Shown one piece after another: positions 1 to 64,000 of a stretch of 64,000 bases of DNA. Position 1 is the stretch's first letter. The number at the start of each line of letters is the position of its first letter. The stretch comes from Dehalococcoidia bacterium (GTDB lineage Bacteria; Chloroflexota; Dehalococcoidia; UBA2979), in assembly GCA_964291495.2 (NCBI GenBank), contig OZ219872.1, positions 224,001-288,000 of the forward strand, in the 5' to 3' direction. The notes under the pieces were generated by a model. The model did no database searches. It was not told the DNA's origin and saw only the letters and a list, made by a program, of their open reading frames with translations. A program made the position numbers and the translations under genes.

Positions 1-105
1 CTCGTCGGCGAGCGATCGCCCCTCAGGCACGTACTTGGCGAGGATCTCTTGCGCGCGCCTGATCGCCTTCGCGCGCTCTTCGCGGCTGGTCTTACGTTGT
101 TCCAT
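1..105 (-). CDS. Partial small protein, resembles the C-terminal part of AbrB/VapB-type antitoxins (runs off the window)
   Basis: Manual translation from ATG at 105: MEQRKTSREERAKAIRRAQEILAKYVPEGRSLADE. The AQ..L.KYVPEGRSL.DE pattern recalls antitoxins paired with PIN toxins. Confidence 0.45.
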   Translation of the reverse strand, partial: MEQRKTSREERAKAIRRAQEILAKYVPEGRSLADE

Positions 106-225
106 GTGACGATCGTACCTGCCCGGCGCGCCGCGCGCTCTCCCTACGTCGGATCTGTGCGCGACTCCCTCAGCGGACCAACGTCGGGACCTGAATCGAC
201 GCAATCCAAGCCACCCCACCGCCCC

Positions 226-252
226 CTGGATTCCGGCTTTCGCCGGAATGAC
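226..252 (-). repeat. REP/RPE-like palindrome GTCATTCCGGCGAAAGCCGGAATCCAG
   Basis: Hairpin ATTCCGGC-gaaa-GCCGGAAT just downstream of the Ldh-family gene; near-identical copies at about 30807 and 31239. Confidence 0.8.
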
Positions 253-268
253 GGCTGTATGGAGGTCT

Positions 269-1315
269 CTACACGCCACCCATCCCCGGCAACGGCTCGA
301 TGCCCGTCTGCACCGCGGCGTCCGCGAGGCGCTGCCAGGTGCCGTCGTCGAGGTTGATGCCGTCGCGGCGGCGGCGGTCGCGGTTGCGGCGCTCCAGCTC
401 GCCCGGCACCACGATCTCCTCGACGCCCTCCTGGCGCGGCGTCTCCCGGACGTAGTCGAGGAAGGCGCCGAACACGCCGACGTACTCCGTCGGCTCGCGG
501 AACCGCGCGATGTCCACGGCGATCATTGTGGTGGCGCTGCCCGTGTGCTTGCCCAGCCCCGTCTGCGGCGCAAGCGCGCCCGCCAGCGCCGTCACCGCCA
601 GCGAGAGGCCGAAGCCCTTGTGCCCGGCCGGCCCGCCGAGGGGCAGGATCGCCCCGCCCGCCTCGATCGCCGAGGGGTCGCGCGTGGGGCGGCCCTGCGC
701 GTCGAGCACCAAGTCCGGGGGCAGCTGGTAGCCGGCGGCGTCGGCAACCTTCACCTTGCCGCCCGCGGTCACCGAGGTGGCCATGTCCAGCACGAACGGC
801 TGCTCCGGATCGGGGGTCGGCGCGGCGACGACGATCGGGTTGGTGCCGAGCCGCCCCTCGGCGCCGCCGAAGGGCGCGACGCTGCGGCCCTGGCCCTGCA
901 CCACTGCGATCGCGAGCATGCCCGCGCGCGCCGCCTGCTCGCCGTAGATGCCCATCCGCCCGGTGTGTGAGATCTCCCAGGCGACCGTAATGCCGATGCC
1001 ACCGGCGCGCGCCTTCTCGATCGCCAGGTCCATCGCCTCGCGCCCGACGACCTGGCCGTAGTTCCAGTTTCCACGCAGCAGCGTCGTCGTCTCCGTCTCG
1101 CGCACCACCTTGGAGGTGGCGCCGGGCACGATCAGCCCGGTCTCGATCTGCCCGAGGTACTGCGGCGCGCGGATCACGCCATGCGAGTCGTGGCCCGCGA
1201 GGTTGGAGTCGACCAGGTGGTCGGCCAGCTCGCGCGCGTCGTGCTCGGGGGAGTCGACGGCGAGGAAGATCCGCACGATGAAGTCGTTCAGGGCACTGCT
1301 CTGGACAACGGGCAT
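269..1315 (-). CDS. Ldh_2 family oxidoreductase (malate/L-lactate/ureidoglycolate dehydrogenase)
   Basis: GHDSHG, HTGRMG, GTNP, DMATS and GHKGFGL motifs; ATG at 1315 preceded by GGAGGGAGG. Confidence 0.9.
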   Translation of the reverse strand: MPVVQSSALNDFIVRIFLAVDSPEHDARELADHLVDSNLAGHDSHGVIRAPQYLGQIETGLIVPGATSKVVRETETTTLLRGNWNYGQVVGREAMDLAIEKARAGGIGITVAWEISHTGRMGIYGEQAARAGMLAIAVVQGQGRSVAPFGGAEGRLGTNPIVVAAPTPDPEQPFVLDMATSVTAGGKVKVADAAGYQLPPDLVLDAQGRPTRDPSAIEAGGAILPLGGPAGHKGFGLSLAVTALAGALAPQTGLGKHTGSATTMIAVDIARFREPTEYVGVFGAFLDYVRETPRQEGVEEIVVPGELERRNRDRRRRDGINLDDGTWQRLADAAVQTGIEPLPGMGGV

Positions 1316-1385
1316 CGCGGGCCTCCCTCCGGGGGCGCTGCCCGCGGCCCTTGCCTTCTCGCGGCGGGGCGGCGAGGCTTGCGCC

Positions 1386-1823
1386 ATGAGCGCCGACGAC
1401 CGGCTCGCGATCATCGAGGCGATCCAGCGCTACTCGTACGCCGTCGACAGCCGCGACGCCGAGGCGTACACGGCGCTGTTCAGCATACGCGGCGTCTTCG
1501 AGGTCACCTCGGTCGCGCACCCGGAGCCGTTCATCCACGCCGAGGGCCACGAGGCGATCCTCGAGTGGGTGCGCCCGACGATGGAGCGCTGGGGCGACGC
1601 GCAGACACGCCACAACCAGTGCTGCACGGTCTTCGACGAGCTGTCGGCGGACACGGCGCGCACGCGCACGATGCTGCTCGAGTCCCGGATGCTGCCGGAT
1701 CGACAGATTCCGAGGCCCTGGACGCAGGGCGTCTACACGGACGACTGGGTGCGCGAGCCGGACGGCTGGCGCATCACCCGCCGCGCGCTCCACCTCGACA
1801 TCCCGCCTCGCCCGCAGCGCTGA
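1386..1823 (+). CDS. SnoaL/NTF2-like protein
   Basis: DRLAI.E...RY..AVD, RH, and G.Y.D...R..DGWRI..R motifs. Confidence 0.85.
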   Translation: MSADDRLAIIEAIQRYSYAVDSRDAEAYTALFSIRGVFEVTSVAHPEPFIHAEGHEAILEWVRPTMERWGDAQTRHNQCCTVFDELSADTARTRTMLLESRMLPDRQIPRPWTQGVYTDDWVREPDGWRITRRALHLDIPPRPQR

Positions 1824-1850
1824 GGAGCTGCCGGCGGGCGTGAGAACGGC

Positions 1851-2243
1851 TTAGCCGGCGACGCGCTCAGCCAAGCCCGTTTCGCGGGCCACGGCCGCCG
1901 CCAGCCAGCGGTTGAGGCTCATCCCTTTCTCGGCCGCGAGCATCGCGGCCCGCTGGTGGATGTCCGGACCGATCCGCAGGTACATCTGACCCGAATACTC
2001 CCGCGTCTCGAAGGGCTCGGGGATCAGTTGCCCGTCCTCAAGCATTGTCAGGATGACCCCGCGCAGCGCCTCGCCCGCCATCCCGATGGCCTCGCCGGGG
2101 TCATCGCCTTCGGAGATCACTCCGCTCATCTCAAGTACGCCGGATGTCCAGATCCCGTCCTCGCCGCGCACCGCGGTGAAGGTATAGGGGCGCTCCGCGA
2201 GCTGCCTCGCCCGTTCGCGCATCGCCTTCGTGACTCTAGCCAT
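1851..2243 (-). CDS. hicB: HicB-family antitoxin with C-terminal RHH
   Basis: GVISEGD..EA, IPEP, and YSG...LRI...H..AA..A...G.SLN motifs. Confidence 0.9.
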   Translation of the reverse strand: MARVTKAMRERARQLAERPYTFTAVRGEDGIWTSGVLEMSGVISEGDDPGEAIGMAGEALRGVILTMLEDGQLIPEPFETREYSGQMYLRIGPDIHQRAAMLAAEKGMSLNRWLAAAVARETGLAERVAG

Positions 2244-2476
2244 CGCTCTGCTCCTCCACCTGCAGGGCCGTCCTGATCAGCCTCCGAACAGTTCCCGTGC
2301 CGCGAAGTCGCTGCGGGACGGACAGCCTGTGCGGGCCGTTCTTGTAGTAGTGGTGACCACCCTCCGTGCGGACATGGATCCAGCCCCGCTCCTCGAGCGC
2401 TCGGCGGGAGGTCGCGAGACCTGACGTTTCCGGCTCCGGCGAGCATCCGCCGGAGGTCGTAGTTCCGCCGATTCAT
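2236..2476 (-). pseudogene. hicA: HicA-family toxin with a +1 frameshift (or sequencing error)
   Basis: MNRRNYDLRRMLAGAGNVRSRDL continues as RRALEERGWIHVRTEGGHHYYKNGPHRLSVPQ...QSDG* after removing one base of the C3 run at 2406-2408. The stop overlaps the hicB start. Confidence 0.8.
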
Positions 2477-2494
2477 AGTCGCACTATAGCGACT
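2477..2494 (-). promoter_or_regulatory. Palindrome AGTCGC-N6-GCGACT enclosing a TATAGT -10 box; candidate hicAB operator and leaderless promoter
   Basis: The -10-like hexamer lies 6 nt upstream of the hicA ATG, inside a perfect 6-bp inverted repeat. Confidence 0.5.
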
Positions 2495-2557
2495 GTCACG
2501 GCGCCAGTCACGCACGCCCGTCGCGGTCAGGCGCGCGGCGTGCTTCCCTTGGCGGCG

Positions 2558-3781
2558 ATGAGCGTGACGAATGCGCTGCTCCCGGGCGTCGACGCCGATG
2601 CGCGGCGGATGGTCGCGACGAGGGCGATCCGCTCCCTCGGCGACGGGTTCGCCAGCGTCGCGCTCGCCGCCTACCTGAGCGAGCGCGGCTTCAACGCCTT
2701 CGAGATCGGCGCGCTCGTGACCGTCGCGCTGTTCGGGAAGTCCGTCGCGACGCTGATCGCGGGCTTCGTCGTCGATCACTTCGGGCGGCGGCGCACGCTG
2801 ATGGCCGGGTCGCTGTTCGTGAGTGCGAGCGGCGTCGCGTTCGCCCTCGCCGAGCCGTACTGGCTGCTGCTGGTCGTCGCCTTCTTCGGCACGATGAGCC
2901 CGAGCGCGGGCGACTTCTCGCTGTTCCAGCCGGTCGAGCAGGCGGCGCTGGCGACGACGACCGAGACACGCCGGCGCACCTGGGTCTACGCCCGCTACAC
3001 GCTGTTCGGCTCGCTCGCCTTCGCCCTCGGCTCGCTCGCCAGCGGCGCGGCGGGGCCGGTCGCCGACATCACCGGGGTGGAGCTCGCCACGACGCTGCGC
3101 TGGGCCTTCGCCCTCTACGGGCTGACCGGCATCGCGATGCTCGTCACCTACCGCCCGCTCAGCCCGGCGGTCGAGCTGGAGACCAGCGACAAGGCGCCGC
3201 GCGGCCAGCTGCGGGAGTCGCGAGGCACGGTGTTCCGCCTCTCGAGTCTCTTTGCCGTCGACGCCTTCGGGGGCGGCCTCGCCGTGCAGGCGGTGATGGC
3301 GGTCTGGCTGTTCGATCGCTTCGGCATCTCTATCGAGGAGGCGGCGGTGATCTTCTTCGCGGCGCGGCTGCTCAGCACCTTCTCGCTGCTGCTCGCGCCG
3401 CCGATCACCGCGCGCATCGGCATCATCGAGACGATGGCTTACGCGCACCTGCCGGCGAACATCGCGCTGATGGTCGCCCCGCTGATGCCGACGCTGCCGC
3501 TGGTCCTCGTGGCGTTGTTCGTGCGGCAGGCGCTCTCGCCGATCGACATCGCGCCGCGCACGACGCTGATCGTCTCGGTCGTCTCGCCCGAGGAGCGCGC
3601 GCCCGCGGCGAGCGTCACGAACGTGGTGCGCACGCTCTCCGCCGCGGCAAGCCCCGCGCTCGGCGGCGCCCTGCTCTCGGTGGGTCCGTGGGGGCTGCCG
3701 CTGCTCGTGGGCGGCGCGCTCAAGGCTGGCTACGACGCCGCCCTGCTCGTCGTGTTCCGCCGCATCCAGCTCCGCGACTAA
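2558..3781 (+). CDS. MFS transporter
   Basis: About 12 hydrophobic segments; motif A (G...DHFGRRR). Confidence 0.9.
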   Translation: MSVTNALLPGVDADARRMVATRAIRSLGDGFASVALAAYLSERGFNAFEIGALVTVALFGKSVATLIAGFVVDHFGRRRTLMAGSLFVSASGVAFALAEPYWLLLVVAFFGTMSPSAGDFSLFQPVEQAALATTTETRRRTWVYARYTLFGSLAFALGSLASGAAGPVADITGVELATTLRWAFALYGLTGIAMLVTYRPLSPAVELETSDKAPRGQLRESRGTVFRLSSLFAVDAFGGGLAVQAVMAVWLFDRFGISIEEAAVIFFAARLLSTFSLLLAPPITARIGIIETMAYAHLPANIALMVAPLMPTLPLVLVALFVRQALSPIDIAPRTTLIVSVVSPEERAPAASVTNVVRTLSAAASPALGGALLSVGPWGLPLLVGGALKAGYDAALLVVFRRIQLRD

Positions 3782-4746
3782 CCGGCCGAGGGCGCAAGCG
3801 CCCGGGCGACCCGCTCGAAGTCCGGCAGGCGGGGCAGCAGCAACGCCTCCGCCACGCCGGCGGCGCGGTACTCCTCGATCCGCTCCCGGCAGCGCTCCGC
3901 GTCGCCGAGCAGCACGAAGGCTTCGACGAGCGCGTCGTCGACGAGGCGCGCAGCCTCGGACGGGCCTGCCGAGGCGATCGTCTCGCGCAGGCGGGGGGCG
4001 AGCGCCGGGTCGAAGCCGCCCCACTCGAGCAGCACTTCGCCGGTGAACGCCTCGGCGAGCAGGCTGGCGAGCCGTTCGCGGAGTTGCGGGAGCAGCTCGT
4101 CGGGCCGGTCCGTGAGGCGCACGACGAGCATGCAGGCGATCCGCACGGCGTCGGGGTCGCGGCCCGCCTCGCGGGCGGCGTCGCGCACCTCGGCGACGGC
4201 GCGGCGCACGTAGTCGGCCGGGGCGTAGGCGTTGAGCACCACGCCGTCGGCGACGGCTCCCGCGAGGCGCAGCGCCCGAGGGCCGATCGCGGCGACGTAG
4301 ATCGGCACACGTTCGCTGCTCGGCGTCAGCGCAAGCCGCACGCCCTCGACGGGCTCGCCGGAGAGCAGCGCGCGCACCGACTCGACGGCCTCGCGCAGGC
4401 GCTCGCGCGGGCGGCCGTAGGGGATGCCGAGAGCGCCCTCGATGACCTCGCGCTCACTGCGGCCGAGGCCGAGGATGAGTCGGCCGCCGGAGAGGTGATC
4501 GAGCGTGGCCGCGGCCATCGCCAGCAGCGCCGGCGGGCGCGTGTAGGGATTGACCACGCCGACGCCGAGGTCGATCCGCTCCGTCCCCGCCGCGAGGAAG
4601 CCGAGCAGCGCGGCGGTCTCCTCGTGGAAGTAGCGCTCGGTGACCCACAGCGAGTCGTAGCCGAGGCGCTCCGTGAGCTGCCCGTAGCCGCGCAACTGCG
4701 CGCCGTCCTCGATGCCGTGGTGCAGCACCATGCCAAGCTGTGACAT
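3778..4746 (-). CDS. LLM-class flavin/F420-dependent oxidoreductase (Mer-like)
   Basis: GYDSLWV.E, T.RI.LG.GV.NPYTR.P, SGGR.ILGLG and ADGV motifs. Confidence 0.9.
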   Translation of the reverse strand: MSQLGMVLHHGIEDGAQLRGYGQLTERLGYDSLWVTERYFHEETAALLGFLAAGTERIDLGVGVVNPYTRPPALLAMAAATLDHLSGGRLILGLGRSEREVIEGALGIPYGRPRERLREAVESVRALLSGEPVEGVRLALTPSSERVPIYVAAIGPRALRLAGAVADGVVLNAYAPADYVRRAVAEVRDAAREAGRDPDAVRIACMLVVRLTDRPDELLPQLRERLASLLAEAFTGEVLLEWGGFDPALAPRLRETIASAGPSEAARLVDDALVEAFVLLGDAERCRERIEEYRAAGVAEALLLPRLPDFERVARALAPSAG

Positions 4747-4856
4747 CGCCGCTCCCCTCGCTCCGAGGGTCGCGCAGCCATCGAGGGCGGGTCAACGCGT
4801 CGCGCTGCCTCATGCGCGCGGGAGCGCTACCATCCGCGGTGGGGACGGGGTGCGGC

Positions 4857-5243
4857 ATGGCGCTATCGGCAGCGGACCGACTCGAGATCCTCGATCTCGC
4901 GGCGCGCTACAACCACCTCATGGACGGCCGCGACGCTGAGGGCTGGGCGGACTGCTTCACGCCGGACGGGGTCTTCGATGGCGGCCCGCGCCTCGAGGCA
5001 AGGGGCCGCGACGAGCTGGTCGCGTTCATGGAGCGGCTGATCGCGCGTGACCTGCCCGCCGTCCACTGGACGAACAACATCGTCATCGAGGGCTCGGGGG
5101 ACAGCGCGAGCATGACGCTCTACCTGCTCGTGATAGAGCTTCGGGACGGGCCGCGCGCGACACACTTCGGCGTCTACCACGACGAGCTGGTACGGACGGC
5201 GGAGGGCTGGCGTTTCCAGAGGCGCCGCCTCGGTCACCGCTGA
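4857..5243 (+). CDS. SnoaL/NTF2-like protein
   Basis: DRLEI.DL.ARY, FT.DG, and G.Y.DELVRT.EGWRF motifs. Confidence 0.85.
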   Translation: MALSAADRLEILDLAARYNHLMDGRDAEGWADCFTPDGVFDGGPRLEARGRDELVAFMERLIARDLPAVHWTNNIVIEGSGDSASMTLYLLVIELRDGPRATHFGVYHDELVRTAEGWRFQRRRLGHR

Positions 5244-5268
5244 GAGGCATGCACGCGGGAGAGGACTT

Positions 5269-5709
5269 GTGATGCAGGCTGAGACGCAGACCGCCGACCG
5301 GCTCGCGATCCTGGAGCAGATCGCGCGCTACTCCTACGCCTGGGACGACCGCGACCTCGAGGCCTACGTCGCGCTCTTCGCCGCGGACGCCGCCTTCGTG
5401 GTCGACCCGGAGCTGCCCGGCGGGCCGAGCGTGGACGCGCATGGCCACGAGGCGATCCGCGCCTGGGCGAGCGAGCGCATGGACGCGCGCGCGCCCGGCG
5501 TGCAGGTGCGGCACCACCAGAGCGGGACGCTCTTCGAGGAGCTGGACGGGGACCGGGCGCGCACGCGCACGATGCTGCTCACCTCGCGGGTGGGGCCGGA
5601 CGGCGAGCCGCCCAGCAGCGGCGTCTACTACGACGAGTGGCGCCGCACCAGCGAGGGCTGGCGATTCGCCAGCCGCACCCTGCGTCACGACTTCCCGGGG
5701 ATGTTCTGA
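5269..5709 (+). CDS. SnoaL/NTF2-like protein
   Basis: Close paralog of 1386-1823 (GHEAI, ARTRTML, GWR). Confidence 0.85.
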   Translation: MMQAETQTADRLAILEQIARYSYAWDDRDLEAYVALFAADAAFVVDPELPGGPSVDAHGHEAIRAWASERMDARAPGVQVRHHQSGTLFEELDGDRARTRTMLLTSRVGPDGEPPSSGVYYDEWRRTSEGWRFASRTLRHDFPGMF

Positions 5710-5768
5710 GGGCTCACGCCGCCTCGGCGCCGCCCGCGCGCCGCCTCGCCATCGCATAGGATCGATCG

Positions 5769-8700
5769 GTGCTGCCGATTGGACCGCTGGTCGCCCTGGC
5801 GCTGGGCAGTCTCCGCGAGCAGTGGCATATCACGCTCGCGCTGCTGCTCGGCGCGCTGCTGCTGAGCGGCGCGCTCGCGGCGGTCCCGATCACCCACGAG
5901 CGGCTGCGCGACGTCGCGCTGCGCGATTCGCTGGCGACGGCCCCGCCCGGTGCGCTCGAGCTGCGCGTCAGCCGCGACGGGATCGCCCTCGACCGCGTCG
6001 CCTACCTCGACGCGCAGGCCGCCCTCGACCAGGCCGTCGCCGCTGCGCTCGGCGACGCGATCGCCGGGCAGACGCGCACCGGCGCCACGGGTGTGCTCTC
6101 GCTCGCCACCGTGCGCGGGGGCGACGGCCCGTTCCCCGATGCCGTCGACGAGACGCTCGGGCCGGCCGCGCTGCGCTTCCGCTCGGACCTCGAAGCGCAC
6201 GTCACGCTGCTGGAGGGGCGCTTCCCCGCGGCGCTTCCCCGCGGCGTCGGCGATCCGGTACCGGTGCTGGTCGCCCGCGGCAGCGCGCGCGAGGCGGGCC
6301 TGACGCCGGGCCAGGAGCTGGTGCTGATTCCGCGCTCCTCGATCACGGCAAGGTTCCCGATCGTGATCGCCGGCATCGCCGAGCCTCGCGACCCGGCGAG
6401 CCCGTACTGGAGCGGGCGACCCGGCGTGCTCGAGCAGACGACGAGCGGTGCGTTCTCCCTGTTCGTTCCGGAGACGACCTTCTTCGGCGCGCTGCCCGAC
6501 GTGCTGAGCGGGGCGAGCGCCGCGCTCGACTCGACCTACGCCGTGGACCCGGCCGCGATCCAGACCGGCGATGTCTCGGAGATCGCGGCGCGCGTCCGCG
6601 GACTGCCGCGGCAGCTCGCCGCCCTCGGGGGCGCCGAGGTCGAGAGCAGCCTCCCGCACGCGATCGAGAATGCGGCCGACCTGCCGGGCTTCGACCTGCC
6701 TGCGCTCGCGCTGCGCTTCGGGCAGATCGCTGCCGCTCTCGGGGTGCTCGTCTTCGGCGCGGCCTCGTTGCTCGCGCGGCGGCGCGAGCGACTGCGCGCC
6801 GGGCTGCGGCTGACCGGCTCGTCGCGCAACCAGATCGCCGCCGTCGAGCTGATCGCCGCCCTGCCTGCGGCGCTGCTCGCGCTCGTGGCCGGAGCGCCCG
6901 TGGCGGCGCTCGCCCTCGCCGCCCTCGGCCGCCTCGAGGGCTTCGAAGCGCTCGGCAGCTCCTTCGCGGTGACCCTCCAGCGCGACCTGCCGTGGGCGGG
7001 CGCGGGTGCGCTGGCGGTGCTCGTCCTGACCGTCACGGCGTCGGCCGCCGCGAACCGTGGGGTCGGCAGCCGCGGCGCCTGGCTGACGGCGGCGGCCGTG
7101 GGCGGCGGCGCGCTGTTCTGGGCGCTCACGCGCCACGAGACGCTGTTCGAGGGCGCGACGGTGCGCTACGCGCTGCTGCTCGCGCCCGCGGCGCTACTTG
7201 CGCCGGCGACGCTCCTCGCCTGGCGGCTCGTACCGCTGATCGTGCGGCTGCTCGCGCGGCCGGCGGCGTTCGCGCGAGGGATCGCGCTGATCGGCGGCCT
7301 GCGAGGCGTCGCGCGCCAACCGCTCGGGGTCGTCTTCCCGCTCGTGGTGCTTGCGGCTGCCGTCGCGGTGTTGCTCGCGGCGCTGCCCGGCACGCTCGAA
7401 CGCTCGCCCGCCGATCGCGCGGCGCACGCCGCCGGAGGCGATCTGCGCGCGAGCGGCTTCGCCGGCCTCGAGGGTGCGGGCGAGGCGGAGCGCCGGTCGG
7501 CGATCTTCGGCGCGGGCATGGACGCGGCCACACCGCTGGTGCGCGCCAGCGGCGTGCTCAGCCGCGAGGGCGCGAGCATGCCGATCGAGGTGCTCGGCAT
7601 CGACCCGGCCACCTTCCAGACCGTCGCGCACATGCGATCGGACCTCACCGCGGACCCGCTGCCATCCATCCTCTCCGCCCTCAGCGCGAACACGGCCGCC
7701 CTCGAAGGGCGCCCCATCCCGGCGGACACCCGCCAACTCGGCGCATGGGTGAGGCTTACGGACACGAGCGGCGAGGTGCGCATCGCGCTCTCGCTGCGCA
7801 ACGCCAAGGGACGCTACGTGCAGCTGATGCTGGGCGTCACCGACGCCGACCCCGGCCTCGGGCGCTGGAGGTTCCACGCGGCCGATCTTGAGACGCCGCT
7901 CGATCCCGAGGGCGCCGCCATCGCAAGCGCCTCACTCGCCGGGCCGCTCACGCTGCACGGCTACTACCTGCTGCTCGGCGATGCGGCCGCCGCGACGCCC
8001 GGCAGCGCGCTGCTCGGACCGGTGCTCGCCACGCCGGATCCGCCGGCCGCGCCGCGCGACAGCGTCGGCCTCCTCAAGAGCGCCGGCGAGGCGTTCGGGC
8101 AGCGCTCGATCGTTTACGGCATGGTCAGCCTCGAGGACCTCGAACCGATGACGGGCTTCGCCGCCGGCGGAGCGCAGGTGATCGCGCGGAGCACCCGCGC
8201 CGCTCCGCCCGGCATTCGCGGATCGCAGCACCTGGACTGGGGCGTCGCGGATGAGGCGGGCGCGTCCGCGATGCGCGGACTGCGTCAGAAGACGGACGGC
8301 GCGCCCGTGCTCGTCTACGCCTCGCGCGCCGCGGTCGAGGAGCTTGCGATCGAGCCGGGCGAGGAGCTGACGCTCACCGTTGGCGGGGAGGACCTGCGCG
8401 CGCAGCTGGCGGGCGCGCTGGAGGGCTTCCCGACGTTCGCGGCCGGCTCGTCCTTCGTCGTCGCGGGCCTGGACCGGCTGCTGGCCGGGGTCAACGCCTC
8501 TCCACGCGCCGATCCGCTGGCGACGAACGAGGCATGGTTCGCCAGCGGCGCGCCGGCGCGCGCCGCCCCCGAGCTTCGCGGCGCGCCGCTCGAGGCGGGC
8601 ACGGTGATCGAGCGCGAATCGATGCGCGCCGCCCTCGGCAGGGAGCAGGCCGCGGCGCTCGGTTGGCGCACCGTGCTCACGCTCGCCTTCGGCACGTTGG

Positions 8701-9098
8701 TCATCGCGGCGCTTGCGGGCGTGCTGCTCGACATCGCGATGCGCCGGGAGCAGCGCGAAGCCGAGCATGCGGCGATCGACGCGCTTGGCGGCAGGGCAAC
8801 GGGCTGGCTCGGCGGGGTCGCTGGCGAGACGCTGATCCGCCTCGGCGCCGCGGCTGCGGTGGGCGTGGCCGGCGGCATCGTGTTGGCGCGCTGGCTGCTC
8901 GCGATCCTCGCGCGCGACGCGAGCGCGAGGCTGATCGAGCCGCCGCTGCGCTTGCAACTGGAGCCCGCGCCGCTCTGGATCGCCGCCGCCGCGCTCGCGG
9001 CGGGCGTCGTTGTGACCGTGACCACGGCGGCGCTACGGTATCGAGGGCGCGTCGTGCGGCCGGCGGCGGCCCGCGCCGTGCCCGCCGGGGAGGCCTGA
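5769..9098 (+). CDS. FtsX/MacB-like ABC transporter permease
   Basis: Two large extracytoplasmic regions each followed by TM clusters; directly upstream of two ABC ATPase genes. Confidence 0.7.
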   Translation: MLPIGPLVALALGSLREQWHITLALLLGALLLSGALAAVPITHERLRDVALRDSLATAPPGALELRVSRDGIALDRVAYLDAQAALDQAVAAALGDAIAGQTRTGATGVLSLATVRGGDGPFPDAVDETLGPAALRFRSDLEAHVTLLEGRFPAALPRGVGDPVPVLVARGSAREAGLTPGQELVLIPRSSITARFPIVIAGIAEPRDPASPYWSGRPGVLEQTTSGAFSLFVPETTFFGALPDVLSGASAALDSTYAVDPAAIQTGDVSEIAARVRGLPRQLAALGGAEVESSLPHAIENAADLPGFDLPALALRFGQIAAALGVLVFGAASLLARRRERLRAGLRLTGSSRNQIAAVELIAALPAALLALVAGAPVAALALAALGRLEGFEALGSSFAVTLQRDLPWAGAGALAVLVLTVTASAAANRGVGSRGAWLTAAAVGGGALFWALTRHETLFEGATVRYALLLAPAALLAPATLLAWRLVPLIVRLLARPAAFARGIALIGGLRGVARQPLGVVFPLVVLAAAVAVLLAALPGTLERSPADRAAHAAGGDLRASGFAGLEGAGEAERRSAIFGAGMDAATPLVRASGVLSREGASMPIEVLGIDPATFQTVAHMRSDLTADPLPSILSALSANTAALEGRPIPADTRQLGAWVRLTDTSGEVRIALSLRNAKGRYVQLMLGVTDADPGLGRWRFHAADLETPLDPEGAAIASASLAGPLTLHGYYLLLGDAAAATPGSALLGPVLATPDPPAAPRDSVGLLKSAGEAFGQRSIVYGMVSLEDLEPMTGFAAGGAQVIARSTRAAPPGIRGSQHLDWGVADEAGASAMRGLRQKTDGAPVLVYASRAAVEELAIEPGEELTLTVGGEDLRAQLAGALEGFPTFAAGSSFVVAGLDRLLAGVNASPRADPLATNEAWFASGAPARAAPELRGAPLEAGTVIERESMRAALGREQAAALGWRTVLTLAFGTLVIAALAGVLLDIAMRREQREAEHAAIDALGGRATGWLGGVAGETLIRLGAAAAVGVAGGIVLARWLLAILARDASARLIEPPLRLQLEPAPLWIAAAALAAGVVVTVTTAALRYRGRVVRPAAARAVPAGEA

Positions 9099-9099
9099 G

Positions 9100-10014
9100 A
9101 TGGCCGCAGCAGCAGAGCCGATCGCCGACGTGGGCCTCGCGAGCCACGTCGAGTGCAGCGGACTCACGCTGGAGGCCGCGAACGGGCGCGGATTCGCCCT
9201 CCGGGAGCTGTCCTTCACGCTCGAACGCGGCGCGCTGCGACCGCTGCTCGGCCCCGCCGGCGCGGGCAAGAGCGCGCTGCTGCGCGTGATCGCCGGGCTC
9301 GTCCGCCCGCACTCGGGACGCGTCCGTGTCGACGGCCTCGAGCTCTCGCTCGCGAGCGATGCGGAACTGCGCGAGTTGCGCCGCGGCTCGGTCGCTCTCG
9401 CGAGCAGCGCCGGCCCGGCGCTCCGGGGCAGCGTCACCTCGAACGTCGAGCTGCCGCTCCGGCTGACTGGCGTCCCGGTGGGTCGCGCCCGGCGGCGCGC
9501 CGCCGATCTGCTGGCGCTCGCCGGCCTCGATGAGATGGCGGCCGTGCGCGCGGAGCGGCTGCCGCCGCTTGCCTCGATCCGGACGGCGATCGCCGTCGCG
9601 CTGGCGCACGAGCCGGGCCTGCTCCTGCTGGACGAGCCGGCGGCCGCGCTGAACCTGGACGAGCGCGAGGAGCTGATCGACGTGCTGCGGCGGCTGCACC
9701 GCAACCTGGGACTGACGATCCTCATCGCCACCCGCGACGCCTCCCTCGCCCGGCGGGTCGGCGGCGAGGCGCGGATGCGCGAGGGCCGGATCATCTCGGA
9801 GCTGGTGCGCCGCTCCGCCTTCTCCCGCGGCGAGGGCGAGCGCACCGACGAGCTCGCCATCCTCGACCGCGAGGGACGCGTCGAGATCGCGCCGGCCGAG
9901 CGCGAGGCGCTCGGCATCGGGCGGCGCGCGCGCGTCACGAACGAGGGCGACCACGTCGGCGTCTGGCCCGACCGCCCGCCGCCGGACCCGCGGCCACCCT
10001 GGAGACGCCGGTGA
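9100..10014 (+). CDS. ABC ATP-binding protein (degenerate signature) with AbrB-like C-terminal extension
   Basis: Walker A GPAGAGKS, Walker B LLLLDEP; tail ILDREGRVEI...LGI. Confidence 0.8.
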   Translation: MAAAAEPIADVGLASHVECSGLTLEAANGRGFALRELSFTLERGALRPLLGPAGAGKSALLRVIAGLVRPHSGRVRVDGLELSLASDAELRELRRGSVALASSAGPALRGSVTSNVELPLRLTGVPVGRARRRAADLLALAGLDEMAAVRAERLPPLASIRTAIAVALAHEPGLLLLDEPAAALNLDEREELIDVLRRLHRNLGLTILIATRDASLARRVGGEARMREGRIISELVRRSAFSRGEGERTDELAILDREGRVEIAPAEREALGIGRRARVTNEGDHVGVWPDRPPPDPRPPWRRR

Positions 10015-10763
10015 TGTCCGACGAGCCGCTGATCGCCATCGAGGGCGTCTCGCTCGCGTATCGCACGCGCGACTACACGCGGCAGGCGTTGCGCGGGGCC
10101 GGCCTCACGGCGCGGGCAGGCGATATCGTGACCATCGAGGGCCCGCCGGGCGCCGGGAAGACCTCGCTGCTGCGCGTCGCCGCCGGGCTGCTCGAGCCGG
10201 ACGAGGGCACGGTCCGCTTCGAGAGTGAGGACCTGGCCGCGCTGGGGTCCTCGGGGCGGCGCGCGCTGCGCGCGGGTCCGATTGCCGTGCTACTGGAGGG
10301 CGGCGGGTTGCTTCCGACGCTCGCCGTCGCAGAGCAGGTCGACCTCGCGTTGCGCATCGCGGGCCTCGGGAGGCGCGAGCGCGCGGCTCGGCGAGGCGAG
10401 CAGCTCGCGGCGACCGGCATCGCGCACCTCGCCGCGCGCCGTCCTCACGAGCTGACGCCGAGCGAGCGCGCGCTGGCCGCGCTGGCGCGCGCCATGGCGG
10501 TCGAGCCGCGCCTGCTCCTCGCCGACGAGCCCGCCGCCGCGATGGACGCCGAGGCGGTGGCGACGCTGGAGCGGCAACTCGCGCTGCTCACGGCCCGCGG
10601 CGGAGCGGCGCTGCTCACGACGAACATCGAGGCAGCGGGCGCCGTCGCCGCGCATCGGCTCGCCATCGAGGATGGCCGGCTGCGTCCGGCAACCCCGTTC
10701 GCCGAGGCGCCCGGCGCGCTACCCATGACCGGGCCCGCGCCCGGCGGGCAGGCCGCGGGCTAG
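10011..10763 (+). CDS. ABC ATP-binding protein (degenerate signature)
   Basis: Walker A GPPGAGKT, Walker B LLLADEP; start overlaps the previous stop. Confidence 0.8.
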   Translation: MMSDEPLIAIEGVSLAYRTRDYTRQALRGAGLTARAGDIVTIEGPPGAGKTSLLRVAAGLLEPDEGTVRFESEDLAALGSSGRRALRAGPIAVLLEGGGLLPTLAVAEQVDLALRIAGLGRRERAARRGEQLAATGIAHLAARRPHELTPSERALAALARAMAVEPRLLLADEPAAAMDAEAVATLERQLALLTARGGAALLTTNIEAAGAVAAHRLAIEDGRLRPATPFAEAPGALPMTGPAPGGQAAG

Positions 10764-10769
10764 CGCGCG

Positions 10770-11351
10770 ATGACCGCGACCGTGCTGCACCTGGTGGTCG
10801 CGGGCCTGCGTGACGAAGTGGGCGCGGCGGAACGCGACGAGCTCGCCGCGCTCGCCGGCGCGCTCGCCTCCGCCGAGGGCGTGCGGGCCACCCTCGCCGC
10901 CTGCTCCCGACGCGAGCTGATCACGGCGACCTGGCTGGGCTCCGCGGACGACCTCGAGGCGTTCGCCTCATCGGCGCCGCACCTGCGCTTCGTGCTCGAG
11001 GGCGTCGCACGGCACTCCACGGGGATGTGGAGCGCGGCGGCGAGCGTGGACGCCGGGCCGCCGCCCGATCCCGCCGATCTCGCTGCGCTCTGGGCCTTCG
11101 GGCTCCCCGCGGAGCCGCCCGCCTTCGAGTGGCAGGTGCGCGATCTGCTGGCGGAGATCGACGCGCTCCCGGGCCGGGCAGCCGCCGGACCGACCACCGA
11201 GGAGCGCGAGCGCTTCCGCGCCGCGGGCGTCGTCCTCGTAGCCACTGAGCAGTCGCAGCAGTTCGCTCAGGCGCTCGGCGAGGCGCGTTCCTCGTGGGGT
11301 GAGCTCGGCGAGAGCCTGCGCGAGGCGCAGGCCCCGCTGCTCGGCTCGTAG
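10770..11351 (+). CDS. Hypothetical protein, possibly Dabb-like dimeric alpha/beta barrel
   Basis: Co-oriented ORF 6 nt after the ABC operon; N-terminal VLHLVV and a later F.SSAPHL pattern weakly recall Dabb proteins. Confidence 0.5.
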   Translation: MTATVLHLVVAGLRDEVGAAERDELAALAGALASAEGVRATLAACSRRELITATWLGSADDLEAFASSAPHLRFVLEGVARHSTGMWSAAASVDAGPPPDPADLAALWAFGLPAEPPAFEWQVRDLLAEIDALPGRAAAGPTTEERERFRAAGVVLVATEQSQQFAQALGEARSSWGELGESLREAQAPLLGS

Positions 11352-11364
11352 CAGCGCGACGCGC

Positions 11365-12117
11365 TCAGCGCCCGCCCGTCTCGACGAGGCGCAGGAACAG
11401 TGTCCCGTTGTCCCACTGCACGACCTCGTGCGGAGGCTCGACGTGGATCCAGGCGATGCGCGTATCGCGGCCATTGCGCACCTGCAGCCGCCACGTCTCG
11501 AACGAACCGGCAGGCACCTCGATGGTCTGGCGGTCGACCAGCACGAGGCGCGCCGTGACCTGCGACGCATCGCGCGGGTTGACCGAGACGTAGTTCGCCT
11601 CGAAGCCGTCGGCGAGTGCAATCGTGCGCCAGATCCAGAGCGAGGACTGGCTGTCGTAGTGGTGCTCGCGCAGCTTGAGCTCGCGCGTGCGTTCGCTCTC
11701 GCCGCTGCGCTGCGTGACGACGAGCTGCGGCTCGCCGCCCCCGGCCTCGTAGCGCCCCATGTACCACTCGTCGTCCGTGGGCTCGCGCCGCTGGATCGAG
11801 CGCTCGGAGATGCGCGGTTTGAGCGTGGCCGCATCCACGACGACCGTCGCGACGTCGATGATCGGTCGCTCGCCCGAGGGCGTCTCTATCTCCTCGTAGA
11901 TCTGCACGAGCCCGAAGGCATCGTCCTGCGCCGTGGTGGTGAACACGCCGTGGCCGACGACCGCGCCGTCGGCGTCGACCAGCTCGTACACCAGGCGCTC
12001 GCCGTCGGCGAAGGGCACGGAGCGGACGATGTCCTCGGTGTCCCCGCCGCCCGCGCCGCCGCTCGCGCAGGCTGTCCCGAGCACGACCAGCAGCGCCGCG
12101 ACCAAGCGCATCCACAC
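11365..12117 (-). CDS. DUF3108-like lipoprotein
   Basis: Lipobox-like GTAC after a hydrophobic signal; GERLVY and IEVPAGSFETW motifs. Confidence 0.65.
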   Translation of the reverse strand: MWMRLVAALLVVLGTACASGGAGGGDTEDIVRSVPFADGERLVYELVDADGAVVGHGVFTTTAQDDAFGLVQIYEEIETPSGERPIIDVATVVVDAATLKPRISERSIQRREPTDDEWYMGRYEAGGGEPQLVVTQRSGESERTRELKLREHHYDSQSSLWIWRTIALADGFEANYVSVNPRDASQVTARLVLVDRQTIEVPAGSFETWRLQVRNGRDTRIAWIHVEPPHEVVQWDNGTLFLRLVETGGR

Positions 12118-12204
12118 GCAGCTACTCCCAACGCCGAGGCCGGAACGGGCCGCCGTGGAGGCTAGCAGAGGGGACGGTTGAGATCGCCGTGCCGGAGTTG
12201 CGGA

Positions 12205-12654
12205 CTACGTGGTGGGAGCGCTCTCCCAGAGGGACTCGTAGCCCTCGCCGCCGATGATCGCCGAGACGACCTCGGCGCGCTCGGCGGAGCGGACCTCGTC
12301 GAAGACCTCGCCGCAGCGCCGGGCGAGCGCGGCCCCGCCCAGCTCGAACATGCGCTGCTCGAGCCGCTGCCAGAGTCCGGCATCGCGCATCACCTCGATG
12401 TAGCGAGGCCAGCTGAGGACGGTGATCTGGTCCGGCAGCGGAACGCCGGGGCGCAGCTTCTGCAGGTAGCGGTAGCGCTCCTCGGCCGAGGAGACGGGCG
12501 GCACGAGGCGCAGCTGCGGGCTGTCCTCGGCCGACTCGCGTGTGTCCACGAGCAGGCGCTGCGGGATGACGTGGAAGCGGATGATCAGGACGCCGGCCTC
12601 GTCGATGACGCGGCCCATCTCTTCGATGTCGAGTCCGCTGAACTCGCCTGGCAT
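12205..12654 (-). CDS. Hypothetical protein
   Basis: 149-aa ORF with protein-like composition and host-like codon usage. Confidence 0.7.
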   Translation of the reverse strand: MPGEFSGLDIEEMGRVIDEAGVLIIRFHVIPQRLLVDTRESAEDSPQLRLVPPVSSAEERYRYLQKLRPGVPLPDQITVLSWPRYIEVMRDAGLWQRLEQRMFELGGAALARRCGEVFDEVRSAERAEVVSAIIGGEGYESLWESAPTT

Positions 12655-12748
12655 CGCAGGAAGCGTAGCAAACGTCGCGGGGCATTCACAACGGGGGGCG
12701 GCGCGAGGGCGGCGCTCTGGCGTCGTCTGGCCTCGCTTCCGCGGGGCG

Positions 12749-13533
12749 TTATGCCGGGATCTGGTAGGTGCGGTCCAGGTACGGGATGTTGATCAGCCCG
12801 CTCATCTGCAGCCCGAGCGCGATCAGCAGCACTCCCCCGATCCGCGTCGCCGTGTCGAGGTGCTGCTGCACCTGGCCGCCGAGGAACCCGGCGGAAGCGC
12901 CGACGAAGGCGAACACCAGCGTGAAGCCGACGACGAAGACGACCGAGTGGATGAACATCTGCCGCCGCGCCGAGATCGAGCTCCCGGCCAGCTGGAACAC
13001 CTCGCCCGCGAGGTTCGCGAGGTAGACGGGCACGAGCGGCAGCACGCACGGCGAGAGGAACGAGACCATGCCCCGACGAAGGCGATCGCCGGGCCGGCGA
13101 CGCCGTCCGTGCCCTGCGAGAGGTTTTCCTCGGCGCTGGCCGTCTGATCGAAGAGGAAGCCAAACGACTGGAAGTAGGTGTTGAGCCGGCCGAACTCACC
13201 GAGCAGCATCAGCGCGCCGACGACGATGAACAGCGCACCGCTCACTGCCATCAGGCCCGGCATGTACGGCTGCAGCTTCCGCACCCTGGGCGCGAACCAG
13301 CCGAACGCCGCCCCGAAGGCGAGGAACCAGACCCCGAGGCCAAGCGAGTAGAAGACGAGCAGCAGCGCGCCCTGCGCCGCCGTCCCGGATGTCGCCGCGA
13401 GCGTCAGCACCACCCCGAGGATCGGCCCGATGCAGGGCGACCACGCGATCGAGAACGCGGCGCCGATGGCGAACGAGCGCGGGTAGCCGCTGCGGTACCA
13501 GGGAGACGGAGCCGAACCGGCCGCTGCCGTCAT
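12749..13533 (-). CDS. ccdA: Cytochrome c biogenesis CcdA-family protein, circularly permuted, with a 1-nt frameshift at 13071-13074
   Basis: The WSPCIGPIL half precedes the SFLSPCVLPL half. Adding one G to the G4 run gives AIAFVGGMVSFLSPC and a 261-aa ORF. GAGGAG lies upstream of ATG 13533. Confidence 0.8.
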
Positions 13534-13538
13534 TGGCG

Positions 13539-13751
13539 TTACTCCTCTTCTCCGGGGTCGGGAATGCCGAGCAGGCGGCGGCGCGCCATGTCGTAGCGAT
13601 CCTTGGCGGTGGCCTCGCGGTTGAGCAGTCCCTTGAGCTTCGACGGGTGCAACGGCTCGCCCTCGAGCAGTACGGCGTGCACCTGATCGAGCTGCTTGCG
13701 CCAGCCCTCCCAGGCGTTGCGGTAGGCGACCTGCGGCGTCTCCTCGCTCAT
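13539..13751 (-). CDS. Small hypothetical helical protein
   Basis: 70-aa ORF directly upstream of ccdA, typical codon usage. Confidence 0.65.
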   Translation of the reverse strand: MSEETPQVAYRNAWEGWRKQLDQVHAVLLEGEPLHPSKLKGLLNREATAKDRYDMARRRLLGIPDPGEEE

Positions 13752-13823
13752 GGATCCAGTGTATCCGAGACGACGCTTCTGGACGCCCTCGCGATGGGGC
13801 GGATCGCCCGGTCTGGAGCCCAG

Positions 13824-16805
13824 TCAGTCCGGGTTCCCGACAGCGAGAATCGCGAGGATCGGGGCCAGCGCGGTGAACAGGACGGCGACCGGAACGTCGA
13901 GCGGCGAGCGCGCATCGAGGACGGCGTCCCGGCGCCACCAGGTCTGGAGGCGGAGCCGGGTGCGGTCCCACCAGTCGCGCTGCAGGAGGACCGTGAGGCC
14001 GATCGCCAGCAGCAGGAAGCCGGCTGCCGCGAGCATGACCCAGTAGGGAACGACGTCGGTATCGCGGTTGACCCAGAGGAAGCGCAGCGCAACTCCCGAG
14101 AGCGTGACCACCCCCGAGACACCGAGCCAGCGCGCACCCAGCGCCATTGCGATCCCCAGCAGCACGATGCCCTCGATCAGCAGGACCAGGCCCCAGCGGG
14201 CGCCGCCCGGCTCGAAGCCCTGCTCGGCCTGCGGCAACACCAGCAGCGCCGCACCGGCAAGCTGCAGCACCTCGTGCCAGCCGAGGTGCTCCGAGAGCCT
14301 CCCCGAGGTGCGCACGAGCAGTCCAACGAGCGCGAGATAAAGTGCGGCCGGCACGGTGTGGGCCTGCACGTTCGCGGGCTCGAGCGTCGCGATCGCCAGT
14401 TCAAGGGCGACCATGACGAGCGCCGACGCCGGCAGGGAGGCCCAGCGGACGCCGAGCCGCCGCCCCTCGAACTCGACCGCGGCGGCAAGCGGCAGGAGCA
14501 GCGCAATGAGCGTGCGGAACTCCACCAGCGTCGCCGGATTCACATCGATCGTCTCGAGGAGGGAACCGAGCTCCAGCAGCGCCGTGAGCGGACCGAGCAC
14601 GAGGCCCGCCCAGGAGAGCGCCTGCACGGACAGCGCGGCCGGGTCGTCGCCTCGGCGACGCCAGCGGGAAAGCGCGAGGAACGCGCCCGCCCCCGCCAGC
14701 GAGTACGCCACCGCGAGGGTCCAGGTCGGCCAGTCGAACACCGGCCAGAGCGCAGCCGCGCAGCCGAGCACCACGGCGAGCGCGGGCACCGCGAACTCCC
14801 AGCGCCGCAAGCGCCACGCCTCGTACGCGAACAGCGGCGCGAACAGCAGCACGACCAGCACCAGCGCGCGGTACTCGGCGGTGCCGGGCGCCTCGATGCC
14901 CGCGCCCTCGATCCGGGCCTCGAGGGCGATCGCGGCGGCGAGGACGGCTGCGGCAGGGATCAGCCAGGAGAGCGCCTGCACGGCCAGCGAGGTCTCGGCT
15001 CCGGGCGGCTCGGGCGCCTCGTAGCGGCGGAGCGGCGTGAGCGCGCCGAAGAGCGGGAGGGCGACCGCCGCGTAGAGCACGGGGAGCCGCCACCACGGCC
15101 ACGCCTGCGCCTCCCAGAGCGCCGCGAGCGCGAGCATGGCCAGCGCAGCGCCGACAGCCGCGAGACTCCAGCGCCGCAGCAGCACGAAGGCGGCGAGCAG
15201 GTGCGCGGCGGGCAGCGCGAGCAGCACGGCGTCGTGACCCGCGAAGGGATCCACCGGCTGGATCGAGATGCCGGTCGCGAGCAGCAGGAGCGGGAGGATC
15301 GCCCAGAGCAGGTCCGGTGAGCGCCGGGCGGTGGCGACGAGCGCTGCCGTCAACAGGGCGGCGACGGCAGCGAAGGCCCAGCCGGTGTCCGGACGGGCGA
15401 CCTCGAGCGCGCGCTGCGCGAAGCCGAGAGCGGCCAGCGCCGCGATGAAGCCGATCCACACGAACGCGATGCGCTCCGCCGGGTGCGTGGTGGACCGGCG
15501 GTCCCAGTCCGGCGCGAACACGCCGTCGCCGGTGTTGCGCCAGGCGGCGGCTGCCGCCAGCACGGCGGCCGCGAGGAAGGCGGCCGCGGCGCCCCAACTG
15601 TTGCCGTCGAGATGGGTCTCCGTGAGCAGGAACGGCGACAGCAGGCCAGCGGCAGCGAGGAGCCACGAACCGCGCGAGAGCTGCGCGCTCCAGCCGCTCC
15701 AGAGATCGCGGCTGAGCAGCAGCAACGCCACGGCGGCCAGCGGCGGCGCGCTGAACCACTGCGCGGGCAACTCGGCTGCCCACACCCCGGCAAGACCGAC
15801 CACGGAGGCAAGCACCACCACCGCGAGGAGCACGAGCGGCTGGCGCAGTGACCAGCCGGCAACGGCCACCAGCGCCAGCAGCAGCGCGCACGTGGCCGGG
15901 AGCTGCCAGCGGTGCTCGGTGGAGGCGTCGAAGGTGACGATGAGGATCGCGAACAGGAGCGCGAGCGCGGCGATCACGGCGACCGGCGCTGCCGTGGCGA
16001 CGCTCCAGCGGCGCGTATACGAGAGCGCGATGGCGGCGGCGAGTGCGAACGCCATCCACCAAGCCCCACCCCACTCGAGCGGCAGCCCAACGGCGACCGC
16101 GAGCGATCCCCAGCCGTTCAGCAGCGCGATCGCGGCGGGGATGAGGTAGAGCCGCCCGTGGCCGCGGGCAAACAGGAACGAGTAGAAGGCCGTGCTGTAG
16201 ACGGATGCCGCGAACCAGACCACCGCGCCGGAAACATCGCGGTCGCCGAGAACCTCGTTGTGAAGCAGCAGGAAGTTGAGCGGCGTCAGCAGCGCACCGA
16301 TCGCGAGGAACGCCGGGCCTGCCTCGCGCACCCTCGGCCAGCGCTGGAGCAGCGCTCCGGCGGCGATGAAGGCGGCCGTGTAGAGGGCGAGCAGCACCAC
16401 GCGCCAGCCGCCGGACAGGGCATCGTCCTGGCTCGATGCGAAGATCAGCGCGGACATGACCAGCAGGAACGCGCCGAGGTAGAGCAGGATGTCCGCTTGC
16501 CGGCGCGCGGCCCACTCGCCGATGGACGGCGCGGGCGGGCGCCGGGACGGCGCCGGCGGATCGGGAGACTCGAGGACGCGCGCCTCCGCGCTGTCAGGCG
16601 CTGCGGCAGTGGGCTCGCCCGGCGCATCGGACGGCGCCGCTGCCGGAAGCAGCTCGGCGCGGCGCCGTTCGTAATAGCCCCTCAGCCGCTCGAACGAGGC
16701 GGCGTCGAGCAGGCCTCCCGCACGCCAGACGTCGATCTCGTCGAGCAGCGCCGCTATCGACTCGGGCGTCTGGCCGATGGCGTTGGTGTCCTGGGGTTCG
16801 GAGAT
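13824..16805 (-). CDS. Large polytopic membrane protein (DUF2157/SCO7613-like); probable non-canonical start
   Basis: More than 20 hydrophobic segments. The frame stays open upstream of Met at 16457 to a stop at 16830-16832 and encodes LLDEIDVWRAGGLLD..FERLRGYY. GGAGGT sits 6 nt before an in-frame ATC at 16805. Confidence 0.7.
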   Translation of the reverse strand: MSEPQDTNAIGQTPESIAALLDEIDVWRAGGLLDAASFERLRGYYERRRAELLPAAAPSDAPGEPTAAAPDSAEARVLESPDPPAPSRRPPAPSIGEWAARRQADILLYLGAFLLVMSALIFASSQDDALSGGWRVVLLALYTAAFIAAGALLQRWPRVREAGPAFLAIGALLTPLNFLLLHNEVLGDRDVSGAVVWFAASVYSTAFYSFLFARGHGRLYLIPAAIALLNGWGSLAVAVGLPLEWGGAWWMAFALAAAIALSYTRRWSVATAAPVAVIAALALLFAILIVTFDASTEHRWQLPATCALLLALVAVAGWSLRQPLVLLAVVVLASVVGLAGVWAAELPAQWFSAPPLAAVALLLLSRDLWSGWSAQLSRGSWLLAAAGLLSPFLLTETHLDGNSWGAAAAFLAAAVLAAAAAWRNTGDGVFAPDWDRRSTTHPAERIAFVWIGFIAALAALGFAQRALEVARPDTGWAFAAVAALLTAALVATARRSPDLLWAILPLLLLATGISIQPVDPFAGHDAVLLALPAAHLLAAFVLLRRWSLAAVGAALAMLALAALWEAQAWPWWRLPVLYAAVALPLFGALTPLRRYEAPEPPGAETSLAVQALSWLIPAAAVLAAAIALEARIEGAGIEAPGTAEYRALVLVVLLFAPLFAYEAWRLRRWEFAVPALAVVLGCAAALWPVFDWPTWTLAVAYSLAGAGAFLALSRWRRRGDDPAALSVQALSWAGLVLGPLTALLELGSLLETIDVNPATLVEFRTLIALLLPLAAAVEFEGRRLGVRWASLPASALVMVALELAIATLEPANVQAHTVPAALYLALVGLLVRTSGRLSEHLGWHEVLQLAGAALLVLPQAEQGFEPGGARWGLVLLIEGIVLLGIAMALGARWLGVSGVVTLSGVALRFLWVNRDTDVVPYWVMLAAAGFLLLAIGLTVLLQRDWWDRTRLRLQTWWRRDAVLDARSPLDVPVAVLFTALAPILAILAVGNPD

Positions 16806-16911
16806 CGGGCCACCTCCAGAAGGGTGCGCCTACTGGATCGCGCCGGCCCCCGCCGATCACTCTACCCGATGCGCGACCTCGTATGATCCCCGAAGCCGGG
16901 AGGGAGCCACC

Positions 16912-17250
16912 ATGGCCTACGACGAGACGCTCGCCGAGCGCGTGCGCGAGTTGCTTGCCGACCTCGTCGACCCCGCCGAGGTGCGCGAGCAGCGCATGTT
17001 CGGCGGCGTCGCCTTCATGGTGCGCGGCAACATGTGCTGCGGCGTGCACGGCTCCGAGCTGATCGCGCGGCTCTCTCCCGAGGACGGCGAGAGCGCCCTC
17101 GGCGAGCCGTTCGTGCGGCCGATGGACATGACCGGTCGCCCGATGCGCGGCTGGCTGTTCGTTGGCCCGGCGACGGACTTCGAAGAGGAGCGGCTCGAGG
17201 GCTGGCTGCGCCGTTGCCTCGACCACTGCCTCACGCTCAAGCCGAAGTAG
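16912..17250 (+). CDS. TfoX/Sxy N-terminal domain protein
   Basis: MAYDE.LAERVR, MFGG.AFM..GNMCCGV, and TGRPM.GW motifs. Confidence 0.9.
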   Translation: MAYDETLAERVRELLADLVDPAEVREQRMFGGVAFMVRGNMCCGVHGSELIARLSPEDGESALGEPFVRPMDMTGRPMRGWLFVGPATDFEEERLEGWLRRCLDHCLTLKPK

Positions 17251-17403
17251 CGCCGCGCACGGACCCGCCCTCGATACGTCTGCGTGTTGTGAGCAGCGCC
17301 CGCTCCGGTGTAGAACGGGAGGGAGCGGCAGGGGTGCGCCGGCAGGGCGCACGGCGCGCAGCCGCGCCCCCGCACGCCGCGCCAGCAGCGAAGGAGCAGC
17401 CCG

Positions 17404-19101
17404 ATGACCACAGTCGCCGCCGCCACCACGCGGGTCTACGACCCGACCGGCCACCCGCGCATCATCCCCGTCCAGGCGGCCCCGCGGCCGCAGAGCCTCG
17501 AGGGCCTGCGACCGGGCATCCTGACGAACCGCAAGATGAATGCCCGCGCCCTGCTGGAGGCGATGATGGGCGAGGTCGCCGGCGCGGTCTCGCTCGCCTT
17601 GGCGCCGGTCGTGGAGAGCAAGCCGTCCAACGGCCCGCCCATCCAGCGCATCGTCGACAGCATGAAGGAGAACGCCGACTTCGCCTTAGTCGGGACAAGC
17701 GACTGAGGGTCCTGCACCGCGTGGAGTGTCCACGCCGCCATCGTCCTCGAAGAGCTCGGTATCCCGACCGTCAACGTCACCACGCCCGCCTTCGTCGATC
17801 TGCTGCACCTGGAGGCTGAGCAGCGCGGCCTGAAGGATCTGCGCTACGTCGTCGTCTCGCACCCGATCGGCGGGCTGCACGCCGACGCGATGGGCCCGAA
17901 GGCGCAGGCCGTGACCGGCGAGCTGATCGAGGCCTTCACCAAGCCCTACGCCAGCGATAACGGCGCCAGCACTAACGGCGCGGGGGGCGCCGTGGTAGCG
18001 ACCGACCTCGGGCGCGAGAGCGTGATGGTCGAGCTGCCCGCCGACGAGCAGGCGCTGCGTCGCGAGTTCGCGCGCCGCACCTGGTCCGACGGCCTGCCCG
18101 TGATCGCGCCCACCGAGGAGCGCGTCGAGGCGATGCTCGAGTACTGCGACCGCGACCCGCTCGAGGTGCTCGGCGTGATCGCGCCGCGGCGCGGCGAGGC
18201 GACGGTCCAGGCGACCGCCGTCTGCGCCGTGATGGCCGGCTGCGAGCCTCGGATGTTCCCGGCGCTCGTCGCCGCCGTGCAGGGCATCGGCCGCGAGGAG
18301 TTCAACGTCAGCGGCGTCAACGCCACGACGCACCCGAACACGGTGATGATGCTGCTCAACGGCCCGATCGCCCGCGAGATCGGCGCGCACGGCGGGATGG
18401 GCTGCTTCGGCCCGACCTTCGAGACCAACGCCACCCTCGGGCGCGCGCTGCGCTTGGTGCAGCTCAACATCGGCGGGGCCACGCCCGGCCTCGGCGACCG
18501 CGCCACGCAGGGGACGCCCGCCAAGTTCACCTTCTGCTTCGCGGAGAACGAGGCAGAGAGCCCCTGGGCGCCGTTCCAGACCACGCGCGGATTCAGCGCC
18601 GAGGAGAGCACCGTCACGGTGTATGCCTGCGAGGCGCCGCACAATATCGAGGACCACGGCAGCAACACCGGCCTCGGCATCATGCAGACGGTCGTCGGCT
18701 CGATGGGCCAGGCGGGCAGCAACAACATCCTCGCGAGGGGTGACACGCTGCTGGCGCTGACGCCGGAGCACGCCGCGGTGCTCGCCGGCGACGGCTGGGA
18801 CCGCGAGAAGATGCGGGAGCACATCTTCGAGCTGGCCCGCTTCCCCGCCGACCACCTGTCCGTCGAGTTCATCGACCACATCAACGAGCGCATCGATCCG
18901 GACACACCGACGTTCCTGAAGGACTCGCGGCTGCCGATCGCGGCGAACCGCGAGTCGATTCACATCATCGTCGCGGGCGGTCCGGGCAAGCACTCGTCGT
19001 GGATGCCCGGCTTCGGCGACATGTCGCTCCCGCAGACGGTGGCGATCACCAACCGCGACGGCGAGCCCGTGCGCAGCATCGAGGAGCTGCGGCGGGGCTA
19101 G
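17404..19101 (+). CDS. UGSC-family selenoprotein fused to a downstream conserved domain (565 aa; Sec at TGA 17704-17706)
   Basis: VGTSD-TGA-GSCTAWSVH...LE.LGIPTV; read-through is in frame with ORF 17890-19101 (WSDGLPVIAPTEERVEAML, NATTH, NATLGRA). Confidence 0.85.
17719..17735 (+). promoter_or_regulatory. Candidate bacterial SECIS hairpin
   Basis: GCGTGGA-GTG-TCCACGC, a perfect 7-bp stem starting 12 nt after the UGA, with G first in the apical loop. Confidence 0.7.
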
Positions 19102-19141
19102 CCGCAACGGGCGCGGGCGCGCCCCCCGGGACGGAGGCCGC

Positions 19142-20221
19142 ATGACCGACGGCGGCGCACGGGCCGAGGCCGAACGTGCCGCCGTCGCCGCCGTCGAGGC
19201 CTTCTACGAGGCCTGGAGCGCGGGCGATCTCGGGGCGCTGCGCGGGACGATGAACTACCCGCACGTCTCGCTCTTCCCCGGCCACGTCGAGGTGCGCGCC
19301 ACGCCCGAGGAGTTCGAGTCGCCGTTCGAGCGCCTGCGCGAGCTGCAGGCCTGGCACAGCAGCAGCCTCGACCGCATCCACCCGATCTGGACGCGCGACG
19401 ACAAGGTCTGCCTGAGCGTCGACTGGAGCCGCTACGGCGAGGACGGCGCGCGCTACCTGTCCGGCAACATCGTCTACATCGTCACCAACGTGGACGGCCA
19501 CTGGGGCATCCAGTTCCGCGCCCGCAGCGAGCCGCGCGACCGCGACGGGCCGCCAGCGGACGCGGCCCAACGCCCTCGAAACACGCTGCTGACGCTGGTG
19601 CCGGAGGAGATCGAGGAGTTCGCGCGCAGGCACACCACCCCGCTGCCGCCGCACCTCGAGGAGCTCTCCCGCTTCACGCTCGAGGAGATTGAGTACGGGC
19701 TGATGCTCTCCGGCCCGATCGAGGGCGGGCTGCTGCAACTGCTCGCCTGGGCCACGAAGGCGAGACGCATCCTCGAGGTCGGCTGCTTCACCGGATTCAG
19801 CGCCCAGATGATGGCCGCCGCCCTGCCGGACGACGGCCGGCTCATCACCTGCGAGATCGACCCGGAGACCGCGGAGATCGCCCGCAAGTACGCCGACGAC
19901 GGACCGGACGGCCACAAGATCGAGATCCGCGTCGGCCCCGCCGCCGAGACTCTCGAGACCCTCGAGGGCCCCTTCGACCTCGTCTTCATCGACGCCGACA
20001 AGGATCCGTACATCGACTACTACGAGGCGGCGCTGGAGCTGCTCGCCGACGACGGGATCATCGCGGTCGACAACGTGCTGTTGAACGGCCGCGTGGTGAA
20101 TTCGGAGTCGAAGTCGGGCCAGCGCATGGCCGCCTTCAACGCGCACGTCGCCGCGGACCCGCGCGTGAAGCAGGTGCTGCTCACGATCCGCGACGGCGTG
20201 ATGCTGATCCGAAAGGCCTGA
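19142..20221 (+). CDS. NTF2-like domain fused to a CCoAOMT-type O-methyltransferase
   Basis: C-terminal ILEVGCFTGFSA, FDLVFIDADK and DNVL motifs; N-terminal ~125 aa with FYEAW..GD, NYPHV and DGHWGI. Confidence 0.85.
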   Translation: MTDGGARAEAERAAVAAVEAFYEAWSAGDLGALRGTMNYPHVSLFPGHVEVRATPEEFESPFERLRELQAWHSSSLDRIHPIWTRDDKVCLSVDWSRYGEDGARYLSGNIVYIVTNVDGHWGIQFRARSEPRDRDGPPADAAQRPRNTLLTLVPEEIEEFARRHTTPLPPHLEELSRFTLEEIEYGLMLSGPIEGGLLQLLAWATKARRILEVGCFTGFSAQMMAAALPDDGRLITCEIDPETAEIARKYADDGPDGHKIEIRVGPAAETLETLEGPFDLVFIDADKDPYIDYYEAALELLADDGIIAVDNVLLNGRVVNSESKSGQRMAAFNAHVAADPRVKQVLLTIRDGVMLIRKA

Positions 20222-20235
20222 GCGCGGAGCGGTCC

Positions 20236-21669
20236 TCAGCGCAGCGCGTGCAGCTCCCCGCCCACCGTCGTGAAGTAGACGCCGCCGCTCGTGACGACCA
20301 CCTGCGAGAGCGAGACGCCTTCGAGGGCCCGGCGGTCGAGCTCCTGGCCGGTGTCGGGATCGACCACGACGAATGCGGACCGCTCGATCAGCAGCAAGCC
20401 CTCCGCGATCAGCGTCGGATCATCGACGAGGGGCTGCATGTCGCGCTCCCAGCGGATGCTGCCATCCTCGATCGAGGCCGCTCTCACATGGCCGTCCGCA
20501 CAGCCCAGCACCACCTGCGCGGGCTGCACGACGGGCGCGAGCGGGTCGCAGCGCAGGTTGCTCACCCAGCGGTACGGCTGCTGCGGGGTCGCCGGGGCGA
20601 GACCCCAGATGTGTGCCCAGAACCATGCCCGGCGCAGGCCCTCCCACCACGGCTGGTCGACGGCTTCGTCGAAGACGAGCGCCCAGACGTCGGATACGCC
20701 GACGACGACCCCATGACCGGCTGCAAGGTGCCTCGCGAGGGAGATGCGGGCAAAAAACTCGTGCTGGCCGGACTCGATGTTGAAGAAGTGCAGACGTCGC
20801 CAGGAGAGGAAGACGACCCGCTCGTCGCCGACGGCGATCTCGCCGAGGGCCAGCACGTCATCGCCCGAGGGCGCCACCCCAAGCTGTTCCCCGCTCTCCG
20901 CGTCGTAGGCCAGCATCGTGCCGCGCCCACCGACCCAGACGACGCCGTCGACGACCATCGGCCCGCTGAGGATGTCCTGCCCGGTGTCACTCCTCCAGCG
21001 CTCGCGGCCGCTGCGCGCCTCGATGGCGACGAGCCCGCCGCTGCGCAACGAAGCGTAGAGCGTGTCGCCGGCGATCACCGGCGAGTCGTCGAGCTGCCCC
21101 GGCACGGGGAAGGTCCAGAGCTCGCTACCGTCCGCCGTCGCGTAGGCAGCGAGCCGGGCGTCCCGGTGGGCGACGTAGATCGCGGTCTCGTCGGCGACGA
21201 GCGGCGCCGTGATCTCCGAGTCGAGCTTGCGGATCCAGGCGGTTCCGCCGTGCAGCGGCGGGCTCGCCGTGGTGACGCGGGTGGCGCCGCGGTCGGCGCC
21301 CGGCGCGCCCCAGACCGCGTGGCCGGTCACCATCGACCGCGAGCCGCTCGCCTCGTCCCTGGTCGGCGCGGGCCAGAAGCACTGCACGTAGATGAAGCCG
21401 GCGATGACTGCGAGCAGCAGCACCTGAAGTACCCGGCCCCGGCGGACACGACGCAGGTAGCGCCGCAGGCGTGTCGGCTCAGCCTCCTGCGGCGGGCGCT
21501 CGAACGGCGTCGGGGCGACGTCGCTGAGGCTCGTCAGGCACTGATGGCAGATCAGGCTCTCGGCCGGCATCTGCGCCGCGCAGCGGGGGCAGCGCTTCGC
21601 GAGCAACGGAGCGTCGCCCGGCTCCGCGTCGGCCGCGGGCCAGTCCGGCTGTGGGGCACGCCATCTCAT
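20236..21669 (-). CDS. PQQ-like beta-propeller protein with N-terminal zinc ribbon and TM anchor
   Basis: CPRC..CHQC, one TM segment, repeated G...W blades (DGSELW, SGRERW, DGSIRW). Confidence 0.8.
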   Translation of the reverse strand: MRWRAPQPDWPAADAEPGDAPLLAKRCPRCAAQMPAESLICHQCLTSLSDVAPTPFERPPQEAEPTRLRRYLRRVRRGRVLQVLLLAVIAGFIYVQCFWPAPTRDEASGSRSMVTGHAVWGAPGADRGATRVTTASPPLHGGTAWIRKLDSEITAPLVADETAIYVAHRDARLAAYATADGSELWTFPVPGQLDDSPVIAGDTLYASLRSGGLVAIEARSGRERWRSDTGQDILSGPMVVDGVVWVGGRGTMLAYDAESGEQLGVAPSGDDVLALGEIAVGDERVVFLSWRRLHFFNIESGQHEFFARISLARHLAAGHGVVVGVSDVWALVFDEAVDQPWWEGLRRAWFWAHIWGLAPATPQQPYRWVSNLRCDPLAPVVQPAQVVLGCADGHVRAASIEDGSIRWERDMQPLVDDPTLIAEGLLLIERSAFVVVDPDTGQELDRRALEGVSLSQVVVTSGGVYFTTVGGELHALR

Positions 21670-21843
21670 GCCCCGATGATAGGGCGCAACGCCGTTAGTG
21701 CCTTCGCAACTTCGCGGCGCAGCCGCGAGGCGGCGGGTTCGCGACCGGCGCCTGTCGGTCGTGAGAGGTGGACCCCGATCCCGTGAGAGCCATGGACGAG
21801 TGCTAGGATGCGGCGTCAGGCGAGCCGACTCGGAGCGTGATCG

Positions 21844-23010
21844 ATGGAGATGCCCTCGGCGTACACGAAGGGCTACGAATCGGCCCGGGCGCTCGATCCT
21901 GAGCGGGCGCGGAACTACGTCGCGCATACGGTCATCGGCGACCCCGCAGCCGACGAGCTGATCGAGGAGCTCGCCCCCCTCGGGCAGGAGGAGTTGGGCA
22001 GGCTACTCCAGATCGGGATGGACGGCGACGAGCGCGCGCTGCGGGAGGCGCCTGCCGTCCTGCGAGAGTTCTTCGAATCCTGCGCGGCTCCCCCCGACTG
22101 GCTCGACCTGCCCGGGCACGTTCCGGGCATCCGCATGTTTCACCGCAACTCGGCGCTGGTGCTGGGGGCGATGGTGGCCGGCACGCTGGTGGAGGGATTC
22201 GCGACGAATATCGCCAAGTCCTTCTTCATCACGGGAAAGATCCGTGACCAGGGCATTCGACGGCTGAAACAGAACAACCGCCACATGATCGAGATCTTCC
22301 TCCCCGGCGGCCTCGAACGAGACGGCGATGGATGGAAGCTGTCCGTTCGCATCCGGCTGGTCCATGCGATGGTCAGGCGCCTGCTGGACGCCTCCGACGA
22401 CTGGGACCACGAAGCCTGGGGCACCCCCGTCAGCGCCGCCCACACGGGCTTCGCGATCACCGCGTTCTCGGCGAGATCCCTGAAACACCTGAAGAGCCTG
22501 GGAGCCCGGTTCACCGACGAAGAGCGCGCGAGCTTCATGCAGGTCTGGCGCTACTCCGGTCATCTGATGGGCATCCCCGAAACGATCCTGTTCCGCGACG
22601 AACCGGATGCCCTGGAGACATTCAGGATTGGCCTTGCGTGCGAGCCGGATGCCGAGCTGGAGTCCATCTCTCTGTCAAACGCGCTGGTCAACTCCTCGCC
22701 GCTGATTGCGGGGGTGACCGAACCGGCCGAGCGCCGGAAGCTGGCTCACTACGTGTTCCGGGTCTCCCGCGCGCTCATCGGACGGCAGGTCGCCGACCAG
22801 CTCATGTTTCCTCGCTACCCGACGTTCGGGGTGCTCTGGTGGTTCCGCATGCAGAACCGGTACGACGGCCTCATGAACAGGCTCTACAAGAGTCGCGCCC
22901 GGAAGAACAACAAGCTGAGCGCCATGCTCGATGTCTCGATGGTCGACGAAGCGGGGATCAGCTACAGGCTGCCGGACCACGTCTATGCAGAAGAGTCCTC
23001 CTGGTGGTGA
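21844..23010 (+). CDS. Oxygenase MpaB/Lcp (rubber oxygenase-like, DUF2236) family protein
   Basis: GDP.AD, P.WLD, RIRLVHA.VR, WG.P, and WRY.GHLMGI motifs. Confidence 0.8.
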   Translation: MEMPSAYTKGYESARALDPERARNYVAHTVIGDPAADELIEELAPLGQEELGRLLQIGMDGDERALREAPAVLREFFESCAAPPDWLDLPGHVPGIRMFHRNSALVLGAMVAGTLVEGFATNIAKSFFITGKIRDQGIRRLKQNNRHMIEIFLPGGLERDGDGWKLSVRIRLVHAMVRRLLDASDDWDHEAWGTPVSAAHTGFAITAFSARSLKHLKSLGARFTDEERASFMQVWRYSGHLMGIPETILFRDEPDALETFRIGLACEPDAELESISLSNALVNSSPLIAGVTEPAERRKLAHYVFRVSRALIGRQVADQLMFPRYPTFGVLWWFRMQNRYDGLMNRLYKSRARKNNKLSAMLDVSMVDEAGISYRLPDHVYAEESSWW

Positions 23011-23194
23011 TGCGGCGCTGCCAGAGCCTTCGGGTCGCTGCGGACGCGCCGTCCTTCGCAGGCTCCGGTAGTCATGCTCGATGCTCGCGCTCGCGGGCCT
23101 CAGCCACGATCCCGACGCCGCCCGACAGCCCCATCGACGGCGCGGACGCCGCGGACGTGGCGCTCTGAGACCGAGTTATGAGTACGGGACGTGT

Positions 23195-23271
23195 TGGTGG
23201 CGCATGCGGGATTCGAACCCGCGATCTCCGCCTTGAGAGGGCGGTGTCCTGGGCCACTAGACGAATGCGCC
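23195..23271 (-). tRNA. tRNA-Glu (CUC)
   Basis: Cloverleaf GGCGCAT...ATGCGCC-ACCA; anticodon loop CTCTCAA; TTCGAAT T-loop. Confidence 0.95.
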
Positions 23272-23332
23272 GCCGAGTGCAGTCAGCCTAACAAAGCCCC
23301 TCCGGCACGCTCAAGCAGCCTCCGGGGAGCGG

Positions 23333-24136
23333 TCAGCCCTCGACCTCGTCCGGGTAGCGCAGCCGGATCTGGCTCTCCGGGCCAAAGTGCGGCCCGAAGC
23401 GCGAGTCGAAGGCGAGGCCGGCGCGGGCGAAGACGCCCGGCGGAATGCCGAGGTCGGCGAGCCAGAGGTCCCCGGCCTGCTCGCGGCGCAGCCCGGGCTT
23501 CGGAAGCGCCAGCGTGAGCGTGCGCGCGGCCCGCACGGCGAAGCCGGGCGTCTCGCCGCTGTCCGCGTCGACGCCCGAGGGCACATCGAGGGAGAGCACG
23601 GGCGCGGTGGCGGCCTGCGCCGCCCGGATCAGCGCCATCACCGGCCCGGTCGGCGCCTCGCGCAGCCCGTAGCCGACGACCGCGTCGATCACGAGGTCCG
23701 CCTCGCCGATGTCGAAGGCGTCGGACCAGGCGATGACGCGGACCGGCGCCTCGTGCAGCATCCGCAGCTGGGCGGCGACGGCGTCGCTTGCCCTTGAGGG
23801 GCGGGCGATCGTCACGGCCAGCACGTCGACGCCGCGGCCGGCCAGCAGACGTGCGGCGCAGAGCCCGCCGCCGCCGTTGCCACCGTGCCCCGCGAGGACC
23901 ACGACGCGGGCGTTCGGCCAGTGATCGCCGAGCATCGCGAGCGCCGCGCGCGCCAGCTCGAGACCGGCGTGCTCCATCATCTGCAGCAGGCCGGGACCGG
24001 TCTCCTCGACCGCGATGCGGTCGATCTCGCGCATCTCCTCGACGGAGACGGCAGGCACGGGGCGTCCATCGGTCGTGGCGAAGTACGTGCGCAAAATCGC
24101 CACTTCCTCGTCCCCCATCTCCCGCCGGCGCGTCAC
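23333..24136 (-). CDS. nnrE: NAD(P)H-hydrate epimerase (YjeF N-terminal domain)
   Basis: MMEHAG, G.GGNGGGG, DAVVGYG, LDVPSG and TL.LALPK motifs. Confidence 0.85.
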   Translation of the reverse strand: MTRRREMGDEEVAILRTYFATTDGRPVPAVSVEEMREIDRIAVEETGPGLLQMMEHAGLELARAALAMLGDHWPNARVVVLAGHGGNGGGGLCAARLLAGRGVDVLAVTIARPSRASDAVAAQLRMLHEAPVRVIAWSDAFDIGEADLVIDAVVGYGLREAPTGPVMALIRAAQAATAPVLSLDVPSGVDADSGETPGFAVRAARTLTLALPKPGLRREQAGDLWLADLGIPPGVFARAGLAFDSRFGPHFGPESQIRLRYPDEVEG

Positions 24137-24256
24137 GCGCTCGCCGGTCCGGCTCCGCCGCCGCGCGCACGATAGCAGGCGGGCGGCGCTGCCTCGCAGG
24201 CGCCCCGGGGCGCGACCGAGGGGCGCATCTCACGCGAGGGGCCTATCCTGATCCGT

Positions 24257-25285
24257 GTGCTGAGCTTCATCGGGCGCCACCGGCGCCTCGTCGCCATCCA
24301 GCTGCCGCTGATCGCGATCTCGCTCGCGCTGCTGATCTGGCGAGTCGACATCGTCGAGGGCTTCCGGCACCTGCCGGACGTGCGGCCCGGCTGGATCCTG
24401 GCGGGCATGGCCACCTTCACCCTCTCGAAGGCGATTCACGCCTACCGCTGGCGCGTATTCCTGCAGCACCGCGAGGCGCCGCTCGCGCCGCTGTTCGGGA
24501 TCTTCCTCGCCTCGAACCTGGCGAACGCACTCGTGCCGTTCCGCGCCGGCGACTTGCTGCGCATCGAGCTGCCGAGCCGGATGCTGAAGCTGCCGCGCGC
24601 CGAGCTCGTCAGCAGCGTGCTGATCGTGGAGACGGTCTTCGACGGGTTGGCGTTCGTGCTGTTGCTGCTCGCGGCCGTCGCGCTCTTCGGCGACCTCGTC
24701 GTAGCCCTGCCCGCGGTGGTCTTCTTCGCCGTCGTGGTCCTCGTCGTCTTCCTCGGCTCGAGCTGGCTCGCCCGGCTCGGCGTGCCCGAGGATCCGGAGC
24801 ATTCCGCCCTGCTGCGCTGGTTGCCGGAGCGCTGGCGCGGGCGCGGGGCGCGCTACACCCGCCAGTTCATCGAGGGCATGAGCTCGTTGCGCGACCTGCG
24901 CCGCATCGCCGGGGCGCTCATCGTCTCGATCGTCGCCTGGGTGGCTGAGGTGGCCGTCTACTGGATGATGGGCCAGGCGTTCGGCTTCAACCTCGACGCC
25001 GGCGAGGCGATCGTGCTGATGATCGCCGCCAACCTCGTCGTCTCCCTGCCGCTCACACCCTGGGACGTCGGACCCTACGAGATCGCGGTGACCGAGGCGT
25101 TCGTGTTGCTCGGCGGCGATCGCATCGATGCGAGCACCTACGCCGTCGGCTCCCACCTCGTGCTGCTCGGGTGGATCACGCTGAGCGGCGCGGTGGCCAT
25201 GCTGGCGCTGAGCCTCCGCCCTCGCGAGGTCTTCCGCAGCGGCAGCGCGAGGCCCGAAGAGCCCCCTCGCGACGATCCGGGGTAG
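24257..25285 (+). CDS. Lysylphosphatidylglycerol synthase TM / flippase-like (UPF0104) protein
   Basis: RW, N.L.PFRAGD.LR, E.VFD, and P.TP..VG.YE motifs; polytopic. Confidence 0.85.
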   Translation: MLSFIGRHRRLVAIQLPLIAISLALLIWRVDIVEGFRHLPDVRPGWILAGMATFTLSKAIHAYRWRVFLQHREAPLAPLFGIFLASNLANALVPFRAGDLLRIELPSRMLKLPRAELVSSVLIVETVFDGLAFVLLLLAAVALFGDLVVALPAVVFFAVVVLVVFLGSSWLARLGVPEDPEHSALLRWLPERWRGRGARYTRQFIEGMSSLRDLRRIAGALIVSIVAWVAEVAVYWMMGQAFGFNLDAGEAIVLMIAANLVVSLPLTPWDVGPYEIAVTEAFVLLGGDRIDASTYAVGSHLVLLGWITLSGAVAMLALSLRPREVFRSGSARPEEPPRDDPG

Positions 25286-25338
25286 GCTGGCCCTCGCTAC
25301 TTTTGCTTATGTCTCGTGCCGATGAGGGCGCGCGCACC

Positions 25339-26556
25339 TCAGGCGACGACCAGCGGCACGAGCATCTCGGCCGGCGTCAGCCCCGCGTGGTGCGAGCGCT
25401 GCTGCAAGGCCTCGCGCGAGGCCTTCGAGGGCTGGAAGCCGAGCACGGCCACCCCTCGCGAGATCGCCATGAAGTCGCCGAGCCGCTGCCGCGTCCGGGG
25501 GGCCAGCGGACCGGGGCCGAGCAGGCCGAGCTCCTCGACCTCGCCGGTTGTGAGCAGGTAGAAGTGCCGGCCGAACGCGAAGCGGAAATCCTCCTCGAAG
25601 CGCTCGCGCGCGTCGGGGCGGACGTGGAACTCGAGCACGCGCGCGTCTCCCGACGCCGGGCTCGCGAGGAGCGCGGGGAGGCCGTAGGCGGTGCGGATCA
25701 TGAACCGGTCCGGAGCGCTGACGCCGAGGTGCCCGTGATCCGCGGTCACGACCACGGCCGCGGAGTCGCCAAGCGCGGCCTTGAGGTCCGCGACAAGCCG
25801 GTCGACGGCGAGCACGGCGGCGCGGACCGCGCTGCTCTCCGAGCCGCCGTGGTGCGCCTCGTTGTCGACGTGGGGGACGTAGACGTAGGCGAACGTCGGT
25901 TTGCCGGCGGCCCGCACGGTCTCCGTGATCGCCTCGGCCGTTCCCGCCAGCGAGCGGTAGCCGGCGGCGGGGCCCGCCGCCCAGTAACGCGAGTAGACGC
26001 TGTCGGCGATCTGGTGCGGCAGCAGGAAGTGGCGCGACCGCTCGATCCGCGAGGCGAGGCTCGCCGCCGGGAAGGCGTCCTCGGGCGTCACGCCGAGGTC
26101 GACGAGCGAGCGGTCATCGGAGCGGCGGCGGTACTGCAGGATCGTCGCCGGGCCGCCGATCTCCTCGATGTGCGTCCACCAGCCGATGATCGCGTGCCGC
26201 GCCGGCCACTCCCCGGTGGCGAGCGAGGTGAGCGCGACGGCCGAGGAGGAGGGGAAGACCGTGCGCAGCTCGCCGCGCAGGTTGCCGCGCAGCGTGCGCG
26301 CGCCTTCCTCGCGCTCCAGCATCCCCATGCCGAGCCCGTCGGCGAGGATGAGCACGATGTGCTCGCGCTCGGCGAGCGAGGCGGCGATCTCGCCGGCGAA
26401 CGGGGAGAGCTCGAGGCCGCCCGCGCCCGCGCCGGCGGCCACAGCGCGGGCCAGGTCGACAAGGTTCGGCACGCTCGGGTCCGGGCGCAGCAACTCGCCC
26501 GAGTCGAACGCTGCGAGCAGGCCCTCGACATCCGGCGAGCGCGCGTGATCAGGCAT
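25339..26556 (-). CDS. Alkaline phosphatase superfamily protein (nucleotide pyrophosphatase-like)
   Basis: LADGLG, FPSS, D..AH, TADHG, and HHAGLT..EM.VP motifs. Confidence 0.85.
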   Translation of the reverse strand: MPDHARSPDVEGLLAAFDSGELLRPDPSVPNLVDLARAVAAGAGAGGLELSPFAGEIAASLAEREHIVLILADGLGMGMLEREEGARTLRGNLRGELRTVFPSSSAVALTSLATGEWPARHAIIGWWTHIEEIGGPATILQYRRRSDDRSLVDLGVTPEDAFPAASLASRIERSRHFLLPHQIADSVYSRYWAAGPAAGYRSLAGTAEAITETVRAAGKPTFAYVYVPHVDNEAHHGGSESSAVRAAVLAVDRLVADLKAALGDSAAVVVTADHGHLGVSAPDRFMIRTAYGLPALLASPASGDARVLEFHVRPDARERFEEDFRFAFGRHFYLLTTGEVEELGLLGPGPLAPRTRQRLGDFMAISRGVAVLGFQPSKASREALQQRSHHAGLTPAEMLVPLVVA

Positions 26557-26641
26557 TGCACGACGCTATCATGAAGACGTGGCGGGTGTGGCTGCCGCAA
26601 CGACCTGCGGCGGGCGGACGACCCGCGGATCTGGCCGGCGG

Positions 26642-28837
26642 ATGCCCCTTCCCGACGCCCTCGACGCGGACCGTATCGCGGCCCAGCTCGGGCCGGCCTA
26701 CGGGGCGATCGATGCCGCCGAGCGGGCGCGGCATCCCGCTCTCACCGAGCGCATCGCCGTGGCGACCGACATCGCCGGCGAGTGGCGGTCGCTCGGCGGA
26801 GCTGCGTACGCCGTCACGGTCGTCGCGCCGGACATCCCCGGCGCGCTCTCGCTCATCGCCGGCTCGCTGACGGCGCAGGGCTTCGACATCGAGACGGCCG
26901 ACCTCTTCACGGTGCGGCGGGCAGCGCCCGCCCGGCGCCCGCCGCCGCGCCCCGGCCGCTTCAGAGCAGCGGGGGGGCGTCCCGGCATGCCGGGACGCCC
27001 GCTGACGCCGCGCGCGACGACCCGGCCCTCGCGACTGCTCCTCGATCGCTTCGTGGTGCGAGGGGCCGGCGACCGCGACCCCTGGGAGGCGATCCGCCCC
27101 GGCCTCGCCGAGGCGTTCGCGCTGCTCGCGGGCGGCGACGCCGAGGCCGCGCACGCCTCGATCATCGAGGGCATCGGTCGCACCCTGCCGCGCGGACAGG
27201 CGCCCGCGCGCCCGCTCTATCCCGTTGCGGTCGATGTCGACGCGAGCTCGGACCCCGCCGCGACGGTGCTGACCATCGCGGGCGTCGACGAGCGCGGCTT
27301 CCTGTTCGAGTTCACCAACGCCCTCGCGCTGCTGGAGGTGTCCATCCAGCGCGCCGAGGTGCGCACCGAAGGCAGGGAGAGCCGCGACACGTTCTGGGTG
27401 ACCACGCGCGACGGGTCCAAGCTCGAGGACCCGATGCGCCTCGAGGAGTTGCGTGTCGTGGCGGTGCTGATCCGGCAGTTCACGCAGCTGCTGCCGCTCG
27501 CGCCCGACCCCACGCAGGCGCTGCGGCAGTTCAGCGCCCTCGCGCGCAGCCTGCTCGCCTTCCGCGAGCGGCGCGAGTCGCTGGCGGCGCTGGCCGACGA
27601 AGGCGTGCTCGAAACGCTGGCGGCGGCGCTCGGCGTGAGCCGCTACCTCTGGGAGGACTTCCTGCGCTTCCAGCACGAGAACCTGTTCCCGGTGCTCACC
27701 GACCTCCCCGCCCTCGACGCCGCGCGCCCCCCGGCGGAGCTCCGCGAGGCGTTGCGCGCCGCCTCTCCCGACGGCGGCCCGCCCGATGCCGCCATGCTGA
27801 ACGCCTTCAAGGACCGCGAGCTGTTCCGCATCGACCTGCGGCACATCAGCGGCCGCACGGGCTTCGCCGACTTCTCGCGCGAGCTATCCGACCTCGCGGA
27901 GGTCGTGGTCGGCGAGGCGGCGGCGATCGCCGGGCGCAGACTCGAGCAGCGCCACGGCGCGCCGCGCCTGACCTCGGGCGCCCCGTGCCGCTGGACGATC
28001 GCCGCGCTCGGCAAGTTCGGAGGACGCGAGATCGGCTTCGCCTCGGACCTCGAGCTGCTCACGGTGTACGAGGGCGACGGGACGACCGACGGCGAGGAGC
28101 CAATCCCGAATGCCGCATGGTTCGAGCAGTTCGTGCGCGGCGTGCGCGACGCGATCCAGGCGCCACGTGAGGGCATCTTCGAACTCGACCTGCGGCTGCG
28201 GCCGCACGGCGACGGCGGCAGCCTGGCCAACTCGATCGAGCAGTGCCGCGGCTACTACTCGGAGGGCGGGGGCGCGCGGCAATTCGAGCGCATGGCGCTC
28301 GTCCGCCTGCGCCCGGTCGCCGGCGACGCCGACCTCGGGCACGCCCTTGAGGAAGTGAGGGACGCGTTCGTGTACTCGGGCGCCCCGTTCGACATCGCCG
28401 AGCAACTGCACCTCCGCGAGCGCCAGGCGACGGAGCTGGTCGCGGCGGGCGAGCGCAACGCCAAGCACAGCCGCGGCGGGCTCGTCGACGTCGAGTACTA
28501 CGTGCAGGTGCTGCAGATCATCGCCGGCGCCACGGAGCCCTCGGTGCGCACGCCGAGCACCGTCGACGCCATCGCCGCGCTCGCCGCGACGGGGCACATC
28601 AGCTACGACGACGCGGCGAAGCTCCCGGAGGCGTACGCGTTCCTGCGGCGGCTGATCGGGGCGCTGCGCGTGGTGCGCGGCAACGCGCGCGACCTCACGA
28701 TCCCCTCGCTCGGATCGCGGGAGTTCGAGTACCTCTCGCGCCGCCTCTACTACGAGGCGCCCGAGGCGCTCGCGGCGGCGATCGATGTGCGCATGGAGTA
28801 CGCCGCGTCGCTCTGGAGCCAGCTCCCGGTGGAGTAG
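26642..28837 (+). CDS. GlnE-like adenylyltransferase domain protein with N-terminal ACT-like domains
   Basis: ALGKFGG.EIGFASDLEL, DLRLRP.G, and K.SRGGLVDVEY motifs; ACT-like D.PG.L and D.RG.L...D.F segments. Confidence 0.75.
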   Translation: MPLPDALDADRIAAQLGPAYGAIDAAERARHPALTERIAVATDIAGEWRSLGGAAYAVTVVAPDIPGALSLIAGSLTAQGFDIETADLFTVRRAAPARRPPPRPGRFRAAGGRPGMPGRPLTPRATTRPSRLLLDRFVVRGAGDRDPWEAIRPGLAEAFALLAGGDAEAAHASIIEGIGRTLPRGQAPARPLYPVAVDVDASSDPAATVLTIAGVDERGFLFEFTNALALLEVSIQRAEVRTEGRESRDTFWVTTRDGSKLEDPMRLEELRVVAVLIRQFTQLLPLAPDPTQALRQFSALARSLLAFRERRESLAALADEGVLETLAAALGVSRYLWEDFLRFQHENLFPVLTDLPALDAARPPAELREALRAASPDGGPPDAAMLNAFKDRELFRIDLRHISGRTGFADFSRELSDLAEVVVGEAAAIAGRRLEQRHGAPRLTSGAPCRWTIAALGKFGGREIGFASDLELLTVYEGDGTTDGEEPIPNAAWFEQFVRGVRDAIQAPREGIFELDLRLRPHGDGGSLANSIEQCRGYYSEGGGARQFERMALVRLRPVAGDADLGHALEEVRDAFVYSGAPFDIAEQLHLRERQATELVAAGERNAKHSRGGLVDVEYYVQVLQIIAGATEPSVRTPSTVDAIAALAATGHISYDDAAKLPEAYAFLRRLIGALRVVRGNARDLTIPSLGSREFEYLSRRLYYEAPEALAAAIDVRMEYAASLWSQLPVE

Positions 28838-28899
28838 CGCGCCGTACTGCGCCCTCCTCGGCGAAGGTTCCCTCGGCGCGAGCCCTTACGTCTGGCCGA

Positions 28900-28975
28900 T
28901 GGTGCCCCCAAGCGGGTTCGAACCGCTGTTTCCACCTTGAAAGGGTGGCGTCCTGGTCCCCTAGACGATGGGGGC
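28900..28975 (-). tRNA. tRNA-Glu (UUC)
   Basis: GCCCCCA...TGGGGGC-ACCA; anticodon loop CTTTCAA. Confidence 0.95.
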
Positions 28976-29151
28976 GAGCGCACGTCGAGCATACCAAGGC
29001 CGGCGCGCAGCCGCCGCGTCCCGCTGCTCGACGAGGCGAGGGCTTGCCGGCGCCCGATTCTCCCCGCGGCGCCCGCGAAACATGCCCGCCGGTACTAGCG
29101 CGCACGCCCAGCTTGTCGCACCATTCAACATCTCAGGCCAGGAGCAGGCTC

Positions 29152-30618
29152 ATGACATACGAATCGTTCCAACCGCAAGCCCGGGTCGTTGATGAGTACG
29201 AGAGTCCCATCTCGGGCTATCAGCTGCTGATGATGCTGCGGATCGAGAATGCGCCGGGCAAGCTCGGCCTGGTCACCACCGCGATCGGCGAGTGCGGCGG
29301 CGACATCGGCGCGGTCGACATCCAGGAGGCCGCCAGCGACTACATGGTCCGCGAGCTGCGCGTCTTCTGCCGCGACGTGAACCACGCGCGCGAGATCGTC
29401 GGCGCCGTCGAGGCCGTCGACGGTGTCGAGGTGCAGCGCGCCTCGGACCGCACCTTCCAGCTCCACCGCGGCGGGAAGATCGAGATCGCCAACAAGGTGC
29501 ACATCCGCACGAACGCGGAGCTCTCCCACGTCTACACGCCTGGCGTCGCGCGCGTCTCGATGATGGTGCACGACGAGCCGGACTCGGTCTGGGCGCTGAC
29601 CGCGCGCCGCAACACCGTCGCCGTCGTCACCGACGGCACCGCCGTGCTCGGCCTCGGCGACATCGGCCCGGAGGCGGCGATGCCGGTCATGGAGGGCAAG
29701 TGCATGCTCTTCAAGAGCTTCGGCGAGATCGACGCCTGGCCGATCTGCCTCGACACGAAGGACCCGGACCGCATCGTCGACATCGTCGAGGCGATCGCAC
29801 CCACGTTCGGCGGGATCCTGCTCGAGGACATCTCCGCGCCGCGCTGCTTCGACATCGAGGACCGACTCGTCGAGAAGCTGGACATCCCGGTCTTCCACGA
29901 CGACCAGCACGGCACCGCCGTCGTGGTCCTCGCGGCGCTGATCAACAGCCTCAAGATCGTGAACAAGCCGCCCGAGGACCTGAAGGTCGTCGTGCTCGGC
30001 GTCGGCGCGTCCGGGATTGCCTGCGCGCGCATCATGCTCAACTACGGCGTGCGCGACATCATCGGCTTCGACCGCACCGGGGCCGTCTACCCCGGCCGCG
30101 AGAACCTGAACCCGGCGAAGGAGTGGTTCGCCGAGCACACCAACCCGGACGGCTTCCAGGGCGACCTGACGCAGGCAATGCGCGGAGCGGACATGTTCCT
30201 CGGGCTCTCGGGTCCACGCATGCTCTCGCCGGAGCAGGTCGGCAGCATGGCCGAGGACTCGATCGTGCTCGCGCTGTCCAACCCGGAGCCGGAGATCATG
30301 CCGGAGCTGATCACCGGCCAGGCGCGCGTGATCGCGACCGGGCGCTCCGACTACCCGAACCAGGTCAACAACGTGCTCTGCTTCCCCGGGCTCTTCCGCG
30401 GCGCCTTCGACGCCGGCGCGAAGCGCATCACCGAGGAGATGAAGCTCGTCGCGGCGCATGCGATCGCCGAGGTCATTCCCGACGACCAGCTCAACGAGGA
30501 GTACATCCTGCCCTCGGTCTTCAACGAGGAGGTCGTGCGCCGCGTCGCCGCAGCGGTCGCCGAGGAGGCGCGCCGCACCGGCAACGTCCGCCAGGCCGGC
30601 TCCCGGGTCTTCGTCTAG
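29152..30618 (+). CDS. NAD-dependent malic enzyme with N-terminal ACT domain
   Basis: YTPGVA, DGTAVLGLGDIGP, PVMEGK, FHDDQHGTA and TGRSDYPNQVNN motifs. Confidence 0.95.
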   Translation: MTYESFQPQARVVDEYESPISGYQLLMMLRIENAPGKLGLVTTAIGECGGDIGAVDIQEAASDYMVRELRVFCRDVNHAREIVGAVEAVDGVEVQRASDRTFQLHRGGKIEIANKVHIRTNAELSHVYTPGVARVSMMVHDEPDSVWALTARRNTVAVVTDGTAVLGLGDIGPEAAMPVMEGKCMLFKSFGEIDAWPICLDTKDPDRIVDIVEAIAPTFGGILLEDISAPRCFDIEDRLVEKLDIPVFHDDQHGTAVVVLAALINSLKIVNKPPEDLKVVVLGVGASGIACARIMLNYGVRDIIGFDRTGAVYPGRENLNPAKEWFAEHTNPDGFQGDLTQAMRGADMFLGLSGPRMLSPEQVGSMAEDSIVLALSNPEPEIMPELITGQARVIATGRSDYPNQVNNVLCFPGLFRGAFDAGAKRITEEMKLVAAHAIAEVIPDDQLNEEYILPSVFNEEVVRRVAAAVAEEARRTGNVRQAGSRVFV

Positions 30619-30664
30619 CGACGAACAGTACCTCGAGGGCGGGCGGGCCAAGCCGCCCTGCGCG

Positions 30665-31650
30665 CGTCCGACGTCCACGAGACGAGTACCCCCGAGGGCG
30701 CAACGACCCACCGAGCCGGAAGCACCTGCGGCGAGCCCCCTCACCCCCTCCCTCTCCCCCAGGAGAGGGGGTCGGAGCGGAGCCGGAGGCCGGTTTCCCT
30801 ACCATCGTCATTCCGGCGGAAGCCGGAATCCAGCCCGAGCCGCGCAGCGCGCTCGCTCCGACGTCCGCGGGGCAAGTACCCGCGAGGGCGCAACGACCCA
30901 CCGAGCCGGAAGCACCTGCGGGCGAGCCCCCTCACCCCCTCCCTCTCCCCCAGGAGAGGGGGCCGGAGCGGAGCGGGAGCGTCCTCGATGGTCGCGTCGT
31001 GCGCGGCGGACCGCTGGGGGGCGTGGGGGGCTAAGCCCCCCACAGAAGGAAAGTCCGAGGGCGGGTGGGTGGGCCGAGCGGCGCGCAGCGCCCGCTCATC
31101 CGACGTCCGCGGGGCACGAGCTTTCGAGCGCAACAGCTCATTGAGGTGGGACGCAACCGCGGGCGAGCCCCCTCACCCCCTCCCTCTCCCCCAGGAGAGG
31201 GGGCCGGAGGGGAGCCGGAGGGGCGGTTCACCACCCTCGTCATTCCGGCGGAAGCCGGAATCCAGCCGAGCCGCGCAGCGCGCTCGCTCCGACGTCCGCG
31301 CGGCAAGTACCCGCGAGGGCGCAACGACCCACCGAGCCGGAAGCACCCGCGGCGAGCCCCCTCACCCCCTCCCGCTCCCCCAGGAGAGGGGGCCGGAGCG
31401 GAGCGGGAGCGTCCTCGATGGTCGCGTCGTGTGCGGCGGACCGCTGGGGGGCGTGGGGGGCTAAGCCCCCCACAGAAGGAAAGTCCGAGGGCGGGTGGGT
31501 GGGCCGAGCGGCGCGCAGCGCCCGCTCATCCGACGTCCGCGGGGCACGAGCTTTCGGGCGCAACAGCTCATTGAGGTGGGAAGCACCCGCGGGCGAGCCC
31601 CCTCACCCCAACCCTCTCCCCCGGGAGAGGGGGCCGGAGGGGAGCCGGAG
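30665..31650. repeat. Mosaic palindromic (BIME-like) repeat array with about 430-bp higher-order period
   Basis: Five copies of GAGCCCCCTCACCCC..CCCTCTCCC..GGAGAGGGGG at 30733, 30924, 31165, 31354 and 31595, alternating with two other palindromes. Confidence 0.9.
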
Positions 31651-31665
31651 CGTCGGGGACGGGGC

Positions 31666-32271
31666 CTACTGGTAGGAGTAGCGCTGTTCCTTCCACGGGT
31701 CGCCGTGGATGTGGTAGCCGTACATCTCCCAGAAGCCGGGGCGCACCTCGGGCAGGAACTCCATGCCGCGCACCCACTTCGCGCTCTTCCAGAAGTAGAG
31801 CTGCGGGATCACCCCGCGCAGCGGGCCGCCGTGATCGCGCTCGATCGGCTGGCCGTCGTGGGTGTGCGCGAACAGCACGCCGTCGAGCAGCAGCTCGTCG
31901 AGCGACACATTCGTCGTGTAGCCGCCGTAGGAGTGGAACATCACTTCCTTCGCCTCGGGCAGCACCTTCGCGAGGGCCATCACGTCGCTGAAGCGCACGC
32001 CGCGCCAGTGATTGTCGTAGCGGCTCCAGGTGGTGACGCAGTGGATGTCCGAGGTGTCCTCGTACTCCGGGAGCGCGTTGAAGTCCTCCCAGTTGAGGCG
32101 CACCTCCTCCTCGACGAGGCCGAAGATCCGGAACTCCCACGTCGCGAGGTCGATGCGAGGCGTGGAGCCGTAGGTCAGCACCGGCCAGCCGTCGGTCAGG
32201 CGCTGTCCGGGCGGGAGGCGGTCCTCGGGGGGGCGCACCGGCTTGGGGCCGGGCATGTTTCTCGTCGTCAC
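31666..32271 (-). CDS. Sulfite oxidase-like molybdopterin oxidoreductase
   Basis: RLPPGQ, DIHCVTTWS, HGGPLR, YFWKSAKW and GFWE.YGYH motifs; GTG start after GAGGAG. Confidence 0.9.
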   Translation of the reverse strand: MTTRNMPGPKPVRPPEDRLPPGQRLTDGWPVLTYGSTPRIDLATWEFRIFGLVEEEVRLNWEDFNALPEYEDTSDIHCVTTWSRYDNHWRGVRFSDVMALAKVLPEAKEVMFHSYGGYTTNVSLDELLLDGVLFAHTHDGQPIERDHGGPLRGVIPQLYFWKSAKWVRGMEFLPEVRPGFWEMYGYHIHGDPWKEQRYSYQ

Positions 32272-32402
32272 GAATGCTCGCTCCTCACCACCGCGCTCGG
32301 GCCGTGCGCGCGCGCGTCTGTCGCTCGCGTCCATCGTATCGGATGCGCGCTCACACGCGAGGGCGAACGGACCGCAACCGCGCCCTTCGATAGGATGGAG
32401 GC

Positions 32403-32957
32403 ATGGAGCGAGCCGTCGCCGCGACCGGATCGGACGACCACCCCGCGCGCCTCGAGGCGCCGCGCCGGCACCTCCGGCGCTTCGCGGCGATCGCCGCGGC
32501 GGTCGTGATCCTCGACCAGCTCACGAAGGCGCTCGTGCGCGGCTGGCTGGACGAGCGCGAGACCTGGCCCGAGGGCTTCGATCTGATCCGCATCTCCCAC
32601 GTCGAGAACTCCGGGGCCGCGTTCGGCATCCTGCAGGGCGGCGGACCGTTCCTGATCGCCAGCTCGATCCTCGGCGCGATCATCGTGCTGGTCTTCCTGC
32701 GCGCCGCACCGCCCGGCGACCGGCTCTACGAGACCGCGCTGGCGCTCGTCCTCGGCGGCGCGATCGGCAACCTGATCGACCGGCTCTTCCGAGGCACCGT
32801 GACGGACTTCATCGACCCCACGCACTACCCCGCCTTCAACATCGCCGACTCCTCGATCGTCGTCGGCGTGATCGCGCTCGTCGTGCTCTCGCTGTGGCGG
32901 CCGGGCGGCGAGACTGACGGCGAGGCGACGGGCGGCGGCGAGGAGGCGAGTGGCTGA
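32403..32957 (+). CDS. lspA: Signal peptidase II
   Basis: DQLTK, N.GAAFG, GNLIDR, V.DF and FNIAD motifs. Confidence 0.95.
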   Translation: MERAVAATGSDDHPARLEAPRRHLRRFAAIAAAVVILDQLTKALVRGWLDERETWPEGFDLIRISHVENSGAAFGILQGGGPFLIASSILGAIIVLVFLRAAPPGDRLYETALALVLGGAIGNLIDRLFRGTVTDFIDPTHYPAFNIADSSIVVGVIALVVLSLWRPGGETDGEATGGGEEASG

Positions 32958-33916
32958 TGCAGCTCGAACGCTTCGCCGCCCCACGCACGGACCGCCTCGA
33001 CCGGCTCGTCGCCGATCAGCTCGCGCAGCTCTCGCGCAGCCAGGCGCAGCGGCTGATCGAGGACGGCCGCGTCGAGGTCGCCGGCGAGCCGCGCACCCGC
33101 GCCGGCCGAGAGGTGCCCGAGGGCGCCGAGATCGCGATCCGCCTGCCCGCCCAGCCGGACCTCGACGCGATGGCGCTCGACGTGCCACTGGACGTGCTCT
33201 TCTCCGACGAGCACACGCTGATCATCGACAAGCAGCCGGGGCTGCTGGTGCATCCGGTGCAGGGCCGCCCGGCGGTCACGCTCATCCACACCGTGCGGGC
33301 GCGCTACCCCGAGGTGCAGGAAATCGGCGGGACACGCTCCGGCCTCGTGCACCGCCTCGACCGCGACACCTCGGGCGTCATCGCCTTCGCCCGCTCCGCC
33401 GCCGCGCGCGACGCGCTGCGCGCGCAGTGGAAGGCGCGTGAGACGCTCAAGATCTACCTCGCGATCGCCGAGGGCGTCGTCGAGCCTCGGCGCGGCCGCA
33501 TCGACGCCCCGCTCGGTCCCGACCCCGCCGACCCGACGCGCCGGACCGTCGTCGAGCGCGGCGACCCGGCGTTCAGCGAGTACCGCGTGCTGGAGCAGTA
33601 CGGCGAGGAGGCCGCCCTGCTCGAAGTCCGCATCCTGACCGGCCGCACGCACCAGATCCGCGTCCACCTGCAGGCGATGGGCCACCCGATCCTCAGCGAC
33701 GGCGTCTACGGCAACCCCTCGCCGCGGATCGCGCGGCAGGCATTGCACGCGCGGCGCCTCGGCCTCTGCCTGCCCTCGAGCGGCGAGTGGCGCGAGTTCG
33801 AGGCGCCGCTGCCGGACGACATCGGCGAGGCGATCGAGGCGCTGCGCGCCGACCACGGCGTGGAGGCGCAGCCGCTCGCCGCCTCGGGCGCCCCGGGTAC
33901 GGGAGGCGTGCGATGA
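32957..33916 (+). CDS. RluA/RluD family pseudouridine synthase
   Basis: S4 domain; HRLDRDTSG and TGRTHQIRVH motifs. Confidence 0.95.
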   Translation: MQLERFAAPRTDRLDRLVADQLAQLSRSQAQRLIEDGRVEVAGEPRTRAGREVPEGAEIAIRLPAQPDLDAMALDVPLDVLFSDEHTLIIDKQPGLLVHPVQGRPAVTLIHTVRARYPEVQEIGGTRSGLVHRLDRDTSGVIAFARSAAARDALRAQWKARETLKIYLAIAEGVVEPRRGRIDAPLGPDPADPTRRTVVERGDPAFSEYRVLEQYGEEAALLEVRILTGRTHQIRVHLQAMGHPILSDGVYGNPSPRIARQALHARRLGLCLPSSGEWREFEAPLPDDIGEAIEALRADHGVEAQPLAASGAPGTGGVR

Positions 33917-35397
33917 GCGTCCGAGTCCGCTACGCGCCCAGCCCCACCGGCGACCCGCACGTCGGCAACATCCGCACCGCGATCTGGACCTGGCTGCACG
34001 CCCGCCGCCACGGCGGCGCCTTCATCCTCCGCATCGAGGACACCGACCAGTCGCGCGCCGTCGAGGGCTCCGTCGAGCGCATCGAGGACTCGCTGCGCTG
34101 GCTCGGCCTCGACCTCGACGAGGGGCCGGAGCAGGGCGGCGACTACGGCCCCTACGTGCAGTCGCAGCGCCTCGAGCGCTACCACGCCGCCAGCGAGCAG
34201 CTGCTGCGCGACGGCAACGCCTACCGCTGCTTCTGCACCCCCGACGACCTGCGCGCGATGCGCGAGCGCCAGCGCGCCGCCGGCCGCCCGCAGGGCTACG
34301 AGGGCGTCTGCCGCGACCTCGATGCCGCGAGGGGCGCCGAGCGCGCCGCCAGCGGCGAGTCGCACGTGATCCGCTTCCGCATGCCGCGCGACGGCGTCAC
34401 GGTCTTCAACGACCTGATCCGCGGCGCGATCCGCTACGAGAACCGCCTGCTCGACGACCTCGTGCTGCTCAAGTCGGACGGCTTCCCCACTTACCACCTC
34501 GCCCACGCCGTCGACGACCACGCGATGGCGATCACCCACGTCACCCGGGGCGACGAGTGGATCCCCTCGACGCCGCGCCACGTGCGGCTCTTCGAGGCGC
34601 TCGGCTACGAGCCGCCGATCTACGTGCACACGCCCGTCATCCTCGGGCCGGACGGGGGCAAGCTCTCCAAGCGCCACGGCGCGCAGTCCGTGCTGGAGTA
34701 CGCCGCCGAGGGCTACCTGCCGGAGGCGCTGCTCAACTTCCTCGCGATCATGGGCTGGGCGCTGGACGACCGGACCGAGATCCTGTCCGCCGCCGAGATG
34801 TCCGCCGCCTTCGACCTCGCCGACCTCAACCCGGCGCCGGCCGGCTTCAACAGCGAGAAGCTGGAGTGGATGAACGGCGTCTACATGCGCCAGCTCCCCG
34901 AGGCCGACCTCGCCGCGCGCTTCGCCGAGCGGCTGGACCGCGACCTGCCGGACTCGGTCGCCCGGCCCGTGGACACTGGGCTGGTCGAGCAGTTCACCCC
35001 GCTGATCCGCGAGCGCGTGAAGCTGCTCTCCGAGGTGGCCGAGCTGACCGACTTCTTCTTCGCCGAGGACGTCCCGGTCGCCGAGCCGGGCGAGTTCCTC
35101 GGCCGCTCCTTCCGTCGCGAGCCGGAGCGGGCCGCGCCCGCGCTGGCGGCCGCCATCGCAACGCTCGATGGCCTGCGCGACGACTGGCGCACCGAGCCCC
35201 TGGAAGCGGCGCTGCGCGCGCTCGCCGAGGAGCTGGGCGTGCGCGCGGGCGACCTGTTCATGCTCTGTCGCGTCGGCGTGACCGGGAAGCGCGTCACCCC
35301 ACCTCTGTTCGAGACGATGGAGATCGTCGGCCCCGCCGCATCCCTCGGTCGCCTCGCCGCCGCCGAGTCGGCCCTGCGCGCCGCCTACCCCTCGTAG
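33913..35397 (+). CDS. gltX: Glutamate--tRNA ligase
   Basis: RYAPSPTGDPHVG (HIGH-like), RIEDTD and KLSKR motifs. Confidence 0.97.
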   Translation: MSVRVRYAPSPTGDPHVGNIRTAIWTWLHARRHGGAFILRIEDTDQSRAVEGSVERIEDSLRWLGLDLDEGPEQGGDYGPYVQSQRLERYHAASEQLLRDGNAYRCFCTPDDLRAMRERQRAAGRPQGYEGVCRDLDAARGAERAASGESHVIRFRMPRDGVTVFNDLIRGAIRYENRLLDDLVLLKSDGFPTYHLAHAVDDHAMAITHVTRGDEWIPSTPRHVRLFEALGYEPPIYVHTPVILGPDGGKLSKRHGAQSVLEYAAEGYLPEALLNFLAIMGWALDDRTEILSAAEMSAAFDLADLNPAPAGFNSEKLEWMNGVYMRQLPEADLAARFAERLDRDLPDSVARPVDTGLVEQFTPLIRERVKLLSEVAELTDFFFAEDVPVAEPGEFLGRSFRREPERAAPALAAAIATLDGLRDDWRTEPLEAALRALAEELGVRAGDLFMLCRVGVTGKRVTPPLFETMEIVGPAASLGRLAAAESALRAAYPS

Positions 35398-35477
35398 AGC
35401 GCGGCCCTCGAGGGCGCTCGCACGCCTCGCTGGATCGTGACCGCTGGCAGTGGTTTTGCTAGGGTGGAGAGGTCCGC

Positions 35478-35551
35478 TGGGGACTCGTCTAATGGTAGGA
35501 CAGCTGACTCTGGATCAGTAGGTCGGGGTTCGAATCCTCGGTCCCCAGCCA
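35478..35551 (+). tRNA. tRNA-Gln (CUG)
   Basis: TGGGGAC...GTCCCCA-GCCA; anticodon loop CTCTGGA. Confidence 0.95.
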
Positions 35552-35798
35552 ATCCTCCCCATACGGTTTTGGCACGCCGGGCGCGTAATAGACGGCCTGT
35601 CCATTACGCGGGCCAGTACGGGCGAGGTCGTGCACGAGGTGCGAGGTCACGAGCCGTTCGCTGGACACTATAGAACGCATGACCTAGCCTAGCCGGAGCC
35701 GCGACGACCGACGAACTCCCCACCGTCGCGGCGCACGGCAGCCACGGCGATCGTTCGTTTTCCGGCGGCGGCCTCCGATGAGCAGGCGGGGGACCATC

Positions 35799-36635
35799 AT
35801 GCCTCTACTTCCACCCCACTTTTTGGACACCGTTGTCGCTCTGGGAGTGCCGCTGGCGGACGACAGCGTCCGCTATACCGCTACTGGGTTCTTCTACGGA
35901 CTGCCCTCTGGCGAGGATGGTCAGTACGAAGTGTTCCTTGTAACCAACCGCCACGTCGTGGAAGGAGCAGCCTCGCTCAAGGCGCGCCTAAACCGTTCTG
36001 GGCGAGCGGATTCTCAGACATACGATGTGGACCTCGAACAGGGAGATTCGAAGCTCTGGACGGCGCATGACACCTGCGACATCGCGGTGATCCCTGTGAA
36101 CGCCAGAATGTTGCAGGATTCTGGGATCCAATTCCGATGGTTTCAGAGCGATCAGCAACCCACACGCGAGGAAGCGGCGGATCTCGAGATAAGCGAAGGG
36201 GACGGCGTTTACGTCTTGGGTTTCCCGCTCGGACTGGCTGGCGAGCATCGCAACTACACAATCGTCCGCCAAGGGGTCATCGCTCGCGTGCGAGACTGGC
36301 TAGGGGAGAGCGGCCGGACGATTCTCGTCGATGCGTCGGTCTTCCCGGGAAACAGCGGGGGACCAGTCATTACCAAGCCTGAGAACTTCTCAATCGAGGG
36401 CACGAAGCACAACAATCGCGCCCTTCTGATCGGAATGGTGGCGTCGTACGTCCCTTACGACGATGTCGCAGTGAGCCAACAGACAGGCCGGCCTCGGGTG
36501 ATCTTCCAGGAGAACTCCGGCCTCGCAGAAGTGGTACCGATCGATGTGGTCCACGAGACGGTAGAGGCTGCGCGCCAGGAGAGAATCGCGACGCAAGAGA
36601 AGAGTGTGTCCGACCCCCCAGCGCAGCCAGCCTGA
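35799..36635 (+). CDS. Trypsin-like serine protease without signal peptide
   Basis: Catalytic triad motifs TNRHVV, DIAV and GNSGGP; visibly lower GC than core genes. Confidence 0.85.
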   Translation: MPLLPPHFLDTVVALGVPLADDSVRYTATGFFYGLPSGEDGQYEVFLVTNRHVVEGAASLKARLNRSGRADSQTYDVDLEQGDSKLWTAHDTCDIAVIPVNARMLQDSGIQFRWFQSDQQPTREEAADLEISEGDGVYVLGFPLGLAGEHRNYTIVRQGVIARVRDWLGESGRTILVDASVFPGNSGGPVITKPENFSIEGTKHNNRALLIGMVASYVPYDDVAVSQQTGRPRVIFQENSGLAEVVPIDVVHETVEAARQERIATQEKSVSDPPAQPA

Positions 36636-36730
36636 TCGGAGTGCCCTGCCTCCCGGCACGACGCGCCCCGGCCCTCACCGGGGCTCCGCTCGTAACTTCG
36701 AGGGCCGCCGTCAGTCCTCGTACCAGTCCG

Positions 36731-36973
36731 TCACGCCTGCACGTCTCGCGGGCAGGCGCAGGGGTGGGCGCGGGCGGCGGCGCTGATGACCTCGCGCGGC
36801 GCGCTGCGGCCGCCGAGCCTCCAGCAGCGACGGCAGTGGCTCAGGCGCTTCGGCAAGCACCGGCCCTGCCGGAGGTGCTTTGGGTCGATGCGCTCGCCGA
36901 TCCCGCAGTCCGCCCGATCGTGCCAGCGCGTCGCGCTGGCGCTGGCCGAGTGGTAGGGCTGGACTCCCGCCAT
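36731..36973 (-). CDS. Small His/Cys-rich putative zinc-binding protein
   Basis: YHS...WHD..DC..G..I.....R.G......C..C pattern; begins 3 nt after the upstream ORF. Confidence 0.5.
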   Translation of the reverse strand: MAGVQPYHSASASATRWHDRADCGIGERIDPKHLRQGRCLPKRLSHCRRCWRLGGRSAPREVISAAARAHPCACPRDVQA

Positions 36974-36976
36974 CGA

Positions 36977-37291
36977 TCACGCGGCCCTCTCCGGGCGCCG
37001 GGCCGCCTCGACCGGCGGCGCGGCCTCCACGGCAGGCACCGGGAGCGAGTAGCGGTAGACGGCGGCGCCGGGTCGGATCGGCTCGCGATCGAGAACTCGG
37101 CGCGCGACCGCGCTGGCGGCGTCGAGGTGGTTCAGCGGCGGGAGTTCGGGCCAGGCCGCCGCCCAGCGTTCCGCGAGCTCTCGCAGCAGCAGCGCCTCCC
37201 CGGCCGCGAGCAGTTGCGGCACGCGACGCCAGCGAGGATCGCGCGCACCTCGCCGTGCGCGAGTCGATCGCAGCACGGTCTCATCGCTCAC
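36977..37291 (-). CDS. Hypothetical protein
   Basis: 104-aa ORF, GTG start with GGAGG upstream; co-oriented with 36731-36973. Confidence 0.45.
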   Translation of the reverse strand: MSDETVLRSTRARRGARDPRWRRVPQLLAAGEALLLRELAERWAAAWPELPPLNHLDAASAVARRVLDREPIRPGAAVYRYSLPVPAVEAAPPVEAARRPERAA

Positions 37292-37456
37292 GCCGGCCTC
37301 CGGGCGAGTGTCGGCACCCCGCCTGGCATCCGCTCGCCGGGATGCGGGCGGGCACGGCAGGCCACTTCGCGTCGAGGGCGTCGCTCAACTGTCGGCAGCC
37401 TCCCGAGTGAGTCGTGGCGAGGAGTGCCTGACGCAGGCCATTGTCGCGCCTCGGCG

Positions 37457-37506
37457 GTATGACGGGTGTATCTTTCAACCTCACGAACGTATGAAGCGAT
37501 GTATGA
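37457..37506. promoter_or_regulatory. GTATGA-N26-GTATGA-N6-GTATG motif, copy 1
   Basis: Boxes at 37457, 37489 and 37501; same spacing as copy 2. Confidence 0.55.
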
Positions 37507-37585
37507 TGCCGGACGGCGTGGCGCACGAAGGGGCGAGCCGTCGGGCGTTGGAGCGGCCGGCCGGCGCCGGCATCGAGGGAGCAGG

Positions 37586-39988
37586 ATGGCCCAATCAGGC
37601 GAGCGGGACAGCGACGTAGCCGAGCTGCGGGAACGCCTCTCGCGGCTGAGCGACGCCAGCCGGCGCATCAACGAGAGCCTCGACTTCGACACGGTGTTGC
37701 AGGAGGTCCTGGATTCGGCGCGGTCCCTGACCGGAGGCCGCTACGGGGTGATGACCCTGACCGGGGACTCGGGACAGATCGAGGACTTCCTCTCGTCCGG
37801 GATGACCGGAGAGGAAACGGAGCGGCTCTGGCAACTTCCACAGGGGCCGCAGTTCATCGGCTACCTGGGGAGCATCCCCGAACCGCTGAGAGTCCGCGAC
37901 CTGGTCGGCCACTTCAGGTCGGTGGGACTCCCCGCGTTCGACCCGCCACTGCCGGTCAGGCCCGAGGTGCCCTTCCTGGCAGCGCGGATCGTTCAGCAGG
38001 GCGCGCACGTCGGAAACATCTTCGTCTTCGACACGGACGACGGCGCTGAGTTCAGCCGCGAGGACGAGGAAACGCTGGTCATGTTCGCCTCGCACGCGGC
38101 GATGGTCATCGGCAACGCCCGGACGTACCGGGACGAGCGGCGAGCCAGGACGGACCTGGAGACCCTGGTCAACACCTCTCCGGTGGGCGTGGTGGTCTTC
38201 GACGTGAAGACAGGCGCTCCAGTGTTGCGCAACCGCGAGATGGAGCGATTGGTCGATCACCTGAGGGAACCTGACCAGCCGCCGGAGCAGCTCCTTGACG
38301 TCCTGACCTTCGTGCGTGGGGACGGGAGGGAGATCTCCCTCAAGGAGCTCCCTATTGCCGAGCTCCTGCGCATTCACGAGGTGATCCGCGTCGAGGAGAT
38401 CACCCTGCGGGCCCCCAACGGCCGCAGCGTCAGCGCACTGCTCAACGCGACACCCATCCTCTCGGACGACGGCGAGATCGAGACGTTCGTCGTGACTCTG
38501 CAGGACATGACGCCGCTGGAGGAGCTGGAGCGGCTCCGCGCGGAGTTCCTGGGCATGGTGAGCCACGAGCTGCGGGCCCCGCTGACCTCCATCAAGGGCT
38601 CCGTCACGACGCTGCTGGAAGCCGCGTCGGAGCTGGACCCCGCGGAGATGACGCAGTTCTTCCGGATCATCCGCGACCAGTCGGACCAGATGCGCTACCT
38701 GATCGGTGACCTGCTCGACGTGGCCCGCATCGAGACGGGCACGCTCTCGGTGGAGCCGGAGCGCTCCGATGTGTCCTCGATCGTCGACGAGGCGACGAGC
38801 AGGTTCCCGAGCACAGGCAGCAGGGCCGAACTCCGGATAGACCTCGATCCGGACCTCCCCGCCGTCATGGCCGACAGGCGGAGGACCGTGCAGTTGCTGA
38901 TCAACCTGCTCTCCAACGCAGCCAGGTACTCGCCGGAAGAGTCATCGATCCTGGTGAACGTGGCGCGGGCGGGTGTCGATGTCGCGATCTCCGTCGCCGA
39001 CGAGGGTCGAGGCATCCCCGAGGACCTCCTGCCACACCTCTTCCGAAAGTTCTCGCGCCCCACGGGTGTGAGCCAGGGGAGTGGGTTCGGGGGGTCGGGC
39101 CTGGGACTCGCGATCTGCAAGGGGATCGTCGAGGCGCAAGGGGGGCGGATCTGGGCAGAGAGCGACGGACCGGGCCTGGGAGCGCGGTTCACGTTCACGC
39201 TTCCGGCTGCGGCGGACGAGGGCCTCGGCAGCGGGACGAGTCCCGCCGCGGTCTCGGGAGGGCTGCAGGGGGCGCCGACGCCACCGATGCGGGTACTCGT
39301 CGTGGACGACGACCCGCAAACGCTCAGGTACGTTCGCGACGCCCTCACCAAGGCCGGGTATGCCCCCATCGTCACCGGCGACCCCGAGGACGTACTGCGC
39401 CTGATCAAGGAGGAGCGCCCCCACCTGGTGCTCCTCGATCTGGTGCTGCCGGGTCGCGACGGCATCGAGCTGATGCGGGACATCCTGAAGGTGCGGGACG
39501 TGCCCGTCATCTTCATCTCCGTTTACGGCCAGGACGAGGTCGTCGCCAAGGCGCTGGACACGGGCGCGGCGGACTACCTCGTGAAGCCCTTCTCGCCGAC
39601 GGAACTTGCCGCGCGGATCCGGGCGGCGCTCCGCAAGCGAATCGAACCCCAGGGCCCCGAGCCGTCCGGCCCCTACGCCGCCGGCGAGTTAAGCATCGAC
39701 TACGCGACACGCCGGGTGACGTTGAGAGGGCAGCCGCTTGAGCTGACGGCCACGGAGTACGCGCTGCTCTATGAACTCTCGGTCAACGCACACCGCGTGC
39801 TCACCCACAATCTGCTCCTGCAGAGGGTCTGGGGCCCGGAACGGGTCGGCGAACCGTGGCTGGTCCGCGACGTGGTGAAGCGGCTGCGCCGCAAGCTCGG
39901 CGACGACGCGCGCAACCCGAGCTACATCTTCACCGAGCCCCGCGTGGGCTACTGCATGGCCGGGGGCGCGGCGCCGGTTTCGGCGTGA
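37586..39988 (+). CDS. Cytoplasmic hybrid sensor kinase/response regulator: GAF-PAS-HisKA-HATPase-REC-OmpR-type wHTH
   Basis: SHELRAPL H-box, NLLSNA, DEGRG, GLGL, VVDDD..D..KPF, and LTATEY...RLRRKL..YI.T..RVGY motifs; no TM segment. Confidence 0.92.
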   Translation: MAQSGERDSDVAELRERLSRLSDASRRINESLDFDTVLQEVLDSARSLTGGRYGVMTLTGDSGQIEDFLSSGMTGEETERLWQLPQGPQFIGYLGSIPEPLRVRDLVGHFRSVGLPAFDPPLPVRPEVPFLAARIVQQGAHVGNIFVFDTDDGAEFSREDEETLVMFASHAAMVIGNARTYRDERRARTDLETLVNTSPVGVVVFDVKTGAPVLRNREMERLVDHLREPDQPPEQLLDVLTFVRGDGREISLKELPIAELLRIHEVIRVEEITLRAPNGRSVSALLNATPILSDDGEIETFVVTLQDMTPLEELERLRAEFLGMVSHELRAPLTSIKGSVTTLLEAASELDPAEMTQFFRIIRDQSDQMRYLIGDLLDVARIETGTLSVEPERSDVSSIVDEATSRFPSTGSRAELRIDLDPDLPAVMADRRRTVQLLINLLSNAARYSPEESSILVNVARAGVDVAISVADEGRGIPEDLLPHLFRKFSRPTGVSQGSGFGGSGLGLAICKGIVEAQGGRIWAESDGPGLGARFTFTLPAAADEGLGSGTSPAAVSGGLQGAPTPPMRVLVVDDDPQTLRYVRDALTKAGYAPIVTGDPEDVLRLIKEERPHLVLLDLVLPGRDGIELMRDILKVRDVPVIFISVYGQDEVVAKALDTGAADYLVKPFSPTELAARIRAALRKRIEPQGPEPSGPYAAGELSIDYATRRVTLRGQPLELTATEYALLYELSVNAHRVLTHNLLLQRVWGPERVGEPWLVRDVVKRLRRKLGDDARNPSYIFTEPRVGYCMAGGAAPVSA

Positions 39989-40021
39989 CGGCCAGGACCG
40001 CTCGGCGTCAGCTCATGCTCG

Positions 40022-40477
40022 TCAGGCAGTGAGGTCCTGAGCCACGTAGATCGCGACACCCGGCTCGTCGTTCAGAGATCCGGCACGCTCCGAGATCACG
40101 TGGACGAACAGCGTCTTGAACGAGGAGTCGTCGGCGAAGCCAAGACCTTCGGCTACGGCGTCAATGATCGGTTTGGCGAGGCTGTCGATGTCTCGCCCCC
40201 GGGCTTCCGGTTGGAGGTTGAGGGCGAGGGACAGACTCCAGTGGCCCCACGGTGATCGCGGACCGGGCGGCACGGCGGCGTCGAGCGCATCGCGCTCCGC
40301 CCTCACCGCATCCGCGACCTCGCGCTTCCACCGCGCTTCGTCCCGGTGCCCCTGCGGGTGGATGCCGTCCGCGTTGCTGACGTAGACCGACAGCGGCCAC
40401 CTGTAGGTGGGCCTGAAGACGGTCGGCACGTCCCAGCGGCCAATCCGTTGTTGTCGAATCTCAATTCGGCTCGGCAT
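40022..40477 (-). CDS. RusA-like nuclease fold protein
   Basis: RDIDSLAKPIIDAV...ADDS matches the RusA D-x-D-N-x2-K-x3-D...DD arrangement. Confidence 0.55.
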   Translation of the reverse strand: MPSRIEIRQQRIGRWDVPTVFRPTYRWPLSVYVSNADGIHPQGHRDEARWKREVADAVRAERDALDAAVPPGPRSPWGHWSLSLALNLQPEARGRDIDSLAKPIIDAVAEGLGFADDSSFKTLFVHVISERAGSLNDEPGVAIYVAQDLTA

Positions 40478-40626
40478 CGGCTACCCTCGGCTTCACTGAA
40501 TCAAGCCGCCCCGAGCGTCGCCGGCGTCGGGCTGCGCCGCGAACGATCGCGTCAACACCGGCACGTACTGCGGCACATTCGGCTCCGGGGGTGAGGTGCG
40601 GAGGAACGCCGACCACCTCGCCGTTC

Positions 40627-40725
40627 TCATCGGCCACGACCGAGGCCATAGCCGGCCAGCAAGGCAACGACGGCGACGATCGCAAGGAGCGCTACCCACA
40701 CCTCGATCGTCGCCCACTCAGCCAT
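40627..40725 (-). CDS. Putative small single-pass membrane peptide
   Basis: MAEWATIEVWVALLAIVAVVALLAGYGLGRGR*: hydrophobic stretch with a basic tail; may be a truncated gene. Confidence 0.3.
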   Translation of the reverse strand: MAEWATIEVWVALLAIVAVVALLAGYGLGRGR

Positions 40726-40896
40726 GCGGGCCCCCCGAGGCCGGCGCTGCCGCCAGAGTAGAAGCGCAGTCAGAACACGAACCCCGGACCGCCTTTGCGG
40801 GAGTAGTCTCTGCCACCGTCTGCAAATCCAATCCCGCAAGGCGCGTGTGCGCGCGGAGATGGTACTGGACGTAGGTGGCACAGACGAGACTGATTC

Positions 40897-40946
40897 GTAT
40901 GACAGGCGCGTAGATCAGGCCGCGTTCTGTATGAATCTCTGTATGG
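40897..40946. promoter_or_regulatory. GTATGA-N26-GTATGA-N6-GTATG motif, copy 2
   Basis: Boxes at 40897, 40929 and 40941. Confidence 0.55.
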
Positions 40947-40973
40947 CCCATCAGGCGGCGGGGCTCAGTTCGT

Positions 40974-41008
40974 GGCCACTGAGGACGAGGCTCACGTCCT
41001 CAGCGGCC
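40974..41008 (-). terminator. 14-bp stem-loop downstream of the giant surface protein gene
   Basis: Minus-strand RNA GGCCGCUGAGGACG-7nt-CGUCCUCAGUGGCC (one G-U pair); no U-tract. Confidence 0.45.
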
Positions 41009-41149
41009 GGCGAATCGTCACGGTGACGCCCTGCCCGGGCCCCTCGCTCGCTGCTTCGATCGTGCCGCCGTTACCCGGCCGGGAGCGATGTCCACGGGAG
41101 CGGTCGGGCCAAGGATCATCCGGGCGCCCCCGTGGACCATGCTCGCTTC

Positions 41150-44100
41150 TCATCGCGCGTGGGACCTTCGATTGTGACGGAGGCGCGAAGCACCGAGCCT
41201 GATCGAGCCTCGAGATACCGAGTCCACCCGCGAGGGGAACGGGTCCACGGTCCTCGTGCCCAGGTTCTCCTCATCGGCTCGCTCCTTGCGACGCCTCCGA
41301 GCGGGGACGAGCAAGGGGATGAGGTACGCGGTGCCCAGGCCAAGTGGCTTCGTGAGGCCGCCGAGGAGCGCGTGCAGGCCGGCGAGCAGTGCGGCCAGGA
41401 GCAGAGCGCCGGCGCCGGCCGCAGCTGCCCTCGTCCGGCCTACCTGCTCAAGGCGGGCAAGCAGTCCCCCGCGCGGGGTGGACAGCGCGCCCTCCGCCAC
41501 GGTCCTCGGAGCTGCCGGCGCATTCGCGCCCACGGCTGATCCCACTGCCGCAGCAGGTTGCCCGGCTTCATCCCCGCCGCTCGGCGCCGGCTCGCCGTCG
41601 GGGTCCGGTGTGGTGGGCGCACCGGGCCCGTCCGGCCCCGGCGCCGTACGGGGCCCGCCGGGGCCCGGCGCGACCGGCCCACCCGGCCCAAGCGGCGTGT
41701 CCGGTCCACCTGGTGTCCCCGGCGGCGTGGGGGTGGTCGGCCCCGGCAGGGTTGGATCCTCGGGCGAGGTGGGCTCGGGAGGCTCCTCACCACCCGGCGG
41801 CGTGGGCGTGGTCGGCCCCGGCGGGGTCGAATCCTCCGGCGGCGTGGGATCCCCAGGCGGGGTGGGCCCGGGGGGCTCCTGACCACCCGGCAGAGTGCGG
41901 CCGGCCGTGGAGCCCTCACCGTCGTCCGACCACGGGCTCACGCCCTCGTCGTTCCGGGCGCGGACCCGCACGTGGTACGCCGTGTCCGCGTGCAGTCCCG
42001 TGATCGTGGTACTCGTGCGCGAGGCGTCGAGGCTCCACTCCGTCCAGTCGGCTCCGTCCGCCTCCCTGTACGCGATGTCGTACGACGTGAGCGGCGGCTT
42101 ACCCGTCATGTCCGGCTCGACCCACGTCACGTCCAGCTCGGACGCCGGGGAGGCCGAAGACAGGACGACCGCTGGCGCGTCCGGCCGGGGTGGCGCCTCG
42201 TCGATGTCGGTGACCCGAATCGTGACCGTCACCGTGACGTCGCTGGAGGCGCCGCCCGCGACGGTCACGGTCACCGAGAACGACTGCGTGGACTCGTGGT
42301 CCAGCACCGCGCCGCTGGCCACGCGGATCTGGCCGGTGGCCGAATCGATCGTGAGGTCGCCGGAGCCCGCGAGCGAGTAGGTCAGCGCTGTGCCATCCGG
42401 AGCAGGCACGTCGATCGGCGCGCCGACGGCTGTGCCGGCCGGTGCGTTCTCGGCCACGGCGCGGACGGCGCTGAGAGGGCCGGGGGCGTCGCCCTCGTTC
42501 TCCGCGTCGGTCGAGCCCGTCCCGGAGTCGGACCAGGCGCTTGTGCCCTCGTCATTGGACGCGGCCACCTGCACCTCGTACGTAGCGCCGGGCTCGAGGT
42601 CCGGAATGGTGGCGGAGGTCGCGGTGCCCGTGACGGCGTGCGCCGACCACGCCTGTTCGCCGTGCTCGCGGTAACGCAGGTCGTAGCCGGTGAGGGCGGG
42701 CCCGGTACTGGCGGGAGCCGTCCAGCTCACGTCGAGCGCGGTCTGAGGCGCGTCGGGCGACGGGCTCACCGCCGGCGCATCGGGCCTGGCCGGCGGCTCG
42801 TCCACGTCGGTCACGGTGATGGTCACGTCGGCGGTTGCGTTGGCCGCGCCGTCCGTGACGTTGACGGTGACCGTGTGCGACTGCGTGGACTCGTAGTCCA
42901 GCACCGCGCCCGTAGCCACGCGGATCTGGCCGCTGGCCGAGTCGATGGTGAACGCGCCGGAGCCTGACAGCGAGTAGGTCAGAGGGTCGCCGTTCCCGCC
43001 CCGTGCGGCGACCGGCGCGCCGACGGGCGTGGCTCCCGGAGCGTTCTCGGCCACCTCGCGGCTGGCGGGATCGAGCTCCAGCGCCGGGGTCGGCGGGGTC
43101 GGAGGCGTCGGCGACAGGACAAGCTCTTGCACGTCGGTCACGGTGATGGTCACGGTGATCAGGGCGTTGACGATGTGACCGTCGGGGAGGTCGTCCACCG
43201 TGTGGGTCGCCCGCACCGTCAGCTCGTGGCTGTGCGCCGTCTCGTAGTCCAGGTGGGCGCCCGGCGCGACCCGGATCTGGCCGGTGACCGGATCGATGAC
43301 GAAGTGGCTCGTCTGTTGCAGGGAGCGCCCACTGTTCCCCGACGCTCCGGAGATGTCCGCCACTACGGTGTAGGTGAGGGTGTGGCCGTCCGGGTCGGTT
43401 GCCGTCACCGGATCGCCGACCGGGGCGCCCGGCTGCGCGTCCTCGGGCACCTCGCGCTCTGCGTCGAGCTGGACGGGGCCGGTCACGCCCGTACCGCTCA
43501 CCGACCAGTCACTCTCGCCCTCGGCGTTGATGGCCAGCACCTGGACCTTGTAGATGGTGGCCGCCTCGAGGCTCTCGATGGTGGTCTTGGTGGCCGTGCC
43601 GCTGACGGTGTGCTCCGTCCACTCCGTCGGACCCGCGGTGCGGTAGCGCACGCGGTAGCCGGTGATCGCCGAGCCGAGGTCGTCCGGCGCCGTCCAGCTC
43701 ACGTCGAGCGAGGTCGCGGGTGCGTCCGCGCCAGCCTCGGCGCTCGGCGCGGCGGGCGTCTCCGGCCCGGTTACGTTCGTCACGTTCACGGTGAGGCTCG
43801 CGGTGGCCTGCTGACCCTGCACGGTCCATGTGACCGTGCCGGAGTAGGAAGTCTTCGTCTCGTAGTCGAGGCTGGCGCCCTGCTTCACGCTGATCTGGCC
43901 CGTGGCCGAGTCGATCTCGAAGGCGCCCGAGGTCGCTGCCTCGCCGCTCAGCGTGTAGCTCAGTGTCCCGGTCCCGTGAGGCGTGCCTGCCACCGCGTCG
44001 CCCGCCGCCGTGCCGGCGGCGGAGTTCTCCGCGATCGACCGGATCACGCTCGCCGTGCCCGTGATCGTCACGGTGCGGGCCAGGTACCCGCCGTACGCGT

Positions 44101-47100
44101 CGCTGGCGGCGTAGGTGACCGCCGCCGCCGCGGGATTGAGAACGGTGACACGCAGGGTGTCCGAATCGCTACCGGTGATGGCGGTGGTGAGCACGCCGGG
44201 ATAGGCCGCCGAGGCCGAGTAGGTCAGCGTGTCACCGTCGGCGTCCTCGAACTTGTCGCTCACGTCGTAGTCGGCGGAGCTCTTCCAGGCGAGCGTGGCG
44301 GCGCTCAGCGACAGCGCGCTGGCGGCTGGTGGCCGGTTGGCCTGCCTGGAGCCGGTGTCGGACCACGGCCCCACGCCTTCCTCGCTGCTCACGGCGCGCA
44401 CCTGTACCTCGTAGGTCGCGCCGGCTTCGAGGTTCGGGAGGTTCACGGTGAGCGTCGACGCCGATAGCACCGTGGTCTCGACGTCGTTGGAGTCGGTGTA
44501 GGTGTAGGCCGTCCACTCCGCGGGGTCTTCACCCGCCGCGACCTGCTTGCGGTACTGGGCCTCGTAGCCGGTGACGGTCGTGCCGTTCGCCTCGGCGGCC
44601 GTCCAGGTCACGTCGAGCGCCGGGTTGGACGGCTCGCTGAACGTCGTGCGGGTCAGCGTCGGCGCGCTGGCAATGACGGCGTTGGTGTCCGACACGTTGA
44701 TCGTGAGGTTCGCGACGGCTGCCTGGCCCTGCACGGTCCAGTGCACCTTGCCCGTGTACGAGCTCTTCGTCTCGCGATCCAGGGTGGCGCCCTGCTTCAC
44801 GCTGATCTGGCCCGTGGCCGAGTCGATGACGAAGGCGCCCGAGGTCGCAGCCTCGCCGCTCAGCGTGTAGCTCAGCGTCTCGGTCCCGTGAGGCGTCCCT
44901 GTGACCGGGTCGCCCACCGCCGTGCCCGCGGCGGCGTTCTCGAGGACGGACCGGGTCACGCTCCTCGCGCCGGTGATCTCGACGGTCAGGGAGGCGTACC
45001 CGCCGTACCCGTCGGAGACGCCGTAGGTGACCGTCGACGCGGCGGGGTTGATGACGGTCACCGTCAGCGTGTCCGCATCGCCGCCCGTGATCGCGGCGGT
45101 GAGCACGCCGGGGTACTCCGAGGAGGCCGAGTAGGTGAGCGTGTCGCCGTCGGCGTCGGAGAACTTGTCGCCGATGTCGTAGTCCGTGGACTGGTTCCAG
45201 GCGGCGGTGGCGGCGGCCAGGGGCGACGTGCCCGCCGTCGGCGGTCGGTTGGCCGTGCCCTCCCCGATGTCCGACCACGGCCCTTCCCCTTCCTCGCTGG
45301 TCAGCGCCCTCACCTGCACCTCGTAGGTCGCGCCGGCCTCGAGGTCGGGGAGGGTGATGCTGGTCGTGGTGGCGGGCAGCTCGGTGGTCTGCTGGTCGTT
45401 GGCGTCGGTGATCGTGTAGTCGGTCCAGTCGTTGGCGGTGTCGCCCTCGGCGACCTTCTTGCGGTACTGGGCGTTGTAGCCGCTGATGGTCAGGCCGTTG
45501 GCCTCGGGGGCGGCCCACGCCACATCAAGCGCCGGGGTCGACTGTTGGCTGAACTCCGTGCGGGTCAGCGTCGGCGCGTCCGGCTTACCGGCCTCGACGT
45601 CCGTCACGTTGATGGTGAGGTCCGCGGTAGCGGTCTGCCCCTGCACCGTCCATGTCACCGATCCGGTGTAGGAGTTCTTCGTCTCGTAGTCCAGGTTGGC
45701 GTCTTCCTGGATGCTGATCTGGCCGGTGGCGGAGTCGATGACGAAAGCCCCGGAGGTCGCCGCCTCGCCGGTGAGCGTGTAGGTCAGCGCATCGTCGGTC
45801 TCATCGTCGCCGTCGTCGTAGGGCGTCCCGGTTACCGGATCCCCCACCGCCGTGCCGGCGGCGGAGTTCTCGGCGATGTCTCGCGTTTCAGCTTGCTTGC
45901 CCGTCCACGAGAACTTCCGGTGTGTATAGCCGCCGTACCCGTCATGCACCCCATAGGTGAGTTCCAGGGTGCCCGGGTTGTAGAAGAGGAATGTCCACCG
46001 CAGAGTCGGCTCATCCGCCAGGAATGGGTACTCCGCAGGTCTCTCCTTCCATTGGAATTCCCCCACGTCCCCGATGCCGGGGTACTGGGACGAGACCGCC
46101 CAACTGAGCGAATCCCCATCCGGGTCCGCGAAATAGATTTCGATCGGCCAGCCGACCCAGAGTTCTCCGACCGGCTGGTTGTTATTCACCAAGTAGTAAT
46201 AGGTCGTGCCGCCGTGATGAACTGCATGATGCGGCGGCCGGTTGGCCCGTCCTTCTCCGATGTCCGACCAGGGGCCGGGGCCCTCCTTGCTCGTGAGGGC
46301 GCGTACCTGTGCCTCGTAGACCTTCCCCGCCGCCAGGTCCGGCAGGTTGAAGCTGGTCGTCGTAGCGGGGAGGGTCTTCGTCGGGTTCCCGTCGGAGCCT
46401 TCGACGGTGTAGTCCGCCCAGGTGTGGGCCGTCTCGCCCTCGGCGACCTTCACGCGGTACCGGGCCTCATAGCCGGTGATGGTCGTGCTGTTGGCGTCGG
46501 GCGCCGTCCAGGTGACGTCCAGTGCCGGGTCGCTCTCCTCTTCGAACCGCGTGCGCGAGACCGTCGGCGTGACAGGCTTCCCCGCCTCGAGGTCCACAAC
46601 GTTGATGGTGACCTCGGCCTCGGCCTCCCGGCCCTGCACGCTCCACGTCACGCTTCCGTGGTAGGACGCCGTGGTCTCGTAGTCCAGGGTCGCGCCCTGC
46701 TTCACGCTGATCTGCCCGCTGCTCGAGTCGATGACGAATGCGCTCGTCGCGGCGCCCGTCAGCGTGTAGCTGAACGTCTCGTTCGCGTAGGGGGTCCCGG
46801 TGACCGGATCGCCCACCGCGGCGCCTGCGGGAGAGTTCTCGTTGATGTCGCGAGTCAACTCGCTCCCGGTCAACCGGGTCGCGACACCTGCGACGTCGAG
46901 GTTCGTGGAGACGTAGCCGCCGTACCCGTCGCTGACCCCGTAGGTGACGGTGGTCGTGGCCGGGTTGAGGACTTCCATCTTCAGGTTGGTGGGATCACTG
47001 CCCTCGATCGAGACCCCGAGCACGCCGGCGTGCGCCGCGGAGGCCGAGTAGGTGAGTGTGTCGCTGTCGTCATCGAGGAAGTCGCCGCTGATCGCTCGAA

Positions 47101-50100
47101 GCGTGGGAGCGTCGCCCCAGCGAAGCGTGAGGAAGAGACCGGTGTTGCTCGGCGCTGCGAGCCGCGGCGGCCGGTTGGCCCGGCCTTCCCCGATGTCCGA
47201 CCAGGGGCCGGGGCCCTCCTTGCTCGTGAGGGCGCGCACCTGCGCCTCGTAGGTCGTCCCCGCCGTCAGGTCCGGCAGGTTGATGCTGGTCGGCGTCGCG
47301 GGCAGGGTCGTGGTTGGATTGTCGTCGGAGCCGGTAACGGTGTAGTCCGTCCAGGCGTTGGCGGTCTCGCCCTCGGCGACCTTCACGCGGTACCGGGCGT
47401 TGTAGCCGGTGATGGTCGTGCCGTTGGCGGGGGCGGCGGTCCACGTCACATCGAGCGCGGGATCCGAGGGCTCACTGAAGCGCGTGCGCGTCACGGTCGG
47501 CGTGCCGGGCTTCCCCGCCTCGAGGTCGGTGACGTTGATGGTGATGTAGATGGCGGCCTTGTACTCCGTGCCGGGTACGGTGTACTCCGTCCTGCCGCTG
47601 TAGGAGCTCTTCGTCTCGTAGTCCGGGGAGACACGTGTCCGGATCAAGCCACCCGACCTGACCTGGAAGTCCCTGAGGTACTCGGCGTCGCCGTGCTGCG
47701 TGTGCTGGGGAATCTGTCCGTTGACCCGCCTTCCACGCACGACTCGAAGCGCGGCCCCGCTAGCGAGGTTCTCGGGAACGTCGATGGTGACGATCCGCTC
47801 CCAGCGGACCAGCCAGGTGTACGACGCCGAGCCTCCGTAGCCGTCGTGGGACGTGAAGGTGATCCCGGCGTCCTCCTTGAGGGGGTGGTAGAAGCGTACC
47901 GTCAGCCCGGGCTCGGGCCCGTTTCCGTCGTCGAATGTGGCTTCCTCGACCGTGACCCACGGGGCCCGGTTCGAGGTGGCCGTGAACGTCAGAGCGTCGC
48001 CATCCGGCTCATGGCTGCTCGCTGCCAGCCACGTGTCATGGATGTCGTGATAGGCGCCAGCCCTGGTGTCTGTGATCAAGTGCACAGGCTGGTTCACGAG
48101 CACGCGGTGGAAGGAGGGCGGCCGGTTGGCCCGGCCTTCCCCGATGTCCGACCAGGGGCCGGGGCCCTCCTTGCTCGTGAGCGCGCGCACCTGCGCCTCG
48201 TAGGTCGTCCCCGCCGTCAGGTCCGGCAGGTTGATGCTTCTCGTGCTCGCGGACAGCGTCCTGGTCTGGGCGCCATTGCCGTCGTCTACGGTGTAGTCCG
48301 TCCATGCGTTGGCGGTGTCGCCCTCGGCGACCTTCACGCGGTACTGGACCTCGTAGCCCGTGATGGTCGTGCCGTTGGCGGGGGCGGCCGTCCACGCGAC
48401 GTCCAGCGCCGGGTCCGTCGGCTCGCTGAACCGCGTGCGGGTCACGGTCGGCGTGCCGGGCTTGCCCGCCTCGAGGTCGATCAGGTTGACCGTGACGTCG
48501 ATGGCGCTGGCGATGCCTCCGACGGTGTACTCCACCTTGCCGGTGTAGGAGCTCTTGGTCTCGTAATCGAGCACGGCCCCGCTCTTCACCCGGATCCGGC
48601 CGCGCGGCTTGATGTAGAAGTGGCCGGAGGTCGCCAGTTCCCCCGTCAGGGTGTAGCGCAGCGTCTCCCGGTTGTAGGGGCGCCCCTGCACCCGGTCTCC
48701 GAGCATGGTCTCGCCCGCCGCGTTCTCGGCGATGGTACGGGTCTCGTTTGCGGTGACCGTGAAAGCATGACCTTGATCGCCGCTGACTCCGCCGTAGGGG
48801 TCTTGCGCCCTGTACGTCAGGCTGCTCTCTCCGGCATTGTGCGCCGCCACCACCAGGTGGACCCCCTCTGTCCATGCGTCGGCCAGGGCCGGATGCGCCG
48901 GGGTCGCCGAATACGTGAGTGTGTCTCCGTCGGCGTCTGAGAAGTGCGCCTCGATCGTCTCGTTGACGAGTAGCCAGGAGACCTTGTACGGGTAAGCGAC
49001 ATCGACGTAGAAGACCCCCGTGGTGGTCGGCGGCCGGTTGGCCCGGCCTTCCCCGATGTCCGACCAGGGACCCGTGCCCTCGTCGCTGCTCACCGCCCGC
49101 ACCTGCGCCTCGTAGACGGCGCCGGCCTCGAGGCTTGCGAGATTGAAGGTCGTCGCCGTCGCGCCGAGCGTGCCGCTGTAGTCGGTCCACTGGTTGGCCT
49201 CTTCGCCCTCGGCGACCTTCTTGCGGTGCCGCGCCTCGTAGCCGGTGATGGTCGTGCCGTTGGCGGCGCCGGCCCAGGTCACATCCAGCGCCGGGTCCGT
49301 CGGCCCGCTGAACTCCGTGCGGGTCAGCGTGGGCGCGCTCGCGACGACGGGCGCCACGTCGGTCACGAGGATGCTGACATTGATGACCGCGGCGTGGCCG
49401 TCGACCGTGTAGTGCACCTCGCCGCGGTAGAACTTGGCGATCAGCTGGCCCTCGAAGGTCTCTGTCTCGCGGTGCGCGTCGTCGGTCTCGTAGTCGAGCG
49501 TCGCGCCCTGCGCGAGGCTGATCTGGCCGCTGGCGGAGTCGATGACGAACTTCCCGGAGTCGGCCGCATTGCCTGCGAGCGTGTAGCCCAGCGCGTCGTC
49601 GGTCTGATCGTCCCCGTCGTCGTACGGCGTCCCGGTGACCGGCGCGCCCACGGCCGTGCCCGCGGCGGAGTTCTCCGCGATGCTGCGGCTCGTCTTCGCG
49701 GTGACCGTGATGGTCGCGGTGCGCGTGACCTGCCCGCCGAAGGCGTCCGTGGCCGTGAAGGTGATCGTCGAGGCGCCCTGGTTGAGCAGGGTCGCCGTCA
49801 GCGTGGCGCTCCCGGCCGCGCCGGACAGGCTGACCCCGAGCAGGGCGGGGTGCTGCGAGGAGGCCGTGTAGGTCAGCGTGTCGCCGTCGGCGTCCGCGAA
49901 GAACGGCCCCAGCGCGCCCTGCCCGGTCTCGGCGTAGGTACGGATGGTCCCGACCGGGAACGTCCCGCCGTTGAAGGCTGCGCTCGTCGCGGTCGGCGGC
50001 CGGTTGGCCCGCCCCGACCCGGTGTCCGACCATTCGCCCAGACCCTGCTCATTCGTGCCGGTGACCACCTGCACCTCGTAGGTCGCGCCGGCCTCGAGGT

Positions 50101-50932
50101 CGGTCAGCCTGTGGCTGGCGGTCTCGATGACCGTGCTGTCCTCGGTCCACTCGGTGACACCCTGCTTGCGGTACCGCAGCTTGTACCAGCTGATGGTGAG
50201 ACCGAGGTCATCCGGGTTCGTCCAGCTCACGTCCAGCGCGGGGTTCATCGGGGCATCGGACCGGGTGCGGGTGACGGTGAGGCTGCCGACACGCGGCTTG
50301 ACGACCGTCTGCTTTGCCGTCACCGGGGCCGCCTCCACGGTGACGGCGATGGCGAACGAGGCCTGGTCGCCGTCCTCGTCCGTGGCGCTGTAGGTCAGCG
50401 AGAACTCGCCGGCCTCGGACGGCGTGCCGCCGAGGGCGCGGGTCGCCGCGTCGAAGGTCATGCCCGCGGGCAGGCCCGTCAGGCTGTAGGTCAGCGTGCC
50501 GTCGCCGCCCTCGGCTGCGGGCAGCGTGACCGCGGTGGCTTCCTCGCCTTCGTCGAATGACAGGCCGCTGATGGCGGCGGAGAAGGACGGCACCAGGTTG
50601 GTCTCGGGCGTGGGCTCGGGAGTCGGCTCCGGCGTCGCGGTGGCCTCGGGGGTCGGCTCCGGCGTCGGGGTGGCCTCGGGGGTCGGCTCGGGAGTCGGCT
50701 CCGGCGTCGGGGTGGCCTCGGGGGTCGGCTCTGGTGTGGGCTCCGGCGTCGGCTCCGGCGTGGGTGCCGGTGTCGGCTCCGGCGTGGGCGTCGACTTCTC
50801 GACGGGCTCGAGGTTCGTCTCCTGCGCCACGACCGGCGCCGGGGAGAGCGCGGTCGCGAGCGCAGCCAGCACCAGGGCGATCATCGCCCCAGTGAGGACG
50901 AGTGTTCTCAGTCGGCCTGCGCCACTGATCAT
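41150..50932 (-). CDS. Giant surface protein/adhesin (3260 aa): signal peptide, TPEP repeats, putative Ig, about 10 Fn3, about 10 cadherin-like and 7 Ig-like domains, Pro-rich stalk, C-terminal TM anchor
   Basis: Fn3 motifs LDV.W..P, Y.VQVRA, G.WS; cadherin motifs ENS..G..VG.P and LDYET; D.DGD.LTY; C-terminal hydrophobic segment followed by RRRRK. Confidence 0.92.
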   Translation of the reverse strand: MISGAGRLRTLVLTGAMIALVLAALATALSPAPVVAQETNLEPVEKSTPTPEPTPAPTPEPTPEPTPEPTPEATPTPEPTPEPTPEATPTPEPTPEATATPEPTPEPTPETNLVPSFSAAISGLSFDEGEEATAVTLPAAEGGDGTLTYSLTGLPAGMTFDAATRALGGTPSEAGEFSLTYSATDEDGDQASFAIAVTVEAAPVTAKQTVVKPRVGSLTVTRTRSDAPMNPALDVSWTNPDDLGLTISWYKLRYRKQGVTEWTEDSTVIETASHRLTDLEAGATYEVQVVTGTNEQGLGEWSDTGSGRANRPPTATSAAFNGGTFPVGTIRTYAETGQGALGPFFADADGDTLTYTASSQHPALLGVSLSGAAGSATLTATLLNQGASTITFTATDAFGGQVTRTATITVTAKTSRSIAENSAAGTAVGAPVTGTPYDDGDDQTDDALGYTLAGNAADSGKFVIDSASGQISLAQGATLDYETDDAHRETETFEGQLIAKFYRGEVHYTVDGHAAVINVSILVTDVAPVVASAPTLTRTEFSGPTDPALDVTWAGAANGTTITGYEARHRKKVAEGEEANQWTDYSGTLGATATTFNLASLEAGAVYEAQVRAVSSDEGTGPWSDIGEGRANRPPTTTGVFYVDVAYPYKVSWLLVNETIEAHFSDADGDTLTYSATPAHPALADAWTEGVHLVVAAHNAGESSLTYRAQDPYGGVSGDQGHAFTVTANETRTIAENAAGETMLGDRVQGRPYNRETLRYTLTGELATSGHFYIKPRGRIRVKSGAVLDYETKSSYTGKVEYTVGGIASAIDVTVNLIDLEAGKPGTPTVTRTRFSEPTDPALDVAWTAAPANGTTITGYEVQYRVKVAEGDTANAWTDYTVDDGNGAQTRTLSASTRSINLPDLTAGTTYEAQVRALTSKEGPGPWSDIGEGRANRPPSFHRVLVNQPVHLITDTRAGAYHDIHDTWLAASSHEPDGDALTFTATSNRAPWVTVEEATFDDGNGPEPGLTVRFYHPLKEDAGITFTSHDGYGGSASYTWLVRWERIVTIDVPENLASGAALRVVRGRRVNGQIPQHTQHGDAEYLRDFQVRSGGLIRTRVSPDYETKSSYSGRTEYTVPGTEYKAAIYITINVTDLEAGKPGTPTVTRTRFSEPSDPALDVTWTAAPANGTTITGYNARYRVKVAEGETANAWTDYTVTGSDDNPTTTLPATPTSINLPDLTAGTTYEAQVRALTSKEGPGPWSDIGEGRANRPPRLAAPSNTGLFLTLRWGDAPTLRAISGDFLDDDSDTLTYSASAAHAGVLGVSIEGSDPTNLKMEVLNPATTTVTYGVSDGYGGYVSTNLDVAGVATRLTGSELTRDINENSPAGAAVGDPVTGTPYANETFSYTLTGAATSAFVIDSSSGQISVKQGATLDYETTASYHGSVTWSVQGREAEAEVTINVVDLEAGKPVTPTVSRTRFEEESDPALDVTWTAPDANSTTITGYEARYRVKVAEGETAHTWADYTVEGSDGNPTKTLPATTTSFNLPDLAAGKVYEAQVRALTSKEGPGPWSDIGEGRANRPPHHAVHHGGTTYYYLVNNNQPVGELWVGWPIEIYFADPDGDSLSWAVSSQYPGIGDVGEFQWKERPAEYPFLADEPTLRWTFLFYNPGTLELTYGVHDGYGGYTHRKFSWTGKQAETRDIAENSAAGTAVGDPVTGTPYDDGDDETDDALTYTLTGEAATSGAFVIDSATGQISIQEDANLDYETKNSYTGSVTWTVQGQTATADLTINVTDVEAGKPDAPTLTRTEFSQQSTPALDVAWAAPEANGLTISGYNAQYRKKVAEGDTANDWTDYTITDANDQQTTELPATTTSITLPDLEAGATYEVQVRALTSEEGEGPWSDIGEGTANRPPTAGTSPLAAATAAWNQSTDYDIGDKFSDADGDTLTYSASSEYPGVLTAAITGGDADTLTVTVINPAASTVTYGVSDGYGGYASLTVEITGARSVTRSVLENAAAGTAVGDPVTGTPHGTETLSYTLSGEAATSGAFVIDSATGQISVKQGATLDRETKSSYTGKVHWTVQGQAAVANLTINVSDTNAVIASAPTLTRTTFSEPSNPALDVTWTAAEANGTTVTGYEAQYRKQVAAGEDPAEWTAYTYTDSNDVETTVLSASTLTVNLPNLEAGATYEVQVRAVSSEEGVGPWSDTGSRQANRPPAASALSLSAATLAWKSSADYDVSDKFEDADGDTLTYSASAAYPGVLTTAITGSDSDTLRVTVLNPAAAAVTYAASDAYGGYLARTVTITGTASVIRSIAENSAAGTAAGDAVAGTPHGTGTLSYTLSGEAATSGAFEIDSATGQISVKQGASLDYETKTSYSGTVTWTVQGQQATASLTVNVTNVTGPETPAAPSAEAGADAPATSLDVSWTAPDDLGSAITGYRVRYRTAGPTEWTEHTVSGTATKTTIESLEAATIYKVQVLAINAEGESDWSVSGTGVTGPVQLDAEREVPEDAQPGAPVGDPVTATDPDGHTLTYTVVADISGASGNSGRSLQQTSHFVIDPVTGQIRVAPGAHLDYETAHSHELTVRATHTVDDLPDGHIVNALITVTITVTDVQELVLSPTPPTPPTPALELDPASREVAENAPGATPVGAPVAARGGNGDPLTYSLSGSGAFTIDSASGQIRVATGAVLDYESTQSHTVTVNVTDGAANATADVTITVTDVDEPPARPDAPAVSPSPDAPQTALDVSWTAPASTGPALTGYDLRYREHGEQAWSAHAVTGTATSATIPDLEPGATYEVQVAASNDEGTSAWSDSGTGSTDAENEGDAPGPLSAVRAVAENAPAGTAVGAPIDVPAPDGTALTYSLAGSGDLTIDSATGQIRVASGAVLDHESTQSFSVTVTVAGGASSDVTVTVTIRVTDIDEAPPRPDAPAVVLSSASPASELDVTWVEPDMTGKPPLTSYDIAYREADGADWTEWSLDASRTSTTITGLHADTAYHVRVRARNDEGVSPWSDDGEGSTAGRTLPGGQEPPGPTPPGDPTPPEDSTPPGPTTPTPPGGEEPPEPTSPEDPTLPGPTTPTPPGTPGGPDTPLGPGGPVAPGPGGPRTAPGPDGPGAPTTPDPDGEPAPSGGDEAGQPAAAVGSAVGANAPAAPRTVAEGALSTPRGGLLARLEQVGRTRAAAAGAGALLLAALLAGLHALLGGLTKPLGLGTAYLIPLLVPARRRRKERADEENLGTRTVDPFPSRVDSVSRGSIRLGASRLRHNRRSHAR
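50601..50790 (-). repeat. Tandem coding repeat (TPEP/TPEA linker)
   Basis: Repeated units such as GGCGTCGGCTCC encoding PTPEPTPE. Confidence 0.85.
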
Positions 50933-51368
50933 CTATCAGCTATCCCCACGGAACCAGGGAGTCCGGGTTGTCCCGCGGCCAGAAGGCGTCGCTGCACCGC
51001 GTGCGGCGGCGTGGCGAACGCCTCGAGGACGCGCGGCTATGCCGGCATCACGGACGCGCGGCTACAGCGCGAGCGCCGGGCGTGCGGGTTGGCCCCAGGG
51101 GACGGCGTGGAAGACCCAGTGCGGGAGGCGTATAGTGCGTTCCGCGAGGGTTCCTGATGCGGATTCGAAGTAACGGTCGGCCGCATCGGAGCCATGCAAC
51201 TCGGGGCCCGGCCCCTCGGGGGTCGGGCCTCTACATATGCCCGCCGCTTCCACCAATCGCCGGACGCTGCGCGGGGGTACGCGGTGCCTCCGCGAAACCC
51301 GTCCCGGTCGATGCGCCATCACCATGCTGGACTCCCTTTCGTGGTTGTCCGCCTCAGTCGTTGCGAGG

Positions 51369-51397
51369 ACATTAGTTGATCTCTCTATCATTGTCAA
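51369..51397 (-). promoter_or_regulatory. Sigma70-type promoter facing the adhesin gene
   Basis: Minus strand TTGACA-17 nt-TAATGT in an AT-rich patch. Confidence 0.6.
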
Positions 51398-51422
51398 GCA
51401 CATCTATTGTGCCAGACGATCG

Positions 51423-51451
51423 TTGACGTACGACTCTGTTGCTGCCAGAAT
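51423..51451 (+). promoter_or_regulatory. Sigma70-type promoter facing the marR genes
   Basis: TTGACG-17 nt-CAGAAT with an extended TG. Confidence 0.55.
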
Positions 51452-51827
51452 CTGAAGGCGGACGGGAGCTACGCGGTGCCGCCACCGCGTCCGGACGGGA
51501 CCAAGGAGCGGGCCGTTGCGTCGCACAGCCGACCCGCGGTGCAGCGAGCGGGGATCCGGAGTTGAGCCGATCCCCAAAAGGTCAAGTCACCATTGCGTTT
51601 ATCCGGCCCGGGACGCAGCCGCTGAAGAGGCGGCTTGCAGGAACAGGCGGACGAAGGCGCGCCCGGTTGCCGTCGGCCCCTCGCAGGGGTGGTGACCCTA
51701 GCAGTGAGTTTGGCTAGCCTGCGTCACACGAGCCGGCGAGGCCCTGAGGAGCCAGCGACACGGCCCTCTACGCCGCGGACGCGCTCCATCGCATCACCCG
51801 GGGCAGCACAGCGGAGGGGGCAGTGAC

Positions 51828-52328
51828 ATGCATAGCGACATGCATAGCGAGGCCCGCGGTGAAGGGGGCGGAGGCGGGCGCGCGCGGCTCGGACCAGCCG
51901 AGTTGGACCTCGGGGCGTTCGTCACCGGCGTAGTGGGCGCCGTCACCTGGACCGTACGCGATGAGCTCGAGCCCGACGGCATCAACTCGATCGAGTACGC
52001 GATCCTGAGGGCCCTGCAGTACAGCGAGACGAGCACGGCCACGCAGCTGGGGCACCTGCTGCCCGTCGACCCATCGCGTATCAGCCGGGCGGTGAACGGC
52101 CTGGTGAGCAGCAGACTGGTGCGCCGGCGGCGCCAGCGCAGCGACCGGCGCGTCGTGACGCTCGAGATGACGGATGAGGGGGCGGAGCGGATCCGCGATC
52201 TCAGTCAGCGCCTGCAGCGTCGCTACGACGAGTTGCTGGAGGGTGTGAGCCCGGAGGACGTTCGAATCTTCATGGCAACCGGCAGGACGATCATGGAGAA
52301 CCGTGCCGCGGCGCAAGGCCGGGAGTGA
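51828..52328 (+). CDS. MarR family transcriptional regulator
   Basis: TATQL...LPVD.SRISR.V..LV...LVRR.R..SDRRVV.L..T.EG pattern. Confidence 0.9.
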   Translation: MHSDMHSEARGEGGGGGRARLGPAELDLGAFVTGVVGAVTWTVRDELEPDGINSIEYAILRALQYSETSTATQLGHLLPVDPSRISRAVNGLVSSRLVRRRRQRSDRRVVTLEMTDEGAERIRDLSQRLQRRYDELLEGVSPEDVRIFMATGRTIMENRAAAQGRE

Positions 52329-52512
52329 CTCTCGGGACATCGCCCCTCACCCGGCGCTGCGGCTGCGACCCGCCCCGGCGTGACGTTCACGTCGTCGCCG
52401 CATGGGGCAGCCCTCCCGGGCTACGCCCCCCATCGCCGGCCACATCCCCGCCGGCCCGCCGAGGCACGAGGCGCCCCGCCAGGGCGTTCTATCGATTAGA
52501 GTCAGTGGAGGA

Positions 52513-52989
52513 ATGACGAACCCGCAGTCGCAAGCCGATCCCGACCGCCGGACCGAAGAGCCTCCAGCCGACCTGGAGGAGTGCGTGGCCGGCCTTGTCA
52601 ACGCGGTCGACAAGGGAATGGCCAATGAGGTCGCCCCCTACGGCCTCACCTCCATGGAATTCAGCCTGCTCAGGCACTGCCTCGAGGAGGAATGCACGGC
52701 TACACACCTCGCGCAGGTGCTGCCCGTCGACGGATCGCGCGTGAGCCGCCTCGTCACCGGGCTGGTCGAGAAGGGCCTGCTGCGCAGGCGGCGCCTGCGC
52801 AGTGACCGGCGCATCGTGATGCTCCGACTGTCCGACGAGGGTCGGGAACTGACGTCCGACATCGTGGAGAAGATGAAGCTCTACGACGCGATGCTCACCG
52901 AGGGCATTGACGAGGAGGAGATGCGCGTCTTCGTGTCCGTCTCTGCCCGGATCGTCGCCAACCATGCCGCCATGCAGGAGTCCGGGTAG
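52513..52989 (+). CDS. MarR family transcriptional regulator (paralog)
   Basis: TATHL..VLPVD.SRVSRLV..LV.KGL..R..SDRR pattern; GGAGG before ATG. Confidence 0.9.
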   Translation: MTNPQSQADPDRRTEEPPADLEECVAGLVNAVDKGMANEVAPYGLTSMEFSLLRHCLEEECTATHLAQVLPVDGSRVSRLVTGLVEKGLLRRRRLRSDRRIVMLRLSDEGRELTSDIVEKMKLYDAMLTEGIDEEEMRVFVSVSARIVANHAAMQESG

Positions 52990-53085
52990 CCTGCCCCGCT
53001 TGCGCGACGACGCGCAGCTCCCGAGGGCCAAGAAACCAGTCAGGGCAACGGATCGCCGGGCTCGAGGCCCGGCTCGGCGTGCCGG

Positions 53086-53916
53086 TTAGGGCTTGCCGGC
53101 CACGGCTTCGCCGAACGCGAGCCCGCACCACGCGCCGGGATGGACCCGCCACCTGTCGTAGGCGTCGCGTATCGCGTCGCAGAGCGCCTGGGTCGCGGCA
53201 CCGTACTTGATGGCCGCATCGGTGATCTCCGGGGAGAGGAACCACTGGTTGGCGAATTCGTAGATGAACTCGACGTCCGCCGGGGCGCTGTAGACATCGA
53301 ACGACGCAGTCGTCCGGATGTTCGTGAACCCGGCCGCATCGAGGTGGATCGGGACGTCCCTGCCAATCTGCGGATGGCCGTCGTCGGCTGCCAGCAGGTC
53401 CTCGAACATATCCCAGGCCTGCCGGATCACGCCGAAGTCGGGGTGCGTGAAGCAGGATCCGCAGATCATCTCCCGGCAGCCAATGACGCCCCCGGGCTTG
53501 AGGACGCGCTTCACCTCGGCCAGCACCGCGGCCGTTTCCGGTATGTGCATGAGCACGTTGTGGCAGTGGGCGACGTCAAAGAAGTCATCCTCGAACGGCA
53601 GATCGGTCACGTCGCCGACCTGGAAAGTGACGTTGTCCTGTCCGCTCGCCAGCGCGACGGCCCTTGCCAGCTCGATCTGGGACTCTTCCATGTCCACGCC
53701 ATGCAGCTCGCCGGGCTCCACGGCCCTGGCCAGCCCCACCGATATCGTGCCCGGTCCGCAGCCGAAATCGAGCACGCGGAGGCCCGGCCTGAGGTACGGG
53801 AGCAGGTATGCCGCGCTGTCCTCGGCCCTGTATCGCCGCAGAGACTCCAGCATCTCGTCGCTGAAGCCCATCGTGTAGTCGGGGGTCGAGGTTCGCTGCT
53901 TCTCATCGACGGACAT
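53086..53916 (-). CDS. Class I SAM-dependent methyltransferase (UbiE-like)
   Basis: VLDFGCGPG, LPFEDD.FD and RVLKPGG motifs. Confidence 0.9.
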   Translation of the reverse strand: MSVDEKQRTSTPDYTMGFSDEMLESLRRYRAEDSAAYLLPYLRPGLRVLDFGCGPGTISVGLARAVEPGELHGVDMEESQIELARAVALASGQDNVTFQVGDVTDLPFEDDFFDVAHCHNVLMHIPETAAVLAEVKRVLKPGGVIGCREMICGSCFTHPDFGVIRQAWDMFEDLLAADDGHPQIGRDVPIHLDAAGFTNIRTTASFDVYSAPADVEFIYEFANQWFLSPEITDAAIKYGAATQALCDAIRDAYDRWRVHPGAWCGLAFGEAVAGKP

Positions 53917-54214
53917 TCGCTTGACGGCCTCTCCTGCCACGGGGGCGATCGCATCGAATAGCAACTCGCGCGTAGCAACGCTCCGCCGGCTCGCCGGCGG
54001 ACATCGCAACACCCGAGAGGAGCGAGAGTGCCACCGCCGCGCGGACGTTGTCCATATGAAAGGTGTGTGACGCACGCCCTTGCGCATATCAATCCTTGTA
54101 TGTTCCAGCTCCCAAGGGCGTTTGCGTTGATGCTTCCCGCACATCCCGATAGGGTTGCGAGGCGGATACGCAGACCCGGTATCAGTGGCGTACCCCCGAG
54201 GATTGAGGGCAACG

Positions 54215-55948
54215 GTGGCGGCGCAGATCAACGACCACGTTCGCTACGAGCCAGACGAGCGCCCGCCGTGGCCCGTGGCCGCGGGCGTCGGCGCCCAGGC
54301 CGCCCTCGTAACCGTGCCGGGCGTCGTGATCACCGTGGTGATCGTTGCCCGGATCGCCGAGCAGCCCGCCTCGTACATCGCCTGGGCCGTGTTCGCGGCG
54401 ATGCTCGTCAGCGGCGCGACCACCGTCATGCAGGCCGCCCGGTTCGGCCGAGTGGGTGCGGGCCACGTGCTGATCATGGGGACCTCGGGCGCGTTCATCG
54501 CGGTCTGCGTCGCCGCGCTCGTCGAGGGCGGCCCGTCGACGATGGCGAGCCTCGTCGTGATCTCCTCACTCTTCCAGTTCGCGATGGCGGCGCGGCTGTC
54601 ATTGCTGCGGCGGATCTTCACGCCGGTCATGGCGGGCACGGTGATCATGCTGATCGCGGCCACCGTGATGCCGATCGTCTTCGACACGCTCGACGATGTG
54701 CCCGACGATGCCTCGAATGTCGCCGCGCCCGTGACCGCCGCGGTCACCATCGGCGTGGTGCTGGGGCTCGTGCTGCGCGGCCCGGCCGCCTGGCGGCTGT
54801 GGTCGCCGATCATCGGGATCATCGCGGGCTGCGTCGTCGCCGCCGCCTACGGGATCTACGACTTGCAGCCCGTGCTGGACGCCGCCTGGCTGGGCGTGCC
54901 GACCGAAGGGTGGCCCGGGTTCGACGCCACGCCGGGCCAGGAGTTCTGGGCGTTGCTGCCCGCGTTCATCGTGGTGACGCTGGTGGGAGCGGTGGAGACC
55001 GTCGGCGACGGCATCGCCATCCAGCGCGTCTCGCGTCGCGCGCCGCGCGCCACCGACTTCCGGGTCGTGCAGGGCGCCCTCAACGCGGACGGCATGGGCA
55101 ACCTGCTCTCGGGCCTGGCCGGGACACTGCCGAACACCACCTACTCCTCGAGCATCTCGCTGGCCGAGGTGACGGGGGTGGCGGCAAGGCGCGCGGGCAT
55201 CGCGATCGGCGTGATCGTGCTGTTGCTGGCGTTCCTCCCCAAGTTCGCCGCGCTGCTGGTCGCGATCCCGGGACCGGTGGTCGCGGCCTACGTGACCGTG
55301 CTGCTCGCGCTGCTCTTCGTGCAGGGCATGCGGATGGTCGTGCAGGACGGGCTGGATCACCGCAAGGCGGCGATCGCGGGCATTGCGTTCTGGATTGGCG
55401 TTGGCTTCCAGAACGAGTCGATCTTCGCCGATCTACTGGGGCCGTTCGCGGGTGTGCTGCTCGGCAACGGCATGACCTCGGGCGCGCTCGCCGCGGTGAT
55501 CATGATCCTGTTCATGGAGCTCACCGGCCCCCGCCGGCGCCGCCTCCAGGTTCCGCTGGAGATGGACGCGCTCCCGGCCATCGACGAGTTCCTCCGAGGA
55601 TTCGCGTCGCGCAGCCACTGGAACGGAGCGTCGACCGAACGCCTCGCCTCGGCCGGCGAGGAGACGCTGGCGGTCCTGCTGCAGACCGGTGGCGAGGGTG
55701 GCGACGGCCGGGCGAGACATCTCTCGGTCGTCGCTCGCATGGACGGTCCGCTGGCGCAGGTGGAGTTCGTGACGTCCTTCGAGGGTGACAACATCGAGGA
55801 CCAGCTGGCGTACCTGGCCGAGCTGCCGCCCGTTCCCGACGAGGACGAGATCTCGCTCCGGCTGCTCCGCCATCACGCCCTGTCCGTGCAGCATCAGAAG
55901 TACCACGGGATCGACATCGTCACCGTGGAGGTCGAGGGCGCGCGCTAG
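54215..55948 (+). CDS. NCS2 (xanthine/uracil permease family) transporter with C-terminal RsbW/HATPase-like extension
   Basis: ETVGD, ADG..N...G and PNTTYS motifs; about 135-aa soluble tail. Confidence 0.85.
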   Translation: MAAQINDHVRYEPDERPPWPVAAGVGAQAALVTVPGVVITVVIVARIAEQPASYIAWAVFAAMLVSGATTVMQAARFGRVGAGHVLIMGTSGAFIAVCVAALVEGGPSTMASLVVISSLFQFAMAARLSLLRRIFTPVMAGTVIMLIAATVMPIVFDTLDDVPDDASNVAAPVTAAVTIGVVLGLVLRGPAAWRLWSPIIGIIAGCVVAAAYGIYDLQPVLDAAWLGVPTEGWPGFDATPGQEFWALLPAFIVVTLVGAVETVGDGIAIQRVSRRAPRATDFRVVQGALNADGMGNLLSGLAGTLPNTTYSSSISLAEVTGVAARRAGIAIGVIVLLLAFLPKFAALLVAIPGPVVAAYVTVLLALLFVQGMRMVVQDGLDHRKAAIAGIAFWIGVGFQNESIFADLLGPFAGVLLGNGMTSGALAAVIMILFMELTGPRRRRLQVPLEMDALPAIDEFLRGFASRSHWNGASTERLASAGEETLAVLLQTGGEGGDGRARHLSVVARMDGPLAQVEFVTSFEGDNIEDQLAYLAELPPVPDEDEISLRLLRHHALSVQHQKYHGIDIVTVEVEGAR

Positions 55949-56254
55949 GCTTCGCCGCTCGAACACGCCTTGGCCTGTCCCTGTCGACCCGGCCGATGAC
56001 GGTGATTTGCTCCCGTCCGAGGCATTCGAGCCAGCGAGACACCCACTGGCCGCACGATGCCCCCGGTGAAGACCGGCTTCATCGCGTCCTCCACGGTAGA
56101 GTGCGCGACCCTGCGCCCGCGCGCTCCCGGAAGGCGCGCCGAGCGGCGAGCCGCCCGGCGGCATCCGGGATGCTATCTTCCTGTTCCGACCACCCGCGCC
56201 AGGCTGCGGTCGGGTCCGGAGCCAAGGGATCCGGGGCTGCGAGAGCTAATCCCG

Positions 56255-57013
56255 ATGAGACCTCCACCGGAGCCGCGTCTCTCGCTCCTCTTCCCGTTCG
56301 TGACGGCGATGCTCGTGCTTGTTGCGCTGGTAGCGCCGAACGAGACGGCCCACGCCCGCGGAACCGAGGAGTTCGTGGTCCGCATCGCCGCCCACCTCAG
56401 CCCCGATGGCAGGCTCGAGTTCGGCATCCAGCGCATCGACGATGAGGGCAGGCCGCGCCTTCTGCATCTCGAACGCAAGCGGTTCTTCCCGACGGACGTC
56501 AGCCATCACCGCTGGCTCGTGGGCAGCCCCACGTTCCTCGTCCAGGCACCGCACTACGACATGGAGGGTCGGGCACCGGCCGGCGTCCGCGCCTCGAAGG
56601 CGCGCGTCATCGCTCGCGTGCATCCCACCGACGGCCGGGTAGAGTTCGCGCTCCAGCACGAGCTCGATCTGGACCAACGCAACAGCTGGAGCGAGGACTA
56701 CAGTGAACCGGTCTTCGCGAGGAAACGCTTCTTCCCGAGTGACGTGACCCACCACCGCTGGCTCTACAGCACGCCCATCAGCTTCACCCGGACCTGGGCC
56801 GACGACTCCATGATGGAGGCCGAGCCGACGCTCGATCCGGAGGTGGAAGAGAGCACAAGCTACCCGCCTCCGCCGCCGGTCACGCTGGAGCAATGCCTGA
56901 TGCACATCGCGGCCGGAGCCATGCCGAGCGAAGGCTGCGAGGATCTGATGAAGACATACTGTGCCGAGCATCCTGACTTCGTGTGGTGCCCCCGTCGCCA
57001 GACCGGCGGCTGA
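56255..57013 (+). CDS. Secreted protein with a duplicated unknown domain and Cys-rich tail
   Basis: Signal peptide ending AHA; two copies of R..A....DGR.EF..Q...KRFFP.DV.HHRWL..P; four Cys at the C-terminus. Confidence 0.7.
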   Translation: MRPPPEPRLSLLFPFVTAMLVLVALVAPNETAHARGTEEFVVRIAAHLSPDGRLEFGIQRIDDEGRPRLLHLERKRFFPTDVSHHRWLVGSPTFLVQAPHYDMEGRAPAGVRASKARVIARVHPTDGRVEFALQHELDLDQRNSWSEDYSEPVFARKRFFPSDVTHHRWLYSTPISFTRTWADDSMMEAEPTLDPEVEESTSYPPPPPVTLEQCLMHIAAGAMPSEGCEDLMKTYCAEHPDFVWCPRRQTGG

Positions 57014-57043
57014 CCTCTGTAGCCGTTCCGTCCGCCCCGCCCC

Positions 57044-57925
57044 CTACACCCGCAACTCGATCGACTCGAGGGCGGGGACCATCAGGGCGGGGACGCGCTC
57101 GCGGATCAGGTCCACCGTCCAGCCGCCCTCGTGGAAGATGCGGATCTTCGGGTCCGGGTGCGAGTAGAGCGAGAGCCGGTCCGCGCCGATGCCGAAGATC
57201 TGGCCGGTGATCTCCTGCGCCTCGTCGCTGCAGAGGTAGGTGACGATCGGGGCGCACTCCTCGGTCGTGCCGGTGCGCATCGCGCCGCGGCCGCCGTGCG
57301 TGAGCCCTCGGGAGCCCTTGATCGCGTCGATGTTGTCGGGAATCGTCGCCGTCATCTCGGTCGGCGCCGAGGGCGAGATGGCGTTGACGGTGATGCCGTA
57401 CTTCATCAGCTCCAGCGCCCAGCCGCGCGTGATCGTGGCGATCGCGCCCTTCGTCGCCGAGTAGTTGGAGTTGCCCGTGTAGCCGCTCAGGCCGCTGTCG
57501 GCGGTCATGTTGATGATCCGGCCGCTCCGCTGCGCGCGCATGTGGCGCGAGGCGAAGCGCGTGCAGGCGAAGTGCCCCTTGAGGTTCGTCGCCAGCACCT
57601 CGTCGTACTCCTCCTCGGTCATGTTGAAGATCATGCGATCGCGCACGATCCCGGCATTGTTGACGAGGATATCGATGCTTCCGAAGGCCTCGATGCACGA
57701 ATCGACGATGCGCTCGCCCGCGTCCCAGCTCGCGATGCTCTCCGGGAACGTGACGGCGTTCCCGCCGGGGCCGGCGTTGATCTCCGCCGCGAGTTCGTCG
57801 CACTGGTCCGGGTTGCGACCGTTGACCACCACGTTCGCGCCCGCCTCGGCGAGTCCCACGAGGTAGGCGCGCCCGAGGCCGCGCGTCGATCCCGTCACCA
57901 CTGCGTTCTTGCCTGCCAGCAGCAC
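57044..57925 (-). CDS. SDR family oxidoreductase
   Basis: TGSTRGLG, NNAG and YSATK motifs. Confidence 0.93.
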   Translation of the reverse strand: MLLAGKNAVVTGSTRGLGRAYLVGLAEAGANVVVNGRNPDQCDELAAEINAGPGGNAVTFPESIASWDAGERIVDSCIEAFGSIDILVNNAGIVRDRMIFNMTEEEYDEVLATNLKGHFACTRFASRHMRAQRSGRIINMTADSGLSGYTGNSNYSATKGAIATITRGWALELMKYGITVNAISPSAPTEMTATIPDNIDAIKGSRGLTHGGRGAMRTGTTEECAPIVTYLCSDEAQEITGQIFGIGADRLSLYSHPDPKIRIFHEGGWTVDLIRERVPALMVPALESIELRV

Positions 57926-57975
57926 GCCTGCCTCCTTCCATTCCGTTCGTTCGTCGCCACCTTAGCGGACCGCGA

Positions 57976-58009
57976 CGCCCTCGGAGCGCCGCGCGCGCTA
58001 CTCTCCCCG
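57976..58009 (+). repeat. 34-bp direct repeat, copy 1
   Basis: CGCCCTCGGAGCGCCGCGCGCGCTACTCTCCCCG, identical to 58676-58709. Confidence 0.95.
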
Positions 58010-58564
58010 CACCCTCGCCTTGATCCGCGCGACGGATTCGGCGAAGCGCGCGATCTCCCGCACCAGCGCGCCCTCGCCGAGCGTCGCGACGACCGCGCAG
58101 TCGACCAATTCGGCGCCGTCGTACACGAACCTCGTGCGCCCGCCGAACTCCCGCCAGAAGAGTTCCTTGCCAACGCCTGCCCTGCCGCCGCCGATGTTGC
58201 CGCGATGCAGCAGGAGGAGCGGGCCGTCGCCGTCGCGGCCGAAGATGCCGCCGACGCGTGCATTCGTCCCCTCGAGCGGCGGGTTCACCTCGACGGTGAC
58301 AGAGAGGCTGCTCGTGGTCTCGGGATTCTCGAGTCCGAACGCGTTCCAGTAGCGAGTGCCGGTCCCGTCCGGGCCCAGCACCGAATCGACGGTGTCGATG
58401 TAGCCCCAGACGCCGACCGAGGGATGCCAAGCGACATCGGCGGTCGTGCCCCCGCCCCGGAAGCCGATGCCCCGAGTGAGGACCGTGGCCCCTGCATGGA
58501 ACTCCGCCCGGAGCGCGTTCTGCGCAGCCTCGATGTTCGCAGCGGACGTGAGTGCCCTGATCAT
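57998..58564 (-). CDS. Hypothetical protein inside the direct-repeat-bounded segment
   Basis: 188-aa ORF with RYWNAFG, VEVNPP and HRG.IGGG motifs; its stop codon lies in repeat copy 1. Confidence 0.7.
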   Translation of the reverse strand: MIRALTSAANIEAAQNALRAEFHAGATVLTRGIGFRGGGTTADVAWHPSVGVWGYIDTVDSVLGPDGTGTRYWNAFGLENPETTSSLSVTVEVNPPLEGTNARVGGIFGRDGDGPLLLLHRGNIGGGRAGVGKELFWREFGGRTRFVYDGAELVDCAVVATLGEGALVREIARFAESVARIKARVRGE

Positions 58565-58675
58565 CGCGTATCTCCGTTCCGAGACTGCGGCGAGCGTCCG
58601 CGATCGCCGGATTGCTCGGGGTCATCCCCCGCCCTCGACCATACTCGCGAGGGGCCTCAGGTTACCGCTCCGCGC

Positions 58676-58709
58676 CGCCCTCGGAGCGCCGCGCGCGCTA
58701 CTCTCCCCG
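58676..58709 (+). repeat. 34-bp direct repeat, copy 2
   Basis: Exactly 700 bp from copy 1. Confidence 0.95.
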
Positions 58710-58730
58710 TGATACGGGAGGAGTGAGGCG

Positions 58731-59501
58731 ATGACGACGACGGAACAGACCCGCGAGCAGACGCTGGCAGGCAGGGTGGCGCTCGTCACGGGCGGCGCGT
58801 CCGGCATTGGCGCGGCCACGGTGGAGGAGCTCGCGCGCCGCGGCGCGCGCGTCGCGGTGCTGGACCGCGAGGGCGAGGGCGCCGCTCGCAGCGCCGCCGC
58901 CGCCGAGGCGCTCTCCGGCGAGGCGCTGACGCTGACCTACGACCTCGCCGATACGTCGGGCATCCCCGGCGTCGTGCGGCAGGTGCTGGACGCCTTCGGG
59001 CGGATCGACATCCTCGTGAACTGCGCCGGGATCAGCGCGCGCGGGGGGCTGCTCGATCTGACTGAGGAGGACTGGGACCGCGTCCACGTCGTGAACCTCA
59101 AGGCGCCGATGCGGCTGATGCAGGAGGTCGCGCGCCACATGATCGAGCGCGGCGAGGGCGGGCGGATCGTCAACGTCAGCTCCAGCTCCGCGTTCCGCGC
59201 GCGCTCGCACGTCGCCTACGCCAGCTCGAAGGCGGCGATCGTCCAGCTCTCGCGCAGCGCGGCCGCCGAGCTCGGTCCGCACGGGATCAACGTCAACGCG
59301 GTCGCGCCGGGCCTGACCCGCACCGGCATGACCGGCACGCGCGACATCGATGCGGACGCGCGCGAGGGGCACCTCTCGAACCTCTTCGGGCGCGCCGCCG
59401 AGCCGCCCGACGTGGCTGCGGCGATCGTCTTCCTGTGCCTGCCGGAAAGCCGCCAGATCACCGCGCAGACAATCCACACCTCGGCGGGCCTCGTCGTCTG
59501 A
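58731..59501 (+). CDS. SDR family oxidoreductase
   Basis: TGGASGIG, NCAG and YASSK motifs. Confidence 0.93.
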   Translation: MTTTEQTREQTLAGRVALVTGGASGIGAATVEELARRGARVAVLDREGEGAARSAAAAEALSGEALTLTYDLADTSGIPGVVRQVLDAFGRIDILVNCAGISARGGLLDLTEEDWDRVHVVNLKAPMRLMQEVARHMIERGEGGRIVNVSSSSAFRARSHVAYASSKAAIVQLSRSAAAELGPHGINVNAVAPGLTRTGMTGTRDIDADAREGHLSNLFGRAAEPPDVAAAIVFLCLPESRQITAQTIHTSAGLVV

Positions 59502-59571
59502 GGACGTGCGCGCAACCGGCGCACGGCGCGGTACCATCCGCGCGAGCAACACCGCAGCGAGGGGGTGACGC

Positions 59572-60546
59572 ATGGCGGATCGTGGCATCGACGTAGCGAG
59601 CCGGCTGGACGAGCTGCACCTGGAGGTCTACCGGGACATGCCCGAACGCCCGCTCGACGTCACCGACATCCCCGGCTCCGTCGCGGCGATGCGAGAGCAC
59701 TCGGCCCAGCGCGAGATCGAGCCCGTGCCCGACGGCGTCACAACCGAGGACCACTACGCGCCCGGTCCGGACGGCGCGCCGGACGTGCTGGTGCGGCTCT
59801 ATCGCCCGGACGGCCTCGAGCCCGGCGGACCGGCGTTCTACTGGATCCACGGCGGCGGGATGGTCGTCGGCAGCGTCGACGGCAGCGACGGCTTCTGCGG
59901 CCAGCAGGCCCTGGATCTCGGCATCCTCGTCGCCTCGGTCGAGTACCGGCTCGCGCCGGAGCACCCCTACCCCGCGCCGCTCGAGGACTGCTACGCCGGC
60001 CTCAAGTGGTTCGCCGGAGCCGCCGGGGAGCTGGGCATCGACTCCACGCGGATCGCGATCGGCGGCGGGAGCGCGGGCGGCGGACTCTGCGCCGGGCTCG
60101 CGCTGCTGGCGCGCGACCGCGGCGAGATCGACGTCTGCTTCCAGCTGCTCGTCTACCCGATGATCGACGACCGCAACATCTCCAACAGCAGCCACGCCAT
60201 CACCGACCCGCGGCTCTGGAACCGCGAGAAGAACACGATCGGCTGGAGCTCCTACCTCGCGGGCAACAACGGCGGCGCGGACGTCCCGGTCTACGCCGCG
60301 CCGGCGCGCGCGACCAACCTCGAGGGGTTGCCGCCTGCCTACATCAACGTGGGCGCGCTCGACCTGTTCGTCGACGAGAGCATCGACTACGCGCAGGCGC
60401 TGAACGCGGCGGGGGTGCGCACGGAGCTGCACGTCTACCCGGTGGCCTTCCACGGATCGCCGAACAGCGTCTCCGAGTCGCCGATCTCGCAGGGTTGGGC
60501 CGCGGATCAGCAGAACGCCCTGCGCAGCGCGCTGTTCGGCGGCTGA
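59572..60546 (+). CDS. Alpha/beta hydrolase (HSL-type esterase)
   Basis: HGGG, YRLAPEHPYP and GGSAGG motifs, with D and H of the triad (LDLF, FHG). Confidence 0.93.
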   Translation: MADRGIDVASRLDELHLEVYRDMPERPLDVTDIPGSVAAMREHSAQREIEPVPDGVTTEDHYAPGPDGAPDVLVRLYRPDGLEPGGPAFYWIHGGGMVVGSVDGSDGFCGQQALDLGILVASVEYRLAPEHPYPAPLEDCYAGLKWFAGAAGELGIDSTRIAIGGGSAGGGLCAGLALLARDRGEIDVCFQLLVYPMIDDRNISNSSHAITDPRLWNREKNTIGWSSYLAGNNGGADVPVYAAPARATNLEGLPPAYINVGALDLFVDESIDYAQALNAAGVRTELHVYPVAFHGSPNSVSESPISQGWAADQQNALRSALFGG

Positions 60547-60564
60547 CCGGAGGTCGGGCGCGGC

Positions 60565-61365
60565 CTACGGCAGCTCCGCGGGCGTCAGGCCGAACTCCTC
60601 GAGTACCTCGGGGGTCGTCACGATCCGGCCGCTGATCATCGAGGGCTCGCGGACCGCGAGCCGCAGGCAGGCCTCGGCGACGTCCTCGACCGGGGTGACG
60701 CGATCGCGGTTCGCATCCGTGATCAGCCCGAAGTAGGCGACGCCGGGTGTGGCGATCAGACCGGGCTGGATCGCGTTCACGGCGATCGCCCGCTGCTCCG
60801 CGGCGAAGCCGGTGCTGAAGCGCTCCAGCGCCGACTTGCACATGCCGTAGATCGTGCTGCCATGGATGTCGGCGTCCAGCGAGGGGTGCAGCGCCGCGCC
60901 GGACGACATGTTCACGATCGCGCCCCAGCCCCGCTCGCTCATGCCGGGCGCAACGAGCTGCGAGAGGTGCACCGCGGCATGCACCTGGATCTCGAACATC
61001 ACCCGTTCCTTCTCCGCGTCGAAGGTGTCGGTGTCGTTGTACCAGGTGACCGCGCCGTTGTTGACGAGGATGTCGACCGGGCCGAGCTCGGCTTCCGCCG
61101 TCTCGATCAGGCGCTCGCGATCCTCCGCGGAGACGAGGTTGCAGGGTACGGGCAGCGCCGTCCCGCCCGCGGCCTCGATGCGCGCGGTGACGCCGGTCAG
61201 GCTGCCGGGGAGCAGCCGGTGGTCGCCCTCGTTGACCGTCCGCGCGGCCAGCGCGACCCGCGCGCCCTCCATCGCGTAGCGCACCGCGATCGCCTCGCCG
61301 ATGCCGCGCGAGCCGCCCGTGACCACCGCGACACGCCCCTCCAACTGTCCGCTTCCATCCGCCAT
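60565..61365 (-). CDS. SDR family oxidoreductase
   Basis: TGGSRGIG, NNGA and YGMCK motifs. Confidence 0.9.
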   Translation of the reverse strand: MADGSGQLEGRVAVVTGGSRGIGEAIAVRYAMEGARVALAARTVNEGDHRLLPGSLTGVTARIEAAGGTALPVPCNLVSAEDRERLIETAEAELGPVDILVNNGAVTWYNDTDTFDAEKERVMFEIQVHAAVHLSQLVAPGMSERGWGAIVNMSSGAALHPSLDADIHGSTIYGMCKSALERFSTGFAAEQRAIAVNAIQPGLIATPGVAYFGLITDANRDRVTPVEDVAEACLRLAVREPSMISGRIVTTPEVLEEFGLTPAELP

Positions 61366-61514
61366 CGTGCCGCCCTCCTCGCTGCTTCCCGCCACCCGCC
61401 GCGGCCCCGGAGCCGGACAGGGCGGCCTCACCCCGATATGCTGTCGCGGGTCGCGCCCGTGCTGCGGGCACGACAGTACGACACCCGTGACCAAGCCACG
61501 AGGGGAATCCGCAT

Positions 61515-62306
61515 ATGTCGCTCGAGAACAAGGTTGCAATCGTCGCCGGCGCCAGCCGTGGCATCGGCGCGGACATCGCGAAGTACCTCGCTCGCGCGGG
61601 CGCGAAGGTCGCCGTCGCCGCGCGCACGGTGCAGGTCACGGACCCGCGCCTGCCCGGCACGATCCATTCGGTCAGCGAGGAGATTGCCGCCGAGGGCGGA
61701 GCGGCGCTGCCGGTGGTGATGAACCTGCGCGACGCCGAGAGCATCACCGGCGCGGTCGATCAGGTGATCGCCGAGTGGGGCCGGATCGACGTCCTCGTGA
61801 ACAACGCGGCGATCTTCATCCCCGGCGACATCGTCGGCGCGCGCGAGCGCCACATCGAGCTGAGCATCGCGATCAACCTCGTGGGGCCGATCATCGCGAT
61901 GCGCGCGGTCGTGCCGCACATGCGGGAGGCCGGAGGCGGCCACATCATCAACGTCTCATCGCGCGGCTCGATCATGCCGGGCGTCGGGCCCTACACCGAG
62001 GATCAGATCGCCCGCGTCGGCGACCTGCTGTACGGGCCGGAGAAGTCCGGCCTCGAGCACTTCTCGCAGCGTCAGGCGATGGCGCTGCAGGGCGACAACA
62101 TCGCCGTCAACGTGCTCTCGCCCAACGGCCGCATCAAGACTCCGGGCAACCTCTTCTTCGAGAACGACCCGGAGAATCCGACGCTCGACTTCGAGACGGC
62201 CGATGACATGGGCAAGGCGACCGTCTGGATGTGCCAGCAGGACGCGAGCAGCTACACAGGCAACATCGTGTACGACGAGGACGTCGTGCGGGAGCACAAC
62301 CTGTAG
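61515..62306 (+). CDS. SDR family oxidoreductase
   Basis: AGASRGIG, NNAA and YGPEK motifs. Confidence 0.9.
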   Translation: MSLENKVAIVAGASRGIGADIAKYLARAGAKVAVAARTVQVTDPRLPGTIHSVSEEIAAEGGAALPVVMNLRDAESITGAVDQVIAEWGRIDVLVNNAAIFIPGDIVGARERHIELSIAINLVGPIIAMRAVVPHMREAGGGHIINVSSRGSIMPGVGPYTEDQIARVGDLLYGPEKSGLEHFSQRQAMALQGDNIAVNVLSPNGRIKTPGNLFFENDPENPTLDFETADDMGKATVWMCQQDASSYTGNIVYDEDVVREHNL

Positions 62307-62317
62307 CAGCGGCTCGC

Positions 62318-63490
62318 GTGGCGCGGTTCGACCTGCGGCGCGCCGCCAGCCCGGCGCTCGCCGCGCTGCTGTTGCTGCTCACCGCCTGCGGCGAGCAGCA
62401 GCCGGACGGGGAGCGCGACGCCTCGCCGCCTCCGGCCGCGACTGCCACGGCCTCCCCCACCGCCGAGGCGACCCCGGACGCTCCATCGACAGCCACGCCC
62501 GTGGGCGCCTCGCCGACTCCGGGCGCGACCGCGACGGTGACGGCCGCAGCGACGACGCCTACTCCCAGGCCGATCACGTTGACGATCGCCGCCGTCGGCG
62601 ACCTGATGTTCGCGCGCGACATCGTGACGCTGATGCAGCAGCGCGGGCCCGACTACGCCTTCGCGCGCGTCGCGCCGCTCCTCGCGGGCAACGATCTGCT
62701 GATCGGCAACCTCGAGGGGACGTTTACGGAGCGAGGGGAGCCGCTGGAGAAGCTCTACACCTTCCGGGCCCCACCCGCGCTCGCCGAGGCGTTGCGAACC
62801 GCGGGGTTCGACGCCGTCTCGCTATCCAACAACCACGCGCTCGACTTCGGCCCGGTCGGGCTGCGCGACACGTTCGACGCCCTCGACGCGATCGGGGTCG
62901 CCCACTTCGGCGCCGGCCTCGACCGCCGCGAGGCAGAAGCGCCACTGATCGTCGAGGTCAGCGGGGCGTTCGTCGCGCTCCTGGGTTTCAGCGCCGTGGA
63001 ATCGTCGGAATTCGCCGAGGCGGCCCGGCCCGGCGTCGCCCGCGCCGAGGTGGCGGGCGTGACCTCGGCGGTCGCCGCGATCACGCCCGCAGTGGACTTC
63101 GTGGTCGTCGTGTTCCACTTCGGGAGCGAGTACGACGCCACGCCCACCGCTCGGCAGCGCGAACTGGCAGCGGCCGCGGCCGATGCGGGCGCCGCCCTGG
63201 TCATCGGCCACCATGCGCACGTGCTGCAGCCGTGGGAGCGCCGGGGGAACGCCCTGATCCTCTACGGCCTCGGCAACTTCGTCTTCGACCTCGACCGCGA
63301 GGACCTCGAGACGCTCGGCGAGGGGCCGTTCGCCACGGCGATCGCAATCGTCGAGCTCAGCAACGTGGCGCCGCCCAGCCTCCGGTTCCGCCCGGTGTAC
63401 ATCGATCCGGACGAGAACCGCCCGCGCCCCGCCAGCGCCGAGGAGCGCGAGCGCATCCACGCAGCGCTGTCCGAACTCGGCGAGGACTGA
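62318..63490 (+). CDS. CapA family metallophosphoesterase-like lipoprotein
   Basis: Lipobox LTAC, Thr/Pro/Ala linker; GDLM, NLEG, NNHALDFG, GHHAHVLQ and YGLGNFVFD motifs. Confidence 0.9.
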   Translation: MARFDLRRAASPALAALLLLLTACGEQQPDGERDASPPPAATATASPTAEATPDAPSTATPVGASPTPGATATVTAAATTPTPRPITLTIAAVGDLMFARDIVTLMQQRGPDYAFARVAPLLAGNDLLIGNLEGTFTERGEPLEKLYTFRAPPALAEALRTAGFDAVSLSNNHALDFGPVGLRDTFDALDAIGVAHFGAGLDRREAEAPLIVEVSGAFVALLGFSAVESSEFAEAARPGVARAEVAGVTSAVAAITPAVDFVVVVFHFGSEYDATPTARQRELAAAAADAGAALVIGHHAHVLQPWERRGNALILYGLGNFVFDLDREDLETLGEGPFATAIAIVELSNVAPPSLRFRPVYIDPDENRPRPASAEERERIHAALSELGED

Positions 63491-63607
63491 GCACCGGGCG
63501 GAGCCGCCGTGAGGGCGTGATACGCTGCGGACACGGTCCCGTTCGCGCGAGCACACGAACGCGCAGCGTCGCTCGCGACGCGCCGCCCGCGGGACCGGGG
63601 AGGCCGT

Positions 63608-64000
63608 TTGAGCGAGGAGCCCGCCGCAGGCGCCCGCGAGGCACGGGACTCCGGGGCGCTGCGGCGCCCGGAGCGGCCCGGCACCTGGGCCTCCCTCAAA
63701 ATCAGCAACTACCGCTACCTCTGGCTCGGCCAGGCCGGCCACGCCGGCGGGATCTGGATGGAGCAGATCGCCCGCCCCTTCCTCGTGCTCGACCTCACGG
63801 ACGGGTCGGCTACTCACGTCGGCGGCGTCCTGGCCGTCCGCACGGTCCCGCAGTTCATCCTCGGCATGTGGGCGGGCGTGATCGCCGACTCGTTCGACCG
63901 GCGATCGGTGCTGCTGGTCATGAAGACCGGGGCGTTCCTGCTCAACGTCGGCTTCGTGGCGATCCTCGCGCTCGGCCTCCTCGAGCTCTGGCACATGTAC
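63608..64000 (+). CDS. MFS transporter, partial (runs off the window)
   Basis: TTG start after GGGGAGG; NYRYLWLGQ, WMEQIA and GVIADSFDRR motifs. Confidence 0.8.
   Translation, partial: MSEEPAAGAREARDSGALRRPERPGTWASLKISNYRYLWLGQAGHAGGIWMEQIARPFLVLDLTDGSATHVGGVLAVRTVPQFILGMWAGVIADSFDRRSVLLVMKTGAFLLNVGFVAILALGLLELWHMY

Follow-up and report, generated by a model that had tools for sequence, protein, structure and literature searches.

Anatomy of the gene

The window, meaning the whole 64,000-nucleotide stretch of contig OZ219872.1 analysed here, comes from a Dehalococcoidia genome (G000, the source genome) that is 93.7% complete. On its reverse strand lies a single open reading frame, P0001, the features of which are listed below.

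41150..50932, minus strand: whole gene P0001, a giant putative surface protein of 3260 aa in a single ORF (Pfam: fn3, Cadherin, Big_9, He_PIG)
50822..50932, minus strand: putative signal-peptide-like hydrophobic N-terminal segment, aa 1-37 (read from the translation)
50594..50800, minus strand: Pro/Thr/Glu-rich linker with short tandem repeats (translation; TRF arrays at 50603-50790)
50336..50542, minus strand: He_PIG-type Ig domain, aa 131-199 (Pfam PF05345, 40.1 bits)
49346..50293, minus strand: module M1, with a short Fn3, Ig type A (49691-49993) and a cadherin carrying a 15-aa insertion
48464..49345, minus strand: module M2, with Ig type B (48743-49027), aromatic-rich, GC3 0.79
47513..48463, minus strand: module M3, with Ig type C (47789-48115) and a divergent cadherin
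46580..47512, minus strand: module M4, with Ig type D (46856-47164)
45587..46579, minus strand: module M5, with Ig type E (45887-46231), W+Y+H+R 21.7%, GC3 0.74
44675..45586, minus strand: module M6, with Ig type F (44957-45238)
43766..44674, minus strand: module M7, with Ig type F' (44045-44326)
49032..49069, minus strand: anchor copy at the Fn3 3' end of M2, encoding PWSDIGEGRANRP
48120..48157, minus strand: anchor copy of M3
47169..47206, minus strand: anchor copy of M4
46236..46273, minus strand: anchor copy of M5
41900..43765, minus strand: conserved tail, Fn3-Cad-Cad-Fn3-Cad-Fn3, without Ig cassettes (Pfam)
41150..41899, minus strand: Pro-rich stalk, C-terminal hydrophobic helix and RRRRK tail (translation)

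The motif ANRPP occurs seven times in the protein and splits seven modules of 294-331 aa each, between window positions 50293 and 43766. Each module comprises Fn3, a Big_9-like Ig domain and a cadherin, and the single ORF, the seven motifs and the Pfam domains together uphold the tandem array proposed by the sequence-only reading. The fn3 family (PF00041) scored 352.9 bits against a gathering cut-off of 25, in 10 stretches, and Cadherin (PF00028) scored 189.2 bits against 28.8, in 7 stretches. Big_9 (PF17963, gathering score 23.6 bits) was exceeded by M1 (31.5) and M6 (26.8), narrowly missed by M2 (23.3), M7 (21.9) and M4 (20.2), and gave no match in M3 and M5. All of the middle Ig domains align to a common D.DGD/YGG scaffold, and across 57 modules D154, D156, L158, D213, G216 and G217 were invariant, with D152 and Y215 at least 90% conserved, in line with the earlier remark that the D.DGD and YGG residues persist.

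The domain order of the tail is common to relatives, and the tail is 73% identical to the G001 record. Judging from the translation, the C-terminal hydrophobic helix and RRRRK tail form a putative membrane anchor. NCBIfam identified no curated sorting signal (sortase LPXTG, PEP-CTERM or other) and no named family in the last 316 aa, where there was only a sub-threshold lectin match. A type I secreted giant adhesin of the RTX kind was considered and rejected: no RTX family was among the 12 Pfam families matched at E <= 0.01, the C-terminus is a hydrophobic helix with a basic tail, and no ABC-transporter, MFP or TolC family was matched among the 10 neighbouring ORFs scanned.

AlphaFold2 models of M5 (pLDDT 93.1) and M3 (pLDDT 86.6) each predict three beta-sandwiches, with protocadherin EC1-3 and contactin FN1-3 arrays as top Foldseek matches at 12-16% sequence identity. 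Variable residues were placed on these models through pLDDT and secondary structure only, and the low-confidence part of the M5 model is formed by the first ~20 residues of type E past ANRPP.

Homogenised Fn3 ends and conserved Ig types

The 38-nt anchor is present without mismatch at 46236, 47169, 48120 and 49032, and 0 of 100 shuffles yielded a match, confirming that the Fn3 ends at these sites are nearly identical in DNA. In the source genome it has nine matches, all within C6:265.9-274.3 kb, which is the adhesin gene itself, and a scan of JGI metagenome contigs found it at one locus only (L046). In sliding windows over the last ~40 Fn3 codons, the M3/M4, M4/M5 and M3/M5 pairs were 87-98% identical (72-95% at third positions), and immediately past ANRPP the same pairs dropped to 22-54%, which upholds the abrupt divergence noticed earlier. 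Third-position identity drops along with total identity at the Fn3/Ig junction. M6 and M7, by comparison, were 65-95% identical throughout.

This similarity is unevenly distributed within Fn3. M3 and M4 have 7 differences over the 132 nt of the 3' part and 36 over the 216 nt of the 5' part, with the reverse seen between M3 and its ortholog g003_m1 (21/132 and 21/216; Fisher p = 0.008 for the 3' part), such that the nearest relative of the M3 Fn3 is the ortholog in its 5' part and the paralog in its 3' part. The motifs shared by Fn3 3' ends are also genome-specific, uniting m3, m4 and m5 in G000, m3 and m4 in G008, and m4, m5 and m6 in G001. Between G000 paralogs, dS was 0.26-0.38 in Fn3 and 0.84-1.65 in Ig, although values for non-homologous Ig pairs are saturated and alignment-dependent. 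Within each genome the 3' ends of Fn3 have been homogenised, and recombination has a breakpoint at the Fn3/Ig border.

The same data bear on a simpler history of plain tandem duplication under unequal constraint, with Fn3 held by purifying selection and the Ig domains diverging in place, without recombination at the borders. Fn3 is indeed the most conserved domain overall, and M6 and M7, with an even 65-75% amino acid identity in all three domains, resemble a simple duplicate pair. However, this history is improbable for five reasons. Firstly, third positions lose identity in step with the total at the junction. Secondly, the same paralog pairs combine low dS in Fn3 with values of at least 0.84 in Ig. 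Thirdly, the nearest relative of the M3 Fn3 switches along its length. Fourthly, trees of the individual domains reject one another, as described below. Fifthly, the same Ig types retain 90-95% identity from one species to another.

This last point also counts against the description of the cassettes as hypervariable, which was not sustained. Across species, types A and D keep 90-95% identity, and their dN/dS is 0.11-0.23; the Ig of M1 (type A) is 90% identical to g008_m1, and that of M4 (type D) is 91-93% identical to g003_m3 and g008_m4, with dN/dS of 0.14-0.20. Given such conservation of the same types between species, the divergence between Ig domains is old, and the similarity of the Fn3 domains recent. 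The Ig domains fall into a small number of types that are old and maintained by selection. Within type E, the first ~20 residues past ANRPP differ strongly between species and do not align at the DNA level. The divergent block of M3 includes, besides its Ig, its cadherin (30-39% amino acid identity to other modules); this combination was found in its own genome only, with no relative above 41%.

The compositional contrast between cassettes was as first described. Trp, Tyr, His and Arg together make up 14.7%, 19.3% and 21.7% of the Ig domains of M2, M3 and M5, and 5.0-9.7% of those of M1, M4, M6 and M7, the M4 cassette (9.7%) not being aromatic-rich. Similarly, the GC content of the Ig part is 0.64 in M2, 0.66 in M3 and 0.59 in M5, against 0.70-0.74 in their Fn3 domains. 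Types B, C and E could be recent imports from lower-GC donors outside the genus. Types B and E have GC3 of 0.70-0.79, between flanks of 0.89-0.97, in every species carrying them; type C lacks close relatives within the genus, its best match being 41% among 401 class genomes and 36% among proteins of 353-2000 aa, with no alignment of at least 70 aa in 129 family proteins; and type E has weak relatives (40-42%) in another genus. Yet the searches turned up no donor, identity reaching 36-42% at best outside G000, G003, G008 and the P-set, and codons for Trp, Tyr, His, Asn and Phe alone lower GC. Nor is GC3 a decisive mark of foreign origin, as neighbouring genes range over 0.70-0.94, enclosing types B and E, with ordinary genes among them at 0.70-0.87. 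Foreign import is consequently an unlikely explanation, if one with somewhat more in its favour than duplication in place.

Cassettes in related genomes

The related records are titled as Dehalococcoidia or Tepidiformaceae MAGs, and ten of the 12 runs listed with the DNA are labelled sponge metagenome, the other two bearing a coded organism name. Recombination at domain borders is real. For 57 modules from eight genomes, FastTree trees compared through IQ-TREE AU tests showed that each of the three domain alignments rejects the trees of the other two (AU p 1e-34 to 1e-151). In 37 of the 59 module pairs with Fn3 identity of at least 80%, Ig identity was below 50%.

Individual frames provide examples. 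M2 and g008_m2 are 86% identical in Fn3 and 88% in cadherin, with Ig 51% identical. The Fn3 of M3 is orthologous to g003_m1 (91%) and g008_m3 (86%), while Ig identity is 22% and cadherin identity 30-38%. In the M6 frame of G000, G003 and G008, Fn3 and cadherin are 76-96% identical in nucleotides around an Ig interior of 12-60%, with three different Ig types in three species, whereas frames M1, M4 and M7, taken as controls, were uniform. The Ig and cadherin of M5 are 99% and 97% identical to those of module 5 in P0013, in which the Fn3 ahead of this block is ~65% identical, the neighbouring modules 82-88%, and the homologue otherwise ~67%; this block may have been produced by chimeric assembly across the repeated anchor. 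P0017, on a 3.19-Mb contig, carries a type E Ig (81%) with its cadherin (92%) behind a different Fn3 (64%). Module number varies too, in a comparison that is between different species: seven in G000, G001, L026 and L027, eight in G008, P0014 and P0015, ten in L024, six in L025, and at least seven in G003 and P0013.

Repeated sequences of this kind raise the concern that most between-species cassette swapping is an artefact of assemblers crossing from one co-occurring strain or module to another wherever Fn3 and cadherin stretches are repeated. The genomes concerned do invite it: G003 (150 contigs) and G008 (140 contigs) are fragmented, the G008 gene has a frame break inside module 3, the G003 gene is cut by a contig end, P0013 sits on a 48-kb contig, and Logan contigs of the adhesin gene are in pieces with many repeat joints. 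Swaps of Ig alone within a conserved Fn3 and cadherin frame were seen only against G003, G008 and P0013, which are short-read assemblies judging by contig counts or contig sizes. A long-contig set comprised assemblies with contigs of at least 1 Mb plus G000, G001, L025 and L026 (72 modules, 11 genomes), and among its between-genome pairs with both Fn3 and cadherin at least 80% identical, Ig identity below 50% occurred in 0 of 10. Nevertheless, the broader pattern of alike Fn3 with unlike Ig persisted in this set, where it was shown by 20 of 26 within-genome pairs and by 31 of 48 pairs formed across genomes. Moreover, P0017 joins type E to another Fn3 within a multi-megabase contig, and G003 and P0013, as separate assemblies, agree on what the M6 frame contains, their Ig domains there being 84% identical.

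Junctions in G000 itself are supported by independent contigs from the runs, the comparison sequences being Logan contigs, or short unitigs. X12 record 21 (48047-48389, 0 differences) spans the border of the M3 Fn3 with Ig type C, and X1 record 4 (45803-46345, 37 differences) that of the M5 Fn3 with type E. It is accordingly improbable that assembly error accounts for most of the swapping. Joints between unitigs were numerous on the gene (15 listed and 78 unlisted, with sides of 21-57 nt), and are probably repeats or relatives. One such joint, from 44654 to 46560 (skipping 1905 nt), was not counted as a module-number variant, having a 57-nt side and occurring in X11 only.

The sequence-only reading went further, proposing a diversifying recognition system, which was not borne out. 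Programmed change of the cassettes within a lineage, whether by a diversity-generating retroelement or by gene conversion from silent cassettes, would fit variable segments flanked by conserved sequence, as well as the start of type E, with its strong differences between species, its unalignable DNA and its low model confidence. However, the reverse transcriptase family PF00078 had no match in G000 (93.7% complete), while being present in three of 14 control genomes, and no recombinase was found among the 10 neighbouring ORFs scanned, the earlier reading having noted neither gene in the window. When 29 Ig cassettes from four species were searched by blastn against the source genome, significant matches lay inside the adhesin gene only, with four short chance-level matches elsewhere (25-53 nt, E 1e-5 or weaker). 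The own genome contained no template repeat, the Ig DNA of M3 and M5 matching only themselves, and no silent donor cassettes outside the gene, to which all nine anchor matches are also confined. Unitigs from two other samples matched cassettes C and E with 0 differences, and the short unitigs aligned with the gene revealed no within-strain cassette switching. Together with the age and conservation of the cassette types, these results make programmed diversification very improbable, more so than either duplication in place or assembly error.

Probable evolution of the putative adhesin, and comparable known systems

The best explanation, to which we assign a probability of about 70%, is a single giant membrane-anchored adhesin of a sponge-associated Dehalococcoidia bacterium, evolving as a mosaic through gene conversion and cassette exchange. 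The protein would begin with a signal peptide and Pro/Thr linker, followed by seven rod-like modules, the Fn3/cadherin tail, the proline-rich stalk and a C-terminal membrane anchor; it would lie at the cell surface and act in adhesion. Ligand specificity probably resides in the middle Ig domain, in many cases jointly with the cadherin of the module. Modules would exchange sequence by non-allelic gene conversion, keeping Fn3 alike within a genome, chiefly over its last ~130 nt, and homologous recombination in the conserved stretches would move, duplicate, delete or replace Ig or Ig and cadherin cassettes, partly within the gene and probably partly between co-resident relatives. The suggestion that Fn3 blocks serve as recombination anchors for cassette swaps thus stands as an evolutionary pattern, given the homogenised 3' ends, the Fn3/Ig breakpoint and the differing cassettes in orthologous frames, but not as a process within cells, for which no mechanism was seen. 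The shuffling reflects ordinary recombination, rather than a purpose-built hypervariation machine.

In pilE/pilS, vlsE and msp2, silent cassettes feed antigenic variation through gene conversion, a subject reportedly reviewed by Vink et al. in 2012. In these systems, as in the adhesin, conserved sequence brackets the variable segments and serves as homology for recombination; the adhesin differs in lacking a silent store, in having as cassettes whole folded domains conserved between species, and in showing no switching within strains. Diversity-generating retroelements likewise act on surface-exposed Ig-like or lectin-like targets with a localised variable patch. The adhesin genome, however, has neither reverse transcriptase nor template repeat, and its cassettes differ beyond adenine-templated sites, as whole domains that are 20-50% identical.

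Periscope proteins are likewise surface proteins of tandem beta-sandwich domains, in which DNA-similar repeats permit intragenic recombination and repeat number varies, as it does among relatives of the adhesin (6-10 modules). Yet Periscope repeats are near-identical over their full length and serve to space a single distal binding domain, while only Fn3 is homogenised in the adhesin, mainly over its last ~130 nt; TRF found no module-length tandem array, and DNA identity does not span the whole repeat (Fn3 3' 87-98%, Ig 22-54%). The adhesin would also be held by its putative C-terminal helix, not by a wall-sorting motif. As each of its modules has a different Ig type, recombination alters content as well as length.

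In eukaryotes, clustered protocadherins and contactin- or Dscam-type ectodomains are also strings of cadherin or Fn3/Ig beta-sandwiches, in which alternative variable domains on a constant frame carry specificity, although the likeness to the adhesin is an analogy only: their variety stems from alternative exons or promoters, that of the adhesin from genomic recombination over evolutionary time. A more speculative extension, about as doubtful as foreign import, is that co-resident sponge Dehalococcoidia share a pool of Ig or Ig and cadherin cassettes, exchanged through the homogenised Fn3 and cadherin borders, such that each lineage displays its own combination on a constant rod; the nearly identical block in G000 and P0013 would then be a recent transfer. 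Were this true, the shared pool would be a population-level, recombination-driven counterpart of protocadherin- or Dscam-type combinatorial surface identity.

Among sponge MAGs, cadherin and Fn3 genes are enriched and feature among lateral transfers (PMC8163846), with Fn3 particularly abundant in Chloroflexota (PMC8163846; PMC3909097). The eukaryote-like surface proteins of these symbionts have the domain families and the sponge habitat in common with the adhesin, as well as signal peptide or transmembrane features, and are likewise presumed to act in attachment; the portions of these two papers drawn upon here give domain counts per genome, and in them the tri-domain module, homogenised Fn3 and cassette exchange are not described.

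Proteins with Fn3, cadherin and Ig domains recur as a hallmark in the genomes of sponge symbionts, where they are usually given as domain counts only, and this locus shows the build and mode of change of one such gene: a uniform Fn3/cadherin rod maintained by gene conversion, on which a few conserved Ig types are rearranged between frames, and probably between lineages. As such genes are prone to mis-assembly, they should be compared from long reads only. The middle domains, chiefly types B, C and E with their aromatic-rich composition, are candidates for the recognition of hosts or partners, and their delimitation provides defined constructs for binding assays.

Architecture of the adhesin and its relatives

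The putative adhesin is encoded by a single open reading frame (ORF), in which seven modules (M1-M7), each of an Fn3, a Big_9-like Ig and a cadherin domain, occupy most of the length.

41150-50932, minus strand: adhesin ORF, 3260 aa, enclosing the flagged region
50293-43766, minus strand: the seven modules M1-M7, split by ANRPP

The translation opens with a hydrophobic signal-like segment and a Pro/Thr/Glu-rich linker built from short tandem repeats, with TRF arrays in 50603-50790, followed by a He_PIG Ig domain and the modules, of 294-331 aa each; ANRPP occurs seven times, every copy being the Fn3 end of one module. The C-terminal part consists of an Fn3 and cadherin tail without a middle domain, a proline-rich stretch, a hydrophobic helix and the residues RRRRK. 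Pfam recognised fn3 in 10 stretches of the protein, Cadherin in 7, and Big_9; with the middle domains scanned singly, Big_9 exceeded its cut-off in M1 and M6, fell slightly below it in M2, M4 and M7, and gave no match in M3 or M5. AlphaFold2, supplied with an alignment of 57 modules, predicted three beta-sandwiches per module (mean pLDDT 86.6 for M3 and 93.1 for M5), the least confident stretch lying directly behind ANRPP, and the top Foldseek matches of the modules were protocadherin EC1-3 and contactin FN1-3 arrays, at 12-16% identity. The models show a modular ectodomain of predicted beta-sandwich domains. An antisense open frame of 1399 codons that overlaps the adhesin (window 44741-48940, plus strand) was set aside as a gene, being a chance expectation in a gene of 70% GC.

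Among ten adjoining ORFs, Pfam identified a sensor kinase/response regulator, a MarR regulator, a methyltransferase, a trypsin-like peptidase and glutamyl-tRNA synthetase; five had no Pfam match, and none of the ten scanned was recognised as a gene for secretion, a sortase or a recombinase. The peptidase ORF (window 35778-36635, plus strand; Trypsin_2, 56.5 bits; GC 0.60) has a GC3 of 0.70, clearly below the 0.82-0.94 of its neighbours.

Homologous giants are present in G001, G003 and G008, the genomes of three further species in this genus, and at loci L024-L027, and a large protein collection held 198 matching proteins of 1793-5705 aa (E ≤ 1e-30). Related species differ in module number and content: there are seven modules in the host genome (G000), G001, L026 and L027, eight in G008 and the proteins P0014 and P0015, ten in L024, six in L025, and at least seven in G003 and the protein P0013, where both genes are cut. 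L027 (CBDBMW010000002.1), a close homologue with a 55% identical tail, carries a record title of Vicinamibacterales, which suggests either lateral transfer or a fault in binning or labelling; other related records are titled as metagenome-assembled genomes (MAGs) of Dehalococcoidia or Tepidiformaceae. The orthologues in L025 (about 10359-10483) and G008 (locus L021, G008:C14, about 2900-2935, inside the module 3 cadherin) are each divided over two overlapping frames, which may reflect a true frameshift or an indel introduced in sequencing. The membrane-proximal proline-rich stalk (window 41150-41900) has no sequence conservation between G000, where it is irregular and P/G/T-rich, and G001 (locus L022), where it comprises about 25 tandem PDQP(A/T/V)T units. 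Of the 12 runs listed with this DNA, ten are labelled sponge metagenome and two carry a coded organism name, most of the DNA being present in only one of them.

Recombination at the domain borders

The sequence-only reading had described nearly identical Fn3 ends, followed by abrupt divergence, and this observation was confirmed. The 38-nt motif that it placed at four Fn3 ends (the anchor) occurs in exactly four copies (46236, 47169, 48120 and 49032; 0/100 shuffles). When the seven modules are aligned by codon, identity among M3, M4 and M5 is 87-98% over the last ~40 Fn3 codons (72-95% at third positions) and 22-54% in the next windows behind ANRPP; M3 and M4 have in common an identical run of 65 nt, ending at the Fn3/Ig junction. 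M6 and M7 keep 65-95% identity along the whole module. As a correction to that reading, the divergent block of M3 extends through the cadherin.

Genuine recombination at domain borders is supported by four lines of evidence. Firstly, gene conversion homogenises Fn3. The 5' two-thirds of the M3 Fn3 are closest to the ortholog, module 1 of G003 (21/216 differences), ahead of the paralog M4 (36/216), whereas this order is reversed in the 3' third (7/132 to M4 against 21/132 to the ortholog; Fisher p = 0.008). The version of the Fn3 3' end is specific to each genome, being common to modules 3, 4 and 5 in G000, 3 and 4 in G008, and 4, 5 and 6 in G001, the last three being alike across the whole Fn3 (6-21 differences per segment, against 26-48 to M6 of G000). 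For G000 paralogs, Fn3 has a dS of 0.26-0.38 and Ig one of 0.84-1.65, the latter being saturated and alignment-dependent. Secondly, across 57 modules from 8 genomes, a set that excluded both parts of G008 module 3 because of its frame break, every domain alignment rejected the trees of the other two domains (delta lnL 308-1332, AU p 1e-34 to 1e-151), the least conflict being between Ig and cadherin. Thirdly, among 59 module pairs with Fn3 identity ≥ 80%, 37 fall below 50% in Ig, and cadherin is also ≥ 80% in 19/30 of the pairs with Ig ≥ 80%. Repeating the Fn3 count on assemblies with contigs ≥ 1 Mb plus G000, G001, L025 and L026 (72 modules, 11 genomes; P0002 excluded as an L025 duplicate) gave 20/26 pairs within genomes and 31/48 between them. 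Fourthly, orthologous frames hold different Ig domains. The M3 Fn3 is 91% and 86% identical to those of G003 module 1 and G008 module 3, against 22% for its Ig and 30-38% for its cadherin, and the frame orthologous to M3 holds a type A Ig, that of M1, in G003 and G008. The M6 frame has 76-96% nucleotide identity in Fn3 and cadherin among G000, G003 and G008, against 12-60% within Ig, where there are three types; the control frames M1, M4 and M7 were uniform. Breakpoints lie between Fn3 and Ig and, more rarely, between Ig and cadherin.

One module of P0013 (3154 aa, from a 48-kb ENA contig; 67% overall identity to the adhesin) is 99% identical to M5 in Ig and 97% in cadherin, with near-identity beginning within the anchor peptide. 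The preceding Fn3 is of the M6-frame type (~65%), the following frame has another Ig type, and the remaining modules are 82-88% identical. This block is possibly the product of a recent cassette transfer between lineages, the picture of which it matches, although it may instead be an assembler jump at a repeat between co-occurring strains, which would look the same. G003, G008 and P0013 were judged to be short-read assemblies because of their contig counts or sizes, and the G003 gene ends at a contig end; comparisons with these three gave the only clean replacements of Ig alone inside a conserved Fn3 and cadherin frame, the long-contig set having 0/10 among its eligible between-genome pairs. 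The M6-frame cassette agrees between G003 and P0013 (84% identity). Independent support for cassette exchange comes from P0017, on a 3.19-Mb contig, in which an Ig of type E, that of M5 (81%), and its cadherin (92%) stand behind a different Fn3 (64%). The Fn3/Ig junctions of G000 itself are supported by independent contigs: a record from sample X12 (record 21, 48047-48389) spans the junction of the M3 Fn3 with its type C Ig without differences, and one from X1 (record 4, 45803-46345) spans that of M5 with type E, with 37 differences. The contigs over the gene are short unitigs, with short-sided joints typical of repeats.

Conserved cassette types

The sequence-only reading interpreted these features as a diversifying system, with Fn3 anchors for the exchange of hypervariable cassettes; this interpretation is partly supported, in its border recombination. 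In the host genome (8 contigs, 3.08 Mb, 93.7% complete), no reverse transcriptase (PF00078) was found, by a search that gave matches in control genomes. The proposed search for anchors with other downstream cassettes found none in this genome beyond the adhesin gene, nor did blastn with 29 Ig cassettes, taken from four species, detect a significant match outside it, those of M3 and M5 returning only themselves. The adhesin is not a hypermutation or cassette-store system.

"Hypervariable" is also the wrong word, because the cassettes are recurring types conserved between species. For type A, identity between the M1 cassette and its counterpart in G008 is 90%, and for type D (M4) the three genomes G000, G003 and G008 show 91-95%; the dN/dS of these pairs, 0.11-0.23, is similar to that of the flanking domains. 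Logan unitigs from X12 (a second sample of the same study) and X4 (a different study) have 0 differences to parts of cassettes C and E. Only the first ~20 residues behind ANRPP in type E, which have no DNA-level alignment between species, look fast-evolving within a type.

The compositional contrasts held up: W+Y+H+R make up 14.7%, 19.3% and 21.7% of the Ig domains of M2 (type B), M3 and M5, against 5.0-9.7% in the other four, and GC3 is 0.79, 0.87 and 0.74, against 0.91-0.96 in their Fn3 domains. The scaffold residues D.DGD and YGG likewise persist, at positions invariant or nearly so in 57 modules. Types B and E show the lower GC3 in every species that has them; it is within the range of neighbouring genes, and therefore is no proof of foreign origin. 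For type C (the M3 Ig and cadherin), the best relative reached 41% in 401 genomes of the class and 36% among proteins of 353-2000 aa, and stored family proteins gave no alignment ≥ 70 aa; type C retains the scaffold motifs, and its model is that of a folded structure.

A 15-residue insertion, DAHRETETF.GQ.IAKF, in the M1 cadherin (window 49346-49690) is conserved in the cadherins behind type A Ig (module 1 of G000, G003 and G008) and absent from all other modules. In a related gene on a metagenome contig (L046:1-1438), a Calx-beta domain (PF03160, 31.9 bits against a cut-off of 27, residues 111-201) is nested in Fn3, between the last long strand and the PWSDIGEG...ANRPP end, before a type A cassette.

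Proposed working and known systems

The protein would be exported and retained in the membrane by its C-terminal helix, with the proline-rich stalk spanning the envelope. A rod of Fn3 and cadherin domains, in which the conserved D.DGD may be a Ca2+ site, could then present the Ig domains, and these, chiefly types B, C and E with their many aromatic, His and Arg residues, would determine which ligands are bound. Recombination across conserved sequence would reshuffle such specificities, with selection exerted in the sponge matrix.

As far as the cited accounts describe them, "eukaryote-like" surface proteins with Fn3, cadherin and Ig domains are enriched and laterally transferred in sponge symbionts, and the adhesin belongs among these (PMC8163846; PMC3909097). 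It partially resembles Periscope proteins, in which repeat similarity is described as driving intragenic recombination and changes in repeat number (PMC8201768); however, it lacks the whole-repeat identity that defines them, and its recombination alters content as well as length. Silent-cassette antigenic variation and diversity-generating retroelements (DGRs) have in common with it only conserved flanks around variable parts, the defining parts of both having been sought in its genome and not found. A narrow literature search, which does not imply absence from print, found no published description of this tri-domain module or its cassette exchange. The adhesin is a clear example of domain-level mosaic evolution.
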